Positions 1 through 17,653 of a DNA stretch of 17,653 nucleotides are shown in pieces. How positions within the stretch are numbered: the stretch's first letter is position 1; each line of letters begins with the position of its first letter. The notes below the pieces were generated by a model. That model was not told where the DNA came from. It searched no databases and saw only the letters and a program-made list of their open reading frames with translations. The stretch is from a virus. Both the position numbers and the translations under genes were made by a program. The stretch lies in the IMG/VR virus record IMGVR_UViG_3300044445_000035; one strand, 5' to 3'.

Positions 1-127
1 GCGCGGTCACTAGTGCCGACCTGCTTGACTACACGGAGACTACGCAATTAACTCGACTCGTCGAGAAGAATTGGGAAACGTTCAAGCCGGTATTTCAGGA
101 TCAGGCCCGCCTGAAAGTGATGTTCGG
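1..127. repeat. Terminal direct repeat, copy 1; identical to 17527..17653 and consistent with a circular-contig overlap
   Basis: Base-by-base comparison shows 1..127 equals 17527..17653. The repeat sits exactly at both window ends and lies inside a coding frame that is preserved, because the 17526 offset is divisible by 3. Confidence 0.9.
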
Positions 128-665
128 GCTCGTCCTGGATTACCGCAATCCGGCTCAGCACAATCGAGAATTGTTGGGCTTCGAGCGAGACCTGTTATCC
201 GGCGGCGCGCAACAGGTACGCAACCAGGTTGGGATCTACCGAAGTACCTCGGGTAGCCGGTCCCGGTTCTATCCCGTAATAGAGAGTGCGGTAGACGACC
301 GCGGGCGACCCGGTGTTCGACCTGGCCTCGACGTATACCCCATGCGTATCGAACGCTACTCCGTGGGTGACGAGATCGTGGTCCGCGCGCGAGCTGCTTC
401 TTCGAGATCTTTCGAGAATAGATGGTTCGTCACGCTTGTGGATTTCAGTCAGTTCGGAATTTCTAAGTCGGGAAAGGCCCCAGACAACGTCGCCGCGACT
501 GGCGAGGATGTCGAATTGCGGTATCGGTTTACGACTGCGGACGTCGGCGAGAATCGGGTGCTGGAGGTTTACCTGACCACAACATCGGCCTATCACCGGC
601 ACGGTAAGTGGCTCGACGATAATGCCCTGTTCAGGGTCGCTGTCGACCCACCGTGGGACGAGTGA
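3..665 (+). CDS. Swt1-like HEPN domain protein, C-terminal part; continues 17373..17653 across the circular junction, 272 aa in full
   Basis: The frame is open from the window edge, so the track ORF 117..665 is only its first-Met fragment. The sequence LLDYTETTQLTRLVEKNWETFKPVFQDQARLKVMFGLVLDYRNPAQHNRELL carries the Rx4H HEPN motif (R-NPAQ-H) in a Swt1-HEPN-like context. About 130 aa of beta-rich C-terminal sequence show no motif I recognise. GC is about 50-57% in sampled 60-nt blocks, against roughly 68% elsewhere. TGA stop at 663..665. Confidence 0.75.
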   Translation, partial: AVTSADLLDYTETTQLTRLVEKNWETFKPVFQDQARLKVMFGLVLDYRNPAQHNRELLGFERDLLSGGAQQVRNQVGIYRSTSGSRSRFYPVIESAVDDRGRPGVRPGLDVYPMRIERYSVGDEIVVRARAASSRSFENRWFVTLVDFSQFGISKSGKAPDNVAATGEDVELRYRFTTADVGENRVLEVYLTTTSAYHRHGKWLDDNALFRVAVDPPWDE

Positions 666-694
666 CAACCCCGGCACGGCCGCGTCGTACGGGG

Positions 695-1015
695 CTAGTG
701 CACGAAAGTCGGGGCCACGACAGCGACGACAGCTCCGGCTAGCAGGAACACCTTCGCGGTTGAGGCGAACAGTGTGACCCAGTCTCTCGCCACAGTCCCC
801 AGGCCATCCGCCTTCGCTGCCAGCTCGACGATCCCGGCGAGCAGCGCCAGCCCGGCAAGGACCGCTGCCGTGGTTTCGGCGGTCCACACACGCCACACGA
901 CGACGGCGAGGACCAGGAGGGTCGAGACCGCGAGCAGGACGGCGATCGTCACACCGAAGGTGATCCAGCCCATCCCGGTCGACGCTTGAGGAGTTGTGTT
1001 CGGATTCGGAGTCAC
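695..1015 (-). CDS. Multi-pass membrane protein (second holin, antiholin or exclusion-type protein), 106 aa
   Basis: Three hydrophobic segments: GWITFGVTIAVLLAVSTLLVLAVVVW, AAVLAGLALLAGIV and VFLLAGAVVAVVAPTF. GTG start, high GC3, and the last gene of the minus-strand array. The start could instead be the internal ATG (MGWITF). Confidence 0.6.
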   Translation of the reverse strand: MTPNPNTTPQASTGMGWITFGVTIAVLLAVSTLLVLAVVVWRVWTAETTAAVLAGLALLAGIVELAAKADGLGTVARDWVTLFASTAKVFLLAGAVVAVVAPTFVH

Positions 1016-1025
1016 CCGACTGACA

Positions 1026-1343
1026 CTATCGACCGTCGTCCCGGGACGACCGCGGGTGGAGCTGGCGATTCAGCTCTGCGACTTCCGCATTCAGGCGGGC
1101 AATCTCGTCGTCCTTTTTTGAGAGGGTGCCGTTCGTCTGCTTCTGCACCGTCTCAATCTTCTGCTGCACGGAGTTGAGGCCCGCGCCCAGGCCCCCGGCC
1201 ACGACGACCAGACCCAGCACCTGGACGAGGAGCGCGGTGAACGTGGCGGTGGCGTCGGGGCGGTGGATCTGGAGGATGAGCGTTCCGGCGATGCCGATCG
1301 CGGCGAGGAGTCCGAAGACGAGGAACGCGACGTTCTTGTTCAT
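1026..1343 (-). CDS. Holin-like protein: two TM helices plus a charged coiled-coil tail, 105 aa
   Basis: TM1 is VAFLVFGLLAAIGIAGTLIL and TM2 is FTALLVQVLGLVVVAGGLGAGL, followed by the charged tail KIETVQKQTNGTLSKKDDEIARLNAEVAELNRQL. A GAAGGA Shine-Dalgarno lies upstream of the ATG. It sits directly after the hydrolase gene. Confidence 0.65.
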   Translation of the reverse strand: MNKNVAFLVFGLLAAIGIAGTLILQIHRPDATATFTALLVQVLGLVVVAGGLGAGLNSVQQKIETVQKQTNGTLSKKDDEIARLNAEVAELNRQLHPRSSRDDGR

Positions 1344-1364
1344 GGGTGGTCCTTCAGTCGGGTG

Positions 1365-1895
1365 TCAGGCAGAGACGTCTACGGCGGCGCGGATGAGGTG
1401 GCGGAGCCATTCGCCCGCGGTCGTGCCCACGGGGGCGGTGGGGTGGATCTTGTCGGGTGAGCATTCAGCACGCCAGCGCCCCTCGGGGGTGCGGTACTGA
1501 GTCCAGGGGTCCACCCAGTACCAGCCCATCGCGGTGACGTAGTTCCGAATGTCGGTGTTGAGCTGCGCGGCCTCCGCGTAAAAGCCGTCGGAGCGGGGCG
1601 GCATGGCGGCGATGAGGGCACGGGCGGCGCCGGACTTGACCACGATGTCCCGAATAGCGATGAGGGTCACCTCGAGGGGGACACGCCACATGGCGTTGGA
1701 CACGTCGTTGGTTCCGACCATGATGACCGTCACGTCAGCCGTCACCGGGGCAGCATTCTGCGCCACCTGATACGACCGGTATCCGCCGTGCGCGTAGCCC
1801 CCGACATGCGCGACATCGGGGGCCACGGCCCCGTTCAGCCACGAGAAGTCGGGGGTCGCGGTGAGGGAGTCACCGTATGCGGCGAAGGTGGTCAC
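1365..1895 (-). CDS. SGNH/GDSL-family hydrolase (esterase); candidate lysis or receptor-modifying enzyme, 176 aa
   Basis: SGNH blocks are visible: AYGDSLT (block I), GGY (II), MVGTNDV (III) and DKIHPT (V, DxxH). I place the start at GTG 1895, which forms a GTGA overlap with the upstream stop at 1892..1894. The longer track ORF to 2093 has an Arg/Pro-rich N-terminus that looks non-coding and overlaps the fibre gene. Confidence 0.75.
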   Translation of the reverse strand: MTTFAAYGDSLTATPDFSWLNGAVAPDVAHVGGYAHGGYRSYQVAQNAAPVTADVTVIMVGTNDVSNAMWRVPLEVTLIAIRDIVVKSGAARALIAAMPPRSDGFYAEAAQLNTDIRNYVTAMGWYWVDPWTQYRTPEGRWRAECSPDKIHPTAPVGTTAGEWLRHLIRAAVDVSA

Positions 1896-2578
1896 GATGC
1901 GTCCTCCAGACGGCTGACACGGGCGATGAGGCGCTGTACGGCGGGGAGCATGGCGAGGGCGACCATCTCGTAGTTGAGTCCCTCCACGCCGTCCGGGCCG
2001 TAGAAGCACGCCCACCCGAGGCCCGCCCCTTCGACGCGCTCGGCGATGAGTCCCATCTCGCGGCGGTCGTCCACGGCGATAGCGGCCTTCCACTGGTAGG
2101 ACACCAGCGAGAGCATGAGGATCTGCTCATCGGTCACGTCCTCGGGGCGGACGAACTTCTTGTACCGCTCGGTGGAGGCGGAGAAGCCAAGCACGCCGTC
2201 ATCCTGGATGAACAGGGCGCGGCGGGTGCCGCCCAGGCCGCGGTGGTAAGCGTCGTTGAACAAATTGCCCTGGCGGATGTGGGTGATCTTGGCGTCGCGG
2301 TCTGCGAAGTCAGCGTCATACTGCGCGCCGGTCTTCGCGAGCTTCTGCACCGCGAGAAAGTCGAGGTCGGTCTGCACGTCGGCGGTCGTGGTCGGGGTGT
2401 TCCCGGCCGTGATCTGAAGCGCCTGGCGGATGGCGAGGGCGGTCGATCCGGACGTGAACTTCGTCCGGCGCGCGACCTCGTCGGCCAGGCGGTTGATGTA
2501 CAGGTCGATGTCGCTTGCTTGCCCGTTGCCGGGGGTCAGGTCGATGCCTGCCGATACGGCGTCGTCTCCGATAGCCAC
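1892..2578 (-). CDS. Tail fibre protein with a C-terminal intramolecular chaperone (peptidase S74-like) domain, 228 aa
   Basis: The C-terminal half, FSASTERYKKFVRPEDVTDEQILMLSLVSYQWKAAIAVDDRREMGLIAERVEGAGLGW, matches the S-x-R-x-K ... Y-x-W ... G-(F/L)-IA-(Q/E) pattern of endosialidase and tail-fibre chaperone domains. It is the last gene of the tail module. Confidence 0.65.
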   Translation of the reverse strand: MAIGDDAVSAGIDLTPGNGQASDIDLYINRLADEVARRTKFTSGSTALAIRQALQITAGNTPTTTADVQTDLDFLAVQKLAKTGAQYDADFADRDAKITHIRQGNLFNDAYHRGLGGTRRALFIQDDGVLGFSASTERYKKFVRPEDVTDEQILMLSLVSYQWKAAIAVDDRREMGLIAERVEGAGLGWACFYGPDGVEGLNYEMVALAMLPAVQRLIARVSRLEDAS

Positions 2579-2593
2579 GGTGGGTCTCCTTCG

Positions 2594-4291
2594 TTACAGG
2601 TTGTCGATGGTGCCGGTCAGGGCGTTGATGGTGCCGGGGAGGAGGTCGATAGCGTTGGCGGGCGTGTCGACGGAGCGAGTGAGGATGGTCATCTCGTCGC
2701 GATCGAGGTCGAAGGTCAAACGCGCGATCTTCCCGGACTGGATGGGAGCGCCGTCCAGCACGATCTGCACGGACTGTTCGGCGCGTGCTCGCCAGTCCGC
2801 CACCGCGGTTGCGGTGACCTCGCGGCCTCGCCCCTGCGCACGGCGCACGGCGTAGGCGGCGAAGCCGGGGCCGGGATATGGGCGGTCAAATTCGAACCGG
2901 CGCACGCGGGTGGCACCGGGCAGGGCGTAGGACTCGGCCGCGATGCGCTGCTCGCCGTCGCGGTTCGTCCAGCGCCACACGGCGACCGCGGCGTCAAACC
3001 ATGTCTCGTCGCCGCGGGACACCTTGTCGGTGGCGTCGATGAGGTTCTGTCCGTGCCGGATGGTCACCCCGCCGGCCGCCATGTACAGCTCATCGCGGAG
3101 GGTCCACTGCCGCGCCTCATCGCACACGAGACGTCGCCCGAAGGACTGCACGATCGGGACGAGGAATGACATCGTGTCGCGGCCCGCGGGCCACACCAGG
3201 ACCTCGGGGGAGCGGTCGATCTTCGCCGTGCGCTTCGACGCGGAGGCGTTGACCACGTTGTCCCACGTGTAGCGGTACCCGGCTGTCTCCGGGGTCGCGC
3301 CGGAGAACATCTCGGTCACGTCCACGCCGGGGCGGTCGTCGTGCTCTGACAGGCGCGGGTGCCCCCAGGTGATCGCTCCGGACGTGCCGCCGTGGAAGGC
3401 GCGGATGAAGGCCTCGGTCGCGCCCTCGGGGACGGCGAAGGTCACAGATACGCGGGCGCGGGAACCGGCAGTGTTGGGAATCTGAGCGGACTGGACCTGT
3501 TGGTACGCGCCCGTACCCACGCGCCAGTACGCGACCAGGCTGCGCGCCTCCGCACGGGTGCCGGTCATCGCGGCGATGGTCTGCCCCGTCATGCTGAAGG
3601 TGTAGACCTTGCCCGGCTGCATACCCAGGCGAAGGCCCCCGCCGTCAGCCACGATCGAGATGCACGAGTTGTTGGACGTGGGGTTCGTCAGCCGGATGCC
3701 GTTGTACGCGATGCCCGTCAGCGCCCCCGGAATCGCAGTGTCGTAGTCGCGGGTGCAGTTGATCGGCGGGTAGTAGGTCGTGTCGGTCATGCGCGGGTCG
3801 GGGATCGTGTTCACCGCGTCGCTGTAGACCGTCACGTCGGCATCCGTCCCGCCCGCCTGCAGAGCGGCGCCGGGGATTGCCTTACCGAGGGCGTAGTTCA
3901 CGACGGCGCGCAGCGACGACTGCCGGGAGAGGGCGCCGGTGTCGTCGGCGAGGGGCGCGTAGTCCATCGCCAGGGCCTCGTCCGAGGCGAGAGGCAGGGA
4001 CACGGTGCCGTCGCGGTGGTTCACGGTGCGGTCGCGAAGGGTGAGGTCGAACGTCCGTGTCTGCGTAGTGCTCCCGAAGGTCGCGTTCGCGGTGATGCGC
4101 ACGCGCGGCGGCGGGGACAGGCGCGTGTCGAGCGCCGCGAGCGTGGCGGCGGGCGGCACCGGGATACGCAGATCGGCGGTCACATGTGGAGCGCCGCTCT
4201 CGTCGAGCTCGATGCGGCCACCTCGGACGCTGAGTGACACGTTGGGGGAGCCGAGGAGGACAGCGCTGTAGACGTGGGTGGACTCGGTCAC
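2594..4291 (-). CDS. Minor tail protein (tip or receptor-binding protein with a probable carbohydrate-binding-like insert), 565 aa
   Basis: It is the largest ORF after the tape measure and has a GTGA overlap with the upstream gene. A central beta-rich segment (NPTSNNSCISIVADGGGLRLGMQPGKVYTFSMTG...AFIRAFHGG) resembles a jelly-roll or CBM-type module. The function call rests mainly on synteny. Confidence 0.6.
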   Translation of the reverse strand: MTESTHVYSAVLLGSPNVSLSVRGGRIELDESGAPHVTADLRIPVPPAATLAALDTRLSPPPRVRITANATFGSTTQTRTFDLTLRDRTVNHRDGTVSLPLASDEALAMDYAPLADDTGALSRQSSLRAVVNYALGKAIPGAALQAGGTDADVTVYSDAVNTIPDPRMTDTTYYPPINCTRDYDTAIPGALTGIAYNGIRLTNPTSNNSCISIVADGGGLRLGMQPGKVYTFSMTGQTIAAMTGTRAEARSLVAYWRVGTGAYQQVQSAQIPNTAGSRARVSVTFAVPEGATEAFIRAFHGGTSGAITWGHPRLSEHDDRPGVDVTEMFSGATPETAGYRYTWDNVVNASASKRTAKIDRSPEVLVWPAGRDTMSFLVPIVQSFGRRLVCDEARQWTLRDELYMAAGGVTIRHGQNLIDATDKVSRGDETWFDAAVAVWRWTNRDGEQRIAAESYALPGATRVRRFEFDRPYPGPGFAAYAVRRAQGRGREVTATAVADWRARAEQSVQIVLDGAPIQSGKIARLTFDLDRDEMTILTRSVDTPANAIDLLPGTINALTGTIDNL

Positions 4292-4638
4292 GGGATCTCC
4301 TCGTAGCGGACCGTGAGCATCCAGCGGCCGTTCGATTCGATCGGGCGGGAGACGCCGCGGGCGATGAATCGCATATTGACCGTGGGTCGTTCGGTGTGCG
4401 CGAGCGTCCAGGCGCCGGAGCGAGCGAGGGCGACGCGGGCGGCACTGCTCAGTGCCTCGGTGGCGAAGTCGAGCGTCATCGAGCCGGTGCGCATGCCGAG
4501 GGGCCGAAAAGTCACGTCCGGGTCGGCGCGCCCGAGGATGGGATGCACGATCGCCCCGCCGCCGTCCTGGTCAGAGGTGTAGTCGGAGAGGGTGCGCGGG
4601 CTGAGCGTGGTCGAGCCGCTGGTGAAGGTGGCGGGCAT
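4288..4638 (-). CDS. Minor tail protein in the distal tail protein position, 116 aa
   Basis: ATG at 4638 lies 2 nt after the tape measure stop. GC3 is high. Function is assigned by position only, and the protein is unusually short for a Dit. Confidence 0.5.
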   Translation of the reverse strand: MPATFTSGSTTLSPRTLSDYTSDQDGGGAIVHPILGRADPDVTFRPLGMRTGSMTLDFATEALSSAARVALARSGAWTLAHTERPTVNMRFIARGVSRPIESNGRWMLTVRYEEIP

Positions 4639-4640
4639 GA

Positions 4641-5912
4641 TCAGTAGAGGGTCACCGATCCGCGAGGTACAGAGACCTCGCCTCGAAGCTGAAGCACCGG
4701 CGGGCGGTAGTTACGGATCGCGGAGTCGAGGCTGTCCAAGTTGGCGCGGACGTAGACGGTCTTGTCCTGGATGTTGGTGACGTTGTTCTCGAAGGCATCC
4801 ACGTCTTCGTTTGCGCGCTTCGTCTGAGCGTTGACGACGATCTCCTTGCCTCCTGGCAAGCGGACGATCGAGTTACCGAGGTCGTCGGTCTCTCCGGTCG
4901 CTACGCCCACCTGCGAGGCGTAGTCGAAGAGTGCGCGCTGCGCGTTCTCGGCCTGCTCAGCGCCCATGCTGAGACCGTTGGTGAGCTCGTCGAGGGCGCT
5001 CTTGCCCGCTATGTAGGTCGAGTTCGCCGACGACTGACCCGTCGTCGCGGCCTCGATGTTCTGAGCCATGTTGTCCGCGCCCTCAGCATTGGCGTCCATA
5101 GCGGCCTTCTGCTTGCCGAGAGCCGTCTCGACGATGCCGATCGCGGTCGAGTCACCGGCCATTGCGCGCATGGCGGTCGACACGTCGATACCCCAGTTCT
5201 TCGCGTTCTCGCCCGCGATCTTGTACCGCTCGGGGTCGGTGGCGATCGAGTTGATCTCGGCGAATACCTGCGAGGCGCTGATCGCCCCGTCGATCCCCTC
5301 GATGTAGCCCTCGGCGAACTTGGCGGCGGCTTCGTTCAGGGCCTCCTGCTTCTCCTTCGCCTCCTGCTGACCCGCGGTGAGCGCGCCGAGACCGACAGCA
5401 CCGGCAGCGAGCGCGAACGCGCCAGCGAGGCCAGCAGGCCCCATTCCGGCGACGGTCGCGGCGAGCCCGCCCAGGGTGTCCTGCCCGACCTGTCCGAGGT
5501 CGCTGAGGTCGCCGCGGATGCTGGACACCGCCTCGCCGAGGTTCGATCCGACCTCCTGCGTGACCTCCTCGCTCGCGGCGCGCATACGCCCGAAGCCCTG
5601 CCCTGCGTCGTCACCCGCCTCCCGCGCCTTCCGGCCGAGCTGATCCGTCTCACGCTGCGCCGACTCGAGCGCCTTCTCGAGCTTGTCGAGACTGCGCTTA
5701 CCGTCGTCCCCGAGATCGTCAGCGGCCCGCGCCGTGTCCTTCAGGTCGCGTTCGAGGTCCAGGACGTTCGAGTAGTCGGCCCCCTCGACCTGACGTTCAA
5801 GGTCCTCGAACGCCTGCACGGCGTCCTCGACCGGGCGGATGACGCCGCTGTTGAAACCCTGATCGAACGCCTTCGTGTCGGAGGCGATGCCGATCTCGTG
5901 AATGTGTGCCAC
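4641..5912 (-). CDS. Tape measure protein, 423 aa
   Basis: Long Ala/Glu/Asp/Gln-rich predicted helical sequence with a central Gly/Ala hydrophobic block (LGGLAATVAGMGPAGLAGAFALAAGAVGLGALTAG). It lies between the major tail protein region and the tail tip genes. GTG start. Confidence 0.75.
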   Translation of the reverse strand: MAHIHEIGIASDTKAFDQGFNSGVIRPVEDAVQAFEDLERQVEGADYSNVLDLERDLKDTARAADDLGDDGKRSLDKLEKALESAQRETDQLGRKAREAGDDAGQGFGRMRAASEEVTQEVGSNLGEAVSSIRGDLSDLGQVGQDTLGGLAATVAGMGPAGLAGAFALAAGAVGLGALTAGQQEAKEKQEALNEAAAKFAEGYIEGIDGAISASQVFAEINSIATDPERYKIAGENAKNWGIDVSTAMRAMAGDSTAIGIVETALGKQKAAMDANAEGADNMAQNIEAATTGQSSANSTYIAGKSALDELTNGLSMGAEQAENAQRALFDYASQVGVATGETDDLGNSIVRLPGGKEIVVNAQTKRANEDVDAFENNVTNIQDKTVYVRANLDSLDSAIRNYRPPVLQLRGEVSVPRGSVTLY

Positions 5913-5914
5913 GG

Positions 5915-6430
5915 TCAGCCCTTCAGTTCGAGGAGGTCGAGGGTCGTCTTCGTCGCGGTCTGCACCACGAGGGAGCCGATGCGCGGGATGGAGTCGGACA
6001 CAGCGGGCTGGAAGACGTACCCGCGGCGGCGGACGGGCGGCATTCGCGATCCGATGCGGCGGGTGTGGGCCTTGACCGGGCGGCCCCGGCGGGTGGACGC
6101 GCGGACGTCCTGCCGTTTGTTCGGGCCGATGCCCCGCTCGGCACCGATCGAGACGTCCTTCACGGGTGTTCCCGACGAGAGCCGACCGGTCGAACCGGAG
6201 CGGAGGAATACGTTCCGCGAGGTGACGCCGACCTGTCCGGAGTTCACCAGTGCCCTCTGCTGTAGCCGGGTCGCCGCGCGCTCACGCAGCTCGCCCTGCC
6301 AGATTGGCGACACGGTGCTCTTGACCTGAGCGTTCACCTTCCGGCGAACTTCGGTCGGGACCGACCGCGACGCGATCATGAGGTCGCGCAGGGGCGAGTC
6401 CACCCGAAGGGAGATACGCCCCTGCCCCAT
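5915..6430 (-). CDS. Basic structural protein, HK97 gp10-like, occupying the tail assembly chaperone slot, 171 aa
   Basis: GAGGAG Shine-Dalgarno upstream of ATG 6430. The protein is very Arg-rich. The segment RIGSRMPPVRRRGYVFQPAV resembles the (M)PARPFL motif of the HK97 gp10 family. I saw no slippery heptamer or overlapping -1 frame partner. Confidence 0.45.
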   Translation of the reverse strand: MGQGRISLRVDSPLRDLMIASRSVPTEVRRKVNAQVKSTVSPIWQGELRERAATRLQQRALVNSGQVGVTSRNVFLRSGSTGRLSSGTPVKDVSIGAERGIGPNKRQDVRASTRRGRPVKAHTRRIGSRMPPVRRRGYVFQPAVSDSIPRIGSLVVQTATKTTLDLLELKG

Positions 6431-6444
6431 GACCGCTCCTCAGC

Positions 6445-6861
6445 TCAGGCCGCCGCGAACGCGGGCTGGCCGTTGACCTGGAGCGAGATGGACGCGTTGT
6501 GCAGCGCCGACCCCGACCCACCCATGCGGCCAATCTCGACGAGCGCGTCGAACGTGACGACCTGGCCGCCTGCGGCGGGGGTGTACTTGAACGACTTCAC
6601 CTGACCGTGCCAGGCGATGAGCTGCTGCGCGAACGAGCCGGTCGTCTTCCAGTCCTGGTTGTACTCGATCTCCGCCACCCACGCGGGCGTGCCGACGTAG
6701 GACTGCACGCCGCCGCCGATGTCGGTGACCTGGCCCTTCGGGACGGAGGGCACGAGCGCGCACGAGGTGACGGCTGCGGTGTACTCGTCGCGGGTGGTCG
6801 AGGTACCCCCTTCGAGCTTGCCGGTACCGCCGTAGTAGACGGCGTTCGCGATCTTGGCCAT
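6445..6861 (-). CDS. Major tail protein (putative), 138 aa
   Basis: A strong GGAAGGGG Shine-Dalgarno precedes the ATG. The protein is small and Gly/Thr/Val-rich, located after the connector genes and before the tape measure. The call is positional. Confidence 0.55.
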   Translation of the reverse strand: MAKIANAVYYGGTGKLEGGTSTTRDEYTAAVTSCALVPSVPKGQVTDIGGGVQSYVGTPAWVAEIEYNQDWKTTGSFAQQLIAWHGQVKSFKYTPAAGGQVVTFDALVEIGRMGGSGSALHNASISLQVNGQPAFAAA

Positions 6862-6864
6862 GAG

Positions 6865-7272
6865 CTATTCCCCTTCCGAGGGAGCGATGTTGGTAAGGGC
6901 GGTGAGGGACACGCGCCACGCGAGCGGCCCGTTGTCGAGCTGCACCTTGCGGGCGGTGGAGAAGAACAGGTCATCGGCCTGCACGATCACCTGGACGATG
7001 CGCAGGACGTGGGAGTCGACGTCGGTCTCCGCGCCGCCGTCGTAGTCGGTGCGCGGGGTGGTCACGACAACGTCGATCGACGCGGCGACGGCCGAGCGGG
7101 GGAGCGGCTGCCCGCCCGCGCTGCTGCCGAACTCCGTGAACTCGAAGAACACGACCGGCACGAGCGATTCGGTGTATCCCTCGATGTGGTCGACCATGCG
7201 CCAGTCGGCGGGGAGCTGCGGGGTGAGGCGTTCGGCGAGCGTCGCGCGCAGGGTGGCCAGGTCAGAAAACAT
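6865..7272 (-). CDS. Head-tail joining, head closure or tail terminator-like protein, 135 aa
   Basis: ATG 7272 overlaps the upstream gene by 11 nt. GC3 is high. It lies between the adaptor and the major tail protein, and function is assigned by synteny only. Confidence 0.45.
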   Translation of the reverse strand: MFSDLATLRATLAERLTPQLPADWRMVDHIEGYTESLVPVVFFEFTEFGSSAGGQPLPRSAVAASIDVVVTTPRTDYDGGAETDVDSHVLRIVQVIVQADDLFFSTARKVQLDNGPLAWRVSLTALTNIAPSEGE

Positions 7273-7666
7273 CGGCCACGCCCTTTCGAGGTCGGATGAT
7301 CGCCTGGATGTCCTTATCGAGCGGGCGCGGCGCGTAGGAGAACTCCCCGGTTCCGGCCTCCCCGGCGCCGCTCACGCGGCCCGCGTTCCACAGGTGCTTG
7401 GCATGCTGAAGCTGCGCCCAGACGAACCGCGTCGGGACAGGTGCCCCGGCGGGCTGCTCGGGCGCGTATTCGAGCACCTGCTCGCGCGCGATTTCGAGGA
7501 GCATCCCGAGCACCTCCGCGTTGGTCAGCGGGGCGTCCTTCCACGCCGCGACGACGCGCTGCTGCGCGGTCGTGTCTGCGGCGGAGTACCAGGGGGTCGC
7601 GACGGCCGGGGGCATCACGCCGGGGGCGAGCACGTACCCGTCGGCGTCGGGCTGGATGAGAGGCAC
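7262..7666 (-). CDS. Head-to-tail adaptor (gp6-like connector), 134 aa
   Basis: I place the start at GTG 7666. It has a GGAGGG Shine-Dalgarno 7 nt upstream and lies 2 nt after the collagen-like gene stop, whereas the track ORF extends to 7726 inside that gene. The sequence VLGMLLEIAREQVLEYAP...FVWAQLQHAKHLWNA is typical of phage head-tail connector proteins. Confidence 0.55.
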   Translation of the reverse strand: MPLIQPDADGYVLAPGVMPPAVATPWYSAADTTAQQRVVAAWKDAPLTNAEVLGMLLEIAREQVLEYAPEQPAGAPVPTRFVWAQLQHAKHLWNAGRVSGAGEAGTGEFSYAPRPLDKDIQAIIRPRKGVADVF

Positions 7667-7668
7667 GG

Positions 7669-8670
7669 TCAGCCCTCCGCGATGTAGGAAACGCCGGCCA
7701 CGTGAATGGTGGAGCCTGCGGACCACGAGCCGGTGAAGTTGAAAGCGAAGCTCGTCGGGACGATGCGCCCCGTGATCACGCCGTCGGCGAAGCTCACGAG
7801 GTTCATGCGCATGTTGGCTCGGGGGCGCACGCCCTCGGGGATTGTCCCGAGGGTCGTTCCCGCGGCGATCGAGGCCCCCGTGTTGTTGGTGATCTGCCCG
7901 AACCAGACGACCAGATTGCTTCCCGCGAACTTGCGAGCGGTGAAGCTCTGGCCGTCGCTCATCATGGGCACGAGAACGTCGGTGTACGCGGCGCTCGATC
8001 CGGCAGGCCCAGCGGGTCCCTGAGCGCCAGTCGCGCCCGTGTCACCCTTCGGGCCCTGGACACCTTGAATGCCCTGCGCTCCGGTGTCACCTTTCGGGCC
8101 GGTAGTCCCGGTGTCGCCCTTAGGACCTTGGATACCCTGTGGACCCTGAAGTCCGGTGTCACCCTTGATAGCCCCAATATTGTTCGCGTAGACCCACTGG
8201 CCGCTCGTGTATTGGAAGAAGTCTCGGCTGTCCGGATAGAGGAAGATATCTCCCTCAATCGGGTTGGCTACGTTGACGTAATCCGGGTTGGCAGCTTCGC
8301 TATGGAACCAGCGCCCCCCACGGATGCCCTGTGCTCCCGTGTCACCTTTCGCGCCCTGGATGCCCTGGGCGCCCTGTGATCCCGTGTCACCCTTCGCGCC
8401 CTGAGTGCCGGTGCCGCCCGTCAAGCCCGGCGGGCCTTGGGCGCCGGGCACACCCTGAACGCCTTGCGCTCCCGTCTCACCCTTCTCACCGGGGATACCC
8501 TGCGGTCCCTGTGCTCCTGTGTCGCCCTTCGCGCCCTGGATACCCTGCGGTCCAGCCGGACCCTGAGGGCCAGGTGACCCCGTGCCGCCTCCGGGTGCGG
8601 AGGTGAGAGGGGTGAGCACGAGACGGTCGCGTTCGTTGCTCTTTTCGAGGTCGATCCCGAGAATCGTCAT
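7669..8670 (-). CDS. Collagen-like (Gly-X-Y) repeat protein with a globular C-terminal domain; head fibre, decoration or fibre-like protein, 333 aa
   Basis: There are two G-X-Y tracts: residues 28-118 (about 30 triplets) and 166-224 (about 19 triplets). They are split by a 47-residue non-collagen insert (RWFHSEAANPDYVNVANPIEGDIFLYPDSRDFFQYTSGQWVYANNI). The last 109 residues are beta-rich. Confidence 0.8.
   Translation of the reverse strand: MTILGIDLEKSNERDRLVLTPLTSAPGGGTGSPGPQGPAGPQGIQGAKGDTGAQGPQGIPGEKGETGAQGVQGVPGAQGPPGLTGGTGTQGAKGDTGSQGAQGIQGAKGDTGAQGIRGGRWFHSEAANPDYVNVANPIEGDIFLYPDSRDFFQYTSGQWVYANNIGAIKGDTGLQGPQGIQGPKGDTGTTGPKGDTGAQGIQGVQGPKGDTGATGAQGPAGPAGSSAAYTDVLVPMMSDGQSFTARKFAGSNLVVWFGQITNNTGASIAAGTTLGTIPEGVRPRANMRMNLVSFADGVITGRIVPTSFAFNFTGSWSAGSTIHVAGVSYIAEG
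7999..8175 (-). repeat. Coding tandem G-X-Y repeat tract 2 of the collagen-like gene
   Basis: Residues G166..G224 with four KGDTG units. Near-identical DNA units such as ggtgtcaccctt/ggtgtcaccttt recur. Confidence 0.8.
8317..8589 (-). repeat. Coding tandem 9-nt (G-X-Y) repeat tract 1 of the collagen-like gene
   Basis: Recurring GGnGAyACnGGn / KGDTGAQG-encoding units. Codon positions were verified against the translation (G28..G118). Confidence 0.8.
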
Positions 8671-8706
8671 GCTGTGCTCACCCCTCTCAATCTCTGTGGT
8701 CTGTGC

Positions 8707-10458
8707 TTACGCGGCGGTGCCGATGAAGACGGTCGACTCGGGGCGGACGATGAACGTCTCGACGAAGCCGACGATCGAACGGTCGAGACCGAACTTCGCC
8801 ACCTCGACGGCGTCGATCTGGATCGGCGTCTCGCCCAGCTCCTTGAACTCGACGGCAGCCTTCGCGCCCGCGGCGACCTGCGGGTTCGCGGCGTTGGTGC
8901 CGGGGAAAGCCGACTGCGGGGCCTTCTTGACGACGACCTTGCCGTCGACGTTCGCCTCTCCGGTGCCGACGCCGACCTGCAGGGAGATGAACTCCGGCAG
9001 CAGCTCCTTCGGGGTGTAGATGAGCTGCGCCCACAGCACCGGGTTCACGATCGCCCACGAGGGGTCGTCGTCGGCGTCCGAGATCGCCTCGATCGCCTGG
9101 ATGAGCTGCACGACGCCGGGGTAGTAGGCGGAGTTCGCGGGCGTACCGGCGGGCAGCGAGCCGGGGGCGACGCGAGCCGAGAGGGCGGCGCCGTCGCGGT
9201 TCATCGCGACGCGAATGAGGGTGTCGCGCGCCTCGATGTCGGTCACCTTCGCGTAGCTGTCCGCGACGCCCTGCCAGAACTGCTGCATGATGTCGGCGCC
9301 GCCGGTGAGGTAGTTCCACTCCTGCGCGATGTCGGCGGCGTAGCCGTAGCTGTCACGGGTGGAGCTGCGCTTGCTGCTCGTCGCCGAGCCGGTCGGCAGC
9401 TCCTTCTTCTCGCCCGTGGTGCGCTTCTGCACGAGGCCCTCGGTGTCGTTCAGGCGGTAGCCCTCACGGCCGTTGATGTCGATCGGGCCGTAGACGTGCG
9501 TCGCGAGGTCGATGAACTTGCGGACGTAGCGCTTGCCCTGCCAGAGGCGGCCGACCCACGCCTTCGGGACCACGCCGTTCGAGAGGCTGCCGCCGGTCGT
9601 GATGTCGGCGAGGGCCATGAGAGCGCCCTCGGTGTCCTGGGATCGGGCGTTCTTCATCGCGTGCATGGCCGCGAAGAACGCGTTCATGTCGATGTCGGCG
9701 GGCTCGGGCGCGGGGGCCGGGGCACCGCTGAACAGGGCGGGGGCTGCGGGGGTCTGCGTCTCCGCGGGAGCGGCGGCAGCGGTCATGGTCTCCTCCTCGG
9801 AGTCGGTGGGGTTGGTGTCCTCGGCCGAGGTTTCGGCGTCGGTGATCTTCTCGACGGTGGACTTGCTGCTGTACTCCTCGATGCGGCGCCAGCGGACGCC
9901 CTCGGAGTCGGTGAATTCCGAGACGGTGCGGGAGCTGTTGTCGCGGTCGGGGGCGCTGTATTCGTCGGACGCGGGCACGTCGGTGGTGAACTCGACGTTC
10001 TGGCCGGGGGCGAGGGAGAACAGAGCGGCGGACTCGAACGCGCCGTCGATGCACACCGCTGCGCCGGTGAGGCGGGAGCGGACGGCGTTCGCGCCGTTGC
10101 GCACGAGGGATCCCAGCTCGGCCGAGAGCTTTCGCTTCCCGGTGCCGTCGCCGTAGGACGCGAGGAAGGCATCGCCTTCGTCGGTGTTCGCCACAGCGAA
10201 GCGGCCCACGACACCGGCGTCGGTCATCGTGAACGCAACGCCGCGACCGAGGGGGTTGAACCGGTCGTGCTCGTCATTCAGCGTGACGATCGAGGGATCG
10301 CGCGGCAGCGCCACGGCGGAGGCCGAGAACATGACGGGCTCAGTGCCGGAGAGGTTCGGGCGGGACAGCTCACCGAAGGGCAGCAGTAGGCCCTCGATCT
10401 CGCGAGAGTCGCCGACGCGGGAGAACAGACCGGCCTCGGTCGTAACAGTCGTGGTCAT
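8707..10458 (-). CDS. Prohead protease - scaffold-like linker - major capsid protein fusion, 583 aa
   Basis: The first ~170 residues look like an HK97-type prohead protease (EIEGLLLPFGELSRPN...VTLNDEHDRFNPLGR...). An acidic Ala/Pro linker follows (DAETSAEDTNPTDSEEETMTAAAAPAETQTPAAP). The last ~330 residues resemble an HK97-fold capsid protein. There is an ATGA overlap with the portal stop, and no separate protease or capsid ORF exists elsewhere. Confidence 0.75.
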   Translation of the reverse strand: MTTTVTTEAGLFSRVGDSREIEGLLLPFGELSRPNLSGTEPVMFSASAVALPRDPSIVTLNDEHDRFNPLGRGVAFTMTDAGVVGRFAVANTDEGDAFLASYGDGTGKRKLSAELGSLVRNGANAVRSRLTGAAVCIDGAFESAALFSLAPGQNVEFTTDVPASDEYSAPDRDNSSRTVSEFTDSEGVRWRRIEEYSSKSTVEKITDAETSAEDTNPTDSEEETMTAAAAPAETQTPAAPALFSGAPAPAPEPADIDMNAFFAAMHAMKNARSQDTEGALMALADITTGGSLSNGVVPKAWVGRLWQGKRYVRKFIDLATHVYGPIDINGREGYRLNDTEGLVQKRTTGEKKELPTGSATSSKRSSTRDSYGYAADIAQEWNYLTGGADIMQQFWQGVADSYAKVTDIEARDTLIRVAMNRDGAALSARVAPGSLPAGTPANSAYYPGVVQLIQAIEAISDADDDPSWAIVNPVLWAQLIYTPKELLPEFISLQVGVGTGEANVDGKVVVKKAPQSAFPGTNAANPQVAAGAKAAVEFKELGETPIQIDAVEVAKFGLDRSIVGFVETFIVRPESTVFIGTAA

Positions 10459-11543
10459 GGGGTTACCTCCTCCGAGGCGTCGCCCGCCTCGGGGTCGATG
10501 GATGTCGGGGCGGGCACGGAGAAATGCGAGAGATCGGCGCGCACCTCGGCACCGGGGCCGACCACGTCGTCACCGGAGAGGGCCGCGACGATCGCATAGG
10601 CGTACTCCGCCGATCCGTACGTCCACAGCTCCGACTGCCGGTCGTTCTCGTTCGAGTAGGACATCTGCCCGCCGCCGCCCTTGGACGACGACTCGACGAA
10701 GCTCGCGGGCACGCCCGCGTGCATCGCCAGCTCGCGCGAGAGCGACGCCTTCGCGTCCTCGAAGAGGTCGAGCTGGCCGGTGATGCCCCGCTCTTTCACG
10801 TCGATGTAGGACGGGGTGACGGAGACGGAGGTCTTCTGTCGGACCTCGACGTACCCCGTCGCGAGCGTTTCCTTCTCCGCCTTCGTCATCCCGTCGTACT
10901 TCGCGTCGGTGACGTGCAGCTCGGTCGCCGCGGGCGGGGCGTCCAGGCGGGATTGGCGGGCGGCTTCGAGCTTGCGGGCCTGGCGGATCGCGTCGATGCC
11001 GTCGACCATGACGCCGTTCGCGCCGAGGGGGACGACGACAATCCGCATGCGGTACTCGTCGGGGATGGACTCGTGCAGGGTGATCGCCTGCGTCTGCGTG
11101 TTCATCGTCCACAGGTGGCGGGGGACGGGCACCCAATCCCAGACGTTGCCGTTCACGTCGAGGCGGCAGGCGAGAACTCCGAAGCCCTCCCAGAACAACT
11201 CTTCGACGAGCTTCTTGTAGGCGATGTACCGGCTCATGCCGGGGTACGCGCACGATGCCACCCAATACGGCTGCACCGGGTTGGGCTCGTCCGCGCCGGG
11301 GGTCCACTGCTCGAAGCGGAGCGGGGCGACAAGCGCCTGATGTGCCTTGACCGCGCGCTTCAGCTCGGGGACGCGAGGCGCGTTGTCCCGGGTGACAGCC
11401 TCTTTCGGGAGGTGGCCGACGATGTCACCGACGATCGCCTGCGCGAGGCTGTCACCCGATCCGGGAGCCGCGAGGGCGGGCGCGCCGACGGATGCCGAGG
11501 GTGAGGGCTTCCCCAACAGCCAGTCAACAAACGCATTCGCCAC
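10455..11543 (-). CDS. Portal protein, 362 aa
   Basis: It lies between the terminase and the capsid gene, has a typical size and an acidic C-terminus. GTG start with a weak Shine-Dalgarno. The call is synteny-based. Confidence 0.7.
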   Translation of the reverse strand: MANAFVDWLLGKPSPSASVGAPALAAPGSGDSLAQAIVGDIVGHLPKEAVTRDNAPRVPELKRAVKAHQALVAPLRFEQWTPGADEPNPVQPYWVASCAYPGMSRYIAYKKLVEELFWEGFGVLACRLDVNGNVWDWVPVPRHLWTMNTQTQAITLHESIPDEYRMRIVVVPLGANGVMVDGIDAIRQARKLEAARQSRLDAPPAATELHVTDAKYDGMTKAEKETLATGYVEVRQKTSVSVTPSYIDVKERGITGQLDLFEDAKASLSRELAMHAGVPASFVESSSKGGGGQMSYSNENDRQSELWTYGSAEYAYAIVAALSGDDVVGPGAEVRADLSHFSVPAPTSIDPEAGDASEEVTP

Positions 11544-11595
11544 GGCATGAATGTAGCATTGTGCTCACTCGAAACGCGTAGTGCTGCGCACATTG

Positions 11596-13236
11596 CTACG
11601 CACCGGCGAAGATATCGGCCAGCGAGCCAATCTCCGTCTCATCCTCAAGGGCGTACAGCGCACGCGATATCGCTTCGACCGGCGTCACGTCATCGTCGGG
11701 TCGGGACCTCTCGTCGGGTCGACCGAAGCCGAACGATCCGGTCTCGCCGAGCTTGCGCTTCACGGCGATGTCGGCGGCGTCGTCGAGGGGCTGCTGCGAG
11801 TAATGCTCGAAGCTGCCCTCTTTGAGGAGCTTGAGCATGAGCACGGTGGCGCGCCCGACGTCGCGAGTTCCGAGGGAGCGCGCCTGAATCGGGGGAGCGG
11901 ACGCGAGCAGCGGGCCGATCTCGACGGCCTCAGGGGATCGCCGGTCGTCGTAGACGATCCGGCGTTGGTGCTTCCGGTAGGTGAGGAGGATCTGATTCCG
12001 AAGGCCGTCCACGCCCTCCTGATGGTGCAGCAGCGCGGCGTGACGGCGCTCGCCCTCGCCCTTCCACGCCGCCGCGATCGAGGCCCAGCGTCCGTCAGGG
12101 TGGATCGCCACCGCGACCGCCATGAGCGACGGGAGTTCGAGGGTCGCCAGCTCAGCGGCGGGGCGGGCGGCGTCCTTCCAGTGCTTCGAGGGGATGAGGG
12201 CGGTGTTCGATCCCTCCTCGCCGATCTTCCCCAGGTACTCCGCGTCGAACGCGCCGGGGGTGACCTTCATCGCCTTCCAGTTGTCATGCACGTCGGACAG
12301 CGGCGTCGTGTACCCGATGCCCGGGTGGTACAGCTCGACCAGCTCGCGGACCCGCGCGCGGGGGTGCGCGTCGTCGGGCTCCCACGCCTCAAGCTCCTCG
12401 GGGTCGGTGTCGTCGGGGATGCCGTGCCGGAGGATGCCCGCTCCTTCCATCGTGAGGAGGTTCCACAGCAGATTCCCGCGGCGGAAGTCCGGGGCCGTGC
12501 CGGACCCGATCATCTGCGGGCGGTCGCGACCGTCGAGCGTGGGAGGGATCGAGGTCATGAGGTCGGCGCCGACGTCGGGCGTCGCGTCCTGCGCCTCGTC
12601 GACCCACGCGATGTCGTACGCGCCCGAGGTGAACGCCTCGTTCCCCGGCGCGTAGGCGTTGAAGTAAGTCCCGCGGTCGCGCCACTCGATCGCCTCCTGA
12701 CCCTTGCCCTTGTTGATCACGAACGGCCGCGTCTTCGGGTCGGGGTAGAGCCGTTCGAGGTGGTTGACGATGTCCTTCCGGAATCGCTCGCCGGTCTTCT
12801 GTCCGCCGTCGCGCTTCGTCATCGTCCACCCGACGAGGTAGTCATCGCGGAACGTGCATCGTCCGAGGATGACCGCTTGCACGGCTGTCGTCTTCGTGGT
12901 GCGCCGGGGCTCGAGAATCGCGTTGAACTTCCGACCGGCGTTCAGCATGTCGGCGATCACGAGCTGCACGGGCGAGGGACCGAAACCCCCGTCCGAGCGG
13001 CGGCGGCGATCCATGCGGAGCAACCTCGCACCCTCCAGGAACTCCCGCCGGGTGTTCTCGGTCGTGACCAGCTCGGTGACCTGAGACGCGACCGGGATCC
13101 GCGACCGCCACTCGACCCATGTCCCCTCGTCCTGAAGGTCGCTGAGCGTCGGCAGAGCGCGGGTCACGGGGTCCACCCCTCGGGGAGGGGGGCGCGTGTT
13201 GAGGCGAAGCCGGGGGTTGCCGAGGGAGGCCCCCAA
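11596..13236 (-). CDS. terL: Terminase large subunit; start uncertain (TTG 13236 or GTG 13167)
   Basis: Walker A-like AILEPRRTTKTTAV, Walker B YDIAWVDEAQD, and a C-terminal nuclease-like region. GTG 13167 has a GAGGGG motif upstream and would give 523 aa. Confidence 0.8.
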   Translation of the reverse strand: MGASLGNPRLRLNTRPPPRGVDPVTRALPTLSDLQDEGTWVEWRSRIPVASQVTELVTTENTRREFLEGARLLRMDRRRRSDGGFGPSPVQLVIADMLNAGRKFNAILEPRRTTKTTAVQAVILGRCTFRDDYLVGWTMTKRDGGQKTGERFRKDIVNHLERLYPDPKTRPFVINKGKGQEAIEWRDRGTYFNAYAPGNEAFTSGAYDIAWVDEAQDATPDVGADLMTSIPPTLDGRDRPQMIGSGTAPDFRRGNLLWNLLTMEGAGILRHGIPDDTDPEELEAWEPDDAHPRARVRELVELYHPGIGYTTPLSDVHDNWKAMKVTPGAFDAEYLGKIGEEGSNTALIPSKHWKDAARPAAELATLELPSLMAVAVAIHPDGRWASIAAAWKGEGERRHAALLHHQEGVDGLRNQILLTYRKHQRRIVYDDRRSPEAVEIGPLLASAPPIQARSLGTRDVGRATVLMLKLLKEGSFEHYSQQPLDDAADIAVKRKLGETGSFGFGRPDERSRPDDDVTPVEAISRALYALEDETEIGSLADIFAGA

Positions 13237-13264
13237 AAAACGGCGGGCTCGCGGGTGTTCGGTG

Positions 13265-13564
13265 TCACGCCCATGCGGGTGTCACCATTCCTGTCTGTCG
13301 TGCCTTGCGGCGTTGGTTCGTGATGCGAGCGCCGAGGCGTCCGCCGTGGCTGCGGTTCTCCCCGCGGTGCTCGGGTGCCGCGTTGTCCAGCCCCTCGCCG
13401 CCGTTCACGTTGAGGTGGCCCACGTCCCACCGCTGACCCGGCTCGATGAGGTAGCCGCACCGCCAGCACGGCACGTCCTCGCCCCGCGCGTGGGCCTGTG
13501 CGACCTGCGTGCGGACGATCTTGCACGTGCGCCGCCACTCGGGGCTCTGATGCTTCGCAGTCAT
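13265..13564 (-). CDS. HNH endonuclease, 99 aa
   Basis: CWRCGYLI...WDVGHLNVNGG...NAAPEHRGENRSHGG matches the phage HNH layout (CxxC, D-x-x-H, N, H). An AGGAGAGG Shine-Dalgarno lies 9 nt upstream of the ATG. It sits immediately upstream of terL, as in HNH-dependent cos packaging modules. Confidence 0.7.
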   Translation of the reverse strand: MTAKHQSPEWRRTCKIVRTQVAQAHARGEDVPCWRCGYLIEPGQRWDVGHLNVNGGEGLDNAAPEHRGENRSHGGRLGARITNQRRKARQTGMVTPAWA

Positions 13565-13621
13565 TGCTCTGTACCTCTCCTGCTCATCCCTCTTCGTCCC
13601 TCATCTGTGGGGCCGCTGCGG

Positions 13622-13668
13622 GTGTACCCGTGTACCCGCCCCTAAGGGGCGGGGGTACACAGGTACAC
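13622..13668. promoter_or_regulatory. Large imperfect inverted repeat (hairpin or cruciform) built from GTGTACC / GGTACAC units
   Basis: The left arm is GTGTACC-C-GTGTACCC-GCCCC, the loop is TAA, and the right arm is GGGGC-GG-GGGTACAC-A-GGTACAC. The arms are about 21 nt, with one 2-nt bulge and one mismatch. Confidence 0.7.
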
Positions 13669-13687
13669 TCCGGCGGCTGGGGCAGTG

Positions 13688-13734
13688 GTGTACCGGGTAC
13701 GTACCTCAGGTACGTCAGGTACGCCGGGTACGCC
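13688..13734. repeat. Iteron-like GGTAC(G/A) direct repeat array, including three units at 9-bp spacing
   Basis: The sequence reads GTGTACC GGGTACGTACC TCAGGTACGT CAGGTACGC CGGGTACGC C. GGTACG starts at 13696, 13709, 13718 and 13727. The array overlaps the last codons (RTRRT*) of the ATPase gene. Confidence 0.7.
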
Positions 13735-14992
13735 ATTCCCGAAGGGCTGTCTGAGCTCGGGTGTCGCCCCACGCCATGCGGTCCTTCACGTCTCGAACGC
13801 TCTTCGGTGCGGGGTCCAGACCGTCGAGGGTGGCGATGTCGGCCTCGAGAGCGGCGGCCGCGCGGGCCTCCTTGTCGGCCTGGATCTCGGTCGCGCTCTT
13901 GCCTCGGGTGAAGCGCACGTTCAGCTCCTCGGACATGACCGGCGTCAGGCTGCCGTCGTCGGCGGTGTCGACCCGCTCGATCGGGTGCGTGAACTGCACG
14001 AACGCCGCCACGGAGCGCGCCTCTCGGTGCCCGCCTCGGTCCTTCGCGACGGTGATGGTCACGTACCCGTTTGCGCTCCTCGAGAATGGCTCAATGACGT
14101 TCAGCACGTACTGCGCCCCGGTGATCGCGGCGCGCTTGCGCTGCGAGCCGATGGGCCAGAGCCCGCCGTCATCGCTCTTCGTCATGTGATCGAGCAACAC
14201 GACGCACGCGCCAGCATCCGCGAGGGGGTGCGGGATCTGCTGGAACCAGGCCGCGACCTCCTCATCCGCGTTCTGGTTCTTCCCCGCGGCGGCGATCGAC
14301 TCACCCGTCGAGTCCACGATGACCAGCGCGTCGGGTGTCGCCCTGACCCGCTCGATCATCGCCTCGATCCCGGCCCGGTCGTGGCCCTCGGGGTGGACGT
14401 AGTGGAACCGTCCTCGCACATGGTCCGAGGGAACGCGCAGGACGCTGACCAGACGTTGCAACGCGAGAGCCGCGGTGTCTTCATAGTCGAGGTAGTAGAC
14501 GTGCTTCCCGGCGGCCAGGTGCTCGGCTGCGGTCGCGAGCACGACCCAGCCCTTACCGCCGCCGGACTCACCCGCGAGGCCGTTCACGCGCCCAGCGTAG
14601 AAGAGTCCGCCGCCTCCGTCGTCGACCTGGCCCACGGTCGGCACCGGCAGCGTGAGCGTCCCGGCGTCGATCTGGTCGAGGATGTCGTCGAGCGGGTGAT
14701 CGTCCCAGCTCGCCGCGTCTCCACTGCCGAACGTGACGGAAGAGCCGCCTCGATCGCTCGCGGGCACCTCGGACGGATCGACTGTTGCGTCGTAGGTCTG
14801 GAAGAGTGCCTTTCGCCACCGCTGCTCTCGGGTCGAGATCCGCTGGCCTGTCGTCGGGTCGTAGCCCTCGAAGGCCCACGTCTCGCGCTCGACGTATCCC
14901 CACGTCATCCACTCGTCGGGCTGCTGATAACCGTCGTCCTCGAACTCGGCAAGGCGGTTCGATGAATAGACCACGGTTGCTCCTCCGGTCAT
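13715..14992 (-). CDS. RepA/DnaB-like RecA-fold ATPase (AAA_25-type replication protein), 425 aa
   Basis: Walker A GLAGESGGGKGWV, Walker B PDALVIVDSTGES, and a downstream LLDHMTKS motif. I place the start at ATG 14992, which forms an ATGA overlap with the upstream ORF stop. The track ORF extends to 15118 with an Arg/Pro-rich, non-coding-looking N-terminus. Confidence 0.75.
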   Translation of the reverse strand: MTGGATVVYSSNRLAEFEDDGYQQPDEWMTWGYVERETWAFEGYDPTTGQRISTREQRWRKALFQTYDATVDPSEVPASDRGGSSVTFGSGDAASWDDHPLDDILDQIDAGTLTLPVPTVGQVDDGGGGLFYAGRVNGLAGESGGGKGWVVLATAAEHLAAGKHVYYLDYEDTAALALQRLVSVLRVPSDHVRGRFHYVHPEGHDRAGIEAMIERVRATPDALVIVDSTGESIAAAGKNQNADEEVAAWFQQIPHPLADAGACVVLLDHMTKSDDGGLWPIGSQRKRAAITGAQYVLNVIEPFSRSANGYVTITVAKDRGGHREARSVAAFVQFTHPIERVDTADDGSLTPVMSEELNVRFTRGKSATEIQADKEARAAAALEADIATLDGLDPAPKSVRDVKDRMAWGDTRAQTALREWRTRRT

Positions 14993-15270
14993 GCGCTTAC
15001 CTGCGGGGCGGAGCGGCCTCGACCTGCGCGCTCCGCGAGAAGCTCGAGGCACCGCCGTTGCGTCTTCTCGCCGGTCGGGCGGATCGACTCGGGGTTGTCG
15101 TCGTGGCGCGAGCTGCACTCACAGCACGGCTGATCGCGCCAGCTCTCGAAGCTGCGCTGTCCGCCAGCCTCGAAGTAGTCGATGAAGGCAGAGACCTCAT
15201 CGCTCAGACGGTTCCAGGCGTCGCTACCGGGCTGAATGTCGGGGCGTTCGTGGCCCTCGCACGCGCTCAC
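14989..15270 (-). CDS. Hypothetical Cys-containing protein, 93 aa
   Basis: High GC3 throughout, GTG start in a GTGA overlap with the upstream micro-ORF, and stop in an ATGA overlap with the ATPase gene. It contains a CCECS cluster. I recognise no family. Confidence 0.6.
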   Translation of the reverse strand: MSACEGHERPDIQPGSDAWNRLSDEVSAFIDYFEAGGQRSFESWRDQPCCECSSRHDDNPESIRPTGEKTQRRCLELLAERAGRGRSAPQVSA

Positions 15271-15392
15271 AGCGACACCGCCGTAAGGCCGACGATGAAA
15301 CCCCAGGCCCAGCCGACTGCACCAGCGAGCGAGAGAGTCCCGACGAATGCGAGGGTGACGACCGCGGCCTCAAGGCGCGACGGGGCGCTCAT
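15267..15392 (-). CDS. Micro-ORF for a 41-aa single-pass membrane peptide; absent from the ORF track
   Basis: My translation is MSAPSRLEAAVVTLAFVGTLSLAGAVGWAWGFIVGLTAVSL. The start is in an ATGA overlap with the upstream stop and the stop is in a GTGA overlap with the next start, so it exactly bridges two coupled genes. Confidence 0.5.
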   Translation of the reverse strand: MSAPSRLEAAVVTLAFVGTLSLAGAVGWAWGFIVGLTAVSL

Positions 15393-15610
15393 CGCTGACC
15401 GCCCCGGACAATGAGGACCGTCAGACGCGACGCCTGAGCGTCGGTGAGGGCGGGTGCGCCGTCGAGGTTGCGGCGGATCGCCTGTTCGATGTTGGCGGCG
15501 GCGAGGTCACGACGCGCGTCGCGAGTGCTGGGGTGATCTTCGCCGTGCAGGTGGCGACGGCGGCTGTAGCTGCCCGCGGCCTGTCGGACGGTGGGGTGGT
15601 CGGTAGACAC
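15389..15610 (-). CDS. Hypothetical small protein, first gene of the early/replication operon, 73 aa
   Basis: GTG start with a strong AAGGAG Shine-Dalgarno 6 nt upstream, and high GC3. I recognise no family; it could be a small regulator or a recombination directionality factor. Confidence 0.6.
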   Translation of the reverse strand: MSTDHPTVRQAAGSYSRRRHLHGEDHPSTRDARRDLAAANIEQAIRRNLDGAPALTDAQASRLTVLIVRGGQR

Positions 15611-15726
15611 TTCGGCTCCTTCGATGGGAGCCGCGGTCGCCGCAACTGGCCTTGGGGTACGTCACCTCGACGGTGGCGATTCGTTGCGCTAGCCCCGCGC
15701 GGCGGGGTGGTTGTTGTGTTGTGGTT

Positions 15727-15772
15727 GAGCAAGTGTCCTTGCTCGATGCATCCAAGCAAAGCACATTGCTCG
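15727..15772. promoter_or_regulatory. 46-bp imperfect dyad centred on GATGCATC, with three CGAGCAA/TTGCTCG motifs; candidate operator or attP
   Basis: The sequence is GAGCAAGTGTCCTTGCTC-GATGCATC-CAAGCAAAGCACATTGCTCG. The left arm is itself a perfect 7-bp hairpin (GAGCAAG tgtc CTTGCTC). It lies in the ~210-bp gap between the integrase stop and the early operon. Confidence 0.5.
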
Positions 15773-15819
15773 CCGTGATACTTCATCTGACCAGGAACTT
15801 TTTCGTGATACGGAGCGAC

Positions 15820-17283
15820 CTACAGAGCCGCGATGGTGACACGTTCTGGGGCGTCGGGACGGTTCACGACGACCGACAGGTGCCGTCGCGCGAGCCCTCG
15901 GCGCTCCTCGATGTCGAGGGTCGTCCACAGCCGCTCCCACGTCGCCAGGGCCTCCGCGCCCTCGAATGTCCCGCCCCATTCCATCGGGTCGGCGCGCCAG
16001 GCTTCTAGCACGCGATAGAGCGTGCGCGCGGCCTCGGAAAGCGGCGCTGAGCCCGCGTTGCGTGCGGCCTCGATTGCCTCGCGCACGCCCGTCAGCTCGG
16101 CCTGTAGGCCACGAGCGCGCGCGAGGTCGTCGGCGCCGCCGAACTCCGAGAAGAGGCCCTTCGCGCGCGCGAGCTGCGCGGCAGTGTCGGCCTCCTCGCG
16201 CACCAGGCGCGCCAGCTCAGGCGAGGCGTCCGACTCGTCCACGCCCGCGCCCATCGCTGCGCGAAGCTCGGGCAGGGCGGCAGACTCCAGTAGCTCCGCC
16301 TTGATGCGAGCGTGACCCGGCGGGGTGGGCATGCCCGGAGTGCGCGCGGCCTCGGCGATGAGCCGACACGTGTAGCCGGGGGCGTAGTTGCCGCGCGACC
16401 AGTACGAACCGACTCGAAGAGGCTCACCGCACGCGCAGGTCGCGACACCCGACAGCCACCGTTCGCCGGTCGGCCGTCCCGAGGGCTTCCGGCTCGCTCC
16501 CGACCCGAGGATCGCGACCGCAGCCTCCCAGACCTCCAGCGACACAATCGGCGTGATCTTCGACGCTGCGGCCCGCTCGCCGTTCGCGATCAGGATCCCG
16601 GCGTTGCGCTCTCGGGTGAGGGTGTTCCGCGCCGTGACCGCGCTCCATTCGCTACCGCGGAGGGTGCGCCAGCCAGCGGCGTTCCAGCCTCGGGCGATCT
16701 GCCGGACGGGTACGCCCGCCAGCACGTCGGCGTACGCCTGACGGATCAGCTCGGCCTCATCCTCCCGAGGGGTCATCCCGTTCGCCTCGTAGCCGAACAC
16801 GCGCGGCCGACCGGCGGGGATGCCTTGCCTCACGCCTTCGGAGTTGCGGAACTTCCGCCGCTCTGACGTTCTCTCCGCCTCGGCGGCGTCCCACGCGGCC
16901 ACCGTGCGGGCCGTGGCCCGCCCGTCCGCGGTGTTGAGGTCGTAGCGGGGCGACACCTTGTAGAGGTAGCTCACCCCGCGGCGCTGCGCGAGCGAGATCA
17001 GGCGCTCCCACTCGGCGGGTCGGCGCGTGAGGCGCGACATCGAGTAGCTGACGATGGTGTCAAACTCTCCTCGCTCCGCGGCTTCGAGCAACGCCTCGAA
17101 TCCGGGACGTGGCTTTCGGGAATTTGTCGACGCCGATGTGTCGTTGTCTTTGTAGACGGCCGTCACCGTCAGGCCGTGCTGAGCGGCCAGCTCCCGACCG
17201 GCGGCCTCCTGATTTGAGGTGCCGACCTCCGACCCTTCGGCGTCACGAGAGATTCGACAGTAGAGAGCGCAGGAGTATGACAC
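15820..17283 (-). CDS. int: Large serine recombinase (phage integrase), 487 aa
   Basis: The N-terminal resolvase-type catalytic motif is ALYCRISRD...GTSNQEAAGRELAAQHG...DNDTSAS. It is followed by a recombinase domain, a Cys-rich zinc-ribbon-like segment (CACGEPLRVGSYWSRGNYAPGYTC) and an Ala/Glu/Arg-rich coiled-coil-like C-terminus. GTG start. Confidence 0.9.
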   Translation of the reverse strand: MSYSCALYCRISRDAEGSEVGTSNQEAAGRELAAQHGLTVTAVYKDNDTSASTNSRKPRPGFEALLEAAERGEFDTIVSYSMSRLTRRPAEWERLISLAQRRGVSYLYKVSPRYDLNTADGRATARTVAAWDAAEAERTSERRKFRNSEGVRQGIPAGRPRVFGYEANGMTPREDEAELIRQAYADVLAGVPVRQIARGWNAAGWRTLRGSEWSAVTARNTLTRERNAGILIANGERAAASKITPIVSLEVWEAAVAILGSGASRKPSGRPTGERWLSGVATCACGEPLRVGSYWSRGNYAPGYTCRLIAEAARTPGMPTPPGHARIKAELLESAALPELRAAMGAGVDESDASPELARLVREEADTAAQLARAKGLFSEFGGADDLARARGLQAELTGVREAIEAARNAGSAPLSEAARTLYRVLEAWRADPMEWGGTFEGAEALATWERLWTTLDIEERRGLARRHLSVVVNRPDAPERVTIAAL

Positions 17284-17329
17284 GCAACAAGATTAAGATC
17301 GACGTGTCCTAGTCGTCAATTCTTGCGTG
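17281..17329. promoter_or_regulatory. AT-richer imperfect inverted repeat in the divergent int/HEPN intergenic region; candidate attP or operator
   Basis: CACGCAA ... TTGCGTG are perfect 7-bp termini around CAAGATTAAGATCGACGTGTCCTAGTCGTCAATTC, with partial internal symmetry (GATCGACG / CGTCAATTC). A second palindrome, GGTCGTggACGACC, lies at 17334..17347. Confidence 0.4.
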
Positions 17330-17372
17330 TCGAGGTCGTGGACGACCGGCCCGCGCCGGGTACGTTGACCCT

Positions 17373-17653
17373 GTGACGTTGGAACCAGGGGAAGCCGTTG
17401 CGGTGTTCGAGACCGCACTACGTACAGCCATTCGCGAATTGCTCCCGAGCTGGCAATCGAAGCTCGGCGCTGAGGCCGTCGCCCGCCTTCGGGATAAGCA
17501 GGTCGAGGACGACAAGAAACGGGACGGCGCGGTCACTAGTGCCGACCTGCTTGACTACACGGAGACTACGCAATTAACTCGACTCGTCGAGAAGAATTGG
17601 GAAACGTTCAAGCCGGTATTTCAGGATCAGGCCCGCCTGAAAGTGATGTTCGG
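17373..17653 (+). CDS. Swt1-like HEPN domain protein, N-terminal part; continues at window position 1 across the circular junction
   Basis: GTG 17373 is the first start after the in-frame TAG at 17310..17312, and the frame is open to the window end. It translates as VTLEPGEAVAVFETALRTAIRELLPSWQSKLGAEAVARLRDKQVEDDKKRDGAVTSADLLDYTE.... The last 127 nt duplicate 1..127. The Shine-Dalgarno is weak, so the exact start is uncertain. Confidence 0.7.
   Translation, partial: MTLEPGEAVAVFETALRTAIRELLPSWQSKLGAEAVARLRDKQVEDDKKRDGAVTSADLLDYTETTQLTRLVEKNWETFKPVFQDQARLKVMF
17527..17653. repeat. Terminal direct repeat, copy 2; identical to 1..127
   Basis: Exact 127/127 identity with the window start. Confidence 0.9.

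Follow-up and report, generated by a model that had tools for sequence, protein, structure and literature searches.

Locus and gene order

The window (the whole stretch of viral DNA that was analysed, 17,653 nucleotides) is a circular assembly in which bases 1-127 are an exact repeat of 17527-17653, leaving a unit of 17,526 bp. Its GC content is 68% and essentially all of its genes lie on the minus strand. Along the direction of transcription the order is serine integrase, small genes, AAA_25 ATPase, GTAC array, HNH endonuclease and TerL. Genes for the portal and a capsid-protease fusion lie 3′ of TerL, along with those for a collagen-like tail protein and for additional tail and lysis functions. 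The window is the small temperate siphovirus-like genome of an actinobacterial phage. Among cultured phages, Microbacterium phage PensacolaC28 is the closest (TerL 39% and HNH 55% identical), and megablast of 11000-16000 against cultured phages gave no match. The ORF at 195-896 had earlier been called HEPN, a label that was not upheld, as no Pfam, PHROG or NCBIfam family matched it. The genes and the packaging motif on which the analysis turns are as follows.

17283-15820, minus strand: serine integrase gene
13715..14974, minus strand: gene of the AAA_25 RecA-fold ATPase, the proposed initiator-helicase (Pfam, PHROG, AF2)
13718..13903, minus strand: codons of the C-terminal 62-aa three-helix domain, residues 406-467 (model, co-variation)
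13265..13564, minus strand: HNH endonuclease gene (99 aa; PHROG 1808), with the array on one side and the cos-like motif on the other
13185..13245, minus strand: cos-like motif in the HNH-TerL spacer (alignment to the PensacolaC28 end)

Structure of the GTAC array

The array comprises 11 copies of a 7-bp unit (GTGTACC/CGTACCY) within 13570-13734. In gene orientation the direct units run across the stop codon of the ATPase gene and are followed by a palindrome having two units per arm. Its parts, from the ATPase gene towards HNH, are given below.

13686..13734, minus strand: 7-bp units in a block that spans the ATPase stop codon (sequence reading, TRF)
13732-13726, 13723-13717 and 13714-13708, minus strand: three direct CGTACCY units at 9-bp spacing
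13705-13696, minus strand: abutting inverted pair GGTACGTACC
13694-13688, minus strand: single inverted unit GGTACAC
13669..13687, minus strand: spacer of ~18 nt between direct block and palindrome (fold)
13622..13668: palindrome, arm units facing each other, clamp CCCGCCCC/GGGGCGGG, TAA loop at 13643-13645
13610..13621, minus strand: flank CCCGCAGCGGCC past the palindrome (sequence reading)
13565..13609, minus strand: purine-rich tract (coding strand), 53-55% GC, with the ribosome-binding site of HNH
13576-13570, minus strand: degenerate unit AGGTACA inside the purine-rich tract, not conserved in the relative L005

The sequence-only reading had counted ten GTAC tetranucleotides within 108 bp (13624-13731) and an eleventh at 13571, and both counts were reproduced, the total for the window being 58. 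The background expectation is ~0.29 per 108 bp, which gives a Poisson P of ~1e-12 for ten, and the maximum per 108 bp in 300 Markov-1 simulations was 4. The heptamer GTGTACC occurs 6 times in the window against 1.05 expected, five of these six copies being inside the array. A restriction or avoidance signal was considered for GTAC and rejected, since 58 occurrences genome-wide differ little from the 52 expected. Single GTAC strings noticed earlier at 213, 244 and 17357 do exist, but each is an isolated single unit and they form no clusters.

Phasing at 9 bp was found as described before, but with four phased GTAC (13701, 13710, 13719 and 13728) in place of three; TRF gave a period of 9 and 3.6 copies. 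The array does reach into the last codons of the ATPase gene. As the protein ends in ...ALREWRTRRT* with its stop at 13715-13717, two units (CGT ACC) are coding and the third lies across the stop. Scans for Rfam families, tRNA, sigma-70 promoters and canonical terminators gave nothing at the array. L005, a 95% identical relative, has kept neither the eleventh GTAC (13571) nor one of the direct units; nine substitutions separate the window from L005 over the 191-nt array region, three of them in the spacer 13669-13687.

The 47-nt palindrome at 13622-13668 was likewise recovered: each arm has two GTGTACC, and a GC clamp surrounds the TAA loop. The hairpin sits 47 nt past the ATPase stop codon, and folding extends its stem to ~13613-13677, with a DNA dG of -31.3 kcal/mol (z = -7.3 against shuffles); the RNA fold of the region reaches -92.6 kcal/mol (z = -6). 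A portion of the spacer, GCCGCCGG, pairs with CCGCAGCGGC on the far side of the palindrome. Flanks similar to CCCGCAGCGGCC, namely CCCGGAGCGGCCC and CCCGTAGCGGCC, are present in L006, L007 and L010 of the GCTACT class (listed below) although the units there differ. The palindrome is proposed as the helicase-loading core of an origin.

The centre of the palindrome, CCCGCCCC-TAA-GGGGCGGG, is a GC clamp, and no AT-rich unwinding element was found at the array, where 40-bp windows have 62-75% GC. The softest DNA nearby has 53-55% GC and is not the genome minimum; the lowest-GC DNA of the genome is located at 17285-17653 and 1-470, near the integrase and away from the array. A polypyrimidine tract had been placed at 13570..13607. 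The tract is real but its extent is different: 13560-13609 is 80% pyrimidine on the plus strand with 55% GC, and the HNH ribosome-binding site lies inside it. Similar A/G-rich tracts are present 3′ of the palindrome in L009, L035, L036 and phage Dagobah, and the purine-rich tract is a possible, though uncertain, easily melted flank. Cumulative GC skew, proposed earlier as a means of locating the origin, was without clear inflection or origin signal.

ATPase and its C-terminal domain

The longest ORF of the ATPase extends to 15118 (467 aa), and the start near 14974 was adopted from the 419-aa relative P0001. Its sole Pfam match is AAA_25 (E = 2.8e-7), and PHROG assigns it to family 695, 'DNA polymerase/primase'. 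The AlphaFold2 model has a RecA-fold core (residues 170-405) along with a C-terminal three-helix unit. Foldseek with the core model returned RAD51 (paralogues), KaiC and RecA; PDB sequence searches placed the protein in the RecA superfamily and no finer, and the NCBIfam scan gave weak matches only, to RadB, IstB and Hda.

More than 120 homologues are found in Actinobacteria, many of them fused to Prim-Pol or Toprim and also to a DnaB N-terminal domain, and those in cultured phages carry the annotation DNA primase/helicase. The window ATPase is without the Prim-Pol or Toprim domain found in many homologues. It is counted as replicative because of the Prim-Pol, Toprim and DnaB N-terminal fusions of its homologues and because of its RecA-like fold.

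The C-terminal domain carries the motif S-V441-R-D...W..R....LREWR and is modelled with pLDDT above 90 in the full protein and 94 when modelled alone. PDB sequence searches with this domain gave no match, and Foldseek gave no significant one (best E = 2.4), the list being mostly helix-turn-helix regulators. A profile of the domain covers 176 representative clusters, and among ten sampled clusters seven have the AAA_25 core, one of these seven with a DnaB N-terminal domain and one with Prim-Pol. From sequence and model, the ATPase fits a DnaB/RepA-like replicative helicase bearing its own site-specific DNA-binding module, with the C-terminal domain as the proposed reader of the 7-bp units.

Distribution of the array in related loci

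Loci of ATPase homologues were collected from genomes, metagenomes, viral contigs and one cultured phage, and the sequence after each stop codon was read. Conservation of the array in relatives, which the sequence-only reading had named as a check, was borne out. An array of short units stands at or just after the stop of the homologue in 36 of the 43 loci with a readable gene end, including that of the cultured Streptomyces phage Dagobah. Among the seven loci without an array, L011, L012, L020, L038 and L047 have different C-termini and coding sequence directly after the gene; the others are L028 and L050, the latter belonging to the close homologue P0022 and showing no array within the 3.8 kb fetched.

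The common order is direct units, abutting inverted pair, ~18-nt spacer and palindrome. The direct-block layout recurs with other units in L006, L007, L010, L029-L036, L051 and L052, and a palindrome having two units per arm follows the ATPase homologue in L006-L010, L029-L036 and L051-L053. In homologues with the window-type C-terminus the layout of the window is kept, including the GC clamp and a loop of 2-4 nt, while the unit differs. The units of these loci are listed first, and those of farther homologues, which have other C-termini and yet other units, are listed after them.

GTGTACC: window, L005, L009, L036
GTGTAYYC: L035
TGCACCC: L029, L030, L031, L033, L034, L051
GCTACT: L006, L007, L010, L052
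GCTACTC: L008
GCGCTACC: L032
GCGCTCC: L053
ACCTCGTCCC, ACCCCGTCCC or ACTGGGTCCC: Streptomyces loci (farther homologues)
ATTCGCCC: L039 (farther homologue)
GTGGTTCC: L040 (farther homologue)
GGTGCATCC: L046 (farther homologue)
TGAACCGGT: phage Dagobah (farther homologue)

The gene content around the array is variable. HNH-TerL lies downstream of it in the window, L005 and L031, and the arrays of L006, L007, L029, L030 and L051 have a convergent gene downstream with no adjacent HNH or TerL. Four elements, L007, L010, L029 and L030, have inserted next to tRNA genes and keep an undisturbed array 3-4 kb into the element, and the array layout occurs with tyrosine and with serine integrases.

These surroundings bear on two other roles of the array. 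The palindrome has a size and an imperfect dyad symmetry like those of serine-integrase attP sites, and it might have been taken for the attP of the window integrase. It is however 2.1 kb away from the integrase gene and its layout is shared by elements with both types of integrase; as the palindromes are intact inside the tRNA-integrated elements, an attP is hardly conceivable here. A partition centromere (parS/parC-like) is extremely unlikely as well: short direct and inverted heptad arrays do resemble some centromere sites, but no ParA/ParB family was found among the ~16 window ORFs scanned, and the element encodes an integrase and has chromosomally integrated relatives.

Probable location of the packaging end

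The position of the array upstream of the HNH-TerL module, together with the lack of a recognisable TerS among the scanned proteins of the window, had led to its reading as a cos/pac site, at which terminase and HNH would recognise and cut the concatemer. The physical end of PensacolaC28 points elsewhere. Its record is linear, with HNH as the last gene (ending at 16687) and the terminase as the first (starting at 37), and its genome announcement gives a 3′ single-stranded overhang (PMC11895466). When the ends are joined, they read ...TTTTTTATGACTCGCAGTGCAACCCCCGCCTTTGGCTCTTCA followed across the junction by GGCGTG..., and the junction motif GCAACCCCCG.CT..G.CTC is kept at window 13220-13191 and likewise in L001, L002, L003 and L005. 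The corresponding text of the window, on the minus strand at 13240-13191, is TTTTTTGGGGGCCTCCCTCGGCAACCCCCGGCTTCGCCTCAACA followed by CGCGCC, and by alignment to PensacolaC28 the end would fall between 13197 and 13196. The TerL start inferred from L005 is a GTG at 13167; the HNH-TerL spacer (13168-13264) is therefore 97 bp, like that of PensacolaC28 (~98 bp). A DNA search for distant matches to the cos-like motif yielded nothing beyond chance hits.

The predicted end is about 420-540 bp away from the array, with the HNH gene in between, so that the cos site of the window appears, by this alignment, to sit between HNH and TerL and not in the array. Related HNH and TerL genes are present in L001-L004, adjoining each other in L001, L002 and L004, and none of these four loci has a GTAC cluster. 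In L001, L002 and L003 TerL is 81, 72 and 57% identical and HNH 81, 66 and 57% identical, respectively, and an ATPase homologue is missing along with the cluster. Because these three share TerL and HNH and still lack the cluster, the array as cos is unsupported. It lies upstream of HNH and is not conserved with the terminase, unlike the cos of HNH-associated phages, and the same layout stands beside ATPase genes having no HNH or TerL next to them. Packaging at the array is thus very improbable.

Repeat unit and ATPase residue

The class of the unit follows residue X in the C-terminal motif S/G/N-X-R-D...W..R (X = V441 in the window). Valine or phenylalanine at X goes with GTGTACC, tyrosine with TGCACCC, glutamine with GCTACT and threonine with GCGCTACC. 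Overall ATPase relatedness does not predict the class: identity of the window core reaches 62-66% with loci having GCTACT, GCGCTACC or TGCACCC and only 49-51% with the clade having its own unit GTGTACC, and L010 (GCTACT) is equally close to L029 (TGCACCC, 77%) and to its own class.

Predictions were fixed before the DNA was retrieved, and two of the three firm ones held. P0014 (X = Y) has TGCACC 11 times and a palindrome, and P0008 (X = Q) has GCTACT 8 times and a palindrome, both as predicted. The prediction failed for P0022 (X = Y), the homologue of L050, whose array was absent from the 3.8 kb. P0026, which reads S-Q-A-D, has a new unit, and X alone is therefore an incomplete code.

Other candidate readers of the units were rejected. 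The HTH_17 protein is 81-85% identical between L006 and L030 across different unit classes, as is the convergent 135-aa protein between L006 and L029 (68%), and the small upstream proteins are unrelated between L029/L030 and L031 although all of these loci have TGCACCC.

The co-variation also weighs on two readings that do without an origin. In the first of these, the hairpin is the transcription terminator of the early/replication transcript (of two convergent transcripts in relatives) and the repeats are incidental. The stem is indeed very stable, it follows the stop codon closely and it stands between convergent genes in several relatives. Against this, no U tract or T run comes after the stem and the scan gave 0 sites, under a criterion outside which tailless actinobacterial terminators fall; nor does this reading account for direct units lying beyond the stem, for a pair of identical units in each arm or for unit classes that track a residue. 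Incidental repeats on a terminator are improbable, but the stable hairpin may have termination as a secondary function, separating transcription of the early genes from that of the HNH-terminase operon.

The second is an operator that has no role as an origin and is bound by the C-terminal domain of the ATPase or by another regulator, either for autoregulation or to halt transcription ahead of the late operon. The co-variation that favours binding by the ATPase counts equally for this reading, the array of the window is directly upstream of the HNH-TerL operon, and a regulatory role has been discussed for RepAM sites too (PMC2440964). It is weakened because at least five relatives have their array flanked by convergent genes, a setting in which a promoter would not be expected; in the window itself the scan detected no sigma-70-like promoter at this site, and the paired inverted units resemble known helicase-loading origins. 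A pure operator is on the whole unlikely, somewhat less so than a terminator, and binding of the ATPase to the array could serve autoregulation or termination instead of initiation.

Proposed origin and its mechanism

The reading that we favour makes the array the probable replication origin of the neighbouring AAA_25 ATPase, or minimally a set of sites to which that protein binds specifically; the ATPase would act as a self-loading initiator-helicase. It is supported because the array travels with the ATPase gene, keeps its layout and has a unit that co-varies with the C-terminal domain. It is weakened because there is no AT-rich element, the GC skew is uninformative, L050 is an exception and the residue rule is incomplete (P0026). 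Directly observed are that the array is non-random, that it is linked to the ATPase gene, that its layout is conserved and that its unit co-varies with a C-terminal residue; binding of the units, melting and initiation by the ATPase are inferred from these. The sequence-only reading had held origin and cos to be equally likely; of these the origin was strengthened by the comparison of loci and the cos was not.

In the proposed mechanism the ATPase would be produced from the early operon, and its C-terminal three-helix domain would recognise the 7-bp GTGTACC/CGTACCY units. The direct units at the stop codon of its own gene may nucleate an oligomer, and the palindrome may offer two unit pairs in opposite orientation, on which two rings would assemble face to face, or from which a cruciform would extrude, with opening of the nearby duplex. 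Priming would be done by a host or other enzyme, because the window ATPase has no Prim-Pol/Toprim domain.

More tentatively, the loci may represent an undescribed class of AAA_25 self-loading helicase-initiators, a proposal that we regard as possible and distinctly less secure than the origin itself. In such a class a C-terminal three-helix domain of ~60 residues would read 7-8-bp origin units located where its own gene ends, the specificity would be reprogrammed largely by one or a few residues (X of S-X-R-D: V/F, Y, Q, T), and a GC-clamped palindrome having two units per arm would replace the AT-rich element for the two opposed rings, in actinobacterial phages and tRNA-integrated elements. 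In full-text literature outside subscription sources, no paper linking AAA_25 helicases with iterons was found.

Significance

1. The packaging site and the replication origin, which are easily confused in small cos phages, are told apart here with coordinates. That an origin should lie next to a replication gene is no surprise; what provides a concrete, testable lead is the layout conserved across the family, together with the swapped specificities and the candidate residue.

2. An annotation rule is offered for Actinobacteria, in which an AAA_25 ATPase with the C-terminal domain, a short-unit array and a palindrome having two units per arm indicate a replication module.

3. Swapped units with matching C-terminal residues form a natural series for studying the evolution of origin specificity and incompatibility. 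If the ATPase gene and the array replicate by themselves, they could serve Microbacteriaceae and other high-GC hosts as compact replicons compatible with one another. Should the helicase prove to be self-loading, it would be a RecA-fold counterpart of the AAA+ self-loading helicases in SaPIs and P4.

Comparison with known systems

On the packaging side, the cos of PensacolaC28 corresponds to the window motif at 13240-13185 and not to the array: HNH is last, TerL is first and the 3′-overhang end lies in a spacer of ~98 bp. PensacolaC28 is without a counterpart of the GTAC array, which in the window sits on the far side of the HNH gene.

On the replication side, the functionally closest known system is SaPI Rep-ori. 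SaPI Rep is helicase and initiator in one, with a C-terminal domain that reads the iterons and a specificity that differs between Staphylococcus aureus islands; its ori has six to twelve short iterons that directly follow the rep ORF and include two or more per side in opposed orientation (PMC9371898). In the same way the window has at least six short repeats (11) at or overlapping the 3′ end of the ATPase gene, with the stop codon inside, and its palindrome at 13622-13668 has two units per side, opposed. Rep belongs to the AAA+ superfamily-3 type, with a winged-helix C-terminal domain, and the centre of its ori is AT-rich (PMC9371898), whereas the window ATPase is a RecA-fold AAA_25 protein (DnaB/RepA-like) with a three-helix C-terminal bundle and the centre of its array is a GC-clamped hairpin with no AT-rich region. 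The window system is not of the SaPI Rep-ori family, because helicase fold, C-terminal domain and AT-rich centre differ.

Purified RepAM of pMEA300 binds identical 8-bp repeats that lie where its own gene ends and can fold into a stable hairpin (PMC2440964). RepAM proteins are found in actinomycete integrative conjugative elements and have DUF3631 (PF12307); a CTTGAT nick motif like that of pC194 is present in an unpaired part of their hairpins, and rolling-circle replication has been proposed (PMC2440964, PMC3218068). The window shares with them the actinobacterial element and the short, hairpin-forming repeats at the 3′ end of the ATPase gene. Unlike in the RepAM hairpins, CTTGAT/ATCAAG is absent from 13560-13740 on both strands, and membership of the window ATPase in RepAM was rejected, as Pfam gives AAA_25 and not DUF3631/PF12307.

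The alpha protein of phage P4, a proteobacterial satellite, is a primase-helicase of superfamily 3 whose C-terminal domain binds repeated octamers at ori/crr, the repeats being placed at two loci several kb apart. The window ATPase resembles it as a replicative protein with a predicted C-terminal origin-reading domain, and differs from it in helicase superfamily and in having repeats that are not split between loci. The core origins of SV40 large T antigen and papillomavirus E1 contain four units as two inverted pairs in a palindrome, on which two opposed hexamers are formed, and the palindrome of the window also has four units as two inverted pairs; these are eukaryotic viruses with superfamily-3 helicases and with flanking AT-rich and early-palindrome elements. 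RSF1010 RepA is the archetypal AAA_25-type RecA-fold helicase, and the oriV that it serves has iterons and inverted repeats, the iterons being read by a separate protein, RepC. The 40-nt inverted repeats of RSF1010 are primase sites (RepB'/ssi; PMC8567376). Unlike RSF1010, the window helicase itself appears to carry the putative reader domain. By analogy with these systems, the array and the ATPase are best explained as the iteron-type origin of a RecA-fold helicase-initiator, which would work like SaPI Rep-ori or pMEA300 RepAM.

Genome form and ends

The window represents a 17,526-bp genome assembled as a circle, and the exact 127-bp duplication at the window termini (1-127 = 17527-17653) is probably a k-mer overlap artefact. 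The 97-bp spacer between HNH and TerL contains the following feature:

13185-13245, minus strand: conserved cos-like motif

By alignment to the ends of PensacolaC28, the closest cultured phage, a genome end is predicted at 13197/13196. The TerL start given in the ORF listing (TTG at 13236) was rejected as too far upstream; GTG at 13167 agrees with L005, the 95%-identical relative of the window.

Gene content outside the array

The lowest GC of the genome was found in 17284-17653 together with 1-470, where 40-bp windows fall to 40% GC. This stretch flanks the serine integrase and is likely a regulatory or attP region. The sequence-only reading had called ORF 195-896 a HEPN gene, an assignment that was not borne out, as the ORF gave no family match. 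Two other ORFs, one of 75 aa at 17309-17536 and one of 121 aa at 15421-15786, appear to be spurious.

Two small genes lie upstream of the ATPase:

14989-15270, minus strand: 93-aa gene
15389-15610, minus strand: 73-aa gene

Both are kept in L005 and in a further relative (L031), and neither matched a known family. Their products are candidate replication or regulatory partners; the genes do not track the unit class, that is, the sequence of the array units at each locus.

The structural, lysis and putative anti-defence genes considered here are as follows:

window 1365-2093, minus strand: GDSL-lipase-domain protein of 242 aa, lysis region
window 7669-8670: collagen-like tail protein, repeats with a period of 45 nt
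window 8707-10458: capsid-protease fusion of 583 aa, like PensacolaC28 gp3
L005 6702-7007: extra 101-aa gene between portal and capsid, matching Acb2_Tad1_hairpin (PF24729, anti-defence sponge)

The lipase-domain protein is possibly an esterase of the LysB type. In L001, another relative, the collagen-like protein is 100% identical to that of the window over its first 175 residues, where the contig ends, against 81-90% identity over the rest of the genome, and this difference in sequence identity points to mosaic exchange. The extra gene of L005 has no counterpart between portal and capsid in the window.

Array units in the window and at other ATPase loci

Outside the array, 15 lone BGTACCY units were found in the window (for example at 214, 3512, 6016, 7633, 10850, 11242, 14062, 15655, 16708 and 17358), a mild excess over the ~6.8 expected for its whole length. 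These are mostly CGTACCC.

In the cultured Streptomyces phage Dagobah, the stop codon of the gene for a 'RadB-like protein' lies within a run of at least nine TGAACCGGT units, which is followed by a hairpin and an A-rich tract:

L049 3660-3880 (MT711977 38540-38760): TGAACCGGT array of Dagobah

Dagobah, a laboratory phage, may thus far carry this array as an origin missing from its annotation. No array was found in the 3.8 kb fetched (L050) around the gene of P0022, a close ATPase homologue with a Y-type C-terminus, and the stop codon of this gene is overlapped by the next gene; either L050 breaks the array rule or its array is located in another part of the contig.

In the Streptomyces loci L014-L018 and L022-L026, long ACCTCGTCCC arrays, with GATCTTGAA and CTTGATCGCTTGA interspersed among the units, are placed ~100-260 nt past the ATPase stop. 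These arrays contain CTTGAT, the proposed nick site of hairpins of the type of RepAM, the pMEA300 Rep.

Follow-up and report, generated by a model that had tools for sequence, protein, structure and literature searches.

In the Swt1/Abi2 clade of HEPN domains, bacterial members are predicted to be active defence RNases, and the eukaryotic Swt1 domain, which is fused to a PIN domain, is probably inactive (Anantharaman et al. 2013, PMC3710099). Single proteins that combine a HEPN domain with a sensor domain have been described as abortive infection (Abi) tRNases, namely ApeA (bioRxiv 10.64898/2026.01.26.701840) and DARNA/PD-T7-3 (bioRxiv 10.64898/2026.02.22.705581). PDC-M34 (FAM_01148>>FAM_01657) is a two-gene candidate that was nominated by 'guilt-by-embedding' on computational grounds only (Payne et al., 10.1101/2024.01.29.577857). 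Prophage-expressed defence genes of actinophages sit beside the immunity/integration region, as in the Cluster N mycobacteriophages, Sbash and CarolAnn (reviewed in PMC9262239), and the defence systems of Actinobacteria have seldom been tested experimentally (bioRxiv 10.1101/2023.03.30.534874).

We analysed the contig of a small temperate actinobacterial phage (IMG/VR record IMGVR_UViG_3300044445_000035; the window, 17,653 nt) that carries a gene for a two-domain protein, here called HEPN-Ig, whose family has no characterised member. The window ends with the same 127 nt with which it begins, leaving 17,526 bp of unique sequence, which marks it as a circular or terminally redundant contig. The HEPN-Ig open reading frame runs unbroken across this junction (17373..17653 + 128..665; 819 nt) from a GTG start to a TGA stop at 663-665, which bears out the original prediction of a 272-aa gene spanning the contig ends, and the two peptides quoted there (YRNPAQHNRE and YPVIESAVDD...DPPWDE) are both present in the translation. 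The JGI gene call takes the TTG at 17379 as the start instead; in homologues, the N-termini (MALEP, MTMEP, MVTLEP) line up with the GTG. HEPN-Ig is a genuine gene rather than a spurious reading frame: an exhaustive profile search returned 1,297 family clusters (E<=1e-3, clusters at 50% identity), and comparison with the copy of a related phage, which is 79% identical, gives a dN/dS of 0.17. The features of the locus are collected in Table 1.

Table 1. Features of the HEPN-Ig gene and its surroundings, in positions of the window.
Feature	Position	Strand	Basis or remark
HEPN-Ig gene, 5' part (codons 1-93 and start of codon 94)	17373..17653	+	GTG at 17373
HEPN-Ig gene, remainder	1..665	+	bases 1-127 duplicate 17527-17653 (assembly overlap); unique continuation 128-665
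Swt1-like HEPN domain, residues ~5-135 (assigned through relatives)	17385..17653 + 128..251 (3' part 128..251)	+	AF2; family PF18731 and PADLOC matches
Rx4H motif R100-N-P-A-Q-H105, then R107, E113	144..161	+	conservation in relatives
Flexible inter-domain linker, residues ~136-141	252..269	+	full-length model pLDDT <50 at residues 133-141
Ig-like beta-sandwich, residues ~142-269, seven predicted strands	270..653	+	Foldseek and profile matches
TACGTT, TANNNT -10-like hexamer	17361..17366	+	exactly 6 nt before GTG start
Inverted repeat GACACGCAACAA / TTCTTGCGTGTC, 12-nt arms, 29-nt spacer	17279..17331	.	conserved in related phage L015
Large serine integrase, divergent neighbour	15820..17283	-	phrog_95 E=4.8e-74; N-terminal YCRISRD; phage serine integrase matches
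92-aa multi-pass membrane protein, convergent neighbour	695..973	-	
105-aa TM and coiled-coil protein, lysis region	1026..1343	-	
GDSL/SGNH esterase, lysis region	1365..1895	-	

HEPN-Ig had been singled out as the sole plus-strand gene, and every other supported gene is indeed on the minus strand, both in the window and in the JGI calls on the overlapping contig L006. It had also been described as low in GC. The contrast with the contig is real (58.5% versus 67.9%, with a GC3 of 67% versus 79-93% in the seven other genes measured), but the earlier figure of 50-57% was slightly low. Family genes lie 4-13 points below the GC of their loci in 9/9 loci, so that low GC characterises the family at large; it is therefore no evidence of recent acquisition by this particular phage, and the proposal of recent horizontal transfer that was built on it falls away. 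A megablast search of the whole contig against phages found no match.

The cargo slot between integrase and lysis genes was read correctly from the start, with the serine integrase divergent on one side and a membrane protein and esterase lysis region convergent on the other. HEPN-Ig forms its own unit by the integrase, lies on the strand opposite to the lytic genes, and varies among related phages, which is the layout of a moron. The block of integrase and HEPN-Ig is 80% identical at the nucleotide level to that of the related phage L015, versus 94% for the adjacent lysis/tail region, and the two phages share 98% identity in the 105-aa TM and coiled-coil protein. A 350-bp segment (671-1021) that holds the gene for the 92-aa membrane protein is missing from related phages, so this protein is no conserved partner.

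No neighbour is conserved in 14 loci, all-vs-all BLAST of neighbours found no partner gene, PADLOC matched none of 10 neighbouring proteins from four sources (the window, L001, L004 and L005), and no nucleotidyltransferase lies next to the gene in the window or in the Pfam lists of neighbours from 12 other loci. The description of HEPN-Ig as a stand-alone gene lacking an MNT or other partner thus agrees with all 14 loci. An RNA antitoxin was considered and ruled out, as an Rfam scan of the whole window returned nothing near the gene and no tandem repeats flank it. The only match in the BLAST comparison of neighbours was a phage lysis-region gene, and this match exposed a prophage remnant. A fragment of the 105-aa protein adjoins the HEPN gene in a Microbacterium chromosome, where the remnant of a related phage retains an intact copy of HEPN-Ig.

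Upstream of the gene, the geometry of the -10-like hexamer recurs in L015, L001 (TATCCT), L008 (TAGACT) and L009 (TAGGGT). Since this hexamer lies so close to the start and no Shine-Dalgarno sequence precedes it, the gene probably has its own promoter and a leaderless transcript, a reading that leans on the established promoter architecture of actinobacteria. A scan for consensus sigma-70 sequences around the gene found no promoter, and a scan for intrinsic terminators was uninformative. The inverted repeat GACACGCAACAA / TTCTTGCGTGTC sits in the 89-bp intergenic region between integrase and HEPN-Ig, where it overlaps the integrase start codon, and is a candidate attP core or operator.

A profile search of the 272-aa protein had been expected to return PF18731 (HEPN_Swt1), and this expectation failed: hmmscan returned no Pfam-A family up to E=10, NCBIfam gave no match, a PHROGs scan gave nothing useful, and phmmer against the PDB returned only noise. 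The family as a whole behaves otherwise, with PF18731 matched by 95 of 111 members (best E=4.5e-8) and PF18725 by 57 of the same 111. Eight of ten relatives tested scored above the Pfam gathering cut-off for PF18731 (28.4-34.9 bits versus 27.5, over residues ~9-119), and the relatives used for this link fit the family profile with E<=1e-70. Several members are named 'Swt1 family HEPN' by NCBI and JGI. The assignment of the N-terminal domain to the Swt1/Abi2 clade, with an intact RNxxxH, thus holds at the level of sequence, but only transitively; the relatives match PF18731 where the query itself does not.

The putative catalytic residues are strongly conserved, with R100 and H105 kept in 157/157 relatives, N101 in 92%, and R107 and E113 in 99%. 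The domain is all-alpha and closes with a long helix (residues 111-135), which the Rx4H motif directly precedes, as is characteristic of the HEPN superfamily. AF2 modelled the N-terminal domain as an all-alpha bundle (pLDDT 91, pTM 0.85). Structural confirmation of the HEPN fold failed, because the Foldseek search of this model against the PDB was not significant (top match the HEPN protein 4nqf_B, E=0.69, TM ~0.3, with MntA-HepT also among the non-significant matches) and a sequence profile of the domain found no relative in the PDB. In 84 of 85 family members the HEPN domain is recognised by the HMMs of PADLOC model PDC-M34B (147-192 positions), with a best E of 4.6e-16 and an E of 2.2e-9 for the query, where the match is confined to residues 8-113.

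The C-terminal half, originally reported to match nothing recognised, is an Ig-like/E-set beta-sandwich by Foldseek and by family profile. Its seven strands are predicted within residues 145-267, and the domain bears a 'GDxVxVxAxA...W' pattern together with the invariant residues D150 and D257. Foldseek matched it to NPC2, RhoGDI, and the Ig domains of FGFR and titin (probability 0.94-1.0, E 1e-4 to 1e-2, target-normalised TM 0.4-0.5), and the family profile matched antibody V domains at E=2.7e-6. The Pfam families Ig_3, I-set and ig were matched in 16, 9 and 5 of the 111 members, all weakly, and one member is annotated as 'immunoglobulin domain-containing protein' in RefSeq. When the full-length model was submitted to Foldseek, matches were returned for the Ig-like half only. 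We regard the Ig-like domain as a putative sensor or regulatory domain.

The two halves of the protein evolve at different rates. HEPN-Ig is under purifying selection, and its C-terminal domain is evolving faster: dN of the Ig half is ~5-fold above that of the HEPN half, and identity to the nearest relatives is 63% and 38% in the Ig half versus 92% and 77% in the HEPN half. The dS of the C-terminal domain is raised as well (1.6 versus 0.57), which points as much to recombination as to diversifying selection.

Every family member that was identified to organism is actinobacterial. A word-indexed search had made the family look very rare (10 proteins), an artefact of sensitivity that the exhaustive profile search refuted, and a search for related loci returned a single locus from genomes and none from viral contigs. 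No homologue was found among the 50,697 sequenced phage genomes, so that phage carriage is exceptional for the family. Its carriers include 7 plasmids, ICE/AICEs and chromosomal islands, with phages in the minority; the same slot between integrase and lysis genes holds the gene in two related temperate phages. Copies on conjugative plasmids or elements are placed between the relaxase and T4CP genes, and others occupy IS-flanked plasmid sites. Single copies were found on a pSAM2-type AICE, next to AbiTii within a degenerate prophage, in an HSDR_N/HNH islet, and beside an Rhs polymorphic-toxin locus. As judged by eye in 14 locus contexts, these homologues lie on mobile elements or in defence-like islands and never inside housekeeping operons, in line with the neighbourhoods expected from the original prediction, but most of them are not phage-borne.

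A role in defence or Abi can reasonably be inferred from these features. By analogy with described one-protein systems, we consider it about an even call that HEPN-Ig is a single-protein, autoinhibited HEPN RNase with an Ig-like sensor that acts in abortive infection or exclusion. The gene is positioned for expression from the prophage, because it lies opposite to the lytic genes and beside the integrase, and its orientation and promoter geometry point to expression during lysogeny. The product would be a cytoplasmic, self-contained cargo of the prophage, kept inactive in the uninfected lysogen. Upon infection, the Ig-like domain would detect either a product of the superinfecting phage or a different sign of infection, and would license the HEPN domains, which probably work as dimers or larger oligomers with a composite Rx4H active site. 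Once activated, these domains may cut cellular RNA, with tRNA anticodon loops the likeliest target by analogy, and the cleavage would arrest translation and abort the infection. The beneficiary would be the prophage, plasmid or ICE that bears the gene. RNase activity, autoinhibition, trigger, target and defence phenotype are thus all predicted properties of the protein.

The spread of the gene over all kinds of actinobacterial mobile element, sites between conjugation genes included, would also suit a toxin for addiction or inter-element competition, neutralised either by the Ig-like domain in cis or by a factor encoded elsewhere. Such a toxin would stabilise its carrier or harm cells and rival elements, and would not be an immunity dedicated to phages. 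HEPN domains are classical toxins of toxin-antitoxin (TA) systems (PMC3710099), the phage remnant retains an intact copy, and the copy beside the Rhs locus has the company of a polymorphic toxin. We nevertheless find this explanation unlikely. Classical HEPN toxins pair with MNT, which is absent here; no antitoxin-like gene or RNA is adjacent in the 14 loci, and a lone autoinhibited protein would be insufficient for post-segregational killing. The protein also lacks a secretion signal and any domain for delivery, such as Rhs or WXG.

A counter-defence or host-takeover RNase, which would destroy crRNA, retron ncRNA or cyclic oligoadenylates, or reshape the host transcriptome on entry, fits the placement of the gene next to the relaxase on conjugative elements and the need of all such carriers to overcome host immunity. 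Some HEPN enzymes do degrade cyclic oligoadenylate signals (bioRxiv 10.64898/2026.02.22.705581). The phage locus, however, has the layout of lysogenic cargo, by the integrase and opposite to the lytic strand, unlike early anti-defence genes, and the intact copy in the chromosomal prophage remnant sits where counter-defence is useless to the host. With AbiTii, HSDR_N and HNH among the chromosomal neighbours, we hold this role to be quite unlikely.

A regulator of the life cycle of the element, such as an RNA-binding or RNA-processing factor controlling lysogeny, is very improbable. In its favour, HEPN-Ig is the sole gene in the orientation expected for lysogeny maintenance, no opposite-strand HTH repressor was recognised in the 17.5-kb phage although the corresponding block of its closest sequenced relative contains HTH genes, and the promoter region shared with the integrase holds the inverted repeat. 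Against it, plasmids, AICEs and chromosomal islands whose regulation is unrelated carry the same protein, which lacks a DNA-binding domain; its invariant catalytic residues favour a nuclease, and the gene is low-GC cargo with a mosaic history.

Returning to an autoinhibited RNase with an Ig-like sensor, a more specific version can be drawn up, to which we give only a small chance. Here the Ig-like domain would bind a structural or early protein of the invader and thereby free an autoinhibited HEPN tRNase, in a CapRel-like sensor-effector arrangement, and the family would be an actinobacteria-specific one that shuttles between elements and has its specificity re-tuned by swap or divergence of the Ig half. 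If true, this trigger would couple pattern recognition by an immunoglobulin fold to an RNase in bacterial immunity. The conserved catalytic half and the fast-evolving Ig half make the family a tractable model for the evolution of sensor specificity. If a defence role is confirmed, this sizeable and mobile family would also bear on the host range of phages in Microbacterium, Rhodococcus, Streptomyces, Gordonia and Corynebacterium, and on phage therapy and strain engineering in those hosts. It would not found a new category, as the prediction that mobile elements carry HEPN fusions as defence effectors goes back to 2013.

Among known systems, the N-terminal domain resembles PF18731 and the Abi2-Swt1 clade in being all-alpha over ~135 residues, with a conserved N-terminal ExxLR, conserved Trp residues, and RNxxxH before the last long helix, but the fusion to a C-terminal Ig-like domain is absent from the architectures in the main text of PMC3710099. 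PDC-M34 differs in that its A partner is absent among the 10 neighbouring proteins compared with PADLOC, and HEPN-Ig does not sit inside a BREX, DISARM or type I RM locus. The HEPN-MNT (HepT/MntA) and AbiF/AbiD systems likewise deploy a HEPN RNase toxin with an Rx4H motif on mobile elements; unlike the former, HEPN-Ig has no adjacent MNT antitoxin gene, and unlike the latter, it has no RNA antitoxin beside it and its family matches Abi_2 in only 2 of 111 members (E>=0.022). The locus shares with the heterotypic defence genes of actinophages a cargo position by the integration/immunity region, variability between close relatives, and placement for lysogenic expression, although the systems of Cluster N, Sbash and CarolAnn use other proteins.

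ApeA and DARNA offer a likeness that would be one of architecture and function only. Sequence kinship to either was not detected, and the PADLOC models matched by the query and 85 relatives were those of PDC-M34B only. Like ApeA and DARNA, HEPN-Ig would combine in one polypeptide, with no partner gene, an Rx4H HEPN effector and a non-catalytic domain that receives the signal, and it shares with DARNA the order of a HEPN domain at the N-terminus and a sensor at the C-terminus. The sensors themselves differ, being a ~300-aa helical Pds5-like domain in DARNA, a ligand pocket in ApeA, and a ~130-aa Ig-like sandwich in HEPN-Ig, which at 272 aa is much smaller than either and belongs to actinobacterial hosts. 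If its role is confirmed, HEPN-Ig would join the one-protein Abi systems as a compact single-gene HEPN effector with an Ig-like sensor.

The window begins and ends with the same 127 nt (1-127 and 17527-17653, identical), which marks the contig as either circular or terminally redundant, with 17,526 bp unique, and means that features near either end need to be read across the junction. Read in this way, the HEPN-Ig gene, named for its predicted N-terminal HEPN and C-terminal immunoglobulin (Ig)-like halves, is not truncated: the 272-aa junction-spanning gene of the original prediction is whole, and its translation contains the peptide strings and RNPAQH motif reported there. Homologue N-termini (MALEP, MTMEP, MVTLEP) line up with the GTG at 17373. 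The gene is indeed the only one on the plus strand, as window scans and JGI's independent annotation of an overlapping contig from a metagenome (L006) put all other supported genes on the minus strand.

Features of the window, with minus-strand genes identified by PHROG scans
Feature	Position	Strand	Details
HEPN-Ig gene	17373..17653 then 128..665	+	819 nt, 272 aa, GTG start, TGA stop
Large serine integrase	15820..17283	-	PHROG E=5e-74; N-terminal YCRISRD motif
RepA/AAA_25-type helicase-primase		-	PHROG scans
HNH endonuclease		-	PHROG scans
Large terminase		-	PHROG scans
Capsid protein (major head protein)		-	PHROG scans
Collagen-like (Gly-X-Y) tail fibre	7669-8670	-	PHROG scans; 45-nt tandem repeats at 8326-8553
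Major tail protein		-	PHROG scans
Tape-measure protein and minor tail proteins		-	PHROG scans
GDSL esterase		-	PHROG scans
Two small membrane proteins		-	

The window is a compact temperate siphophage with no nucleotide match among 50,697 phage genomes. By terminase, its nearest sequenced relative is Microbacterium phage PensacolaC28 (16.7 kb, 39% amino acid identity), which has the same layout and, right after its lysis genes, an opposite-strand block of two HTH genes, a tyrosine integrase and a lipoprotein. The HEPN-Ig gene occupies the equivalent position: it is transcribed away from the integrase, from which an 89-bp spacer separates it, and converges on the lysis region. This bears out its original assignment to a cargo slot between integrase and lysis cassette. 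The scans recognised no HTH immunity repressor on the opposite strand of this 17.5-kb, integrase-bearing phage. The JGI integrase start on L006 lies 39 codons too late (448 aa) and loses the YCRISRD catalytic-serine motif; the 487-aa ORF from 17283 is plausibly the integrase gene. Three small ORFs (15389..15610, 15267..15392 and 14989..15270) lack annotation. Between the HNH and helicase-primase genes, the intergenic region at 13565-13740 contains a highly stable hairpin (z=-5.2 for the DNA fold at 13611-13678; miRNA Rfam matches on both strands are spurious) and GTACC-rich 9-mer tandem repeats (13701-13735); it may serve as replication origin, cos/pac site or regulatory site.

Neither Pfam nor NCBIfam gave any match to the full-length protein, with the threshold as loose as E<=10, so the direct match to PF18731 (HEPN_Swt1) that had been predicted fails as stated. 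The Swt1-HEPN call stands through relatives instead. A word-indexed search returned only 10 of these, and an exhaustive profile search yielded 1,297 clusters (50% identity) at E<=1e-3 and 314 at E<=1e-30; among the best matches listed, most are 255-290 aa long and span both domains. When 111 relatives were scanned individually, 95 matched PF18731 and 57 matched PF18725 (HEPN_SAV2148); eight of ten tested passed the PF18731 gathering score of 27.5 (28.4-34.9 bits), and these matches span residues ~9-119, including the Rx4H motif. Across 157 relatives, R100 and H105 of this motif are invariant (100%), R107 and E113 are conserved at 99%, N101 at 92%, and E13 and R17 at 94-96%. Several members already carry the name 'Swt1 family HEPN domain-containing protein' at NCBI and JGI. 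AF2 models the N-domain with confidence (pLDDT 91, pTM 0.85) as an all-alpha bundle; the model's best Foldseek match in the PDB, the HEPN protein 4nqf_B, is not significant (E=0.69, TM~0.3), and no solved relative was found by sequence. Transitive profile evidence and motif conservation, rather than structure, thus identify the N-terminal half as a probable Swt1/Abi2-clade HEPN domain with an intact catalytic motif.

The C-terminal half, originally labelled unknown, is an Ig-like beta-sandwich. A model of the full-length protein (pLDDT 78) shows seven strands at 145-267 after a disordered linker (133-141), and Foldseek, which had been proposed as a check, returned Ig-like sandwiches at probability ~1.0 (NPC2, RhoGDI, FGFR and titin Ig domains, nanobodies). 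The family profile also matches antibody V domains (E=2.7e-6) via the classic 'GDxVTfxC...W' B/C-strand pattern, some members are weakly matched by the Ig_3, I-set and ig models, and one copy on a plasmid is listed in RefSeq as 'immunoglobulin domain-containing protein'. A 2013 HEPN survey lists many fusions for the Swt1/Abi2 clade, and the terms Ig-like, Ig domain, immunoglobulin and sandwich are absent from its main text (PMC3710099). A subfamily (P0007, P0021, P0022, P0024, P0027, P0034 and P0076) has a ~90-aa N-terminal extension; that of P0076 matches PF06689 (E=1.4e-9), a C4 zinc finger of the ClpX type, hinting at an extra adaptor or regulatory module.

Codon comparison with the related phage points to a functional gene under purifying selection, with dN/dS of 0.17 (dN 0.158) for the whole gene, 0.09 (dN 0.053) for the HEPN half and 0.17 (dN 0.282) for the Ig-like half. 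Divergence is far quicker in the Ig half, which shares 63% and 38% identity with the two closest relatives, compared to 92% and 77% for the HEPN half, and the N-domain is the more conserved half in 84% of 7,748 family pairs. Since dS is ~3 fold higher in the Ig half, recombination may contribute. The integrase and HEPN block is 80% identical in nucleotides to the related phage locus L015, compared to 94% for adjacent lysis/tail DNA, a contrast typical of phage mosaicism.

GC content of the gene is 58.5% (GC3 67%) against 67.9% for the contig, with GC3 of 79-93% in seven other genes. This contrast had been read as recent acquisition. Because the gene lies 4-13 points under its own locus in all nine loci measured, low GC is a family-wide trait, expected of a gene repeatedly moving horizontally, and is no evidence of a recent gain by this phage.

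The proposed survey of homologue neighbourhoods returned mobile elements (phages, plasmids, an AICE and conjugative elements), prophage remnants and islands; the one Streptomyces chromosomal locus inspected was uninformative. In a second related phage (L015, L016) the same slot is filled by a copy with 79% identity, and none of 50,697 sequenced phages has a detectable homologue. A Microbacterium chromosomal copy (L001) lies beside an Rhs locus within a ~1-kb remnant of a related phage (nucleotide identity 71% for the HEPN gene, 77% for a fragment of window gene 1026..1343). There, similarity to the phage sets in ~25 nt into the HEPN gene and none was detected ahead of its start codon, a pattern that would fit a position of the gene at one end of a prophage. 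In Rhodococcus and Curtobacterium conjugative elements the gene sits between a TrwC relaxase and a T4 coupling protein, and the P0076 variant (L018, 1180-2241) is at the edge of a pSAM2-type AICE (FtsK/SpoIIIE, RepSA, integrase). Other copies adjoin AbiTii and a Cro/CI-like gene in a degenerate prophage, or occupy an HSDR_N/HNH/HNH_2 islet, an island with an integrase fragment, and IS-flanked plasmid sites in Rhodococcus, Gordonia and Streptomyces. All-vs-all BLAST of neighbours at eight loci and PADLOC scans of ten neighbours found no conserved partner gene, no MNT gene is adjacent, and next to the gene there is neither an Rfam family nor a repeat array, in keeping with the stand-alone gene first described.

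Some neighbours are specific to a locus. The two Rhodococcus elements (L004, L005) encode an unannotated 242-aa protein divergent from the HEPN-Ig gene (9150-9888, minus; copies 93% identical), with no PADLOC match and absent at other loci, and a giant DUF8437 helicase (1,935-1,968 aa) downstream. In the window, a 350-bp segment adjoining the HEPN-Ig gene (671-1021), missing from L015, L016 and L001, codes for a 92-aa multi-pass membrane protein (695..973); its gene could be a second piece of small cargo, for a holin-like or exclusion protein.

A TANNNT hexamer (TACGTT, 17361-17366) lies exactly 6 nt upstream of the HEPN-Ig start, with no Shine-Dalgarno sequence, and the same spacing recurs in L015, L001, L008 and L009. 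Given the known architecture of actinobacterial promoters, this arrangement points to leaderless transcription, driven by a promoter that belongs to the gene itself. An inverted repeat in the integrase-HEPN intergenic region (17279-17331; 12-nt arms, 29-nt spacer), overlapping the integrase start codon and kept in L015, could serve as the attP core used by the serine integrase or else as an operator.

The HEPN-Ig gene is real and well defined, and a good but unsurprising candidate defence gene; actinophages are well known to carry heterotypic defence genes that are expressed from the prophage and sit next to the integration/immunity region (PMC9262239). We give an even chance to a single-protein endoribonuclease, carried as mobile-element cargo, that aborts superinfecting phage, for which we infer activity, trigger, target, oligomeric state and phenotype. 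In the window phage the gene would be placed for expression from the prophage, its HEPN endoribonuclease would normally be autoinhibited, and the variable Ig-like domain would act as sensor or regulator, so that activation would license RNA cleavage by HEPN and abort the superinfecting phage's cycle. That the protein is an addiction or competition toxin is unlikely, and slightly less probable still is a counter-defence or takeover RNase. A life-cycle regulator is very improbable.

The family is already in databases under automatic names, and in the searchable literature we came across neither experiments on it nor any comparative account. Transitive homology makes the protein a likely member of the Swt1-like HEPN family. 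Four known groupings were rejected: PDC-M34, a two-gene PADLOC candidate only, whose B component matches residues 8-113 (E=2e-9) and whose partner gene is absent; HEPN-MNT, for which no MNT gene adjoins; AbiF/AbiD, with no meaningful Abi_2 match or adjacent ncRNA; and ApeA or DARNA, whose PADLOC models gave no sequence match. ApeA is a HEPN tRNase activated by a ligand bound outside the active site (bioRxiv 10.64898/2026.01.26.701840), and DARNA/PD-T7-3, an Abi tRNase, joins an N-terminal Rx4H HEPN to a C-terminal non-catalytic sensor domain (bioRxiv 10.64898/2026.02.22.705581). In its proposed action the HEPN-Ig protein would resemble these single-protein HEPN and sensor systems, but unlike in ApeA and DARNA, its accessory domain is Ig-like.
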